IMG/VR virus record: IMGVR_UViG_2703718841_000001
Strand: one strand, 5' to 3'
Length of the DNA: 16,747 nucleotides
Source: a virus
Lineage: Duplodnaviria; Heunggongvirae; Uroviricota; Caudoviricetes
Shown: positions 1 through 16,747 of the stretch, piece after piece
Numbering within the stretch: position 1 is the stretch's first letter
Layout of the letters: each line of letters begins with the position of its first letter
Position numbers and translations under genes: made by a program
Notes under the pieces: generated by a model
Seen by the model: only the letters and a program-made list of their open reading frames with translations
Database searches by the model: none
What the model was told of the DNA's origin: nothing

Positions 1-19
1 CTATTTGATAAATATTAAA

Positions 20-1315
20 TTAATTTTTCATTGCTTCGTTATGGGGCATGGTTGGGGCAAACTCGCTTAACTGTGTATTTAACAAAGCTACCTGTGCATT
101 ATTGTTTTCAGACATCCATTTTCCGTATACCTGAAATACCATTTGCGCATCTGCATGGCCCATCTGGTTTGCTATAAATGCCGGGTTAGCACCAGCTGTC
201 AGCGACCAGCAGGCATAAGTATGTCTCGACTGATATGATTTTCGATGGCGGAGTCCGGCACGTTTTATCGCTGCGTCCCACATCTGCCTTATTGAGTCAA
301 CGGTAAAATGGTCACCATAATTTTTTACTCTCGCTGACACTTCAGGTTGAAAAACAAAGGTGCATTTTTGTTTTTCTGTTCTGCCATACTCTCTGAGGTG
401 AACATCAATGATATGCTCTTTGCTCAGTCTCGTTAATGTCATCTGACTCCGGAGAGCGTCGATTGCTGGCTTAATAAGATGAATGACCCGATTGGTTCCC
501 GCCTGTGTTTTTGGTACCGTGAAACGGTCTTTTGCTAAATTTCTCCTGATCATCATTGTTCCATTTTTCAGATCTATGTCCTCCCATCCAAGTGCACACA
601 GCTCACCAGGGCGAACTCCAGTATAAACAGAAACACACCATAAATTTTTTGCTTGCTGATTTCTGCACGCATCGATAAGACGGATAAATTCTTCCCGCGA
701 AAGAGGATCCGGAATGGTTCTTGATTCCTTTAATGGCGAGATCCCCTTAAACGGATTATCTGCCAGGTAACCGTTATCAACACCAAACTGGAACACGGCG
801 TTAAGATTTGTCATGTAATTATTTACAGTTACAGCCGATCTCCCTGGTTGTGTAACAATATAGTTACTTTTGGGGATCTGGTATCCAGTCAGTAACTCTT
901 TACGAACCTCCAGTAATTTTTCTTTATTAATCGATGAGGCAAGATTTTTTTCACCGATTATGCTCAGGATATTTTTGATGACGGCACGGTATGTGTTGAG
1001 TGATGTTTTGGCGACTTCAGTTTCTTTCAGTGCCAGAAATTTTTCAGCCAGTTCTTTTATGGTTAAATCTTGTCGGGCCTCACCAAATTTTTCCAGATTG
1101 CGTGAGGAGGGAAACTGTTTTGCATAGTCGAAAACACCAGTTTTTATTTCGTAACAAACAGAGGAGCGTAGTTCACCTGCAACGCGCCTGTTTTTTGCTG
1201 TGTCAGGAACCCCCAGATTTTCCCTGACTCTTACGTCTTTATAAACAAACCAGATACGTAATTTCCCTCCATGGTTTTCCACGCCTGTCGGATATTTCAT
1301 TTCAACTTCTCTCAT
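20..1315 (-). CDS. Phage-type tyrosine recombinase (integrase)
   Basis: 431-codon ORF. C-terminal region carries tyrosine-recombinase catalytic signature (…RHRKSYQSRHTYACWSL…GHADAQMVFQVYGKW). Sits beside an excisionase-like gene, as in prophage integration modules. Alternative start at 1300 (MKYPTG…). Confidence 0.88.
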   Translation of the reverse strand: MREVEMKYPTGVENHGGKLRIWFVYKDVRVRENLGVPDTAKNRRVAGELRSSVCYEIKTGVFDYAKQFPSSRNLEKFGEARQDLTIKELAEKFLALKETEVAKTSLNTYRAVIKNILSIIGEKNLASSINKEKLLEVRKELLTGYQIPKSNYIVTQPGRSAVTVNNYMTNLNAVFQFGVDNGYLADNPFKGISPLKESRTIPDPLSREEFIRLIDACRNQQAKNLWCVSVYTGVRPGELCALGWEDIDLKNGTMMIRRNLAKDRFTVPKTQAGTNRVIHLIKPAIDALRSQMTLTRLSKEHIIDVHLREYGRTEKQKCTFVFQPEVSARVKNYGDHFTVDSIRQMWDAAIKRAGLRHRKSYQSRHTYACWSLTAGANPAFIANQMGHADAQMVFQVYGKWMSENNNAQVALLNTQLSEFAPTMPHNEAMKN

Positions 1316-1334
1316 TAGTTAGTGTGGCTTTTAG

Positions 1335-1586
1335 TCAAGTAAGATGACGTCTTGGTCTCGCTGATGCCTGGCGCTCAATCCAGCGATCAATTTCTTCCAG
1401 GTTGTAAAAGCATGGACTGTTATCCCATGGCATACCGTCATGAGCGACATGCTTATATTCCCTTCCTTCCATAAACGATTTTTCCCGGGCCTTTTTTAAC
1501 GTACCTTTTTTTATTCCTTTCAGCGCAATTAACTGCTCTTCGGATACCCATTTGCCGGGAGAGACAATCATGATTACTTCGCTCAT
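1335..1586 (-). CDS. Excisionase-like small DNA-binding protein (Xis/AlpA-like)
   Basis: 83-codon ORF immediately upstream of the integrase on the same strand. Small basic protein with W…G.KK.TL.KAREK…EG.EY pattern typical of excisionase-like proteins. Family assigned from pattern and position only. Confidence 0.55.
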   Translation of the reverse strand: MSEVIMIVSPGKWVSEEQLIALKGIKKGTLKKAREKSFMEGREYKHVAHDGMPWDNSPCFYNLEEIDRWIERQASARPRRHLT

Positions 1587-1658
1587 CGATTTCTTTATCT
1601 CTTACATCAGACGAGCGCCGGTTGCAGAATACCAGTCACAACCGGCGACAGTTGAACA

Positions 1659-4130
1659 TTAAGAATCAGCCTGACTCGGGATCAGTTTTTGCCAGATAAC
1701 TGAAACGTATTTTGCCTGGTAACGGGCGTCATCAAGTGCATTATGGCGCTCACCTTCGAATGGAATAGCCGTTCTGGCATCGAAGTCTATGGCTTTCCCC
1801 AGCTCAACGATTGTGCGTACATCGCGATCGTTGTAGTAACGCCACGGGCAGGGGATCCCCTGCCGTTCGTATGAACGGCGCAAAATCGTGTTGTCGAAGT
1901 TGGCTCCATTTCCCCAAACCTGAACAAAAAATTCACCGGAGTTTTCGTCGATAAATTCTCGCAATTGTAACAGTGCATCATCTAACGGGATTTCATCGGT
2001 CATAATGGCAGATTGCGCTTCGCGTGATTGCTTAAGCCACCATTTAATGGTGTCCCGATCAATGACTCCGCCAGCAGTTTCCAGATCGATAGTCTTACTA
2101 AATTCCGGTCCCATATCTCCGGTTTGCGGATCGAAAAATATTGCACCTATTGAGATGATCGGGGCATCAGGATTTTTTCCCATGGTTTCAAGGTCGATCA
2201 TTAGATGGTCACACGTCCTGCTGGTGGATGTGATTTCGTGATGACCGTTCACCTTAATTGGGTGATCTGCCGTCTCGCCAGTTTCATTATCGCTATTGTG
2301 ATGCTGATTGCCGCCAGTGTTCTCCTTGTGTGGATGTTCAGCGCCTTCCATTTCCTCCGGATCATCTTCCTGAACTTCAACCTGATACTCTTCATCGAAT
2401 GTTTCTTGGTATGTTGCGTCGCCCATCACCGCGCCACAATCAGGGCAGTTGCCGCCGCCGGTCTGACCGCAGGCGGTGCAGACTTTTTCCACTTCCTGTT
2501 GCGCTACTGGTTCAGGCTGTTTCGTTTCTGGCTCGTTTTGTAACGCATTTGGACTGTTTTGTTCCGCTTTTTGGTAGTTCCGTTCCGATTCATGCTGGTT
2601 CTGGTTCACAGAATCGCGGGTCTGGAGCCCCTTAACCCATTTCGGATCATTCGGGTCACTAATCCCTTCAACAAATTCACCACGTGATGCAGCAAGCAAC
2701 TTATCGGCGTCAGGCTGGCTGATATTGGCTGCCTGCATAATTTTGTTTACTTCGTCAGCGGTAACTTTTATCGGCTCTGGTTGTTCTGAATCTTCAGCGG
2801 TATCTACATTTTGCGGTAAGCCCGTGTATGTGCCATTTTTTCGGGCAAAATATTCTTCTTTTGTGATTTCAGTGGCGCCAGCAGCCAGTGCCTTATCCAG
2901 ACCAGAGAGTTTGTTTGCGCGACCGTATTTTTCTCCGTCCTTATCTGCGAAGAGGAAATAGAACGGCCTCTCACGCTCTACAGATGGTTCAGCTTCCGGC
3001 GCGGTTTCATTTTTTGGGATATCAGATACCTCAGTTTCCACTGCATCAGTTTGTGTTTCTGATGACTGGAGAACATCAACAGTGCCCAGGTCTGTTTCTT
3101 CATTCTCAAACACGCCCTTTGTCGTCAGGTATTCGCAGATATATTTGTTCAGTGCTACGGGATCTTTGTGAATGTCGATCGGACGCTCACGGACAAGGCC
3201 AAAAATAGTTTGGCGGTCGTAGCGAAGGGCATCAGGCTGTTTGCGCATTGATGCCGAGATACGCTTCCAGTCTTCGCGGTCGTTGTCGATAACTTCTTTT
3301 TTTGCCCAGCGATGGATGCTGCCGTCAATGTTTCCGGCATCCACATCACTAGGCCAGAGAGCGTAGGCCAGTTCGTCATCCAGTGTTTTCCATGTCTGCT
3401 TGTATTCGCGATGAATGGCAGCAATGACCGGGCTGATTTTTCCTGTTGAATTTTCAGTGTACTGTTGATTGGCTCTGGCGCGGGCGAGATCAACAACAGA
3501 CGTGTATTTTCCGGTTTCCTTGCGTTCACCTTCGCGACGTTTTTTCCAGATGCGCATCTCTGCCTGAATTTCGGGCCATTTAGCACCAGGAATACATTTA
3601 TGCTTAACCCACCCAATGGCGTGCAACTTAAGCTCCGGATACATGGCGTTAACTTCTGGCATTTTCATCAACGCTTCAACGATATGTCCGTCGAATGTTG
3701 CCATGTCTTCCTGCAACAATTCCTGTGCGCTAATAACCATATCAACGGTGATGTTTTCACATGTGTCGAACTTAACCATGACAGCGTTCTGTACTTCAGG
3801 GGCCAGCTTGTCAAAAGTGACGTTCATCGGATCGGATTCAGTCTCAACCGGGACAAAAGAAGCAGACTCCTCATCCCAGCGGTTTTCCTGCATATATTCA
3901 GCATCCCATGAATCGAGGGCAGGGCGGGGTATGCCAGGTTTATCCTCGCAGACAATAAATTTATAAGCGCAGTCCTGAGCAGCCGGATAATGTTCCAGGA
4001 ATTGCCAGTGAAATTTTGCTCGAGCACGGCGTTCGTCGCCAGCTTCAATGGCTGTGGCTACAGCCACAGCGCCTTCTTCCCTTGTTGCCAGTTCGTCAGG
4101 AATAGCGGCGCAAATAAAGACTTTACTCAT
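1659..4130 (-). CDS. Large exonuclease-like protein with C-terminal DEDDh 3'-5' exonuclease domain
   Basis: Long ORF (track 1659..4166). Preferred start is ATG at 4130 (MSKVFICAA…) with GAGG about 10 nt upstream. C-terminal ~185 aa carries DEDDh motifs: [30 protein letters not shown]. Centre is acidic and low-complexity with a CxxC…CxxC zinc ribbon ([16 protein letters not shown]). Confidence 0.8.
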
Positions 4131-4222
4131 TTGTTTTAACCTCATGACAGATTTAAGGATGAACAAATCCCTGCCATTGCTGGCATATAAGAATGAAACC
4201 GGATATTTATTACGGAACTGTT

Positions 4223-4414
4223 TTAAAGACCTGCCGGGATTTCGATATTATCCTGGTGAATAACTTTATCGACCGGGTAACAGTTACCGGGAATTTTCTG
4301 TTCGGTTGCTGCAGTCATACACTCCTGCATTGTCCTGTGAACACTGACTGCAATATCAACTGGCTCTCCGGAAACAAGAAAAACTGTCAGAACAAGCACA
4401 AATGCTGAATTCAT
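4223..4414 (-). CDS. Small signal-peptide (exported) hypothetical protein
   Basis: Preferred start ATG at 4414 ([18 protein letters not shown]…) with AAGGA 9 nt upstream. N-terminal hydrophobic signal-like segment; two Cys in the mature part. 63 aa. Confidence 0.5.
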
Positions 4415-4566
4415 TGTGCACATCCTTTTGGCATCAGACGTAAACGAGCCAGCATTGAAACAATGCATATTTTATTTAATAGCTCCCGTTCTTGTTTTCT
4501 CTTGTTAATGGCATCTTCAGTAAATACTGGGTTAACTGGACTGCCTGGGCCAATGACGTGCGCACA

Positions 4567-4782
4567 ATGCGGATGCTGGATGGCAGAAGCCACAGACAAA
4601 TTTGCGAAATGTTTGGTCGGGTTCAGCGAGATCCATTCTGGGTAAAAAACATCATGAGCCCGTCAAAGCTCCGCGAAAAATGGGACGAACTGGTCATCCG
4701 CCTGGGACGTTCACCTGTACAGCGTTGTGTTAATCATATTTCTGAACCGGATACAGAAATTCCGCCTGGTTTCAGAGGATAA
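4567..4782 (+). CDS. Hypothetical protein (start uncertain)
   Basis: Track ORF 4492..4782 starts at TTG; first in-frame ATG is 4567 (MRMLDGRSHRQICEMFG…). No convincing SD. Overlaps a second frame (4463..4645), so a frameshifted remnant is possible. Confidence 0.3.
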   Translation: MRMLDGRSHRQICEMFGRVQRDPFWVKNIMSPSKLREKWDELVIRLGRSPVQRCVNHISEPDTEIPPGFRG

Positions 4783-4822
4783 GTGTTGATTTCAGGTCAT
4801 GAGGTAATTTTAAGGGGGACTT

Positions 4823-5245
4823 GTGGCAAAAGTTTTTACACAAGAAGAGCGGGAAAAAATTAAATGGCAGGTGGTGGAACTCGTGCGCCAGAGCGGCCGT
4901 GAGACGTTACGGCAACTGGAAGCTAAAACAGGTGCGACTAGATATCTGATGAGCGTTCTTGCCAGAGAGCTGGTAGCCAGTGGCGATGTATACAACTCCG
5001 GCTACGGGTTATTCCCCTCTGAACAGGCGCGTAAGGACTGGCAAAACGCCCGCAAAAAACTCTCGAGGGCAAAGGTGAAGAAACCTGCTGTGGTTGATCC
5101 GGACCTTATCTGGTCATCACCTGACGGAGAAATACGTCGCTACGACAGTCGCCTAAACATAATCTGTCGCGAGTGCCGGAAGAGCGAAGTTATGCAGCGC
5201 ATACTGGCTTTCTATCAGGGTAATTTTCAGGACGTGGCGCAGTGA
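4823..5245 (+). CDS. Hypothetical protein, possible winged-helix DNA-binding protein
   Basis: 140-codon ORF with GTG start and GGGGG SD about 4 nt upstream. Its stop TGA (5243-5245) overlaps the GTG start (5242) of the methyltransferase frame, indicating translational coupling. HTH-like segment RETLRQLEAKTGATRYLMSVLARELV. Confidence 0.6.
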   Translation: MAKVFTQEEREKIKWQVVELVRQSGRETLRQLEAKTGATRYLMSVLARELVASGDVYNSGYGLFPSEQARKDWQNARKKLSRAKVKKPAVVDPDLIWSSPDGEIRRYDSRLNIICRECRKSEVMQRILAFYQGNFQDVAQ

Positions 5246-5688
5246 GTGCACCGGCAACCATTCTTGATATGTGCTGTGGCAGCCGCATGTTCTGGTTCGA
5301 TAAGTCTGACGAACGGGCGATATTCAGCGATATCAGAAAAGAAGGATACACATTACGCAATGGGAGACGCTTGATTATCAGCCCTGACATTATCGCAGAT
5401 TTTCGTGCATTATCATTTGCAGACGCATCTTTTTCGATGGTTGTATTAGACCCTCCGCATCTTGAGAGTGTTGGTGATAACGCCTGGATGGGAAAGAAAT
5501 ATGGACGGCTGAATAAAGATGCCTGGCGTGATGATTCGCGACAGAGATTTAAAGAAGCCTTTCGGGTGTTGAGGCCGCACGGCGTTCTGATTTTTTAATG
5601 GAATGAAACGCAAATACCGGTAAGCCAGATTCTGGCACTGACAGACAGAAAACCTGTTATCTGTCAACGAACAGGGAAAAAACGATAA
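5242..5688 (+). pseudogene. SAM-dependent DNA methyltransferase, apparently interrupted by an in-frame TAA
   Basis: N-terminal 118 codons (5242..5598) carry LDMCCGSRMFWFDK and VVLDPPHL (DPPY-like) motifs. Frame stops at TAA 5596-5598 after …RPHGVLIF, yet the same frame reads on coherently (WNETQIPVSQILALTDRKPVICQRTGKKR) to TAA at 5686-5688. Confidence 0.55.
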
Positions 5689-6750
5689 AACCCACTGGAT
5701 TATTTTTATGAAAGAGGCATCCAGTGAGTAGATTCGTAAGGCTACAGATACGTATATCTGAATAATTAAATTCAGTTCTGTAAATAAAATTTAATCCTTA
5801 ACCGGATGGATTTCTGCACCCTCAGAACATCAGGAGGCCGCCCGAAAGGGCGGTAGTGAAATGCGAAAGTTCAAAATTATTATTGAAACGGGAATAGCTG
5901 GTGGAGATTTTGAGGATGTATTCGAAGTGGACGATGACGCAACACCTGAGGAAATTCATGACGGAGCATAAGAAATTTTCTTTAACTACTGCAATTACTC
6001 ATACCACGAAATAAAAGACGATGAGGAAGAACAAAGTGGCTGATTTTTGTTCAGCTAAATATAACATCAGTTTTGAAGAGCGGGATGAACTATTAATGGA
6101 CTATGGTGAGTTACGCGGTGGAAGTGCTGCTGATGTCGAATCCTAGCGTGATGACTATGAAGCGGGAAAAACTCCGGTCGAAGCATATTGTGATGAGTGG
6201 GGCGATGAATGAGCGAGATTAATTATCAGGAAGGGCATGAAACGGCGGGGCAAGCAAAACCAGTGGCATGGCGATATCGCTACGTGAAAAAAGGCGTTAC
6301 GGACTTTCAGGGGAAGTAGTGGTCTGGTGACTGGAAATATGTACCGAAAAAAGAGGATTGTAACGACAGGCCGAACTATCAAATTCAGGCCTTATTCACT
6401 GCCTCACCAGTCCCAGTTACATCAGAAGAACTGGTTAAAGCTGTGCACTTTTATGAACAACTAAAACGCGAAAATCCACCAACATCCGGCAACTAGATTA
6501 ATGGATTAACTATGTCGGTTAAACGACCAGCCAACTGAAAAAGCGGAAACCTGATTACAGGTTGCCAGATAAGGCAATGAGCTACCTGGCGCGGAACGGA
6601 CTGATAAGTATGGGGAATGTTTTACGATGAACCTTTAGACTAAAGAGTTTGTAACGCTATGTAAGTGATTTTTTCTGGTTTAGATATTTATATGTCCGGC
6701 CAAATTGAGGTGTGTTTAAATGTAATTGCACATTGATTGTAGGAGGAATA

Positions 6751-6930
6751 ATGAAAAACGCATTGCAGTTTTTGTTTGTTGCGTTCTGGTTGTTCGCATC
6801 ATGTATGCCCATCATCTTCACAGCAAGGTATATGGAAAAAGTTGATGTTTTGATATTAATATTTGGATATATAAATGCCCTTTTTTTAGGGGTGTTCATG
6901 GCGGTCATGTGCATTGAATACTGGCGGTAA
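6751..6930 (+). CDS. Small hydrophobic membrane protein (59 aa, two predicted TM helices)
   Basis: ATG at 6751 preceded by consensus SD AGGAGG (6741-6746). Product MKNALQFLFVAFWLFASCMPIIF…VLILIFGYINALFLGVFMAVMCIEYWR. AT-rich with rare codons, suggesting foreign origin. Track ORF 6712..6930 uses an upstream alternative start. Confidence 0.5.
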   Translation: MKNALQFLFVAFWLFASCMPIIFTARYMEKVDVLILIFGYINALFLGVFMAVMCIEYWR

Positions 6931-7020
6931 ATACAGCGAACTCCATTGGTTTAGTTGGATATTTACTGTACTGGACAAAAACGGTTTGCGGGGAAATCTT
7001 AGTTAAGTAGAATGACTGCG

Positions 7021-7190
7021 GGTGCTTGAGGCTATCTGCCTCGGGCATGGACACCAACGGCAGATAGAGAAAAGCCCCAGTTAACATTACGCGTCCTGCA
7101 AGACGCTTAACATTAATCTGAGGCCAATTTCATGCTAGACACATGTAGGTTAGCCTCTTACGTGCCGAAAGGCACGGAGAAGCAGGCTAT
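7021..7190 (+). other. hok/sok-type (type I toxin-antitoxin) leader remnant lacking the hok ORF
   Basis: 15-mer GGAGAAGCAGGCTAT at 7176-7190 is identical to 10490-10504, the SD/start region of hokD in this window. Upstream has hok-leader-like hairpins (7032-7040 with 7059-7067; GAAA-loop hairpin 7161-7176) and a mok-like frame from ATG 7132 to TAA 7207-7209. No Hok-like ORF follows. Confidence 0.5.
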
Positions 7191-8700
7191 TGTTAACACC
7201 AAGCTGTAATGTCCCCTTTGAACCATTCTAAAATGTCCCCAGACAATTCTCTGGGGGATTTTTCATGATCAAAGAGACTGTTACGATGAGTCATAAGGAA
7301 CTCCACCGACTTCAGATTATTCAGGAACAAGCTGCGGCACGCATTGGCATTTCTATTCGGCAGGTTAAACGTCTGGTGCAACGGTATAGAAATGAAGGGC
7401 CTTCTGGTCTGGTTTCCCACCGACGTGGAAAGCGTCCTAATAATTCCTTTTCTACTGAATTCAGAGCAACAGTAATTTCACTCCTCAAAGGCCGTTACGC
7501 TGATTTTGGACCTACGTTTGCGTGCGAAAAATTGCGCGAGATACACGGTTTATCTTTATCCGTTGAAACTCTCAGAAAGTGGATGATAGAAGAGGGGTTA
7601 TGGCGTGAACGCCGTCGTAAAATTGCCCGTATATATCAACGCCGCATGCGACGACCATCTTACGGTGAACTGATCCAGATTGATGGCTCACCTCATGACT
7701 GGTTTGAAAATCGAGGCCCCAGATGTACACTGATCGTTTTCATTGATGATGCCACCAGTGCGTTGATGGCGTTGCGTTTTGTGCCTGCTGAAACAACCCG
7801 GGCTTACATGGAAACCCTCCGGGGTTACCTTAATGATCATGGCGTACCGCTCGCTCTCTACTCTGATAGACACAGTATATTCAGGGTAAATAACCCAGAG
7901 CGGGAAGGTGAGCTGACCCAGTTCACTCGTGCGATAAAGACACTGGGCATCGAGCCAATCCATGCCAACAGCCCGCAGGCAAAAGGGCGGGTAGAGCGCG
8001 CCAATCAGACACTACAGGACAGGCTGGTCAAAGAAATGCGGCTTCAGAATATCAGTGATATTGAAACAGCAAATGCATGGTTGCCGACCTTTATTGAAGC
8101 CTATAACAACCGGTTCGCTACGTCGCCTCGTACTACTGATAATGCTCATCTTGATGTGCACCATTCTGAAGAGGAACTGGGTTATATCTTCAGCCTACAG
8201 GCGAAGCGCGTTCTGTCTAAAAATCTCACTTTCCAGTACAAAAGCAGTGCGTTTCAGGTACGCAGTGAGGGCCGGGGATATCGACTTAGGCATTCGGTTG
8301 TTACTGTATGCGAGAACTTTGACGGTGAAATTAACGTTCTGTATGACGGGAAAGCGCTGGGCTGGGAAAAGTATGTTGATGGCCCGGAGCCTATACCACT
8401 GGATGATGAAAAGAGTGTCCATGAACGAGTGGATAATGCCCGTATTGATTTACGCTCAAAATACTATGTTAAACCTAAAGCTGACCATCCCTGGCTTACG
8501 CGCCGAACGCAAAGTCATCAGCAAGTTAAGCCCCCGAAGTTACCTAAAAAGAAGCCTGATCCCGATAAAAAAGATTGAAACCAAGATCGATTCGGTTGAG
8601 TGCATATCCATTCATAGGGTAGATTCTTAAGTCGCGTTTCTGGTGTTCATTTTCGGGTGGTTTGTTACTTGTTTTACCGGGGATATGCCAGAAACGCGCT
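7191..8700 (+). mobile_element. Insertion sequence carrying the transposase (ends not resolved; coordinates approximate)
   Basis: Left boundary placed at the point where the hok leader homology breaks (7190/7191). Right boundary is a guess; no clean terminal inverted repeats or target-site duplication could be found by eye. Confidence 0.3.
7265..8578 (+). CDS. DDE transposase with N-terminal HTH and integrase-core (rve) domain
   Basis: 437-codon ORF. N-terminal HTH (ARIGISIRQVKRLVQRY), rve-like core (IQIDGSPHDWFE…LYSDRHSIF…QAKGRVERANQTLQ), basic C-terminal tail. Family not resolved (IS481-like or ISNCY/IS1202-like). GGGGGA SD lies in a hairpin just upstream. Confidence 0.85.
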   Translation: MIKETVTMSHKELHRLQIIQEQAAARIGISIRQVKRLVQRYRNEGPSGLVSHRRGKRPNNSFSTEFRATVISLLKGRYADFGPTFACEKLREIHGLSLSVETLRKWMIEEGLWRERRRKIARIYQRRMRRPSYGELIQIDGSPHDWFENRGPRCTLIVFIDDATSALMALRFVPAETTRAYMETLRGYLNDHGVPLALYSDRHSIFRVNNPEREGELTQFTRAIKTLGIEPIHANSPQAKGRVERANQTLQDRLVKEMRLQNISDIETANAWLPTFIEAYNNRFATSPRTTDNAHLDVHHSEEELGYIFSLQAKRVLSKNLTFQYKSSAFQVRSEGRGYRLRHSVVTVCENFDGEINVLYDGKALGWEKYVDGPEPIPLDDEKSVHERVDNARIDLRSKYYVKPKADHPWLTRRTQSHQQVKPPKLPKKKPDPDKKD

Positions 8701-8911
8701 GAGTCAGTCTGGGCGGTGCGCGTAATGAGGCGTTATGGTAAATAGCCTATGCTAATGTCCGCTAAGAGCAAGAAGCGGAAGTTGGCAGTTTTGTGGACTG
8801 TCCCCACAAAAGTGACTACAGAAATAGTTGCAATTCATAATTGATCATGGGTTGTCAGTTAAACTCGTGGCGATTTAAATAGACTAATTGGGAGTGCGTC
8901 CATTACTTATA

Positions 8912-8961
8912 TCTTGTAATGTTAACTATCAGAAATTCTTGTAATGTTAACTATCAGAAAT
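8912..8961. repeat. Perfect tandem direct repeat, 2 x 25 bp (TCTTGTAATGTTAACTATCAGAAAT)
   Basis: Unit at 8912-8936 is repeated exactly at 8937-8961. Contains palindromic GTTAAC. A 12-bp inverted copy (AGTTAACATTAC) occurs at 7079-7090. Confidence 0.95.
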
Positions 8962-9039
8962 GATACAAAGATAATATGTCTTTAAAGAAAAGGCTGATGG
9001 CGAAAAGTGGCCCGATGAGGGCCACAATACGGCTGTCAC

Positions 9040-9372
9040 TTAGACGTAAATATCAATGGTGCCAGCGGTATTTGTATCGTCTTTTTTCTCTTCTTTTTTA
9101 TCAGGCTGAACTGTCGCGTCTTCATTCTTTTTCTCTGCCTGCTGCCTTAACAACTGCTCCAGTTGAGCCCAGAGGCTTTCAATTTGCTTCTGTACCAATG
9201 CAGCCATTTCTTTTTTCTGCTGTGTCGTCATCCCCTCTTCCGATGAGATTTTCCCAAGCTTTTCAGTCAGCACCTGAATTTGTCTTGTGATTTTGGCTAT
9301 TTCTGATGTTCCTTCCGGGGCGGAGTTGTTTGAAATAACGGTTGAGGTATTTCCCTGAATTGTGACAGACAT
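9040..9372 (-). CDS. flxA: FlxA-like protein (flagellar-regulon member of Qin prophage)
   Basis: 110-codon ORF; coiled-coil, Lys/Glu-rich product matching FlxA as I recall it. AAGGAG SD upstream of ATG (9372). Sigma-28 promoter immediately upstream. Confidence 0.85.
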   Translation of the reverse strand: MSVTIQGNTSTVISNNSAPEGTSEIAKITRQIQVLTEKLGKISSEEGMTTQQKKEMAALVQKQIESLWAQLEQLLRQQAEKKNEDATVQPDKKEEKKDDTNTAGTIDIYV

Positions 9373-9395
9373 AGATTTCTCCTTTTAAAAAAGCA

Positions 9396-9422
9396 CTATC
9401 GGCATGCACAAAAAAATCTTTA
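9396..9422 (-). promoter_or_regulatory. Sigma-28 (FliA) promoter for flxA
   Basis: On the minus strand: TAAAGATT (9415-9422), 11-nt spacer, GCCGATAG (9396-9403). Consensus is TAAAGTTT-N11-GCCGATAA. Lies about 25 nt upstream of the flxA start. Confidence 0.75.
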
Positions 9423-9574
9423 ATCGTATTTCTTGTGTCATTAATTGTTTGATGTTCAGATTGTTTTCCTCGCGGGCTGGCGCGCCTCAGAAAGTAAAGC
9501 TTGTTGACAGGGGTAAACGTTCGGCAATAATTTTCTGCCGCATGCGGGTGTTGCATAAAACGTGTTACGTTCCT

Positions 9575-9880
9575 TTATCGACAGGTCAGGTCACCGCTCA
9601 CCCGCCGACGAGAAAGCAACACTGACATGCTAAAGCAAAAAATAGATGAATAAGTTGAGTTGTGCATATGTAGCCTGACCGTCACAAAGTATATGGTGTC
9701 TGTACCAGTAAGATGATGACCGGACTCTTTAAAAACGAGCTGACCTGCACAATACAGGATGGACTTAGCAATGGCTGCTCCTGGCACAAAGCGGACAGTG
9801 ATCACCGTTCTTACGACTACTTTCTGACTTCCTTCGTGACTTGCCCTAAGCATGTTGTAGTGCGATACTTGTAATGACAT
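9575..9880 (-). CDS. ydfV: Hypothetical ORF, ydfV-like by length and position (doubtful gene)
   Basis: 101-codon ORF between flxA and relB, matching the length and position of ydfV in Qin as I recall it. Its start codon lies inside the relBE operator; no SD. Coding status doubtful. Confidence 0.25.
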   Translation of the reverse strand: MSLQVSHYNMLRASHEGSQKVVVRTVITVRFVPGAAIAKSILYCAGQLVFKESGHHLTGTDTIYFVTVRLHMHNSTYSSIFCFSMSVLLSRRRVSGDLTCR

Positions 9881-9893
9881 TTGTAATTACAAG
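9868..9893 (+). promoter_or_regulatory. relBE operator/promoter region (relO-like inverted repeat)
   Basis: CTTGTAATGACATTTGTAATTACAAG, an inverted repeat around TTGTAAT, directly upstream of the relB SD (GAGGTG) and ATG at 9905. Confidence 0.7.
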
Positions 9894-9904
9894 AGGTGTA
9901 AGAC

Positions 9905-10144
9905 ATGGGTAGCATTAACCTGCGTATTGACGATGAACTTAAAGCGCGTTCTTACGCCGCGCTTGAAAAAATGGGTGTAACTCCTTCTGAAGCGCTTCGT
10001 CTCATGCTCGAGTATATCGCTGACAATGAACGCTTGCCGTTCAAACAGACACTCCTGAGTGATGAAGATGCTGAACTTGTGGAGATAGTGAAAGAACGGC
10101 TTCGTAATCCTAAGCCAGTACGTGTGACGCTGGATGAACTCTGA
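9905..10144 (+). CDS. relB: RelB antitoxin (type II TA)
   Basis: 79-codon ORF, MGSINLRIDDELKARSYAALEKMGVTPSEALRLMLEYI…; stop overlaps relE start (TGATG). Confidence 0.92.
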   Translation: MGSINLRIDDELKARSYAALEKMGVTPSEALRLMLEYIADNERLPFKQTLLSDEDAELVEIVKERLRNPKPVRVTLDEL

Positions 10145-10431
10145 TGGCGTATTTTCTGGATTTTGACGAGCGGGCACTAAAGGAATGGCGAAAGCTGGGC
10201 TCGACGGTACGTGAACAGTTGAAAAAGAAGCTGGTTGAAGTACTTGAGTCACCCCGGATTGAAGCAAACAAGCTCCGTGGTATGCCTGATTGTTACAAGA
10301 TTAAGCTCCGGTCTTCAGGCTATCGCCTTGTATACCAGGTTATAGACGAGAAAGTTGTCGTTTTCGTGATTTCTGTTGGGAAAAGAGAACGCTCGGAAGT
10401 ATATAGCGAGGCGGTCAAACGCATTCTCTGA
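10144..10431 (+). CDS. relE: RelE toxin (ribosome-dependent mRNA interferase, type II TA)
   Basis: 95-codon ORF, MAYFLDFDERALKEWRKLGSTVREQLKKKL…; overlaps relB stop by 1 nt. Confidence 0.92.
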   Translation: MAYFLDFDERALKEWRKLGSTVREQLKKKLVEVLESPRIEANKLRGMPDCYKIKLRSSGYRLVYQVIDEKVVVFVISVGKRERSEVYSEAVKRIL

Positions 10432-10502
10432 ACCAAAGCATGACATCTCTGTTTCGCACCGAAGGTGACACTTCTGCTTTGCGTTGACAGGAGAAGCAGG
10501 CT

Positions 10503-10658
10503 ATGAAGCAGCAAAAGGCGATGTTAATCGCCCTGATCGTCATCTGTTTAACCGTCATAGTGACGGCACTGGTAACGAGGAAAGACCTCTGCGAGGTACG
10601 AATCCGAACCGGCCAGACGGAGGTCGCTGTCTTCACAGCTTACGAACCTGAGGAGTAA
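10503..10658 (+). CDS. hokD: Hok-family type I toxin (HokD/RelF)
   Basis: Found by direct reading; below the ORF-track length cutoff. ATG 10503, product MKQQKAMLIALIVICLTVIVTALVTRKDLCEVRIRTGQTEVAVFTAYEPEE (51 aa), stop 10656-10658. GGAGAAG SD upstream. Confidence 0.85.
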   Translation: MKQQKAMLIALIVICLTVIVTALVTRKDLCEVRIRTGQTEVAVFTAYEPEE

Positions 10659-10726
10659 GAGACCCGGCGGGGGAGAAATCCCTCGCCACCTCTGATGTGG
10701 CAGGCATCCTCAACGCACCCGCACTT

Positions 10727-10753
10727 AACCCGCTTCGGCGGGTTTTTGTTTTT
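10727..10753 (+). terminator. Rho-independent terminator downstream of hokD
   Basis: Stem CCCGC / GCGGG with TTCG loop (10729-10742), followed by TTTTTGTTTTT. Confidence 0.75.
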
Positions 10754-10874
10754 ATTTTCAACGCGTTTGAAGTTCTGGACGGTGCCGGAATAGAATCAAA
10801 AATACTTAAGTAGCGCGCAGGGATAAGAGGGATGGTCCCTTAAAGGGGAGAGCTAATTATCCGGAAGGATTCTG

Positions 10875-11126
10875 ATGATGAACATCGAAGAACTGCGTAA
10901 AATTTTTTGTGAAGATGGCCTCTATGCTGTGTGCGTTGAAAATGGAAATCTTGTTAGTCATTACCGCATTATGTGTTTGCGAAAGAATGGGGCTGCGTTA
11001 ATTAATTTTGTGGATGCTCGGGTCACGGACGGATTTATCTTGCGCGAAGGTGAGTTTGTCACTTCATTACAGGCATTGAAAGAGATCGGAATAAAAGCTG
11101 GCTTTTCTGCTTTTTCAGGAGAATAA
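10875..11126 (+). CDS. rem: Rem-like small protein (Qin prophage)
   Basis: 83-codon ORF in the position of rem, after hokD and before ydfU, in the Qin gene order as I recall it. Function unknown. Confidence 0.7.
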   Translation: MMNIEELRKIFCEDGLYAVCVENGNLVSHYRIMCLRKNGAALINFVDARVTDGFILREGEFVTSLQALKEIGIKAGFSAFSGE

Positions 11127-11192
11127 ACTCATCTACAATCTTGCGCGGGGCTGAACTCCCGCTGAGTAACACCGTGCCACCGGAGAAAACCG

Positions 11193-11471
11193 ATGGCACG
11201 CAACGCAAAATATTACAATTCTGATAATTCGCCCGTTCTTGCCTGCACGCACGGGCGGTATTCTCACGCATTCAAGTCTGAATGGTTCCAGCACCCTCCA
11301 TGCACTGCAGAACAGGCCGAATGGCTGATTCATTCTTACCGCAGGCGCGGGTTCGAGGTTAAGAAAGCTCTCAGTCTCGACTATCGGCACTGGATAATCT
11401 CTGTCAGGCTGCCTTATTCCGAACGCCCACCACGTGCGTCCCGCACTTTCCAGCAACGGATCTGGAGGTAA
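11193..11471 (+). CDS. Hypothetical protein (92 aa), translationally coupled to ydfU
   Basis: ATG 11193 with GGAG about 8 nt upstream. Stop TAA 11469-11471 lies 1 nt before the GTG start of the next gene. SD and start sit in opposite arms of an imperfect inverted repeat. Confidence 0.5.
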   Translation: MARNAKYYNSDNSPVLACTHGRYSHAFKSEWFQHPPCTAEQAEWLIHSYRRRGFEVKKALSLDYRHWIISVRLPYSERPPRASRTFQQRIWR

Positions 11472-11472
11472 C

Positions 11473-12522
11473 GTGCGGGTATTACTTAGACCTGTTCTGG
11501 TGCCTGAGCTTGGGCTGGTGGTCCTTAAGCCGGGCCGTGAATCCATACAGATATTTCATAATCCTCGAGTGCTGGTGGAACCGGAACCAAAAAGCATGCG
11601 TAATCTGCCATCCGGAGTCGTTCCTGCCGTTCGCCAGCCGCTGGCGGAAGACAAAACATTGCTGCCGTTTTTTAGTAACGAACGGGTGATTCGTGCTGCT
11701 GGCGGCGTTGGCGCATTGTCCGACTGGCTATTACGTCATGTTACATCCTGCCAGTGGCCTAATGGCGATTACCATCACACTGAAACAGTCATTCACCGTT
11801 ATGGTACCGGCGCAATGGTGTTGTGCTGGCACTGCGACAACCAACTGCGTGACCAGACATCGGAATCACTGGAGCTGCTTGCTCAACAAAATCTGACAGC
11901 ATGGGTGATTGACGTCATCCGTCACGCAATAAGCGGTACGCAGGAGCGGGAATTATCTTTGGCTGAATTATCCTGGTGGGCGGTCTGCAATCAGGTGGTG
12001 GATGCACTACCTGAGGCTGTATCGCGTCGTTCGCTGGGATTACCAGCGGAAAAAATCTGCTCGGTGTACCGCGAAAGCGACATCGTACCGGGAGAGCAGA
12101 CCGCCACCAGCATATTGAAACAACGCACAAAAAATCTTGCACCGTTGCCTTACGCCCACCAGCAACAAAAATCACCACAGGAAAAGACGGTGGTAAGCAT
12201 CACCGTTGATCCAGAGTCTCCGGAATCTTTCATGAAGCTGCCTAAACGTCGCCGCTGGGTTAAGGAGAAATACACACGTTGGGTTAAGACACAGCCGTGT
12301 GCTTGCTGCGGTATGCCAGCCGACGATCCGCATCATCTGATTGGTCACGGGCAGGGCGGAATGGGAACAAAAGCACATGATCTCTTTGTGTTGCCTTTGT
12401 GCAGAAAGCATCACAACGAGCTGCATACGGATACAGTGGCATTTGAAGATAAGTATGGCTCCCAACTGGAGCTGATATTTCGTTTTATCGATCGCGCGCT
12501 GGCAATTGGCGTACTGGCGTAA
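11473..12522 (+). CDS. ydfU: YdfU-like DUF968 protein with C-terminal Cys/His (HNH-like) motif
   Basis: Track ORF 11434..12522; preferred start GTG 11473 with GGAGG 4 nt upstream, giving 349 aa. C-terminus CACCG…DDPHHLIGHG…LPLCRKHHNELH. Confidence 0.75.
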   Translation: MRVLLRPVLVPELGLVVLKPGRESIQIFHNPRVLVEPEPKSMRNLPSGVVPAVRQPLAEDKTLLPFFSNERVIRAAGGVGALSDWLLRHVTSCQWPNGDYHHTETVIHRYGTGAMVLCWHCDNQLRDQTSESLELLAQQNLTAWVIDVIRHAISGTQERELSLAELSWWAVCNQVVDALPEAVSRRSLGLPAEKICSVYRESDIVPGEQTATSILKQRTKNLAPLPYAHQQQKSPQEKTVVSITVDPESPESFMKLPKRRRWVKEKYTRWVKTQPCACCGMPADDPHHLIGHGQGGMGTKAHDLFVLPLCRKHHNELHTDTVAFEDKYGSQLELIFRFIDRALAIGVLA

Positions 12523-12535
12523 GTGGAGAACGAGC

Positions 12536-13288
12536 ATGAACCTTGAAGCCTTACCAAAATATTACTCCCCAAAATCTCCAAAATTGAGCGATGACGCTCC
12601 AGCGACAGGCACCGGTTGTTTAACAATTACGGATGTAATGGCAGCGCAGGGGATGGTGCAGTCGAAAGCACCACTTGGGTTGGCCTTATTTCTGGCAAAA
12701 GTTGGTGTTCAGGACCCTCAGTTTGCGATTGAAGGCCTGCTAAATTACGCGATGGCACTGGATAACCCGACATTGAACAAATTGAGTGAAGAAATCCGGT
12801 TACAGATTATTCCTTACCTCGTGAGTTTTGCCTTTGCTGATTACTCCAGGTCTGCGGCAAGTAAGGCTCGCTGTGAGCATTGTTCAGGTACGGGATTTTA
12901 TAATGTATTGCGCGAAGTGGTGAAACACTACAGACGCGGGGAATCTGTAATCAAGGAAGAATGGGTGAAGGAACTATGTCAGCATTGCCATGGTAAGGGC
13001 GAAGCCAGCACAGCGTGCAGAGGGTGTAAGGGTAAAGGGATTGTTCTGGATGAAAAAAGAACCCGGTTTCATGGCGTACCGGTATATAAGATTTGTGGGC
13101 GTTGTAATGGAAACCGGTTTAGTCGTTTACCGACCACGCTGGCACGACGTCATGTCCAGAAGCTGGTACCAGACCTGACCGATTATCAGTGGTATAAGGG
13201 GTATGCGGACGTCATTGGTAAACTGGTAACAAAGTGCTGGCAGGAAGAAGCATACGCGGAAGCGCAATTGAGGAAGGTGACGAGATAA
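12536..13288 (+). CDS. quuQ: Late-gene antiterminator Q (phage 21/Qin type)
   Basis: Track ORF 12506..13288; preferred start ATG 12536 with GGAG 8 nt upstream (250 aa). Cys-rich zinc-binding region CEHCSGTG…CQHCHGKG…CRGCKGKG…CGRCNGN. Lies directly upstream of a late-promoter/terminator module. Confidence 0.85.
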   Translation: MNLEALPKYYSPKSPKLSDDAPATGTGCLTITDVMAAQGMVQSKAPLGLALFLAKVGVQDPQFAIEGLLNYAMALDNPTLNKLSEEIRLQIIPYLVSFAFADYSRSAASKARCEHCSGTGFYNVLREVVKHYRRGESVIKEEWVKELCQHCHGKGEASTACRGCKGKGIVLDEKRTRFHGVPVYKICGRCNGNRFSRLPTTLARRHVQKLVPDLTDYQWYKGYADVIGKLVTKCWQEEAYAEAQLRKVTR

Positions 13289-13319
13289 ATGATTTTTGCT
13301 GAAGATGGCGACATGATGT

Positions 13320-13348
13320 TTGCATTTTTCAAAAAATATGGATAAAAT
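13320..13348 (+). promoter_or_regulatory. Candidate late promoter (PR'-like) downstream of Q
   Basis: TTGCAT (13320-13325), 17-nt spacer, TAAAAT (13343-13348). Position matches the Q-utilisation site of lambdoid phages; a terminator follows about 50 nt downstream. Confidence 0.45.
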
Positions 13349-13397
13349 TTTTTCAACGATGGGCTTTGTATACCCGACGTTAAGAAAAAGTAGAAAA

Positions 13398-13420
13398 CCC
13401 GCTGATGAGCGGGTTTTGTG
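13398..13420 (+). terminator. Rho-independent terminator (candidate tR')
   Basis: Stem CCCGCT / AGCGGG with GATG loop (13398-13413), followed by TTTTGTG. Confidence 0.7.
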
Positions 13421-13709
13421 CTTTAAATGGGGCAATGGTAATGTTGAATCTCATCCCGGGACTCATGTCTGTTAACTTATTATTTAGCTGGTGACTTGGT
13501 TATTTGCCTGATGTTTAAAATGTTTTCTTCCAGTACAATGTCCCTAAACACAATGAGTCTGCTTATTATATTATTAGCAGAGCTATTACGGCCAAAGTAC
13601 AGCATAAGCTTTTAAAGCCAATCAACCAGTCATCAAGACAGACGGGGTTATTCATAAAAACTCTCCATGTGTGATCCGATGGGGCCTGAAATTAAAGCTT
13701 TAATATAGC

Positions 13710-13922
13710 TCATGAAAGGTAAACATTGGCAGCTGAAGGGCCACGCAGACCATTTATCCGGCAAAATTCCACGCGTAATCCGGTGGTAATTTCTTCTGCA
13801 TCGCGGAGATTGAGCGCTGAAACATGAAGCTGGACATCGATACGACCATCGGATGGGGTGATAAGACCCTTGCCGCTTTTGCCGTCAAAGGTTTTGACAA
13901 TTCCTGTCATTTTACGGGACAA
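13710..13922 (-). CDS. cspF: Cold-shock-domain protein CspF
   Basis: 70-codon [47 protein letters not shown]…; CspA-family fold, divergent from cspB as in Qin. Confidence 0.85.
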
Positions 13923-14222
13923 AAAAATTCCTTAATACTGATAACTTGGCGCACTATACACACGTTCCTGAAGAAAGCTATAGTTTTTTGATGGGGTTGA
14001 AGATGGCTGGATGTCTAAAATAAACATTGCTTCATATGTTCAACTATGCGTTAATGATTGCGTCGGTTTGAAGAACAGACGATATACGAAGTAGTTTACT
14101 AAAGCAGTTCTCATTTCAGGTGTTATTCACTTATTCCTTCTTTGAGTCTCTCCAATTAAGTACGAAGTCGTTTCTGTTATGCAAACCATTTATGCCGAAA
14201 GGCTCAAGTTAAGGAATGTAGA

Positions 14223-14438
14223 ATGTCAAATAAAATGACTGGTTTAGTAAAATGGTTTAACGCTGATAAAGGTTTCGGCTTTATTTCTCCTGTTGATGGT
14301 AGTAAAGATGTGTTTGTGCATTTTTCTGCGATTCAGAATGATAATTATCGAACCTTATTTGAAGGTCAAAAGGTTACCTTCTCTATAGAGAGTGGTGCTA
14401 AAGGTCCTGCAGCAGCAAATGTCATCATTACTGATTAA
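14223..14438 (+). CDS. cspB: Cold-shock protein CspB
   Basis: 71-codon [41 protein letters not shown]…, with RNP motifs. Long 5' leader (13923-14222) shared with divergent cspF. Confidence 0.88.
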
Positions 14439-14720
14439 AATTCATCGCTCGTCTGTATACGATAACGAAGAAGGCTGATGCCTGAGTAGAGATACGGACA
14501 GAGTAGTGAATATTGGATCTCTTTAATAAAAAGTAAGGAGGTCCAATACATGAAACAATGGCTAGCATATTTGGCAAAATCTTAATCAGGAAAAGTATGC
14601 TAACCATTGTGGTGAAGTGCAGGTTTGCTGCATGAATAGTTTTACAGCAGAAGCTAACTGCTGGCATGGCAAAACAAAGTGCGTAAGTGGATGACTCCCA
14701 CAAAAAGCACCACAATCTCA

Positions 14721-14742
14721 AACCCGCTCAGGCGGGTTTTTT
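14721..14742 (+). terminator. Rho-independent terminator (possibly bidirectional)
   Basis: AACCCGC / GCGGGTT stem with short loop, followed by TTTT. About 285 nt downstream of the cspB stop and about 60 nt beyond the 3' end of minus-strand ynfU. Confidence 0.75.
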
Positions 14743-14801
14743 ATTATCTGCTTTAAATATATTATTAAAATATAAAAAATACTTGTTACTAATAAAATCA
14801 A

Positions 14802-14972
14802 TCAGGCTACAGCTTTAAGATTTGTCTGGAATACTTTGTTGCAATGAGGGCAGATCAAAAGGGCACCTTTTTGTACTCTTGAAAAACTGTGTTCTGACTC
14901 TTGGGTGCAGTTTGGGCAGGAACATTTAACGAGATAATTACGGCGTGATTTTGAGTTTTTACGTTCTGACAT
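14802..14972 (-). CDS. ynfU: Small zinc-ribbon protein (YnfU-like)
   Basis: Track ORF 14802..15023; preferred start ATG 14972 (MSERKNSKSRRNYLVKCSCPNCTQ…CPHCNKVF…, 56 aa) with AGGAAAA upstream. CxxC…CxxC zinc-ribbon pattern. Symbol from memory. Confidence 0.6.
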   Translation of the reverse strand: MSERKNSKSRRNYLVKCSCPNCTQESEHSFSRVQKGALLICPHCNKVFQTNLKAVA

Positions 14973-15191
14973 AGGCTTTTCCTGTATAAATGGCCGTATA
15001 CAGTACACTAAATATGAAAACATTTCTCGTATTATTATTTTATATATGACTTTCTTTCAAAATAATTACCCACATTTTTAATGTGTATGTTTTTTTAGCG
15101 CCGTTGAGAACAACGTGTGCTGTCAAAACTACCCCGTAGACTCCGATCTTTTCAAACATATTGCACCATCCGTGTACATCGGGGTGAGGAT

Positions 15192-15407
15192 ATGAAATCA
15201 ATGGATAAGTTAACAACAGGTGTTGCCTATGGCACATCGGCGGGTAATGCTGGTTTCTGGGCATTGCAGTTACTCGATAAAGTAACTCCGTCACAGTGGG
15301 CTGCAATCGGTGTGCTGGGTAGCCTGGTTTTTGGCCTGCTGACGTATCTGACAAATCTTTATTTCAAGATTAAAGAAGACAGGCGTAAGGCTGCGAGAGG
15401 AGAGTAA
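15192..15407 (+). CDS. essQ: Holin, phage-21 S-type pinholin with dual-start motif
   Basis: Track ORF 15117..15407; real start ATG 15192 ([18 protein letters not shown]…, 71 aa) with GGTGAGGA SD. Two in-frame starts (Met1, Met4), TM segments, charged C-terminal tail. Confidence 0.9.
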
Positions 15408-15411
15408 TCCA

Positions 15412-15719
15412 ATGACTCAAGACTATGAACTGGTTGTGAAAGGAGTCCGTAATTTTGAGAATAAAGTTACGGTAACTGTAGCCTTACAGGACAAAGAACG
15501 CTTTGACGGTGAAATTTTTGACCTGGATGTCGCCATGGACCGTGTTGAAGGAGCTGCGCTGGAGTTTTATGAGGCAGCAGCCAGAAGGAGCGTCCGGCAA
15601 GTCTTCCTGGAAGTAGCAGAAAAATTGTCAGAAAAAGTTGAGTCTTATCTGCAGCATCAGTACTCCTTTAAGATTGAAAATCCTGCCAATAAGCACGAGC
15701 GTCCTCATCATAAATATCT

Positions 15720-15723
<4 letters not shown>
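15412..15723 (+). CDS. ydfR: YdfR-like protein (DUF1327) inside the lysis cassette
   Basis: 103-codon ORF between holin and endolysin. Stop overlaps the endolysin start (ATGA). Confidence 0.8.

Positions 15724-16747
<1,024 letters not shown>

Follow-up and report, generated by a model that had tools for sequence, protein, structure and literature searches.

A RecE-type scaffold carrying a predicted DexA/EcD-type 3'–5' exonuclease domain in a Qin-like prophage of Escherichia coli

Escherichia coli K-12 carries this gene as the pseudogene ydfE; the copy described here is intact. It lies near one end of the window, the whole stretch of 16,747 nucleotides analysed (IMG/VR record IMGVR_UViG_2703718841_000001). 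Its product is predicted to be a DnaQ/DexA-type 3'–5' exonuclease joined to a non-catalytic RecE body, in place of the RecE nuclease. The preferred reading, held at somewhat below even odds (about 0.45), is that the swapped DEDDh nuclease on a RecE-type scaffold trims DNA 3' ends, and that the phage relies on the RecBCD-Chi-RecA recombination of its host. Databases and a 2025 paper (PMC12315714) already contain the gene together with its domains and genomic pattern; it is not a new kind of system. Coordinates of the features are collected in Table 1.

Table 1. Features of the exonuclease locus, in positions of the window
Feature	Position	Strand	Remarks
Tyrosine integrase, prophage end	20..1315	-	Chromosomal rspB lies beyond, as at K-12 Qin
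Excisionase (DUF1233)	1335..1586	-	Directly downstream of the exonuclease gene
Exonuclease gene (intact ydfE)	1659..4130	-	823 aa and stop; full-length match to PHROG 2082 'exonuclease'
Predicted DEDDh 3'–5' exonuclease domain, aa 642–813	1692..2207	-	PF16473, DexA/EcD/Rv2179c family
Chi site GCTGGTGG	2220..2227	+	Inside the exonuclease gene; 1 of 7 in the window
Acidic tail, aa 568–630	2241..2429	-	By composition; extends to the junction with the nuclease domain
M module, aa 471–630	2241..2720	-	Common with RecE; conserved core, then Q/N/E-rich spacer, zinc ribbon and acidic tail
Putative zinc ribbon CxxC-x7-CxxC, aa 551–565	2436..2480	-	C551/C554 and C562/C565
Core motif of 10 aa, aa 489–498	2637..2666	-	Most conserved part of the M module; kept even in relatives without the zinc ribbon
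N2 module, aa 261–470	2721..3350	-	Pfam YdfE_C type; distantly RecE-like
N1 module, aa 1–260	3351..4130	-	Pfam YdfE_N type; alpha/beta domain at about aa 1–100, helical domain at about aa 105–205
Shine-Dalgarno sequence GAGG	4140..4143	-	Read directly from the sequence; 9 nt before the ATG
ydfD (DUF1482)	4223..4414	-	Directly upstream, same operon
3' remnant of dicB	4411..4533	-	Operon part upstream of the remnant (dicA, ydfABC, DicF) deleted in the window

The encoded protein is 100% identical to the PGAP 'exonuclease' WP_061357850.1. Translation starts at the ATG at 4130 (minus strand); a longer form from a TTG at 4166 is used neither by PGAP nor by the K-12 ydfE annotation. The open reading frame is intact and 100% conserved inside an otherwise degraded prophage. 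Of 5426 complete E. coli genomes, 3537 (about two thirds) contain the gene at a query coverage of at least 80%, frequently as more than one copy. The gene ranks among the commonest E. coli prophage genes. A literature search on the ydfE exonuclease in Qin, or on Rv2179c in prophages, returned nothing. The exoD gene of K-12 prophage DLP12 was considered as a possible piece of ydfE and rejected, as the two show no similarity.

The C-terminus is a predicted DEDDh 3'–5' exonuclease, not a PD-(D/E)XK nuclease. Residues 642–813 match PF16473 (Rv2179c-like DEDDh exonuclease) with E 2.4e-67 and a score of 226.5 bits (cut-off 27), and the alignment spans profile positions 2–177 of 177. The domain search places this end of the protein inside the DEDD superfamily, as the preliminary description had proposed from motifs. 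The motifs lie where they had been placed: DLET at residues 646–649, FDNTIL at 745–750 and HNALDD at 796–801. An alignment with two EcD-like proteins and four relatives from 50% clusters shows no variation at the catalytic residues D646, E648, D746, H796 and D801. No PD-(D/E)XK domain was detected in the 823-aa protein by a Pfam scan at E up to 1, whereas RecE of K-12 matches PF12684 at 4.1e-28. RecE residues 601–866 gave no match (local phmmer) to P0111, the near-identical cluster representative with a DEDDh domain at that position. The AF2 model of residues 471–823, made from a 17-sequence alignment, is of low confidence (mean pLDDT 48). The top matches of this poor model in the PDB by Foldseek are the DEDDh exonucleases ERI3, 3'hExo and Orn, with E of at least 0.011 and target-normalised TM of 0.34–0.45.

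By sequence, the nearest characterised enzymes are DexA of phage T4 (8KEL/8KEN) and EcD of E. coli ('HREX'). Both are biochemically characterised DNA 3'–5' exonucleases (Kang et al., NAR 2025, PMC12153337). Like the window protein, they belong to the PF16473 DEDDh family and have all five catalytic residues conserved. A profile made from the DEDDh domain matches DexA (8KEL) at E 3.7e-19. In DexA, the D-x-E motif (IIDFET) lines up with D646/E648 and D119 (SFDFPIL) with D746; DexA H186/D191 has its motif counterpart in the H-x4-D pair H796/D801. An EcD-like protein of 189 aa shares 38% identity with the domain (E 2e-37). This protein was assembled from IMG/VR loci rather than taken from GenBank; it begins with the EcD forward-primer sequence and has Ala78 as in PMC12153337. 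DexA (227 aa) and EcD (189 aa) each stand alone as enzymes, whereas the domain of the window forms the C-terminal end of a scaffold protein of 823 aa. W152 of DexA, the Trp proposed to recognise 5hmC, is Tyr (Y766) in the window protein. The equivalent of DexA D90 is kept (D718), unlike in EcD, which has Ala78.

The scaffold is shared in part with RecE. Residues 474–627 are 67% identical to K-12 RecE 454–592 over 154 aa (E 3e-60), including the CxxC-x7-CxxC motif and the acidic tail; DNA identity of the M module to K-12 recE is 78%. The similarity to RecE stops at residue 627, which corresponds to RecE 592. A pairing of the DEDDh domain with a long acidic linker and a CxxC...CxxC zinc ribbon had been noted. 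Linker (aa 568–640; 26% D+E, net charge -16) and ribbon are indeed present, but they are nothing special to the DEDDh domain: they are the central module of RecE itself, which makes the protein a scaffold of the RecE family on which the nuclease domain has been exchanged. Residues 501–550 contain 18% Q, 12% N and 16% E. In the low-confidence AF2 model the M module is mostly disordered, with a beta-hairpin predicted, also at low confidence, at the zinc ribbon. The ribbon occurs in K-12 RecE and in about half of the relatives. It is missing from relatives of both kinds, the DEDDh-type P0122, P0141 and P0241 and the PD-(D/E)XK-type P0143 and P0232, and is dispensable within the family.

The N-terminal 300 aa, in which the preliminary description recognised no motif, fall in Pfam YdfE_N (PF27430) and YdfE_C (PF27432) and are distantly RecE-like. 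The hhalign comparison of the N-terminal region with RecE gives E 2.9e-23 with a profile that is partly circular. Only residues 246–623 align to the NCBIfam RecE equivalog (PRK09709, NF007259), at model positions 271–600 of 877, with 281.7 bits against a cut-off of 1269. The N2 module is laid out as a helical domain at about residues 245–340, a disordered acidic stretch at 346–383 and a small beta-hairpin/helix domain at 388–432. A search for a fold match of the scaffold found none. The observation made in the preliminary description is upheld and its interpretation in part: the views of linker, ribbon and N-terminus are corrected, and the protein proved to be already annotated and covered by PMC12315714.

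RecE (exonuclease VIII; Rac prophage, K-12 b1350) and the window protein have in common the M module, a distantly related N-terminal region, natural recombinants and a slot in the early-left operon upstream of xis-int. They differ in the nuclease (PD-(D/E)XK, PF12684, 5'–3' in RecE; predicted DEDDh, 3'–5' in the window protein), in the N-terminus (Exonuc_VIII, PF06630, as against YdfE_N) and in the RecT partner, present with RecE and absent here. Pseudogene ydfE of K-12 Qin (b1577) is 100% identical over residues 1–256 and has the same dicB-ydfD-ydfE operon and the same site beside rspB. Unlike the window gene it is cut by IS2, with nothing past residue 256, and K-12 is left without a DEDDh domain from ydfE.

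Modules of this protein are exchanged among relatives. The same scaffold is joined either to a DEDDh or to a PD-(D/E)XK nuclease, and every combination of N-type and C-type was seen among 50%-cluster representatives (local phmmer). In relative P0128, nucleotides 1–1820 are 92% identical to K-12 recE and nucleotides 1387–2418 are 93.6% identical to the window gene. The P0128 gene is a clean recombinant of the recE and ydfE types, with the crossover inside the common M module. Its locus is Rac-like, yet the exonuclease adjoins xis-int directly.

The gene occupies the recE/exo position, as had been stated earlier: it is the last gene of the early-left (dicB) operon ahead of xis-int in a Qin-like prophage. 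The intact operon of Tritos and K-12 reads CI/DicA, ydfABC, DicF, dicB, ydfD, exonuclease, xis, int; the Tritos gene has 98.9% DNA identity to that of the window. DicF was not found in the window (Rfam). A promoter of the exonuclease gene's own was not found on the gene strand, the sole promoter-like site in 1300–4700 being on the opposite strand (a weak test). The window copy may be silent because the operon promoter region is deleted.

Annealases accompany one type of nuclease. An overlapping RecT gene lies downstream of the PD-(D/E)XK forms P0201 and P0131, as in recE-recT of K-12. No annealase was found at the DEDDh loci of the window, HannyBb, Tritos, PPompW, vB_EcoS-640R1, P0128, P0122, P0141 (two contigs) and P0241. 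Because the prophage in the window is degraded, the intact relatives HannyBb and Tritos were examined too. The absence of a RecT/Bet/Erf partner noted earlier for the window holds also for the HannyBb early-left operon and the complete Tritos genome. A single match, at chance level (E 0.39), came from a tblastn comparison of three RecT proteins with the window, Tritos and the HannyBb stretch, and PHROG scans of the unannotated Tritos proteins revealed no annealase. A 205-aa open reading frame of HannyBb, between repressor and dicB, was considered as a hidden annealase and rejected; it has no Pfam match and overlaps small ydfB/ydfC-like reading frames.

The window is rich in Chi sites: 7 were found against 0.43 expected. 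Tritos has 9 on the top strand and 2 on the bottom strand, against about 1.1 and 0.4 expected. No anti-RecBCD gene was recognised. Table 1 of Zheng et al. 2025 (Genome Res, PMC12315714) makes Tritos the prototype of phages that carry a nuclease and many Chi sites but no SAP, SSB or anti-RecBCD gene. The paper already records DnaQ-like 3'–5' nucleases in lambdoid early-left operons; the protein is not dissected in the text consulted, from which the RecE central module, the crossover, the rule linking nuclease type with RecT and the function are absent.

The following mechanism is proposed. A predicted DexA/EcD-type DEDDh 3'–5' exonuclease has replaced the PD-(D/E)XK 5'–3' nuclease of RecE through recombination inside the M module. 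In intact phages the gene would be transcribed as the last of the repressor-controlled early-left operon, a position from which production after induction or infection is expected. The product would be a metal-dependent 3'–5' exonuclease, probably with DNA 3' ends as the substrate, and the RecE-type scaffold may bring it to the same partner or DNA-end context as RecE. Such a nuclease would remove 3' tails and not create them; with the annealase absent, a single-strand-annealing pathway of the Red/RecET type would not be available. The phage would depend instead on host RecBCD-Chi-RecA recombination, and the most likely task of the nuclease is to shorten 3' tails until the ends are near-blunt and RecBCD can load on them. 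Ends blunted by 3'–5' single-strand DNA exonucleases, in E. coli by ExoI and ExoX, may permit loading of RecBCD. The proposal agrees with a class of lambdoid phages put forward recently, rich in Chi and reliant on the RecBCD of the host; in Zheng et al., RecBCD aids growth of a Chi-rich lambdoid phage without a Rec module (PMC12315714). The same paper counts against end-blunting: 3'–5' exonucleases usually antagonise recombination, as they destroy the invasive 3' end (PMC12315714). The role of the 3'–5' exonuclease is directly testable in the cultivable phages Tritos, HannyBb and PhiR42_1.

Alternative functions were weighed against 3'-end trimming. Several phage records (PhiR42_1, Tritos, vB_EcoS phages) have the protein as an ordinary RecE orthologue, for which the common M module and the partial NCBIfam RecE match speak. 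This is refuted by the domain scans and has next to no probability: the PD-(D/E)XK domain is absent and PF12684 is matched by K-12 RecE alone of the two, the equivalog score stays at 282 bits against 1269, recT is absent and the predicted polarity is opposite. The earlier opinion that this is not an ordinary RecE is borne out. The name RecE or exonuclease VIII, a routine mislabel of this gene that is carried by all three of these record groups, should be avoided because of the opposite predicted polarity and the missing annealase. Action on RNA as a 3'–5' exoribonuclease, possibly in trimming or turnover of operon transcripts or of sRNAs such as DicF, is improbable. PF16473 is named for the Mycobacterium tuberculosis exoribonuclease Rv2179c, which also counts against the DNA-end reading; many copies are called '3'-5' exoribonuclease' by PGAP; and RNA exonucleases head the Foldseek list. 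But the search of PDB sequences brought up DexA, a DNase, as the sole relative and did not return Rv2179c itself; EcD, closest of the characterised homologues, is also a DNase, and the domain fills a DNA-exonuclease slot on a scaffold of recombination proteins. Since many DEDDh enzymes degrade DNA and RNA alike, the family name is weak evidence for RNA. Low probability is likewise given to scavenging of host or competitor DNA in the manner of T4 DexA, that is, reduction of fragments to mononucleotides in lytic growth with no recombination role. Lambdoid phages are not known to break down the host chromosome; the RecE scaffold and the strict alternation with PD-(D/E)XK plus RecT would be left unexplained, and S87 of DexA, a member of the tetramer pair, is Pro here. 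Scavenging is favoured by the homology to DexA, by the early lytic expression that the operon position suggests, and by the kept equivalent of D90, a residue required in DexA for the tetramer that acts on unmodified DNA (PMC12153337).

An anti-phage role is unlikely. It would make the protein a prophage-borne superinfection-exclusion nuclease of the HREX/EcD kind, degrading modified (for example, 5hmC) incoming DNA and sparing the DNA of host and prophage. The frame is conserved in a decayed prophage and widespread in E. coli at the coverage given above, and it lies next to int, beside which prophage accessory and defence genes are often placed. The 38% identity to the EcD-like protein points the same way; EcD digests 5hmC DNA of T4, not unmodified DNA, and plasmid-borne EcD protects E. 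coli from T4 (PMC12153337). Against this, the gene stands within a repressed early-left operon, and no promoter-like site that would serve it alone was found. The counterpart of DexA W152 varies as Y, W or C in close relatives, and Lys occupies the position aligned with the EcD acidic residue that is taken, in a mapping of our own, as the counterpart of DexA D169. The retained D718 contrasts with Ala78 of EcD, the basis given for EcD selectivity (PMC12153337). EcD is a stand-alone protein, whereas the nuclease here sits on a 630-aa RecE-type scaffold common with bona fide recombination nucleases.

A broader reading, doubtful but somewhat less so, takes the RecE/YdfE scaffold as a general adaptor of lambdoid early-left operons with interchangeable DNA-end effectors, the DEDDh form representing a separate mode of DNA-end handling that needs no annealase. 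Three effectors are seen: a PD-(D/E)XK 5'–3' exonuclease with RecT, a DEDDh 3'–5' exonuclease without annealase, and possibly a fused Rad52-like annealase. If so, the DEDDh form would feed phage DNA to host RecBCD-Chi-RecA recombination or attack competing DNA. Some relatives, of the P0135 type, lack a nuclease; their conserved C-terminal domain has no sequence match in the PDB, and its resemblance to a Rad52-like annealase is sub-threshold (Pfam E 0.027, hhalign E 0.021). The locus, which strictly alternates between PD-(D/E)XK with RecT and DEDDh without it, offers a natural experiment on what the N-terminal 600 aa of RecE do.

The protein encoded by the window gene is a RecE-family chimera, not an unrelated exonuclease. 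Its RecE-family scaffold carries a DEDDh exonuclease domain that is predicted from its residues to be catalytically intact; the domain identities given here are held with a probability of about 0.95. The gene is a single open reading frame of 823 codons with an ATG start preceded by GAGG. The motifs quoted in the preliminary description are located at aa 646-649 (DLET), 745-750 (FDNTIL) and 796-801 (HNALDD). The Pfam match of aa 642-813 to PF16473, the Rv2179c-like DEDDh 3'-5' exonuclease family (E 2.4e-67), agrees with its placement of the C-terminus; RNase_T comes second as a weak match. D646, E648, D746, H796 and D801 are unchanged in aligned relatives as distant as 36% identity. The sole solved structures reached by sequence are those of T4 DexA (8KEL/8KEN; E 1.5e-6 for a single-sequence query, 3.7e-19 for a small profile). 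AF2 models aa 471-823 poorly (mean pLDDT 48), with DEDDh exonucleases as the best Foldseek matches, at only E about 0.01. Sequence evidence for the DEDDh exonuclease fold is ample.

Cysteine pairs C551/C554 and C562/C565 are present, as first described, preceded by a spacer rich in Q, N and E and followed by an acidic stretch (aa 568-640, 26% D+E, net charge -16). This zinc ribbon and acidic linker are not special to the pairing with a DEDDh domain; they belong to RecE. By BLASTP, aa 474-627 are 67% identical to K-12 RecE 454-592 (78% at the DNA level), spanning CxxC-x7-CxxC and the acidic tail, and the alignment stops exactly at the start of the RecE nuclease domain and of the window protein's DEDDh domain. 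The N-terminal part, in which no motif had earlier been recognised, corresponds to the region in which homologues carry precomputed Pfam YdfE_N (PF27430) and YdfE_C (PF27432), families more recent than the Pfam copy used for local scans. A profile built from aa 1-470 matches RecE 17-447 (E 2.9e-23), a partly circular result as the profile includes some RecE-type sequences. An ordinary RecE orthologue is excluded: aa 246-623 align to positions 271-600 of the NCBIfam RecE equivalog and reach 282 bits, where the cut-off is 1269.

The family is modular. A query with aa 1-630 finds only 245 clusters among 1.84 billion cluster representatives, and segments mapped onto them show either nuclease with YdfE-type or RecE-type N-termini. 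DEDDh forms include P0111, P0121, P0122, P0128, P0138, P0141 and P0241; among the PD-(D/E)XK forms are P0143, P0201 and P0232 and, with weaker matches, P0131, P0200 and P0230. The zinc ribbon is optional, being missing in several relatives of both nuclease types; a conserved 10-residue core of the central module (aa 471-630) is retained in every relative aligned. The gene of representative P0128 (locus L006 6001-8418) is a clean natural recE/ydfE-type hybrid with its crossover within this shared module: its 5' part (nt 1-1820) matches K-12 recE at 92% identity, and its 3' part of 1032 nt (nt 1387-2418) matches the window gene at 93.6%. Its locus is Rac-like (kilR, ydaE, sieB), with the exonuclease directly before xis-int and recT lost. 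The window gene's architecture originated in an exchange of modules within this central module.

The overlapping downstream gene of PD-(D/E)XK-type relatives P0201 (PF03837) and P0131 (E 2e-36) is recT, the arrangement of K-12 recE-recT. No annealase is present at any DEDDh locus examined (window, HannyBb, PPompW, vB_EcoS-640R1, P0122, P0141 on two contigs, P0241). Annotation, tblastn with three RecT proteins and PHROG scans of unannotated genes all reveal none in cultivated phage Tritos, whose genome is complete. The lack of an annealase partner, first remarked for the window, thus extends generally across the DEDDh loci examined. A further scaffold variant (P0126, L039 5001-7109; P0133) has YdfE_N and YdfE_C, then a C-terminal stretch, about 260 aa long, that resembles neither nuclease and gives no Pfam match. 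Downstream lies xis-int, with no annealase. PMC12315714 mentions 'RecE-2' proteins that lack a nuclease domain, and these are probably the same variant.

The prophage of the window is lambdoid and Qin-like, and it adjoins rspB, as Qin does in K-12. The K-12 pseudogene ydfE corresponds to aa 1-256 of the window protein at 100% identity and is cut by IS2; exoD of DLP12 is unrelated. In intact relatives the order is repressor, ydfA/B/C, DicF, dicB, ydfD, exonuclease, xis, int, with the exonuclease gene closing the early-left operon. Degradation has left the window prophage no more of dicB than its 3' end; dicA, ydfABC and DicF are deleted, and Rfam finds no DicF in the window. No promoter-like site was found ahead of the gene on its own strand, so with the upstream operon deleted the window copy may be silent. 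Phage PhiR42_1 carries an identical gene (100%); identity to the HannyBb gene is 99.7%, and to that of Tritos 98.9%. Of 5426 complete E. coli genomes, 3537 have matches covering at least 80% of the query, with a median of two matching places per complete genome having any. The orthologue of PPompW_EH1846, an EHEC-type prophage (L043 9001-11468), is 90.4% identical and annotated as frameshifted; with the IS2 cut in K-12, this indicates a gene repeatedly inactivated, yet widely retained.

Coordinates of features in the window
Feature	Position	Strand	Remarks
DEDDh exonuclease gene	1659-4130	-	
Chi sites	2220, 5897, 11514, 11571, 16138	+	five sites
Chi sites	12104, 12156	-	
dicB, 3' end	4411-4533		
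Degraded stretch	4411-4782		dicB remnant; replication-region remnants in opposite orientation come directly after it, the first a truncated ORF
DUF977	4823-5245		replication-region remnant, opposite to dicB remnant
Methyltransferase	5242-5598		replication-region remnant, opposite to dicB remnant
sok antitoxin RNA	7020-7191	+	Rfam, 104 bits; just upstream of transposase; no obvious hok ORF identified beside it
Transposase	7265-8578	+	full-length, 437 aa, HTH + rve_3; ISNCY per PGAP in related genome
cspA thermoregulator	14062-14454	+	Rfam, 159 bits; ahead of prophage cold-shock gene
cspB-like cold-shock gene	14223-14438		prophage gene behind cspA thermoregulator match

Chi (GCTGGTGG) occurs 7 times in the 16.7-kb window against 0.43 expected, and in Tritos 9 times on the top strand and 2 on the bottom (expected about 1.1 and 0.4). 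These counts agree with the Chi-rich lambdoid class outlined in PMC12315714. Table 1 of that paper gives Tritos as the prototype of phages that have a nuclease and many Chi sites but lack an annealase, an SSB and an anti-RecBCD protein. RecBCD is reported there to help growth of a Chi-rich lambdoid phage without a Rec module, and DnaQ-like nuclease genes of lambdoid phages are stated often to adjoin int (Zheng et al., PMC12315714). The gene, the Pfam families and the nuclease-without-annealase pattern are already on record.

No recognised anti-RecBCD gene was found. Following induction or infection, the protein would digest DNA 3' ends, so that 3' tails would be destroyed, not made; with no annealase, a Red/RecET-type annealing pathway would be impossible for this nuclease. 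The favoured role is trimming of 3'-tailed ends so that RecBCD could load, because Chi/RecBCD dependence is proposed for this phage class; such a RecBCD-feeding step is put forward tentatively. Trimming of this kind is a proposed function of host ExoI-type nucleases. The substrate is probably DNA rather than RNA, and an RNA exonuclease is improbable.

A role in exclusion, as for the E. coli DexA homologue EcD, is somewhat less improbable. EcD digests 5hmC DNA, not unmodified DNA, and guards cells against T4 (PMC12153337). The window DEDDh domain is 38% identical to a 189-aa EcD-like protein, recovered from IMG/VR via the EcD forward primer in the PMC12153337 supplement and having Ala78 as published. 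The Trp proposed for 5hmC recognition is Tyr in the window protein and variable among close relatives, and the equivalent of DexA D90 is kept in the window protein and missing in EcD. The EcD mechanism is therefore not to be carried over uncritically. An EcD-like exclusion nuclease is considered unlikely. A scavenging nuclease like T4 DexA, whose structure was solved by Kang et al. 2025 (PMC12153337), has little probability. Trimming for RecBCD remains preferred; the question raised is the role of a 3'-5' exonuclease at the recE position, testable in cultivable phages.

PGAP names the window-type protein 'exonuclease', '3'-5' exonuclease' or '3'-5' exoribonuclease'. In the public records PV340562.1 and OV696610.1 and those of the ON4706xx phages the DEDDh protein is labelled 'exodeoxyribonuclease VIII' or 'exonuclease VIII, ds DNA exonuclease'; exonuclease VIII labels are wrong for the catalytic domain and polarity of the window-type protein. 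Relatives aligned as A6 (P0129, P0135, P0136, P0153, P0169, P0185, P0188, P0194, P0209, P0228, P0234, P0255, P0260, P0265) form a large subgroup of proteins (680-814 aa) that have the YdfE/RecE scaffold without a nuclease domain and are labelled 'exonuclease' in PHROG 2489 and 7838. Their C-terminal domain, conserved and roughly 270 aa long, has the two Rad52/Sak-like motifs MRATE.FGP.G.GWG and KKSLTDA.KKALS.LGFSAD. Matches to Pfam Rad52_Rad22 (E 0.027) and, by hhalign, to human RAD52 (E 0.021, colinear over RAD52 64-161) are sub-threshold; A6-type proteins may be scaffold-annealase fusions. At locus L042, downstream of an A6-type gene (5001-7226), come a Sipho_Gp157 gene and, after it, an integrase.

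Follow-up and report, generated by a model that had tools for sequence, protein, structure and literature searches.

A small phage methyltransferase gene lies dead behind an intact DUF977 gene in a Qin/Kim-like prophage of Escherichia coli, and I consider this a case of ordinary gene decay, in which the overlap between the two reading frames is mere packing, with a probability of about 0.9. The window (the whole stretch of 16,747 nucleotides that was analysed, IMG/VR virus record IMGVR_UViG_2703718841_000001) carries both genes on its plus strand, as it does the other mapped parts of this locus. On this reading the locus corresponds to the post-replication part of the early-right operon of a cryptic lambdoid E. 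coli prophage, and what put the methyltransferase of this lineage out of action is the replacement of the AAA codon of Lys119 by TAA together with a 1-base insertion; a weaker ribosome-binding site and two replacements at highly conserved positions come on top. The remaining 118-aa product would lose the last two strands of its Rossmann-like sheet and with them its activity, and a 3.25-kb deletion nearby has removed the immunity region and presumably also the promoter driving these genes.

The two genes are joined by a GTGA start/stop overlap (5242..5245), in which the TGA of the 140-aa DUF977 frame (5243-5245) sits on the GTG start codon of the methyltransferase (5242-5244), just as the first-pass annotation had read it, and the SAM-binding and DPPH motifs that it had named are found as motif I, ILDMCCGS (residues 7-14), and motif IV, DPPH (residues 70-73). 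The 5' part of the pseudogene (5242..5598) comprises 118 codons followed by a premature TAA (5596..5598) that comes right after GVLIF, and past this codon the frame stays open for 29 codons (WNETQIPV...GKKR) to a TAA at 5686-5688, also in line with the earlier reading. Alignments with homologues place an invariant Lys119 (AAA) at the nonsense codon, and when the DNA is aligned with that of two intact copies from E. coli (loci L014 and L017) and of the O157:H7 copy, the change comes down to T in place of A at 5596 (TTTTTAAA to TTTTTTAA), so the mutation of a lysine codon that had been proposed is borne out.

It had also been proposed that this one point mutation would explain the broken gene, and here the account has to be extended, since the window copy carries further lesions. 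Within the GGGAAAAAA run at 5674..5682 there is a 1-base insertion, GG to GGG, where all three homologues in the DNA alignment have one base fewer; the extra G (at 5674-5676, 26 codons past the Lys119 stop and inside a run of G and A) produces the +1 frameshift that leads to the stop at 5686-5688. The continuation of the methyltransferase frame past the premature TAA (WNETQIPVSQILALTDRKPVICQRT, 5599..5673) is homologous to the family, and the ancestral C-terminal coding segment follows it in the shifted frame (GKNDKTHWIIFMKEASSE, 5675..5731), ending with the original stop, TAG, at 5729-5731. Deleting the extra G restores NDKTHWIIFMKEASSE and this TAG, and the resulting 162-aa product can be aligned over its whole length with P0001 and P0002, intact homologues of likewise 162 aa each, at 88% and 86% identity. 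Because the insertion shifts the frame, the gene remnant is to be taken as 5242-5731 and not as 5242-5688. In addition, the Shine-Dalgarno sequence of the methyltransferase (5230..5234) is weakened to GGACG, compared with GGAGG in L014, L017 and the O157 copy, and the protein has the replacements F69L and G102R at two positions that 90% or more of 55 diverse family members conserve.

The sequence beyond the premature stop is, by its alignment to the family, homologous methyltransferase sequence and no chance open frame. Reading the TAA as Lys gives a protein whose match to phrog_954, "DNA methyltransferase", extends to residue 147 with E=4.7e-73, and a search with this reconstruction returned 6,694 homologues at E<=1e-5, the best 120 of which are mostly 156-178 aa in length, with others of up to 279 aa and many of about 248 aa that bear a C-terminal extension. 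All of the aligned homologues read F-K-W-N-E-T-Q over the window TAA, a stretch that is invariant in the close homologues, and all end in ...QRTGK(N/S/G/A)DKTHWIIF(V/M)K plus a few residues. The 55 diverse members share an invariant set composed of D30, R32, P48, D70-P71-P72-H73, E105, R108, K119, W120 and P138, and at least 90% of them keep L8, D9, C12 and G13 of the glycine-containing motif I, which lies at the end of strand 1. The intact copies have dN/dS values of 0.10-0.13 and, as these substitution patterns indicate, are under purifying selection; the pseudogene lineage itself offers only 3 synonymous and 3 non-synonymous substitutions, a number that gives its dN/dS no statistical power. 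Set against intact and selected homologues, the window copy with its premature stop and frameshift thus reads as a pseudogene, and the decaying methyltransferase of the first-pass annotation becomes a pseudogene in a decaying prophage. Independent losses of the same gene number at least three among the prophages and phages of E. coli: through K119 to stop plus the frameshift in the window lineage, through W95 to stop in an O157:H7 prophage, and, in phage HannyBb and strain TUM17668, through a truncation that leaves about 62 codons.

The gene upstream is intact (4823..5245, 140 aa from a GTG start) and is also called LygF or "Ren-like". Its protein is identical to WP_001151262.1, matches DUF977 (PF06163) over residues 1-136 of 140 (E=5.1e-29, 101.5 bits against a cut-off of 22.1), and matches phrog_142, "Ren-like exclusion protein", at E=1.6e-47; against NCBIfam there was no model near the cut-off, and against PDB sequences there were chance matches only. 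An AlphaFold model, built from a shallow alignment, is confident for residues 1-83 (pLDDT >90) and of low confidence for the C-terminal half, and its N-terminal part consists of helices at 7-24, 29-36 and 40-53, a hairpin at about 57-64 and a long helix. The best Foldseek matches to this model are weak (E 0.02-0.08) and are mostly regulators of the MarR, GntR and IclR types or O-methyltransferases, whose N-terminal domain is in my reading of the winged-helix type, together with a few other weak matches such as riboflavin kinase. Since these matches are weak but come mostly from regulators or from proteins taken to have a winged-helix-type domain, the winged helix assigned to this protein at the outset is a reasonable description of what is probably such a fold. 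A published survey likewise gives YdaW a MarR-type domain (PMC9308461).

What does not carry over from that early description is the dedicated partnership of a DNA-binding protein with a methyltransferase, and the anti-restriction or epigenetic role suggested for it would be conjecture. Spelled out, DUF977 and the methyltransferase would form a two-component module, caught here while decaying, with the winged-helix protein targeting DNA for the enzyme in trans. Such a module would make sense of an enzyme in whose conserved core (about 155 aa, catalytic fold only) no target-recognition domain is found, and other E. coli prophages (L014, L015 and L017) do contain both genes intact and adjoining, with the same 4-nt overlap. 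In Salmonella and Klebsiella prophages, too, the methyltransferase shares an operon with DUF977, which precedes it by a few genes; however, in Salmonella two other genes, DUF4406 and DUF4752, separate the pair, and in the Klebsiella-type prophages a 248-aa version lies several genes 3' of DUF977, directly before a 654-aa C5-type methylase. Moreover, a 4-nt overlap with the upstream gene was seen at 13 of the 18 loci examined, and the upstream genes themselves vary, including DUF2737, DUF4752, DUF977 and proteins of 194, 205 and 98 aa without a Pfam match; in all, the 4-nt overlap recurs with at least four kinds of upstream gene other than DUF977. The near-identical P0004 (83%) belongs to the PL-side operon of P22-like prophages, where it sits, again with 4-nt overlaps, between DUF2737 or unnamed proteins and Ead/Ea22, with no DUF977 gene within 4 kb on either side, and P0002 is also found behind an Ead_Ea22 gene. 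Since the same methyltransferase occurs behind such varied genes, the overlap is best regarded as ordinary operon packing, and a GGAGG of its own, 7-8 nt ahead of the GTG, makes independent initiation possible in each intact homologue.

The distribution of the two genes tells against a module as well. About 4,079 E. coli records match a 981-base query, only 397 of them cover both genes, and the partial matches listed for this query cover the DUF977 half, so that most DUF977 genes would seem to have no methyltransferase adjoining them. As many as 254 phage records, from phages of Streptococcus, Vibrio, Acinetobacter, Listeria, Gordonia and others, contain relatives of the methyltransferase that are about 50% identical to it, whereas the best 120 relatives of DUF977 all come from E. 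coli, Shigella or Salmonella. I therefore regard the dedicated module as unlikely, with only a small share of belief left to it; judged by its genomic neighbourhoods, the methyltransferase is a mobile accessory gene and not one half of a fixed pair.

Could the 118-aa frame instead be a functional short protein under selection, for example a SAM-binding or regulatory fragment? The identical 118-aa protein does occur in hundreds of genomes, where it is called intact by PGAP, and RefSeq lists it in most of them as an ordinary protein, WP_001310834.1. Its uniformity, however, can be put down to the vertical inheritance of one cryptic prophage, and the structural prediction is unfavourable to a fragment of this length. 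The AlphaFold model of intact P0001 (pLDDT 94.8) is a stripped-down Rossmann-like fold with few helices and with strands at 7-11, 26-30, 64-70, 110-121, 138-144 and 150-156, the last three of which lie across or past the truncation point. The window ORF, ended at residue 118, stops inside strand 110-121 and falls short of a complete seven-stranded sheet; it is without K119, W120, P138 and the last two strands, and one helix is lost in addition, so the 118-aa product is presumably inactive. Also speaking against such a function, every aligned homologue that reaches codon 119 reads on; the TAA strikes an invariant Lys-Trp pair; the stump lineage carries F69L, G102R and the weak Shine-Dalgarno sequence as well; and there are further pseudogenes in the neighbourhood of the stump. 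A selected short protein is in my opinion very improbable, and a dead gene in a decaying prophage accounts for the truncated frame far better.

Both lesions are real alleles and essentially fixed on this haplotype. Of the 5,426 complete genomes of E. coli searched, about 473 contain an exact copy of the 61-mer that has the TAA at its Lys119 position; its AAA version has no full-length exact match among those genomes, and the best full-length hits to it are the TAA carriers with one mismatch. The 61-mer with the frameshift (GGG) is found exactly in 376 genomes and the GG version in a single one, VE-V11-M, which still encodes the 118-aa stump, having the TAA without the extra G. This genome suggests that the TAA arose before the frameshift, provided that this single case is no homopolymer sequencing error. 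The decayed allele is thus already known, being present in hundreds of E. coli genomes and annotated as a pseudogene in some RefSeq entries, such as that of strain 23CRST009, where PGAP labels the methyltransferase gene "frameshifted; internal stop". P0123, a cluster representative of 118 aa, has 88% identity to the first 118 residues of P0001 and is probably the same stump.

Two further explanations would let the gene live on, and both have next to nothing left in their favour. Programmed recoding, with readthrough of the stop plus a -1 or +1 shift, would yield the full-length enzyme and could draw on the slippery-looking G3A6 run that holds the frameshift, but it would take two separate events, and the intact homologues have neither the stop nor the frameshift feature, so recoding is no conserved design. 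A TAA followed by T, as here, is furthermore the context in which E. coli terminates translation most efficiently, which counts against readthrough. That the TAA is a sequencing or assembly error might be entertained from its position at the border of a T run, but it is refuted by the exact recurrence of this codon in some 473 independently assembled complete genomes and one deposited phage record, with the AAA version absent on the haplotype among the genomes searched.

The setting of the locus is a decaying prophage. The window matches E. coli PSJ-12 at 100% identity and, apart from the deletion, ATCC 8739 at 99.9%; it is a Qin/Kim-like cryptic lambdoid prophage. Its genes are, in order, int, xis, an exonuclease gene, ydfD, a dicB fragment, an O-like gene fragment, DUF977 and the methyltransferase stump; next come a DUF7167 pseudogene, a frameshifted hypothetical gene and a transposase fragment; and after these ydfW, flxA, ydfV, relBE, hokD, rem, ydfU, ydfT, cspF/B, essD and rrrQ. 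A scan of 4100-6100 found 5 promoter-like sites, close to the 3.3 of shuffled sequences, and 9 terminator-like sites, more than the 2.0 of the shuffles; I read nothing further into these counts.

A BLAST comparison with ATCC 8739 places the absent 3.25 kb at L001 2502-5753 and the corresponding junction in the window at 4533/4534. Its two ends lie within dicB and within the O-like gene, and ydfC/B/A, dicA, dicC and a ydaT-like gene are lost between them. What is left of the O-like replication initiator gene is a 3' fragment of 83 codons that starts at the deletion junction (4534..4782), aligns with positions 211-298 of the 298 in phrog_391, "replication initiation O-like", and is described by PGAP as "partial, missing N-terminus". 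The deletion presumably also took the rightward early promoter for DUF977 and the methyltransferase, and transcription of the two genes would then have been lost with it.

As for what the intact enzymes do, conserved motifs and the predicted fold together indicate a family of minimal amino-methyltransferases of the SAM-dependent class I, and their DPPH, placed behind motif I, suggests that they methylate nucleic-acid bases at an exocyclic amino group. PADLOC assigns intact P0001 to MTase_II (PDLC03288, E=2.4e-71) and oMTase (PDLC03730, E=1.3e-47), and the DNA-methyltransferase names of the PADLOC and PHROG profiles should be read as predictions. In Pfam nothing scored above the cut-off for the methyltransferase (Methyltransf_11 reached 20.5 of the 21.2 bits needed and N6_N4_Mtase gave E=0.055), in NCBIfam there was no model near the cut-off, and among PDB sequences there was no match at E<=1. 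Foldseek with the P0001 model retrieved Trm11, Bud23, assorted small-molecule methyltransferases and M.TaqI, at TM 0.5-0.6 and E of about 1e-5 to 4e-4, and the BFVD fold search returned one unnamed close relative and otherwise generic methyltransferase folds. In the literature I could find no experimental work on this family; what came to light was the mention of YdaW as a predicted MarR-type factor and, on the orphan methyltransferases of prophages, general statements only.

It is possible, if on the whole rather doubtful, that the intact family is not a conventional site-specific DNA methyltransferase, and that its members would methylate independently of sequence, act on RNA or another non-DNA substrate, or borrow their specificity from a partner such as DUF977. 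This thought takes its start from the lack of a recognition domain, of a Pfam family of its own and of a solved structure, combined with about 50% identity across the phages of distant hosts. If it were true, the repeated loss of the gene from the cryptic prophages of E. coli would mean that its function is needed in lytic growth only. The locus itself is of little weight, being another decayed gene in a well-known defective prophage, and its practical lesson is that the RefSeq treatment of the stump, intact in most genomes and a pseudogene in others, could be harmonised. The intact family is another matter, for it is widespread and strongly conserved in temperate phages of distant hosts, and would make a reasonable target for biochemistry.

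How the window compares with known systems can be told from its closest relatives outwards and back. P0001 and P0002 ("class I SAM-dependent methyltransferase"; PHROG 954) share with the window the N-terminus, the GTGA overlap with DUF977, DPPH and FKWNETQ, at 86-88% identity over the reconstruction, and they are uninterrupted, in contrast to the window copy with its K119 to stop, its +1 frameshift, F69L, G102R and GGACG. At the level of fold, archaeal Trm11 (tRNA m2G10) and M.TaqI (DNA N6-adenine, gamma class) have in common with the family the class I fold, with motif I near the N-terminus and DPPx after strand 4, but identity is just 15-19% at TM 0.5-0.6, and the phage family is without a THUMP or target-recognition domain and misses several helices. 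YfdM from prophage CPS-53 of E. coli K-12 was considered as a homologue, being a truncated "putative methyltransferase" in a similar order of O-like fragment, small protein and methyltransferase; it was rejected, as its translation is a Dam-type fragment that ends in NPPY and has no similarity to the family, and because YfdM is unrelated, the preprint on YfdM and phage SW1 has no bearing here. The Qin (Kim) prophage is the system to which the window belongs most closely. ATCC 8739 keeps the 5' part of dicB, ydfC/B/A, dicA, dicC, the ydaT-like gene and the 5' part of the O-like gene, all of which the window, being of the PSJ-12 type, is without; the gene order is otherwise the same, from int-xis-exonuclease through the DUF977-methyltransferase stump to relBE-hokD-rem-ydfU-ydfT, and over 4780-5760 the DNA of ATCC 8739, PSJ-12 and "Escherichia phage PhiR42_1" from ECOR13 is 100% identical to the window, both lesions included.

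The intact methyltransferase family to which the prophage protein P0001 belongs, represented here by loci L008-L025 and by phage matches H98-H137, consists of a core of approximately 155 amino acids in which there is no recognition domain, and comparison with Pfam returned no family above threshold, while a sequence search of the PDB returned no match. The E. coli prophage copies share approximately 50% identity with proteins from phages of Streptococcus, Listeria, Enterococcus and Staphylococcus and also with those from Vibrio, Acinetobacter, Gordonia and Bacteroides phages, and this conservation is unusually strong for a phage accessory gene of predicted function. Within Klebsiella/Citrobacter-type prophages (L022-L025), the protein is a 248-amino-acid variant with a C-terminal extension of about 90 residues, always followed directly, with a 4-nt overlap, by a 654-amino-acid protein that has a weak match to the C5 DNA_methylase family; together the two may form a two-methylase cassette.

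The 118-amino-acid stump that remains of this gene in the window (5242-5598) is labeled inconsistently between strains in RefSeq: the entries for PSJ-12, ATCC 8739, VE-V11-M and others give it as an intact "class I SAM-dependent methyltransferase" (WP_001310834.1), whereas that for strain 23CRST009 lists it as a pseudogene ("frameshifted; internal stop"). Two rare variants of this Qin allele were also observed, P0006 from an ENA metagenome contig and NZ_AP027978.1 (L027); one has GAA (Glu) rather than TAA at codon 119 and retains the frameshift, while the other has the TAA and lacks the extra G, and each may represent an intermediate or a revertant, or may result from a sequencing error. Inactivation has also occurred separately in E. 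coli O157:H7 SS NE 1040-1 (L005, 2503-2976), where an 88% identical copy, located in a different prophage context downstream of yfdR and a gene for a 116-amino-acid protein, is interrupted at W95 (TGG to TAG) and, near its 3' end, carries TAG in place of GAG as the codon after Met-Lys.

Further downstream, the window contains a series of additional decayed genes (5861-8308). DUF7167 is interrupted by an internal stop (5861-6043), a hypothetical gene carries a frameshift (6209-6630) and an ISNCY transposase is truncated (7286-8308), as would fit a general erosion of that part of the prophage. Between an AGGAGG and the ATG at 5861 with which the DUF7167 pseudogene begins sits a hairpin that has a perfect 6-bp stem and a GAAA loop (CCGCCC-GAAA-GGGCGG; 5838-5853, within 5832-5863), which is kept with small changes in the O157 copy.

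Upstream, in region 4411-4782, BLAST comparison with ATCC 8739 revealed a 3.25-kb deletion with its junction at 4533/4534, fusing the 3' portion of dicB, on the minus strand, to that of an O-like replication gene, on the plus strand, and removing the dicF region, ydfC, ydfB, ydfA, dicA, dicC and a ydaT-like gene, which is the loss of the entire Qin immunity/division-inhibition switch. Microhomology at the junction is suggested by a 6-base overlap (4533-4538) between the two BLAST segments. Downstream, the toxin-antitoxin genes relB-relE and hokD (9905-10658) are intact, and in having these genes well preserved among pseudogenes, the window resembles the Qin prophage of K-12.

Follow-up and report, generated by a model that had tools for sequence, protein, structure and literature searches.

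A probable small membrane-protein gene co-inherited with hok/sok in lambdoid prophages of Escherichia coli and Shigella

Small membrane proteins are the class of genes that annotation misses most often, and an open reading frame (ORF) of 59 codons located next to a hok/sok locus raises the question of whether it is a gene at all and, if so, what its product might do. The ORF lies in a 16,747-nt stretch of viral DNA (IMG/VR record IMGVR_UViG_2703718841_000001; hereafter, the window), which represents a Qin-like lambdoid prophage of E. coli with the order int, xis, exo, ydfD, truncated dicB, replication-region genes, relBE-hokD, rem, ydfU, Q, cspB/F, and the essD lysis cassette. A previous inspection of the letters and their translations (the sequence-only reading) had singled out this ORF as an unannotated two-helix membrane protein with a consensus ribosome-binding site. 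We find that it is very probably a real, conserved membrane-protein gene that is co-inherited with hok. It is best described as a member of an unnamed small-protein family that is restricted to E. coli and Shigella and consists of two subfamilies, referred to here as A (which includes the window copy) and B. The features of the locus are listed in Table 1.

The ORF is present as claimed, in both sequence and translation. It runs on the plus strand from the ATG at position 6751 to the TAA at 6928-6930 and encodes the 59-aa product MKNALQFLFVAFWLFASCMPIIFTARYMEKVDVLILIFGYINALFLGVFMAVMCIEYWR. The Shine-Dalgarno (SD) motif described in the sequence-only reading is there as well, with a spacer of 4 nt (AATA) rather than the 5 nt given there, and it is the only textbook one, as the whole window contains no other AGGAGG followed by an ATG and an ORF of at least 50 aa. 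Its form varies, being AGGGGG in some subfamily A haplotypes and AGGGA in subfamily B. The rare codons pointed out in that reading were all found (three ATA, two TTA, and one AGG), along with CGG, GGA, and CCC. Likewise, the AT-rich island is real: the GC content is 0.34 over positions 6600-6900 versus 0.44 to 0.50 in the flanks, and the island around the ORF has 34 to 37% GC. Base composition differs among the three codon positions of the ORF (chi-square p = 0.015), and both flanks show no periodicity. The description of the gene as unannotated holds for the complete genomes in RefSeq/PGAP, where no feature lies under the match, whereas GenBank and UniRef carry the protein as “hypothetical protein” or “membrane protein.”

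Table 1. Features at and around the 59-aa ORF (positions are those of the window)
Feature	Position	Strand	Remarks
Remnant of the 3'-terminal ~20 codons (..KAMSYLARNGLISMGNVLR*) of an upstream nin-region gene	6570..6630	+	Corresponds to the C-terminal end of the 328-aa L120 ORF
AT-rich 5' intergenic leader of the 59-aa gene	6631..6750	+	GC ~0.34; aligns to subfamily B only with indels
Antisense 85-aa ORF	6657..6914	-	Labeled “hypothetical protein” or “hornerin” in GenBank phage records; judged spurious
Shine-Dalgarno sequence AGGAGG	6741..6746	+	AATA spacer, 4 nt to ATG
59-aa ORF	6751..6930	+	Subfamily A; predicted TM1 ~4-24, loop 25-31, TM2 ~32-55
T7 homopolymer within the ORF, followed by G4	6881..6887	+	Site of most frameshifts in database variants
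Putative hok promoter	6986..7013	+	-35 TTGCGG, 16-nt spacer, -10 TAGAAT; inferred from the sequence and the Rfam start
hok mRNA leader, truncated mok, antisense sok	7020..7190	+	Ends at the hok SD/start codon
Left 15-bp target-site duplication GGAGAAGCAGGCTAT	7176..7190	.	Direct repeat
ISNCY-type transposon-like insertion, 3,299 bp	7191..10489	+	~30-bp imperfect terminal inverted repeats
Right 15-bp target-site duplication	10490..10504	.	Supplies the hokD SD and ATG
hokD (relF)	10503..10658	+	Coding half of the hok locus located downstream of the 59-aa ORF where the cassette is uninterrupted

One distant full-length relative (P0039/P0044; E = 1.2e-8) was detected when 1.84e9 representative proteins were scanned with HMMER; its residues 1-59 align to residues 1-59 of the query. 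P0039 and P0044 are near-identical members of subfamily B, and the latter is the 59-aa protein MRKILMYLCISIWIVISCVPIILTSEYLTEASIMALMFGHANALCIGVFISIIYIECWR. In a pairwise BLASTP comparison, the A and B proteins show 41% identity and 71% positives without gaps (E = 2e-19). Their genes share the start, the stop, and the length at 59% nucleotide identity, which is distributed over codon positions 1, 2, and 3 as 58, 72, and 48%. With pN at 0.34 and pS at 0.72, the resulting pN/pS of 0.47 is the lowest of the six frames. Along the fixed diagonal of the ORF, every 30-nt window within it contains 16 to 20 identities; just before the ATG and ~25 nt past the stop, their number falls to the background level of 5 to 13. 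The flanks of A and B are homologous once gaps are allowed, with the DNA alignment starting at ~6615. The stretch from the ATG to ~25 nt past the stop is free of indels, as is characteristic of a maintained reading frame. The same comparison answers the question, raised in the sequence-only reading, of whether the ORF is a piece of a longer disrupted gene: it is not, as its sole distant homologue consists of the same 59 codons with the same start and stop.

Members of both subfamilies are 59 aa long, align without gaps, and share a set of invariant residues; their genes lie directly upstream of a co-oriented hok locus, either in a lambdoid prophage or in the relic of one. When 5.8e9 proteins were searched with a profile of the family alignment (A1), no third subfamily was detected, and tblastn searches against phages and plasmids found A and B copies only. 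A word-indexed search of 5.8e9 proteins retrieved near-identical E. coli and Shigella sequences and many frameshifted or IS-truncated versions of them. Because there are only two subfamilies, both of them from E. coli and Shigella, the comparative evidence comes from one deep comparison. One locus (L087) that had been reported as a 53%-identical homologue proved to be a copy of the same sequence riddled with indels and was dismissed as uninformative.

The family is common in E. coli. Subfamily A DNA is found in 1568 of the 5426 complete E. coli genomes (29%), in up to 3 copies per genome, and all these copies are at least 95% identical. Subfamily B is found in 1045 of the same genomes (19%), without annotation by PGAP. 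The carriers of the family include the uropathogenic strain CFT073, with a subfamily B copy at NC_004431.1:1651669-1651848 (+), as well as ATCC 8739, ATCC 25922, and Shigella, and subfamily A is also encoded in the sequenced phages PhiR42_1, vB_EcoS-640R1, and vB_EcoS-813R8. A 761-nt query from the window is 100% identical in strains PSJ-12 and 23CRST024. In K-12, neither A nor B is present at the Qin and Rac-end loci that were examined, so the family is probably beyond the reach of small-protein screens based on that strain. RefSeq contains no gene model for the family, and Pfam, NCBIfam, PHROGs, and PADLOC have no corresponding entry. Peptide strings of the 59-aa protein occur in no paper in the literature searched, and neither the paper on hokW-sokW (PMC8621323) nor a preprint on the Pas sRNA mentions such an ORF. 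A text search of a Ribo-seq preprint on CFT073 (10.64898/2026.09.28.754932) gave no hit for ttcA, uspF, or the coordinate of the B copy.

To assess variation within subfamily A, IMG/VR loci were collected by means of an exact match to a 37-nt pattern in the upstream DNA, a procedure that is blind to the ORF. These flank-selected loci replaced the first IMG/VR set, which was biased because its members had been picked by protein similarity. The 59-aa frame is kept in 115 of the 117 loci, which include one 45-aa allele, and the databases also contain frameshifted (P0019, P0022, P0024, and P0025) and IS-truncated alleles; with a divergence of only 0 to 5%, such intactness within E. coli is weak evidence when taken alone. 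In both subfamilies, no other segment of the locus is as low in diversity as the ORF. In subfamily A, nucleotide diversity (pi) is 0.012 in the ORF versus 0.09 upstream, 0.03 in positions 6931-7019, and 0.065 in the hok leader, with the flank values inflated by mosaic breakpoints. Nine B loci have a single segregating site in the ORF, compared to ~6.4 expected from the density in the flanks (Poisson P ~ 0.01). All 12 polymorphisms are nonsynonymous, 11 of them in A (A16V, M28I, V31I, I37M, Y40H, A43V, L44I, V48G, F49S, V52G, and M53T) and one in B (M6V), an excess that we estimate to have a probability of ~3% under neutrality. Such a set of changes is expected neither from simple purifying selection nor from decay; diversifying selection, constrained synonymous sites, or sequencing errors in a few of the singletons could account for it. 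The excess of amino acid changes could also mark a fast-evolving new exclusion or defense protein.

The sequence-only reading had treated the ORF as a survivor in a decayed region, and this part of it did not hold up. Together with hok/sok, which makes up the downstream half, the ORF forms a conserved ~0.9-kb block that inducible phages also carry. In Qin-like lambdoid phages and prophages of E. coli and Shigella, this block is situated in the nin region, where it is flanked by the replication genes on one side and Q on the other. The homology blocks that contain the ORF have their left edge at ~6540, 6470, or 6250 and their right edge at the hok terminator. Upstream neighbors vary (a 328-aa ORF in L120, an 85-aa ORF in L004), and the shared mosaic block begins, on its left, within the final ~20 codons of the gene upstream. 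In 23 loci, the segment shared with phage vB_EcoS-640R1 is limited to L004 positions 4794-5689 (~890 bp), that is, to the ORF and hok/sok. Downstream of the ORF, 75 of 120 loci encode an intact Hok of 51 aa.

In the window itself, the distance of 77 nt from the stop codon of the ORF to the -10 box of hok (TAGAAT, 7008-7013) had been given exactly, and the putative -35 box (TTGCGG, 6986-6991) is 55 nt from the stop. The promoter described previously as hok-like indeed belongs to a hok element, which is, more precisely, the 5' half of the hokD locus, cut off from the coding half. The Rfam sok/hok-leader family (RF01794) matches positions 7020-7191 with 104 bits (E = 3.9e-23), and homology to intact hok cassettes stops at 7190. 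The setting of subfamily B is a prophage relic in the Rac attachment region, with the order ttcA, integrase fragment, DUF1627 fragment, B, and uspF. There, too, the gene is followed by hok, in the form of a dead relic (L090 6235-6297, beside the integrase relic at the ttcA site) that is identical to hok codons ~22-42 at 48 of 62 nt, is devoid of the 5' half, and contains an in-frame stop. Therefore, the order of the ORF and hok is ancestral to both subfamilies. The 59-aa gene persists after the adjoining hok has been split (in A) or destroyed (in B). With its fixed place beside hok/sok and its survival in prophage relics where hok died, it is an inexpensive and clearly delimited candidate for a new membrane effector encoded by prophages.

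The two hydrophobic helices noted in the sequence-only reading are supported by Kyte-Doolittle profiles, which peak (19-residue window) at 2.1 around residues ~5-25 and at 2.4 around residues ~33-52, with a charged loop between them. AlphaFold2, run with the family alignment, predicts helices at residues 2-24 and 31-58 connected by a loop at 25-30 (mean pLDDT 71). From these models, we infer that the 59-residue product is a helical hairpin in the inner membrane with an N-in/C-in topology. The N-terminal Lys/Arg residues (K2 or R2-K3) and the C-terminal R59 would probably be cytoplasmic, and the short loop would probably be periplasmic. The charges in the loop are R26, E29, K30, and D32 in A but only E26 and E30, making it acidic, in B. 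In alignment A1, the residues that are invariant in A and B are W13, S17, C18, P20, I21, I22, and T24 in the first half of the protein and F38, G39, N42, A43, E56, W58, and R59 in the second. Residues conserved inside the helices, small and polar ones in particular, and at the helix ends (W13, S17, C18, P20, T24, G39, N42, G47, E56, W58, and R59) suggest helix-helix packing. An Asn residue in the middle of the membrane drives the association of transmembrane (TM) helices, and the 59-aa protein may either self-associate or bind another membrane protein. It would be translated from its own strong SD, as the upstream gene of the ~0.9-kb block with hok/sok. A profile search of PDB found no match for the protein, and a Foldseek search against PDB produced nothing usable (best E = 7.8).

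In searches against collections of known families, the protein matches neither Hok nor a holin nor any other family model, in keeping with the sequence-only reading. At E <= 1, hmmscan finds no Pfam family for the 59-aa protein, and NCBIfam gives none either; PADLOC-DB 2.0 has no family matching A or B at E <= 10, and PHROGs has no match for either of them. The only hit in the family searches with A and B, DUF4212, scored 13.9 bits against a cut-off of 30 and was discarded. Like Hok, the protein is small, hydrophobic, assigned to the inner membrane, and encoded in a lambdoid prophage, and its gene adjoins hok and is co-inherited with it. Hok, however, consists of a single TM helix and a periplasmic tail with a conserved Cys residue, whereas the 59-aa protein has two helices and no tail. 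It does not match the Hok/Gef profile (PF01848), there is no overlapping mok-like frame, and no sok-like RNA is found at the ORF (positions 6300-7019, E <= 1), the sok match starting only at 7020.

Class II holins, including pinholin S21, have two TM helices and a comparable size. S21 corresponds to the EssD protein of the same prophage, which already has the cassette essD-ydfR-rrrQ-rzpQ. Unlike the holins, the 59-aa protein is encoded outside the lysis cassette, ~8 kb from essD/rrrQ; it has no charged C-terminal tail (the C-terminus is ..IEYWR), no dual start, and no match in Pfam or PHROGs.

Among known small membrane toxins, the nearest in size and architecture would be GhoT (PF10753), the type V toxin of the GhoST system of E. 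coli, which has ~57 to 59 aa, almost all of them in two TM helices. The two proteins differ in that they show no sequence similarity and that the 59-aa gene is borne by a prophage beside hok. There is no match to the GhoT/OrtT profile and no GhoS-like neighbor, the neighbors being a gene relic and hok. Finally, superinfection-exclusion proteins of the kind of T4 Imm, HK97 gp15, and P22 SieA are short inner-membrane proteins of phages and prophages that are encoded in accessory positions and retained in lysogens. The architecture of the 59-aa protein and the retention of its gene in prophage relics are compatible with such a role; it has no homology to any model in PHROGs or PADLOC.

As for the role of the protein, the suggestions made in the sequence-only reading (toxin, exclusion, or abortive infection) are generic ones. 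An accessory (“moron”-type) function of advantage to the lysogen, for instance superinfection exclusion or a different membrane-level defense, appears to be the leading candidate, although we put it forward only tentatively. Exclusion or defense is favored here over a toxin or a partner of Hok because the gene remains intact and least diverse in decayed relics at two chromosomal sites and all of its changes alter the protein. A membrane-depolarizing toxin or a modulator of lysis seems unlikely, and a regulator of a host membrane protein would be unlikely to the same degree. That the protein has no function at all is improbable.

A somewhat better case than for the absence of function, though still a doubtful one, can be made for a protein-level partner of Hok, i.e., a modulator, immunity or gating factor, or co-toxin that would shape when Hok kills, so that the locus would be a three-component module. 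To our knowledge, hok/sok has been described only as a toxin with an antisense RNA, and this reading, if true, would add a protein component to the system. It draws support from the order of the ORF and hok, kept in two diverged subfamilies, from their location in one mosaic block, and from the nature of both products as small inner-membrane proteins. Still, B is intact, with 0 to 1 changes, next to a hok that is 5'-deleted and contains a stop, and A is intact where hok has been separated from its leader. An HMM search of six-frame translations of the hokA, hokB, hokC, and hokE loci, the Qin prophage, and the Rac end of K-12 revealed no trace or relic of the family. Moreover, the 761-nt query, which includes the hok leader, matches 9473 places versus 1629 for a query with the ORF, and most hok-like loci therefore probably lack the ORF. 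We prefer the exclusion or defense role also over this one, while keeping it provisional.

It is very unlikely that the gene is a chance ORF in an AT-rich spacer that hitchhikes with hok/sok, in copies too young to have decayed. An ORF of this length is, by itself, unremarkable. Among 5000 dinucleotide shuffles of positions 6560-7000, 24% contain an ATG-initiated ORF of at least 59 aa, and T-rich sequences give hydrophobic peptides. In addition, all E. coli copies of A are close to each other (see above), there are no synonymous polymorphisms to set against the 12 nonsynonymous ones, and a promoter scan of the subfamily A locus found no consensus sigma-70 site upstream of the ORF. That scan is insensitive, because it also missed the known promoters of hok and sok; scans for promoters and terminators did not find a terminator of the gene's own either. 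In subfamily B, the scan produced only weak sites, in numbers no higher than in shuffles; an extended -10 element (TGATATAAT) read upstream of B was set aside, as it is not conserved in A. Against a chance origin, an ORF of at least 59 aa preceded by an SD of 4 to 5 matching bases occurs in just 0.9% of the same shuffles, one that also has two hydrophobic peaks in 0.4% (<0.4% for the combination of SD and two TM segments), and one preceded by AGGAGG in 0 of 5000. Also against it are the conservation of start, stop, length, and second codon positions in a relative as distant as B, the confinement of indels to the flanks in the A/B alignment, and the low diversity of the ORF at both loci.

Even less probable is that conservation acts on some element of the nucleotide sequence (for example, an RNA, antisense transcript, or DNA site) overlapping the ORF, and that the protein is incidental. 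In favor of such an element, synonymous sites vary as little as nonsynonymous ones within the subfamilies, with 0 synonymous changes, and several promoter-like sites are found on the minus strand in or near the B ORF, yet they are fewer than in shuffles. Between A and B, on the other hand, conservation is highest at second codon positions and lowest at third ones, as in a protein and unlike in an RNA. At E <= 1, Rfam detects only the start of the hok leader in positions 6300-7050 and nothing in 6300-7019. The predicted folds of 6640-6800 and 6900-7030 are no better than those of shuffles (the two z values are +0.5 and -0.6, in no set order), with the SD unpaired in the minimum free energy structure.

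That the antisense ORF of 85 aa is the true gene is barely credible. It is longer than the plus-strand one and was chosen by automatic annotation of PhiR42_1, vB_EcoS-640R1, and vB_EcoS-813R8, but premature stops make it 63, 79, or 85 aa long across A haplotypes, and its frame has 2 stops in B and a pN/pS of 0.90; these phage records annotate the wrong strand at the 59-aa gene.

Comparison of the window with an uninterrupted locus also bears on the origin of hokD. Positions 5426-5689 of L004 match window positions 10489-10753, the hokD region, at 98%. The insertion that separates this region from the hok leader has terminal inverted repeats that match, by our count, at 22 of 30 positions. It encodes an ISNCY-type transposase with HTH and rve_3 domains (ORF at 7265-8578), the last 49 residues of which correspond to the K-12 “YdfW,” and its cargo consists of flxA, ydfV, relB, and relE. 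The 15-bp sequence GGAGAAGCAGGCTAT that is repeated at its ends is present in a single copy in the empty site of L004. A transposon carrying relBE seems to have landed on the SD and start codon of hok and created the relB-relE-hokD operon, and such a split of the hok locus would explain why hokD has no sok and no mok. In K-12, a further deletion from dicC/ydfX to ydfW has removed the 59-aa gene together with the hok leader and sok.

The hok/sok locus downstream of the small 59-aa membrane protein gene is evidently split at its Shine-Dalgarno sequence and start codon by a 3.3-kb ISNCY-type transposon-like element. The element is flanked by a 15-bp target duplication, GGAGAAGCAGGCTAT, has imperfect terminal inverted repeats of ~30 bp, and carries a 437-aa transposase ORF, flxA, ydfV, relB, and relE (see the table). 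On this reading of the sequence, hokD (relF) is the coding half severed from the hok/sok locus, which would explain why it lies inside the relBE operon without sok or mok. A limited literature search found no report of a split of hok by a relBE-carrying element. The 49-aa “protein YdfW” of K-12 is in the same frame as the transposase ORF and makes up its C-terminus; PGAP labels the transposase “partial, missing C-terminus” and gives YdfW as a separate protein.

Features of the window and of related loci, with coordinates
Feature	Location	Strand	Remarks
ISNCY-type transposon-like element, 3.3 kb	window 7191-10489		within 7176-10504 including the duplicated target
Transposase ORF, 437 aa, ISNCY type	window 7265-8578	+	HTH_32, HTH_29, and rve_3 domains
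“Protein YdfW” segment	window 8429-8578	+	C-terminus of the 437-aa transposase ORF
hokD (relF)	window 10503-10658		putative coding half of the split hok locus
Antisense ORF, 85 aa	window 6657-6914	-	annotated in phage GenBank records
T7 run, then G4	window 6881-6893		inside the 59-aa ORF
Dead hok 3' fragment	L090 6235-6297		in-frame stop
Subfamily-B gene in CFT073	NC_004431.1:1651669-1651848		

A hok remnant also accompanies subfamily B, the 59-aa relative of the small ORF (subfamily A). The island between ttcA and uspF, found in ~19% of E. coli genomes, is a prophage relic in which an integrase and a DUF1627 gene survive as fragments, hok as a dead 3' fragment, and subfamily B as an intact gene; PGAP annotates neither the subfamily-B gene nor the hok relic.

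All 12 polymorphisms within the two subfamilies (window 6751-6930 and positions 6001-6180 of L090, a locus carrying subfamily B) are nonsynonymous, with no synonymous ones, even though in both loci the 59-aa ORF has less diversity than any other segment. Diversifying selection could lie behind this pattern, as could constrained synonymous sites or singleton errors. Several database variants of the subfamily-A ORF (P0019, P0022, P0024, and P0025, each with at most 24 member sequences) are frameshifted at the T7-G4 run, as is a 45-aa allele found in 1 of 117 IMG/VR loci; such frameshifts could represent either slippage-prone switching or assembly error.

On the opposite strand, the 85-aa ORF, named “hypothetical protein” or “hornerin” in phage records PV340562, ON470612, and ON470619, is not conserved, varying in length and containing stops in subfamily B, and its annotation looks like a mis-annotation.

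Between the methyltransferase gene and the small ORF (window 5861-6630) lie pseudogenes of repeated nin-region modules, namely a DUF7167 gene interrupted by an internal stop and a hypothetical gene carrying a frameshift. Their unbroken counterparts are found in two other loci carrying subfamily A (L004 4166-4771 and L120 2812-4569), and these intact genes matched no Pfam family. Farther upstream (window ~4411-4782), a truncated dicB forms a fusion with the C-terminal portion of a gene from the replication region. The immunity region dicA/dicC/ydfABC/dicF is deleted in the window and likewise in PSJ-12, and is present in ATCC 8739. A cspA-type thermoregulator 5' UTR (window 14062-14454, + strand; Rfam RF01766, 159 bits) precedes the prophage cspB.

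Follow-up and report, generated by a model that had tools for sequence, protein, structure and literature searches.

Positions 7191-10489 of the window, by which we mean the whole stretch of 16,747 nucleotides analysed here, very probably form a unit transposon 3299 bp long that belongs to the IS1202 family, carries the relBE genes and has inserted into hok in a Qin-like lambdoid prophage. The first-pass annotation had instead described an element of about 1.5 kb ending at 8700, a coordinate that turns out to be the boundary of nothing; the unit that we delimit is 3.3 kb long. relBE of E. coli K-12 is a founding model for work on type II toxin-antitoxin systems, and hokD (relF) is a classic "truncated" hok locus. 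The structure of the transposon offers a concrete mechanism by which relBE and hokD would have become one operon; it also explains the K-12 gene ydfW (intK) and puts flxA and ydfV on a mobile element.

Ends, target duplication and empty site

The left inverted repeat (IRL, 7191..7216, + strand, TGTTAACACCAAGCTGTAATGTCCCC) starts with 5'-TGT and the right one (IRR, 10464..10489, + strand, GGTGACACTTCTGCTTTGCGTTGACA) ends with ACA-3'; the two match at 19 of 26 positions. Position 7191 is the left homology boundary common to copies in more than 30 different flanks, and the right-end type (…TTGACA) is also present in distant relatives that are plain insertion sequences. Both ends are directly abutted by a duplication that is perfect over 15 bp, GGAGAAGCAGGCTAT. 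Its left copy (7176..7190) consists of the Shine-Dalgarno sequence of hok and the AT of the start codon, and its right copy (10490..10504) gives hokD its Shine-Dalgarno sequence and start codon. The absence of clean inverted repeats and of a target duplication, recorded at first reading, is real inside 7191-8700 but does not extend to the whole element with its right end at 10489. In fact, when we searched 6900-9100 for inverted and direct repeats ourselves, none was convincing, because the right end falls outside that range. We rejected TGTAATGTCCCC at 7205 as a terminus, with right ends near 8806/8821 (…ACTACA), because these match at 11 of 26 positions at most and the homology of all copies is bounded at 7191.

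Inside the left end, the direct repeats AATGTCCCC (7208-7216 and 7232-7240, + strand) are likely transposase-binding sites; a second subterminal site has been described for the IS1202 family (PMC10132070). Subterminal repeats at the right end are clear for GGTGACACT at 10464 and weak, at 5 of 9 positions, for CATGACATC near 10439.

The target can be read from the two halves of the locus. To the left lies an orphan hok leader (the sok/mok regulatory region, 7020..7190, + strand), which the Rfam sok model RF01794 matches in full (7020-7191, 104 bits, model positions 1-157 of 157) and which aligns to the intact hok loci of prophages L085 and L086 and of phage 933W as far as 7190, where homology ends. 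The element begins exactly at this break, as was noticed from the start. To the right, downstream of relBE, lies the severed other half, the hokD (relF) ORF (10503..10658, + strand), whose region is identical to the hokW region of 933W at 110 of 111 positions. Leader and ORF, here separated by the 3299-bp element, are contiguous in all three references: L085 and L086 show an uninterrupted leader-hok-rem-DUF968 order, and in 933W (sokW/mokW/hokW), as in dozens of lambdoid/Stx phages, the flanks are adjacent with a single copy of the 15-mer. The empty site of 933W spans 187 bp (91 + 111 - 15) and joins 7190 to 10490. An empty site joining 6691-7190 to 8791-9290 was found in none of 5426 E. coli genomes, and when 21 genome loci were searched with flanks of 2.5 kb, the left-flank 15-mer recurred in the Qin copies alone.

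We propose that the transposon inserted by cutting and strand transfer with a 15-bp stagger, duplicating GGAGAAGCAGGCTAT, and that it struck hok of a Qin-like lambdoid prophage at the ribosome-binding site and start codon. The insertion would have orphaned the mok/sok leader 3.3 kb upstream of hokD, while the hokD ORF would have kept a copy of the Shine-Dalgarno sequence and ATG, now directly behind relBE, with presumed effects on hokD expression. Insertion into the start of hok would explain the relB-relE-hokD(relF) arrangement of E. coli K-12.

Transposase and cargo

The first-pass call of a 437-aa transposase with HTH and rve-type domains stands. Its gene (7265..8578, + strand) is a continuous reading frame that NCBIfam NF033594, "ISNCY family transposase", matches with 456.4 bits against a cutoff of 250, over protein residues 14-368 and model positions 7-365 of 368. 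Pfam HTH_32, HTH_29 and HTH_28 match within residues 20-107 (in this allele, which is 9 residues short there), and the rve_3 core scores 24.4 bits, slightly below the Pfam cutoff of 26.5. The catalytic residues D140, D201 and E244, together with Q251 at E+7, all fall in invariant alignment columns; a DDE triad with Q, rather than K or R, seven residues past E is a hallmark of the IS1202 family (PMC10132070). Full-length relatives measure 433-447 aa, and PGAP names the 446-aa allele "IS1202-like element ISEsa1 family". Judged by these sequence features, the ORF is a genuine IS1202-family, ISEsa1-like DDE transposase.

The intact allele is 446 aa long. The one in the window has lost 27 bp in frame at about 7321-7327, between TCAGGA direct repeats, and with them nine residues of the N-terminal HTH region (ESINRHITQ) that are conserved in all 446-447-aa relatives. 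Because its transposase lacks these residues, a loss that we take to be inactivating, the present copy is probably immobile and fixed in the prophage. At the other end of the protein, the last 49 codons correspond, in frame, to ydfW, the intK of K-12 (8429..8578, + strand; PGAP annotation and translation). This tail is conserved across the aligned transposase family, and by that comparison the K-12 orphan gene ydfW is the tail of a transposase. PGAP labels the transposase "partial, missing C-terminus" and annotates these 49 codons apart as ydfW; we rejected the label because the ORF is continuous. A promoter and terminator scan gave no signal beyond shuffled expectation, save one hairpin 5' of the transposase ATG.

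Behind the transposase come four passenger genes: flxA (9040..9372, - strand, placed by the annotation of an identical record), ydfV (9575..9880, - strand) and the type II pair of antitoxin relB (9905-10144, + strand) and toxin relE (10144-10431, + strand), which are conserved and adjoin the IRR. The transposase module and the relBE-IRR module recur in all complete elements, which differ in the middle. The right module (9777-10489), which includes the 5' third of ydfV, is 99% identical in every complete element examined. The exchangeable segment holds flxA-ydfV, cytochrome b with a CDF transporter, or others; the part containing flxA is swapped for other genes in L089, L203, L226, L154 and L135. 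The conserved transposase module ends, and the variable cargo starts, at 8754..8789, a boundary that contains the inverted pair AATGTCCGC ... GCGGAAGTT (GCGGACATT in other copies). Copies diverge from one another at 8769-8790, and in plasmid copies an ISEsa2 insertion follows the equivalent of position 8773. The segment 8620-8783 is also found alone on plasmids; we rejected it as a separate functional module, the one inspected case being a remnant beside IS26.

Compared across copies in this way, flxA, ydfV and relBE are cargo of the 3.3-kb transposon and not, as they had been read, a separate Qin-like right arm. The element has a single transposase gene and its right end is a bare IRR adjoining relE with no second IS, which is not the structure of a composite transposon. 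Nor is it a simple IS of 1.3-2.0 kb with a single ORF: at 3299 bp, with flxA, ydfV, relB and relE besides the transposase, it is better termed a transporter IS or unit transposon.

Other copies, choice of target and known relatives

Complete copies lie in other hok genes with matching duplications of their own: a 6093-bp copy on IncHI2 plasmid L089 (duplication GGAGAAGAAGGCCAT), a 7694-bp copy in L154 (GGAGATGTATGGGTCC), copies in L226 and L223 (GGAGAAGAAGGCCATG), and further ones in L203 and L208. Duplications of the other complete copies and of distant relatives are 15-16 bp long; one complete copy at a non-hok site (L120) has a flanking repeat of just 6 bp. Roughly 170 loci bear the IRL, many of them one Qin insertion sampled repeatedly, and among these we count about 33 distinct left flanks of the hok Shine-Dalgarno type, in which the insertion is offset by 13-17 bp from GGCAA. 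In Klebsiella, Enterobacter and E. coli, plasmids of the IncHI2 and IncF types commonly carry the element, with metal-transport or other cargo; the transposase module matches 902 plasmid records. Selection for sites where insertion is tolerated, instead of targeting, may account for some of the hok bias, and the matching duplications across hok loci may partly stem from homologous recombination between these loci.

The distant relatives are plain IS of 1.44-1.79 kb with the same type of ends and 15-16-bp duplications, and in most copies (T)GTCAA/GCAA stands immediately 5' of the duplication. We envision that G(G/T)CAA, a motif similar to the clade's own terminus, would direct insertion to a point 15-16 bp downstream and be recognised as a pseudo-end at that distance from the joint. 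Hok leaders have GGCAA-GGAGAAG... at the corresponding position, which may be why the enterobacterial elements recur at the same spot in hok. On balance, we lean towards a wider reading in which a relBE-carrying IS1202 lineage homes, through recognition of the G(G/T)CAA pseudo-end, to the ribosome-binding sites of type I hok genes on plasmids and prophages. It would remove Sok/mok control, place a still-translatable hok ORF behind relBE and swap or stack addiction modules, and relBEF, ydfW, flxA and ydfV of K-12 would be relics of one such event.

ISEsa1 (IS1202 family; ISNCY, IS1202 group in ISfinder) has a similar transposase with DDE+Q and an N-terminal HTH, the region that is shortened in our copy. 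The family has terminal inverted repeats of about 26 bp with TGT...ACA, also found here, and a repeated subterminal motif near each end, which is clear here at the left end; the imperfect repeats of our element fall in the family range of 24-26 bp. ISfinder, as quoted in PMC10132070, gives ISEsa1 a length of 1609 bp, a 15/22 TIR and no target-site duplication, and the same paper states that "targets were not found". The present element, in contrast, is 3.3 kb long (its lineage elsewhere up to 7.7 kb) with passenger genes, its lineage duplicates 15-16 bp, and it has a recognisable target in the hok ribosome-binding site. The ISTde1 subgroup makes direct repeats of 15-17 bp (bioRxiv 10.1101/2022.12.17.520857); it resembles our element by this length class and by its TGT termini and, unlike it, has no reported target preference. 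The ISAjo2/ISAba32 subgroup of the same family, which uses dif/pdif (XerC/D) sites, inserts in a specific orientation, its IRL side lying a constant number of base pairs from the sequence that is recognised, as here. However, its landmark is a dif-like site, lying 5 bp away at the XerC-binding site with duplications of 5-6 bp, whereas ours is G(G/T)CAA in the hok leader and both distance and duplication are 15-16 bp. The IS1202-family transporter IS (tIS) ISKpn21 and ISKpn65 likewise carry passengers between the transposase gene and the IRR, but these amount to one hypothetical ORF, in place of the conserved relBE module and exchangeable segment of our lineage.

Our searches of the literature on ISEsa1, hokD/relBE/Qin and ydfW/flxA turned up neither the transposon nor its targeting of hok, the sole related statement being that relBE "integrated" into hokD. 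Among the chromosomal hok loci of K-12, hokA is reportedly inactivated by IS150, and hokC and hokE by IS186 (Pedersen and Gerdes 1999). In these cases too a mobile element disrupts hok, but they are ordinary IS near hok loci. Here the insertion falls at one defined position at the Shine-Dalgarno sequence and ATG, is seen again in many homologues of hok and imports a type II toxin-antitoxin system. Ends, a duplication of 15-16 bp and a target are now assigned to a branch of the IS1202 family previously without any found. One addiction module is carried and another specifically disrupted by the same transposon, a situation that lends itself to direct laboratory test.

The missing immunity region and competing explanations

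An alternative would place a simple, roughly 1.5-kb IS where two different prophage arms meet and have it cause or mark a deletion of the immunity and replication genes. We consider this reading, which was that of the first-pass annotation, extremely improbable. It does account for a real transposase, for a hok leader that breaks at 7190/7191 and for the missing genes: the annotation of an identical record shows neither dicA/dicC-like nor replication genes between dicB' and the transposase. K-12 itself has a different deletion, which ends inside the transposase at window position 8394 and leaves only 8394 onward. But the flanks do not behave as two arms. The left one (DUF977, methyltransferase, hok leader) and the right one (hokD, rem, ydfU, ydfT) come from a single prophage type and adjoin each other in related Qin-like and lambdoid prophages and phages without the element, L085, L086 and 933W among them. 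By this synteny the whole window is one Qin-like prophage adjoining rspB. Comparison with K-12 Qin did define what was lost: the window equals K-12 up to 4534 and strain 17MR471 from 4533, and at this junction (4533..4534) 3252 bp are gone, corresponding to 7112..10363 of L090. The lost segment holds the 5' part of dicB, dicF, ydfC, ydfB, ydfA, a dicA-like repressor, a dicC/cro-like gene, a ydaT-like gene and 716 nt of the gene that follows. Microhomology of 4-5 bp marks the junction, which contains no IS sequence and lies 2.66 kb to the left of the IRL. Moreover, 17MR471 and phage PhiR42_1 have the element together with the complete immunity region, and their synteny excludes a second prophage at 4534-7190. 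Of the proposed IS-mediated disruption or deletion, it is the disruption that survives, as the split of hok at 7190/7191; as these alignments place it, the loss of dicA/dicC and the replication genes is an event separate from the insertion of the transposon.

Little more credit is due to the idea that the mobile element is a 1.6-kb ISEsa1, running from 7191 to a weak IRR at about 8773-8806, with flxA-ydfV-relBE as an unrelated neighbour and the distal repeats as remnants of another event. The quoted ISfinder length and 15/22 TIR would fit it, as would the halt of homology among many copies at 8769-8790 and an inner-repeat-like GCGGA(C/A)(A/G)TT at 8781-8789. Yet the 17 bp past 8789, where the outer IRR is expected, differ in each context, and in no locus examined is 7191 to about 8790 flanked by a duplication. 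In at least six contexts it is the distal IRR that shares the 15-bp duplication with the IRL, and this distal IRR is of the end type of the plain-IS relatives. In plasmid copies, 1609/1610 bp is the distance from the IRL to the ISEsa2 insertion point; the length that ISfinder gives for ISEsa1, known to us by quotation, appears to stop there, which suggests that its delimitation needs revision. One could also accept the 3.3-kb transposon as described and attribute its recurrence in hok to recombination between hok loci or to selection of harmless sites, rather than to sequence-directed targeting. We regard this as unlikely, if less so than the two readings above. In its favour, the plasmids and prophages concerned are rich in hok loci that share flanking homology, some copies (L149, L235) are recombinants whose left and right flanks do not match, and some insertions lie outside hok (L008, L016, L157, L160 and others). 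Sequence-directed targeting is favoured by offsets that vary by 1-4 bp among hok variants, with joints after ...GGCC, ...GGCCA, ...GGCCAT or ...GGCCATG, and that therefore call for separate transposition events. In addition, several of the non-hok flanks have GGCAA/GCAA at 15-16 bp from the IRL, and the distant relatives, in unrelated genomes and with no hok, follow the same rule of motif plus spacing.

A relBE transposon inserted in hok

The first-pass annotation saw a ~1.5-kb IS (7191-8700) joining two prophage arms. The observation is real, but its interpretation has to be replaced: what was seen is the transposase module of an IS1202-family transposon that carries relBE and targets hok, and its ends and duplication lie outside that interval. 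The transposase does sit at the hok-leader break, as first noticed; the Rfam sok/hok-leader model is complete at 7020-7191 and the alignment with intact hok ends at 7190. Copies in 21 other genomes all share the left end at 7191 (TGTTAAC…) regardless of context. On the right they part ways between 8769 and 8790, because ISEsa2 (IS110 family) or another IS inserted there or different DNA follows. The left-flank 15-mer has no second copy near these divergence points, none of 5426 E. coli genomes contains the empty site expected from a 7190/8791 join, and no convincing terminal repeats occur inside 6900-9100. The reported lack of clean repeats and duplication thus holds for that interval, but not for the element once its right end is placed at 10489.

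The clue to this right end came from two element-free prophages with intact hok (L085, L086), which read …DUF977 … hok leader-hok-rem-hypothetical-DUF968-Q and relative to which the hokD-rem-ydfU-ydfT block of the window is displaced 3.3 kb rightward. Together with the sequence immediately upstream of hokD (…GGTGACACTTCTGCTTTGCGTTGACA|GGAGAAGCAGGCTATG), this shift defines a left inverted repeat (IRL) at 7191-7216 and a right one (IRR) at 10464-10489, which match at 19/26 positions and have TGT…ACA termini. They enclose 3299 bp, and GGAGAAGCAGGCTAT at 7176-7190 is repeated at 10490-10504. In a phage collection, the flanks 7100-7190 and 10490-10600 match one 187-bp place in 933W, VT2-Sakai, mEp460, Rac-SA53 and dozens of other lambdoid phages, and 187 is exactly 91 + 111 - 15. 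In 933W this is the annotated sokW/mokW/hokW locus, with one GGAGAAGCAGGCTAT and identities of 84/91 (left) and 110/111 (right). Such a single-copy empty site is the classical proof of transposition with a 15-bp duplication. There is no meeting of two prophage arms at the IS: the flanks are contiguous in L085, L086 and 933W. Directly 5' of the duplication, the window (7171-7175) and most Qin copies read GGCAC, versus GGCAA in intact hok loci and most other insertion sites, which may be a post-insertion change.

The duplication would restore a Shine-Dalgarno sequence and ATG ahead of hokD (10503-10658), while the mok start, the Sok target region and the fold-back elements would stay with the orphan leader (7020-7190). 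In 1999 Pedersen and Gerdes reportedly observed that hokD is missing its upstream elements. After the insertion, hokD would be expressed solely from the relBE transcript, as its distal gene. In K-12, co-transcription of hokD with relBE is attributed to Gotfredsen & Gerdes 1998 in PMC5120126. Ramisetty and co-workers pointed out that relBE 'integrated' into hokD through horizontal transfer, without an element, ends or duplication (PMC6379469, PMC5120126).

The transposase and its choice of target

The transposase ORF (7265..8578, forward, 437 aa) has the HTH plus rve make-up first ascribed to it: it scores 456 bits against NCBIfam NF033594 (ISNCY family transposase; cutoff 250), with N-terminal Pfam HTH domains and an rve_3 core slightly below cutoff. 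The closest intact allele is an 'IS1202-like element ISEsa1 family transposase' in PGAP, and relatives in E. coli, Shigella, Klebsiella, Enterobacter, Citrobacter, Kluyvera and others have 446-447 aa. The window allele carries a 27-bp in-frame deletion between two TCAGGA repeats (7321-7327) that takes ESINRHITQ out of the conserved N-terminal HTH region; this allele is found in ~530 E. coli records, the intact one in ~268. Catalytic D140, D201 and E244 are kept, as is the Q at E+7 that serves as the IS1202-family criterion (PMC10132070). The window copy is structurally complete and probably inactive.

The 'missing C-terminus' reported by PGAP comes from the annotation and is not real: the final 49 codons are listed apart, in the same frame, as ydfW (8429-8578, GTG start), and this tail (…DDEKSVHERVDN…KP.ADHPW…) is among the best-conserved parts of the family. 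K-12 retains only the equivalent of 8394 onward, fused to ydfX/dicC, so its ydfW (intK; 4036-4185 of the K-12 locus L004), which equals those 49 codons, is a transposase remnant. Directly before the transposase ATG, a terminator-like hairpin followed by ATTTTTC (7236-7257) may shield the gene from read-through from the hok leader or sequester its ribosome-binding site.

Genomes of Hahella, Thiorhodospira, Arenicellales and Binatia contain more distant relatives in multiple copies; these are plain IS, 1443-1786 bp long, with transposases 56-63% identical. Their ends are of the same type (TGTTAGC…AATGTCCCC / GGGGACATT…TTGACA), with duplications of 15-16 bp, and on the IRL side most copies have (T)GTCAA or GCAA abutting the 5' edge of the duplication. 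Read inward, the outermost bases of the element's own IRR spell this motif. These features support the distal IRR of the window as the genuine end type and a choice of targets, in this clade, by a short, fixed-distance pseudo-end motif. In hok leaders the motif is present as GGCAA-GGAGAAG, which the transposase would presumably read.

Variable cargo and the published boundary of ISEsa1

By the relE-IRR junction, the element is in 1204 of the 5426 complete E. coli genomes; the transposase is present at >=80% in 789 of them, and its module is on 902 plasmid records. A further 147 loci came from searching IMG/VR and metagenomes with the exact IRL; complete elements among them measure 3273-3304 bp (Qin type, +/- 27-bp and 25-bp indels), 4237, 4600, 4655 and 7694 bp. 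Common to all complete elements are the transposase module, which extends to about 8773-8779, and, at 99% identity, the right module 9777-10489 (relB promoter, relBE, IRR); the middle segment varies. Several lie in other hok variants with matching 15-16-bp duplications, e.g. GGAGATGTATGGGTCC and GGAGAAGAAGGCCATG. On an IncHI2 mcr-9 plasmid (L089), a 6093-bp element (IRL-tnp-(ISEsa2)-cytochrome b-CDF transporter-ΔydfV-relBE-IRR) interrupts another hok gene and has GGAGAAGAAGGCCAT on either side. About 33 distinct hok-SD-type left flanks, with joints 13-17 bp past GGCAA, imply that insertion must have happened repeatedly and independently. Copies outside hok are the minority, and several of these have GGCAA/GCAA 15-16 bp from IRL.

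Harmer & Hall (PMC10132070) give ISEsa1 a length of 1609 bp and a 15/22 TIR, list it as lacking a duplication and state that its group had yielded no target, in contrast to the 3299 bp and 15-bp duplication here. In plasmid copies, IRL lies 1610 bp from ISEsa2, so the 1609-bp ISfinder length, taken from the published listing, may reflect a nested ISEsa2. ISEsa2 occupies the same transposon point (…GCTAAGAGCGAGA|TATAGTC…, equivalent to 8773) in L003, L006, L007, L009-L012, L089 and L019, from at least two different contexts, which suggests site-specific targeting. Siguier et al. described a 15-17-bp duplication class (ISTde1), compared with 15 bp here, along with a few members that carry passengers, and mentioned neither ISEsa1 nor hok (bioRxiv 10.1101/2022.12.17.520857). 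Our search, of largely open-access literature, found nothing further on ISEsa1, hokD/relBE/Qin or ydfW/flxA.

A 3301-bp copy at a non-hok site (IMG/VR contig L120) is flanked only by a 6-bp repeat, CGCCTT, versus the usual 15-16 bp. Upstream of flxA, the window (8912-8961) has a perfect 25-bp tandem duplication (TCTTGTAATGTTAACTATCAGAAAT x2), single in K-12, 17MR471 and most other elements (3274 vs 3299 bp). An Enterobacter hormaechei IncFII/IncR plasmid (L088, 9001-19620) has the transposase module at a hok ribosome-binding site in the psiB-psiA leading region, followed by ncrABCY nickel and chrBA chromate resistance genes; IRR was not found over 10.6 kb. In Leclercia sp. EMC7 (L021, 1832-4382), 10 bp separate a relBE-IRR remnant from the IRL of another element. 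This second element has a 79% identical transposase, and its cargo is a different RelE/ParE-like toxin with a Phd/YefM-like antitoxin. Toxin-antitoxin genes may recur as cargo across this lineage.

The host prophage and its separate deletion

E. coli chromosomes, PSJ-12 among them, contain the window at 100% identity; it adjoins rspB, the K-12 Qin site. The identical record is annotated, in order, with integrase, excisionase, exonuclease, ydfD, 5'-truncated dicB, a 3' gene fragment, DUF977, methyltransferase, two pseudogenes, 'ISNCY transposase', ydfW, flxA(-), ydfV(-), relB, relE, hokD, rem, ydfU, ydfT, cspF/cspB and lysis genes.

Immunity genes are indeed missing, but their loss was not IS-mediated as proposed. 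The left part (int side, exonuclease, ydfD, dicB 3' end) matches K-12 Qin up to 4534; from 4533 the match is to the gene after ydaT in strain 17MR471, at its 3' end. At the same rspB site 17MR471 has dicB-ydfC-ydfB-ydfA-dicA-like-cro/dicC-like-ydaT-ORF-DUF977-methyltransferase and then the same transposon, and the phage record PhiR42_1 also has the full dicB-to-methyltransferase series. The window therefore lacks 3252 bp (7112-10363 of the 17MR471 locus, L090), comprising the dicB 5' end, dicF, ydfC, ydfB, ydfA, dicA-like, dicC/cro-like, ydaT and part of the next gene. K-12 itself has a different deletion, which took everything left of 8394 and ends beside ydfX/dicC. The junction at 4533-4534 shows 4-5 bp of ACTG-type microhomology and no IS sequence, and the deletion is unrelated to the transposon, 2.66 kb away.

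The Qin-like phage record PhiR42_1 (L239, PV340562.1, from ECOR13), a 48.7-kb genome that includes cI, cro, cII, O and Q, has a 3274-bp copy in its hok locus, so the transposon is also carried by phages that look complete. The two annotated pseudogenes (5861-6630), which separate the methyltransferase from the hok leader, are a DUF7167 gene interrupted by an internal stop and a hypothetical gene with a frameshift. Rfam places the cspA thermoregulator (159 bits) at 14062-14454, within the 5' leader of prophage cspB.

Follow-up and report, generated by a model that had tools for sequence, protein, structure and literature searches.

The perfect 25-bp tandem repeat at positions 8912–8961 of the window (the whole analysed stretch of 16,747 nucleotides) is an ordinary short tandem duplication polymorphism; it is neither a target-site duplication nor an iteron or operator. 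It is probably a derived, recent, and neutral duplication in the AT-rich non-coding cargo DNA of a transposon. The best explanation overall, which we hold to be probable, is a one-off derived duplication produced by an error of replication or repair, inherited neutrally and devoid of function. The window represents the cryptic prophage Qin of E. coli; all of its 16,747 bases are shared with strain PSJ-12 (100% identity), and around the doublet it is identical to strain ATCC 8739. The doublet matters little in itself and is a handy lineage marker for ATCC 8739/Crooks-like strains, PSJ-12, and the porcine O139 ETEC group. The transposon in which it lies was a by-product of this analysis and is of more interest than the doublet.

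Sequence and location of the doublet

The repeat consists of the following features:

8912–8936, no strand: copy 1 of the 25-bp unit TCTTGTAATGTTAACTATCAGAAAT; a single unit is present here in K-12 and about 1165 other E. coli records
8937–8961, no strand: copy 2 of the unit, carried by about 30 of about 1195 E. coli records and by 2 of 123 metagenome or viral loci

The unit TCTTGTAATGTTAACTATCAGAAAT occurs twice head to tail with no mismatches (8912–8936 equals 8937–8961). Both direct comparison and Tandem Repeats Finder (period 25, 2.0 copies, 100% matches, score 100) confirmed the perfect duplication claimed in the sequence-only reading. The copies are joined without a spacer, and the array comprises exactly 2.0 copies: the base before the array (8911) is A, the unit ending in T, and the base after it (8962) is G, the unit beginning with T, so the unit is continued on neither side. 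The bases meeting at the left edge, the center, and the right edge are A/T, T/T, and T/G. Since the flanking bases mismatch the unit on both sides, there is neither junction microhomology nor a partial third copy, and since the two copies are identical, the older one is indistinguishable. No further copy of the unit with up to three mismatches was found in the window or in 200 shuffles.

The unit is non-coding and AT-rich, with a G+C content of 24%. As had been proposed, the positions of the open reading frames place it between a transposase gene (7265–8578, plus strand) and flxA (9040–9372, minus strand), that is, between the 3' ends of convergent genes and downstream of a terminator-like hairpin of flxA, recognized by eye at about 9008–9026. 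The other sequence features reported for the unit were also recovered. The palindrome GTTAAC is present inside each copy. The word CTTGTAATG recurs in the relBE operator at 9868–9876, although the shared word is really the 10-mer TCTTGTAATG at 9867–9876, and the 12-mer GTAATGTTAACT is found in inverted orientation at 7079–7090, within the hok/sok leader (Rfam, 7020–7191).

The doublet is genuine and not an assembly artefact, since about 30 complete genomes show it independently, four separate ATCC 8739 assemblies among them, and two IMG/VR contigs contain it as well. Searches of publications on flxA/ydfW/Qin and on ISEsa1 found nothing on the 25-bp repeat.

Copy number in related genomes

About 1165 complete E. 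coli records, including K-12, carried one unit with flanks otherwise 100% identical, and two units were found in about 30 of the approximately 1195 records carrying the region (about 2.5%). A synthetic three-copy query retrieved no genome with three units. All 47 metagenome loci with the unit had one copy, as did 74 of the 76 IMG/VR loci, the remaining two having two copies. Among the GTDB species representatives, the unit was present only in E. coli and Shigella, as a single copy. The flanks were alike in all 123 metagenome and viral loci save for a few point differences, so the unit is confined to one genomic context and is not a dispersed repeat. One copy was also found in divergent Qin-like prophages (96_1414B, CFSAN064036, and S. 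flexneri) and where the same transposon has inserted independently at another location (locus L104). Taken together, the prevalence of the single unit in E. coli, metagenome, and IMG/VR loci, its state in divergent relatives, and the independent insertion indicate that the ancestral state is one copy, from which the doublet derives as a rare allele. The sequence-only reading had left it to a comparison of orthologous loci to decide between one and two ancestral copies, and this census answers in favor of one. Identical head-to-tail copies whose number varies among orthologous loci are the mark of a simple tandem duplication polymorphism.

The opposite polarity, in which two copies were ancestral and the common one-copy state resulted from deletion between perfect repeats, is very unlikely. 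Such deletion between 25-bp tandem repeats is mechanistically easy, and reversion from two copies to one must occur at some rate, but every divergent relative and the independent transposon insertion carry a single copy. Moreover, the undeleted haplotype of the adjacent IS has one copy in 38 of 38 loci, the two-copy state is limited to a derived sub-haplotype, and divergence between the two copies is zero.

The transposon enclosing the doublet

To judge by an empty site and by the structure of its ends, the segment 7191–10489 is one ISEsa1-like transposon of the IS1202 family, 3299 bp in size, inserted in the hokD locus. The features of this region are listed below:

7020–7190, plus strand: hok leader and sok antitoxin region (Rfam RF01794, 104 bits), severed from the hokD coding sequence by the transposon
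7176–7190, plus strand: left 15-bp target-site duplication GGAGAAGCAGGCTAT, from the hokD Shine-Dalgarno sequence through the 'AT' of the start codon
7191–10489, plus strand: ISEsa1-like transposon, delimited by the empty hokD site of 1532WA; hok homologues end at 7190
7191–7216, plus strand: left terminal inverted repeat TGTTAACACCAAGCTGTAATGTCCCC, starting with the TGT of the family; a second ATGTCCCC lies 24 bp inward
7265–8578, plus strand: transposase ORF, IS1202 family (ISEsa1-like), 437 aa compared with 446 aa in the plasmid copies owing to an in-frame 27-bp deletion
8784–9776, no strand: variable cargo segment with the AT-rich spacer containing the doublet, flxA (9040–9372, minus strand), and most of ydfV (9575–9880, minus strand)
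9777–10463, plus strand: conserved right module with relO, relB (9905–10144), relE (10144–10431), and the subterminal region
10464–10489, minus strand: right terminal inverted repeat; in reverse complement it reads TGTCAACGCAAAGCAGAAGTGTCACC and agrees with the left repeat at 19 of 26 positions
10490–10504, plus strand: right 15-bp target-site duplication GGAGAAGCAGGCTAT, running into the hokD coding sequence (ATG at 10503)

Strain 1532WA (locus L162) has an uninterrupted hokD, in which window sequence 6800–7190 is joined directly to 10489–10753; therefore, 7191–10489 is a single 3299-bp insertion. The sequence GGAGAAGCAGGCTAT is present only once in this empty site. The transposase matched the NCBIfam profile NF033594 with 456 bits (cut-off 250) and was annotated as belonging to the IS1202-like ISEsa1 family, in agreement with its earlier assignment to the IS1202 family; its C-terminal end corresponds to 'ydfW/intK' of K-12. 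Members of the IS1202 family have TGT...ACA ends, imperfect terminal inverted repeats of about 22–29 bp, and a flanking direct repeat (PMC10132070). The segment 7191–10489 has a DDE transposase and all of these features: its ends read TGTTAAC... on the left and ...GTTGACA on the right, corresponding to TGT...ACA of the family, the 26-bp inverted repeats match at 19 of 26 positions (binomial P ~4e-7 at positions fixed by the empty site), and a direct repeat flanks the element.

The transposon carries the transposase, flxA, ydfV, and relBE genes, and the overall order is hok/sok leader, transposase, spacer with the doublet, hairpin, flxA (minus strand), ydfV, relB, relE, and hokD. Thus, an ISEsa1-like transposon that split hokD houses the classical relBE locus of E. 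coli as well as flxA and ydfV. Independent plasmid copies of the IS share the window sequence only from 7191 to about 8773–8783, and comparison with other transposon members showed that family homology stops at about 8779–8783 and resumes at 9777–9781. FlxA matches Pfam PF14282. The 27-bp deletion in the transposase gene is located at window positions 7313–7326 (L005, 723–763), between 14-bp direct repeats, and both forms of the gene occur in Qin prophages. The region 8774–8840 was considered as a remnant of the hok 3' end, with the 12-mer acting as the hok mRNA pairing element, and was rejected because the intact hokD locus places the coding sequence at 10503–10658.

The target-site duplication hypothesis

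The leading idea of the sequence-only reading was that the doublet is a target-site duplication generated by an IS. The long duplications it named for the IS1202 group do exist: 27–28 bp are reported for IS1202 and ISSeq2, 15–17 bp for the ISTde1 group, and 5–6 bp for the ISAba32/ISAjo2 group (PMC10132070; bioRxiv 10.1101/2022.12.17.520857). The doublet resembles such duplications in several respects. Its length is in the range of the longest of them, the transposase about 330 bp away belongs to the right family, and microhomology-free junctions are what a filled-in staggered cut is expected to leave. Nevertheless, it is extremely unlikely that the doublet was made by 25-bp staggered cuts of an IS1202-family transposase, whether as the target-site duplication of the element next to it or as the footprint of one that has excised. 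The copies are contiguous, with nothing between them, and flank no element; rather than lying at the two ends of the transposon, they lie inside it. The unit does not border an IS end, a point raised earlier, since it starts at least 128 bp beyond the end of the conserved IS module. Strains cq9, ETEC1716, and BN01 carry this IS at the very same position and have one copy, and K-12, which retains only an IS remnant, also has one copy. No locus of the type unit-element-unit was found among the 123 checked loci or the approximately 1195 E. coli records, the latter not screened individually. The unit resembles the IS end no more than chance predicts (551 of 1000 shuffles do equally well), and an enterobacterial IS with a 25-bp duplication is absent from the family tables. 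E. coli is not known to have an end-joining system able to leave a clean excision footprint. Finally, the duplication made by the element itself is 15 bp in three independent insertions. None of the three properties of a target-site duplication, namely a flanking position, a copy number that tracks the element, and a characteristic length, was found in the doublet.

By its position at both transposon ends, the long IS1202-family duplication of this window is the 15-bp repeat, whose copies are 3.3 kb apart, and not the 25-bp doublet. The doublet therefore provides a cautionary case, in that a perfect repeat near a transposase need not be a target-site duplication. We also considered the unit as a cryptic IS end; however, the region 8700–8965 matched the left IS end at only 14–15 of 24 positions, which is at chance level, and local alignment performed no better than with shuffles.

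Sister elements and spread of relBE

Sister transposons share the left (transposase) and right (relBE) modules, contain different cargo, and occupy the same position in other, diverged hok loci. The element of pKP2509-MCR (L164, 12041–16640) is 4600 bp in size, carries genes for cytochrome b and a CDF transporter in addition to relBE, and is flanked by the 15-bp duplication GGAGAAAAAGGCTAT. A 12,843-bp element in pRHBSTW-00508_2 (L163, reverse strand, 938–13780) carries relBE and the ncr and chr genes for nickel and chromate resistance, and has the duplication GGAGAAGAAGGCCTG. The perfect 15-bp duplications of these sister elements start with GGAG, and with the window (L163 and L164 being the other two), a perfect 15-bp duplication was found in three independent insertions. 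The location of the sister insertions suggests target specificity, with a marked preference for the Shine-Dalgarno/start region of hok genes.

Several related loci were observed. L163 contains a second, 91%-identical element inserted in the regenerated target. A fourth target, GGAGTTGTATGGGTC(C), is split between L005 and L068, and L145 is also among the sister-transposon loci, along with these two. In IMGVR_UViG_2912051188_000002 (L104, 1345–4645), the same element, 3301 bp in size, with flxA-relBE cargo and one 25-mer, was found outside a hok locus, with the 6-bp direct repeat CGCCTT as its sole flanking duplication; this copy either departs from the 15-bp rule or has been rearranged. The Salmonella plasmid pCVM19633_110 was uninformative as a further insertion site, the element there being truncated by IS26 and ISSen3.

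The region 9777–10489, comprising relO, relB, and relE, has counterparts with an identity of at least 95% in over 1100 plasmid records, which come from Klebsiella, Enterobacter, Salmonella, and others. In plasmids, relBE homology stops exactly at position 10489, the transposon end, where hok homology begins. Ramisetty and colleagues reported that relBE was integrated into hokD from plasmids and left the vehicle unnamed; given the boundaries described above, this vehicle appears to be the ISEsa1-like transposon. In the description by Harmer and Hall (PMC10132070), ISEsa1 measures 1609 bp, makes no detectable duplication, and has no known target, and Siguier and colleagues gave 15–17 bp repeats for the ISTde1 subgroup in a paper whose main text does not mention ISEsa1. 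In the literature searched, we found no description of the transposon anatomy, including its role as a relBE vehicle, the 15-bp duplication, and the preference for hok. This anatomy bears both on the spread of relBE and on the reported lack of a target-site duplication and a preferred target in ISEsa1.

Possible functions of the doublet

Another option put forward in the sequence-only reading was that of tandem protein-binding sites, which would imply that the two units bind RelB, the transposase, or another regulator and are kept by selection. Each unit starts with the relO word TCTTGTAATG, and the motif TGTAATGT is also present in the left IS end, where two ATGTCCCC-type sites 24 bp apart resemble the TGTAATGT motifs spaced 25 bp apart in the doublet. 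However, chance alone is expected to give the unit a word of at least 10 bp in common with the remainder of the window (P ~0.34), and the similarity of the unit to the left IS end does not exceed the chance level. The relO (the RelB/RelBE operator at about 9867–9892, upstream of relB) has a period of about 12 bp, whereas the doublet has one word per unit, and its TTGTAAT words, 25 bp apart, are out of phase with this period. In addition, the doublet is situated away from promoters, between convergent 3' ends, with no promoter to regulate. The perfect identity of both copies would be consistent with selection, but recency explains it equally well. The second copy is lacking at about 97% of the orthologous loci and hence is not maintained. 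Binding sites kept by selection are thus highly improbable. The earlier description of the repeat as "recent or maintained" holds in its first part and fails in the second for the same lack of conservation.

The doublet is similar to iterons and other tandem binding arrays in being composed of direct repeats of about 20–25 bp in a mobile-element context. Unlike them, it has only two copies, is located between convergent 3' ends, and is accompanied by no replication or partition gene; the conservation of repeat number and sequence across relatives that characterizes iterons and operators was not found.

A small-ORF scan revealed no reading frame of 20 or more amino acids sensibly spanning the doublet, an Rfam scan found no family at this position, and a promoter/terminator scan was likewise negative for the repeat itself. 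The sole promoter-like site, TTAACT-17-GATAAT at 8947–8975, uses the downstream flank; therefore, it is also present in the one-copy allele and is unchanged by the duplication. From these predictions we infer that the doublet has no function, since it creates no ORF, promoter-like site, or phased binding sites. The 12-mer GTAATGTTAACT common to the unit and the sok region is mildly unusual (P ~0.03), cannot be extended, and has no obvious role. A likeness to the XerD arm of dif sites (TAATGTTAACT versus TTATGTTAAAT, 9 of 11 positions by eye) was discarded; there is no XerC arm, and about four such matches are expected per window by estimate.

Origin and mechanism of the duplication

The IS adjacent to the doublet exists in two forms, intact or with the in-frame 27-bp deletion between 14-bp direct repeats. 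All eight typable two-copy loci had the deleted form, and the typable one-copy loci comprised 33 with the deleted and 38 with the undeleted IS. The junction of the doublet was identical in all two-copy loci. The nesting of the doublet in one derived haplotype, together with its invariant junction, fits a single recent event, and the haplotype data are thus consistent with the doublet having arisen once. No SNP diagnostic of the two-copy allele was found over approximately 11 kb in 17 loci, the prophage being too uniform. Structurally, the prophages with the two-copy allele fall into at least five types (ATCC 8739, PSJ-12, the LD39-1 group, the porcine O139 group, and LZHX12), which differ from one another in the deletion lying to the left of the doublet. 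Either the origin of the allele is older than these deletions, or it was spread by recombination.

Recurrent duplication at a fragile site would also produce such a distribution, if the same positions were nicked each time, such as those within the loops of the small hairpins CATTAC-N9-GTAATG and TATC-N6-GATA. Both junctions map to predicted hairpin loops or their borders, the allele occurs on several structural variants without any marker SNP, and an independent IS600 insertion is located at the exact left junction. We nevertheless regard recurrence as unlikely. The hairpins are weak and no better than those in shuffles (z = -1.3 and -0.8), a three-copy allele is absent, the IS600 coincidence is a lone post hoc observation, and the restriction of typable two-copy loci to the 27-bp-deleted haplotype, with one-copy loci split about evenly, fits one origin.

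The IS600 insertion was found in strain 96_1414B (L003, 6338–7599), with a 3-bp duplication TCT at window-equivalent positions 8912–8914. These are the first three bases of the unit, so the insertion is at the same nucleotide as the left junction of the doublet. We treat it as a coincidence, while it may be one hint of a fragile or exposed site.

Short tandem duplications and indels arise by replication misalignment, including slipped-strand and template-switch mutagenesis in E. coli. The doublet is similar to short spontaneous tandem duplications in being head-to-tail, identical, non-coding and AT-rich, polymorphic, rare, and derived, and differs from them in having no junction microhomology and no three-copy alleles. 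Classical slipped-strand duplication usually shows a few bases of microhomology at the junction. At the junctions of the doublet no short direct repeat was found, with zero shared bases on either side; such microhomology-free junctions are atypical for simple slippage and are as expected from fill-in of a staggered break. Slippage, the third option of the sequence-only reading, survives in the broad sense of a replication or repair error. The 27-bp deletion in the neighboring IS does show classical microhomology, in contrast to the 25-bp duplication.

The preferred scenario would start from one spontaneous error, made during replication or repair of AT-rich non-coding DNA. Such an error could be a strand misalignment or a template switch between sister strands, or else the fill-in and re-joining of a staggered break. 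The doublet would then have been inherited, while independent deletions later occurred elsewhere in the prophage. A more specific variant, in which staggered nicks 25 bp apart were filled in without insertion, either through abortive target capture by the resident transposase within its own cargo or at a structure-specific fragile site also hit by IS600, seems very improbable. If it were true, the duplication would recur and would report a DNA-cleavage activity of a new sort.

Structural variants of the Qin prophage

The left half of Qin has many deletion variants, as seen from comparison of the window with ATCC 8739 (L001), K-12 (L002), and loci L012–L022. Examples are the deletions ydfX-ydfW in K-12 and dicF-dicA-ydaT in the window, as well as exonuclease-DUF977 and ydaT-DUF977. 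The right half of the prophage is almost SNP-free. Strain D3 (L004, about 5001–5248) and at least five similar genomes contain the equivalent of window positions 8753–9025 without the transposase. This segment extends from the last approximately 20 bp of the IS module through the one-unit spacer; an unrelated integrase island lies upstream of it, and an IS3 has inserted behind it at the flxA terminator. The D3-type arrangement is probably a deletion derivative.

Follow-up and report, generated by a model that had tools for sequence, protein, structure and literature searches.

A long, structured 3' UTR of the Qin prophage cold-shock gene cspB carries a conserved four-helix RNA module

Genomic context

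We analysed a 16,747-nt stretch of DNA (IMG/VR record IMGVR_UViG_2703718841_000001; hereafter, the window) that represents the late region of a lambdoid prophage. An initial sequence-only reading had singled out the interval downstream of the cold-shock gene cspB and had proposed a comparison with the cspB-essQ region of K-12. This comparison is direct, as positions 14000-15100 are base-for-base identical to the Qin prophage of E. coli K-12 MG1655; K-12 coordinates are given by 1655777 minus the window position. The gene order is quuQ (ending at 13288), ynfS (minus strand), cspF, cspB, the interval 14439-14742, ynfU, and then essQ, ydfR, rrrQ and rzpQ. The genes next to the interval are the following:

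13710-13922, minus strand: cspF
14223-14438, plus strand: cspB coding sequence, from the list of open reading frames and the K-12 annotation (b1557); the stop codon ends at 14438
14802-14972, minus strand: ynfU, a convergent neighbour that encodes a zinc-ribbon small protein (K-12 b4776; Pfam PF23499) and is a member of the conserved cassette described below

The K-12 record contains no annotated feature between cspB and ynfU, though the small proteins ynfU, ynfS, ynfR and ynfQ are annotated nearby. Upstream, a match to the Rfam cspA thermoregulator at 14062-14454 spans the 5' UTR and the coding sequence of cspB.

The 362 nt located 3' of cspB are present in 1640 of 5426 complete E. coli genomes (~30%), mostly with at least 99% identity, and they also occur in several sequenced temperate coliphages. 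They are part of a mobile 'cold-shock cassette' in which a YnfU-family zinc ribbon (minus strand), a cspF-like gene (minus strand), a cspB-like gene (plus strand) and the RNA described here are followed by a ynfU-like gene (minus strand), a gene for a 75-aa protein (plus strand), or both. The 75-aa protein is without a Pfam match, and ynfU-like genes lie 3' of the RNA in other genera too. In Qin and related phages, the cassette has the position of a moron between Q/pR' and the lysis genes.

Predicted fold of the cspB 3' UTR

The 310 nt that follow the cspB stop codon are predicted to fold with a minimum free energy (MFE) of -105.2 kcal/mol on the plus strand (z = -7.1 compared to shuffled sequences). 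The minus strand of the same interval folds less well (-86.5 kcal/mol, z = -4.2). The predicted structure consists of three hairpins (HP1, HP2 and HP3), a multibranch domain closed by ATTGTGGTG / CACCACAAT, and a terminator. The features of the proximal part, including a mini-ORF preceded by a Shine-Dalgarno (SD) sequence, are:

14440-14511, plus strand: HP1, an irregular hairpin of considerable length that contains the conserved motif ACGAWGA / CUGAGUAGA (tandem G.A type) in its interior (MFE and centroid fold)
14512-14547, plus strand: HP2, a hairpin with a perfect stem of 14 bp, the 3' arm of which is formed by the SD sequence TAAGGAGGT at 14534-14542 (predicted fold, dG -16.4 kcal/mol)
14550-14585, plus strand: mini-ORF of 11 codons, MKQWLAYLAKS, with its ATG at 14550, 7 nt after the SD, and TAA at 14583-14585
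14556-14609, plus strand: HP3, a conserved hairpin with arms 14556-14569 and 14596-14609 (predicted fold)

The internal motif of HP1 is also found in the Cyrano, L105 and Enterobacter-type lineages; in lineage L132, Watson-Crick pairs are found instead. The HP2 stem is followed by UACAUGAAAC and has no U-tract. When substitutions occur in this stem among Escherichia variants, pairing is kept in three of four cases, and changes from C to U yield G.U pairs. At the same position, the Cyrano and L105 lineages have hairpins of unrelated sequence.

The 11-codon ORF

The ORF MKQWLAYLAKS had been proposed to be a leader peptide or a micropeptide, on the grounds that its ATG follows a perfect SD at ideal spacing. 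The elements of this proposal are borne out: the translation and the stop codon agree, and the SD with its 7-nt spacer is where it was said to be. Furthermore, TAAGGAGGT has its sole copy in the window, on either strand, at this position (expected number 0.04; at least one copy in 9 of 200 shuffles). The motif is thus rarer than expected by chance, as had been claimed, but rarity does not show that it functions as a ribosome binding site.

The accessibility of the SD, as predicted in silico, does not favour translation. At 37 C, it is left unpaired with a probability of 0.006, and at 15 C with one of 0.001; three transcript models agree in pairing it to more than 99%. In addition, a strong RNA 3' end maps onto the start codon (see below).

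We observed no sign of coding constraint in the variation of the ORF. The 96 copies of the Escherichia-type UTR comprise 14 sequence variants, in which the peptide reads MKQWLAYLAKS, MKQWPAYLAKS, MKQWPAYLAIT, MKQWPAYLVIT, MKQWPAYLAKP or MKQ* (stop at codon 4). All six distinct changes are non-synonymous or nonsense, and none is synonymous. SD and ATG are kept in most of these copies. Among the three substitutions in the SD, one (G14541 to A) changes a U.G into a U-A pair and strengthens the HP2 hairpin, yet it weakens the SD.

Outside the Escherichia lineage, conservation of SD and ORF, as a functional peptide would call for, is not found. Both SD and ATG are missing from the Cyrano, PHB10, L105, L129 and Enterobacter-type lineages, where the homologous bases are CGACACAACGG, TTACAACAGG or ATATCAGG, neither ATG nor SD; the ATG is therefore a lineage-specific change. 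In lineage L047, an 82-nt deletion of HP2 and HP3 removes the mini-ORF and retains HP1 and the junction described below. The mini-ORF is thus lineage-specific and shows no signal of purifying selection.

Could the ORF nevertheless be translated, either as a micropeptide or as a regulatory mini-cistron that remodels HP3 and its neighbouring helix P1? Its overlap with HP3, which contains codons 3-11, means that ribosomes would open this hairpin. The U.G-rich pairing of the SD in HP2 also recalls RNA thermometers: as in FourU and other SD-sequestering thermometers (RF01795), a U-rich strand pairs with AAGGAGG via U.G and U-A pairs. However, the FourU match, at 16.6 bits, falls far short of the gathering score (60), the 14-bp stem of -16.4 kcal/mol is far too stable for melting at physiological temperatures and predicted to be even more closed in the cold, and HP2 is located in a 3' UTR where the ORF under putative control is not conserved. 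Together with the 3' end on the ATG, the amino acid-changing and nonsense variation, the restriction to one lineage and the missing K-12 annotation, this makes translation very unlikely. We conclude that the ORF is real as a sequence and probably not a functional gene; SD and ORF are most likely an ordinary by-product of the structural hairpin HP2.

RNA 3' ends downstream of cspB

Published 3' end maps allow a view of the transcripts that are formed in this interval. Two features are relevant here:

14551-14553, plus strand: strong in vivo RNA 3' ends (Term-seq, PMC7815308; K-12 1641226 and 1641224, minus strand)
14720-14745, no strand assigned: intrinsic terminator found by scanning, with an 8-bp stem at 14720-14739 (5 G-C pairs) and a T-run

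In the Term-seq data for MG1655 (Adams et al. 2021, eLife, PMC7815308, supplementary file 1), each of the three growth conditions has an 'orphan' 3' end on the cspB strand, at K-12 1641226 in one condition and at 1641224 in the other two. The flanking sequence printed with the entry agrees with our coordinate mapping. These ends lie 4-6 nt past HP2 and fall on the T of the mini-ORF start codon and on the base that opens codon 2. They have 6.0e5, 1.2e6 and 2.5e6 reads; for scale, the same strand and sheet give 9.8e5 reads for sroA, 2.4e5 for the dapD terminator and ~2.3e4 for the lowest entries. As only the 3' end is mapped, the abundant RNA ending at HP2 may be a stable HP1-HP2 decay fragment and not the whole mRNA.

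Downstream of the cspB stop codon, a canonical intrinsic terminator is first encountered after ~282 nt, in agreement with the terminator that had been predicted from the sequence at ~285 nt (14721-14742). A second match to the terminator pattern (14617-14633) is a helix of the conserved domain described below and is without a proper T-run. The documented use of the terminator is by the convergent ynfU transcript, which ends at 1641060 on the K-12 plus strand (window 14717; PMC7815308). On the minus strand of K-12, no 3' end is listed at 16410xx-16411xx in the three Term-seq conditions (PMC7815308); these are all at 37 C, whereas cspB is a cold-shock gene, and the listing threshold on the cspB strand is high (lowest entries ~23,000 reads), so that a minor terminator-ended species is compatible with the data.

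These observations bear on the proposal that the SD-ORF segment is the 5' part of a terminator-ended small RNA (sRNA). A terminator with U-tail, as in sRNAs of the Hfq type, is present at 14720-14739, and a discrete transcript ending there is absent from the Term-seq lists at 37 C and at their high threshold. The proposal is right in that the interval forms a non-coding RNA that is conserved and structured and that an RNA end can be assigned to it, but this end is at HP2 and not at the terminator.

The position of the end suggests a role for HP2. Stem-loops that protect the steady-state 3' ends of E. coli transcripts have been defined previously (Dar and Sorek 2018, PMC6061677). Similar to these, HP2 is a stable stem without a U-tract, followed within a few nucleotides by a precise and abundant 3' end that is found in all three conditions. 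In contrast to these, HP2 is followed by a conserved structured module of 160 nt and then by a canonical terminator, and no Rho-termination region is listed at K-12 16410xx-16413xx (PMC7815308). The end at 14551/14553 is also compatible with cleavage in the 8-nt linker between HP2 and HP3.

A conserved four-helix junction

Downstream of the mini-ORF, the following elements were delimited:

14606-14716, plus strand: four-helix junction domain (alignment, covariation, RNAalifold and covariance model)
14606-14614/14708-14716, plus strand: P1, the closing helix of the junction
14617-14633, plus strand: P2, junction helix
14645-14663, plus strand: P3, junction helix with loop AAGCUAA
14677-14688, plus strand: conserved junction strand AAAGUGCGUAAG (alignment)
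14687-14701, plus strand: P4, junction helix

In an alignment of 28 sequences, 95.7% of the cells in P1-P4 are paired, compared to 23-60% when the partners are slid. Compensatory changes occur at 9 of 26 base pairs and are spread across all four helices, and the covariation score was reached by none of 500 shuffles. This covariation is based on roughly 6-8 independent lineages, all of them enterobacterial. An independent run of RNAalifold resulted in the same four helices. The signal is strand-specific, as seen from G.U pairs (e.g. in 20 of 28 sequences at the base of P2) and from the better fold of the plus strand. The hairpin HP3, whose base shares 4 nt with the 5' strand of P1 (14606-14609), is conserved mostly at the sequence level: among 23 distinct sequences, 8 of 12 positions of the stem register are at least 91% paired, whereas pairing is variable at positions 3, 4 and 9, the first of which repeatedly shows C.A.

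A covariance model of the domain has a single match in the window (14599-14720, 135 bits). No second copy of the module was found in the window or elsewhere in Qin, e.g. behind cspF or cspI; the next match reaches 9 bits. The domain is non-coding: its alignment contains indels of 1-2 nt, and no ORF that is consistent across lineages covers it on either strand. A 97-aa ORF with TTG start on the minus strand (14428-14721), annotated as hypothetical in phage PhiR42_1, was rejected on the same grounds, as the ORFs differ in strand and frame or are absent depending on the lineage.

The module was compared to known RNAs. Searching 14430-14760 against Rfam 15 gave nothing at the gathering score, nor with E values of up to 10; the sub-threshold matches to Trp_leader (21.7 of 41 bits) and isrK (18.3 of 50 bits) overlap the terminator, and the match to FourU is the HP2 hairpin. 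ARAGORN detected neither tRNA nor tmRNA, and a tRNA-like junction was dismissed for its wrong geometry (6-bp 'D' stem, linkers of 11 nt and 24 nt, and a 6-nt spacer before the 3' strand). A remnant of the small-protein genes ynfQ/ynfR, which follow cspI, was likewise dismissed because there is no similarity. Pseudoknots that might link the HP3 loop to the conserved loop or junction motifs, and a possible pairing of HP1 with the cspB 5' UTR, amount to matches of 4-7 nt identified by eye that are inconsistent between lineages. In the searchable literature, we found no paper on an RNA from the cspB 3' UTR. With conserved structure, compensatory changes, strand specificity and no coding capacity, the distal four-helix RNA is a real RNA family that, judging by Rfam 15 and the searchable literature, is undescribed.

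The boundary of the module coincides with the mapped RNA end: the SD lies in the 3' arm of HP2, the strong RNA 3' end is at HP2, and the covarying module starts at the same boundary. This raises the question of whether the module is a new self-cleaving or nuclease-guiding RNA that cuts at its own 5' edge and thereby forms the cspB 3' end. HDV-like and hatchet ribozymes cleave at their own 5' boundary, and here a precise and abundant 3' end is located 2-4 nt from the first paired base of a complex fold that has invariant unpaired nucleotides and resides on mobile elements and phages. However, self-cleavage yields a 2',3'-cyclic phosphate, whereas the ligation step of Term-seq requires a 3'-OH. 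Moreover, the module has no similarity to the ribozyme families of Rfam 15, and two ends that are 2 nt apart resemble trimming. We thus regard such an activity as extremely improbable.

Distribution in Enterobacteriaceae

Among phage hits, only ~14604-14746 is common to the window and the distant relatives phage Cyrano and phage PHB10. The genome of phage Cyrano contains an unannotated cspB homologue. Scanning viral contigs and a set of bacteria with one genome per species for sequence patterns resulted in 42 distinct copies of the module. These are found in Escherichia, Shigella, Enterobacter, Kluyvera, Kosakonia, Phytobacter, Leclercia, Raoultella, Atlantibacter, Superficieibacter and Pseudescherichia. 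Prophages and phages as well as chromosomes carry the module, and about 10 genera of enterobacteria are represented.

Wherever upstream sequence was recovered, a cspB-like gene precedes the domain at a distance of 128-221 nt. A single copy clearly departs from this pattern (lineage L080); here, an IS insertion has cut off everything upstream, and the junction persists. Compared to K-12, identity is 72-82% in the junction, 69-81% in the csp coding sequence and 50-58% in the proximal UTR that contains SD and ORF. HP3 and the four-helix junction (14556-14716) are thus conserved with covariation behind cspB-like genes across Enterobacteriaceae. The earlier reading as an RNA holds in so far as the interval is conserved; the conserved four-helix domain lies downstream of the mini-ORF and not in the SD/ORF segment.

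As the scans had used GAAGCUAAC (P3 loop) and AGUGCGUAAG (junction strand) as patterns, both motifs are invariant by construction in this set. We therefore ascertained the module independently with a P2 pattern in metagenomes, which yielded 32 true distinct copies. In these, the P3 loop has a point change in one copy and the junction motif is lost in three visibly decayed copies. The unpaired motifs AAGCUAA and AAAGUGCGUAAG are thus conserved even under independent ascertainment.

The K-12 sequence contains a promoter-like TTGGCA-N19-TATGCT (ending at 14601) that was considered as the promoter of a separate sRNA and rejected; its '-10' is the 3' arm of HP3, the A2 of the -10 is lost in PHB10 and the Enterobacter types, and a promoter scan found none.

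One alternative is that the distal module (~14553-14745) acts in trans as a separate RNA, i.e. as a base-pairing sRNA, a sponge or a binder of Hfq, ProQ, Csp or YnfU-type proteins, which would be freed when the linker is cleaved, or would be produced mainly at low temperature. The mapped 3' end and the 5' boundary of the conserved module coincide exactly, the module closes with a good terminator and U-run, and its unpaired motifs are conserved even where they were not used as search patterns. The junction also outlives the deletion of HP2 and HP3 in L047 and the IS severing in L080, and the cassette encodes two cold-shock-domain proteins and YnfU-family zinc ribbons. On the other hand, no 3' end at the terminator is listed on the cspB strand in three conditions, the promoter is not conserved, and no match was found in the literature for Hfq or ProQ binding or for targets of an RNA from 14439-14745. 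As every intact copy is attached to a csp gene, a cis role fits equally well, and we consider an action in trans rather unlikely.

A comparison to sRNAs derived from 3' UTRs in enterobacteria, such as MalH (PMC8081044) and autoregulatory examples (PMC7398697), gives a similarly mixed picture. Like these, the segment is located 3' of a stop codon, has a terminator with U-tail and is separated from the mRNA body by a processing-type end. Unlike these, it is without a terminator-ended species in Term-seq, and it contains a four-helix junction instead of a seed and a terminator. The module shares with the cspA thermoregulator (RF01766) that a long structured untranslated RNA is attached to a cold-shock gene of the CspA family, and the cspB 5' UTR and coding sequence themselves match RF01766 with 158.8 bits. 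In contrast to RF01766, the module lies 3' of the stop codon, has no sequence or structure in common with it, and occurs only behind the cspB-like genes of the mobile cassette.

Alternative partners of helix P1

The 5' strand of P1 is complementary to the 3' strand of P1 and also to 9-14 nt directly 5' of HP3. In K-12, this second partner is:

14555-14561, plus strand: 'anti-P1' strand, which forms an extension of HP3

The upstream duplex is predicted at -9 to -10 kcal/mol in lineages L105, L003 and L129 and is matched by only 1-4% of shuffles, whereas the pairing is weak in K-12 (z = +0.4). P1 covaries, yet in silico the upstream pairing beats P1 in most lineages. The energy gap between a structure with forced P1 and the MFE structure is only 0.5-2.4 kcal/mol in K-12, L093, L125 and L132, and the predicted temperature trend of P1 is inconsistent between lineages. 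No alternative pairing with the terminator was found.

A covarying helix that loses in silico might be expected of a switch in which tertiary contacts, a ligand or a protein would provide the stability. This leads to the reading that the module is a conformational switch, i.e. a thermosensor or a sensor of a ligand or protein, in which P1 or anti-P1 sets cleavage of the linker or read-through of the terminator. The two partners of P1, with a strong upstream duplex in three lineages, and the small energy gaps are in line with this. Similarities to the junction aptamers of riboswitches further include a P1 that closes a multi-helix junction and highly conserved unpaired nucleotides at the junction. 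However, the module is located in a 3' UTR and not in a 5' leader, no conserved ORF that could be regulated follows, and the competing strand is weak in K-12. Together with the inconsistent temperature trend, the missing alternative for the terminator and a number of independent lineages that is too low for covariation of the alternative helix, these points make a switch improbable.

Discussion

We interpret 14439-14745 as a long and highly structured 3' UTR of cspB and not as a peptide gene, where HP2 protects the 3' end and the distal module acts in cis. We assign a probability of about 60% to this interpretation as a whole. HP2 would then be the protective 3' stem-loop of the steady-state cspB RNA. 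This end may arise in two ways: either the transcript is cut in the single-stranded linker between HP2 and HP3, or transcription terminates downstream and 3'-5' exonucleases trim the RNA back. By either route, HP2 would form the end of a stable cspB RNA. Given where the distal module lies and that it is linked to cspB, we infer that it may set the choice of the 3' end in cis and hence the stability of the cspB RNA, possibly by means of the competition between P1 and the 'anti-P1' strand beside the cut site. The full-length, terminator-ended form, and with it the mini-ORF, could matter mainly in the cold (10-15 C), when cspB is expressed.

In a bolder interpretation, mobile cold-shock cassettes carry at their 3' end a regulatory RNA of a new class with a complex fold, made up of HP3 and the junction. 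Such an RNA would sense temperature, a protein or a ligand, or would even be catalytic, and the choice between P1 and anti-P1 would pick the HP2-protected short form or the terminator-ended full-length form. We put this forward as speculation and think it unlikely to hold in full.

The results have a consequence for the prediction of small ORFs. A textbook-perfect SD followed by an ATG can be the by-product of a structural hairpin, which may also explain why the 'hypothetical proteins' annotated over this region in phages are inconsistent.

To our knowledge, the control of cold-shock genes in E. coli has been explained almost entirely via their 5' UTRs. The fold of the cspB 3' UTR is unannotated and without an Rfam family even in K-12, the best-studied genome, and it is conserved as well as the coding sequence. 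As the boundary of the conserved module coincides with a strong RNA 3' end, it provides a testable hypothesis of how a cold-shock mRNA may be controlled by its 3' UTR. If the reading as a sensor or catalytic RNA is true, this would be a case of control of a cold-shock gene that is based on the 3' end.

Motifs and decay of the structured RNA

We compared hairpin HP1 of the cspB 3′ UTR (window 14440-14511) with the 3′ UTRs of three other recovered copies (L093, L125 and L132). Within HP1, ACGAWGA faces CUGAGUAGA in a conserved, tandem G.A-like internal motif; in L132, Watson-Crick ACUCC/GGAGU stands in its place. The motif might bind a protein or form a kink. In the adjoining hairpin HP2 (window 14512-14547), the sequence of the 5′ arm, UUGGAUCUCUUUAA, is similar to the 16S rRNA 3′ tail (UUGGAUCACCUCCUUA). 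HP2 thus looks like an intramolecular SD:anti-SD duplex. Its match to the FourU thermometer is weak (16.6 bits compared to a gathering score of 60).

Other copies of the RNA constitute a series of decay and rearrangement. In three Raoultella-like copies (L136, L219 and L248), the stretch between junction helices P2 and P3 contains 8-nt tandem expansions (GAAAGCCT or GAAAGCAT); in L155, both P3 and the junction motif are gone. The 5′ edge of helix P1 is the exact site of an IS insertion in L080, and the L047 lineage has kept HP1 and the junction and lost HP2 and HP3.

Phage records annotate hypothetical proteins over the structured RNA that disagree with one another (window 14428-14721, minus strand; L003 2950-3075; L306 1190-1465). 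For instance, PhiR42_1 has a minus-strand ORF and PHB10 a plus-strand one of 41 aa. These annotations are probably spurious.

Transcript ends around the RNA

The window is completely identical to E. coli MG1655 over 14000-15100, whereas the longer stretch 12000-16747 has no exact MG1655 match; the window thus departs from MG1655 somewhere beyond the region studied. Two terminator regions were compared with the published Term-seq 3′ ends (PMC7815308):

Window 13321-13421, plus strand: pR′-like promoter and terminator (sequence; Term-seq 3′ end)
Window 14717-14745, used from the convergent ynfU strand: terminator 3′ of the junction (Term-seq 3′ end)

The first lies directly 3′ of quuQ, where the promoter (TTGCAT, 17-nt spacer, TAAAAT) is followed by the terminator AAAACCCGCTGATGAGCGGGTTTTGTGC. 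A strong 3′ end is found at K-12 1642356(-), window 13421, in all three Term-seq conditions (PMC7815308). This looks like the short pR′-tR′ RNA of Qin, with lambda 6S and StxS as its analogues; the K-12 record holds no annotation for it.

At the second, the 3′ end of the ynfU transcript at K-12 1641060(+), window 14717, documents use from the convergent side (PMC7815308), and no 3′ end is listed for the cspB strand at 37 °C. The terminator stem thus serves ynfU at 37 °C.

A further 3′ end lies inside the cspB 5′ UTR, at K-12 1641634(-), window 14143 on the plus strand (5.7e4 reads in the first of three Term-seq condition sheets; PMC7815308). It is 10-40× weaker than the HP2 end, and fits the Rho-dependent attenuation described for this 5′ UTR (PMC7815308).

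Genomic carriers of the RNA

Phage Cyrano (OV696614; L002; 108 kb) carries an unannotated cspB homologue (L002 2631-2846) with the full 3′ UTR RNA; hicAB lies on one side and the DNA polymerase III alpha gene on the other. In Enterobacter, Kluyvera, Kosakonia, Leclercia and others (L125-L151), the RNA belongs to a conserved cassette, in which a YnfU-family zinc ribbon (56-62 aa) is followed by cspF-like and cspB-like genes and then by the RNA; next come a ynfU-like gene and/or a 75-aa protein (MKKVIIFFNGKPSKVITVLKG...) without a Pfam match. The same chromosomal gene, whose product begins MKMNPRAWFNRSRIP..., adjoins the cassette in several genera. The cassette may be a chromosomal cold-shock island captured by phages.
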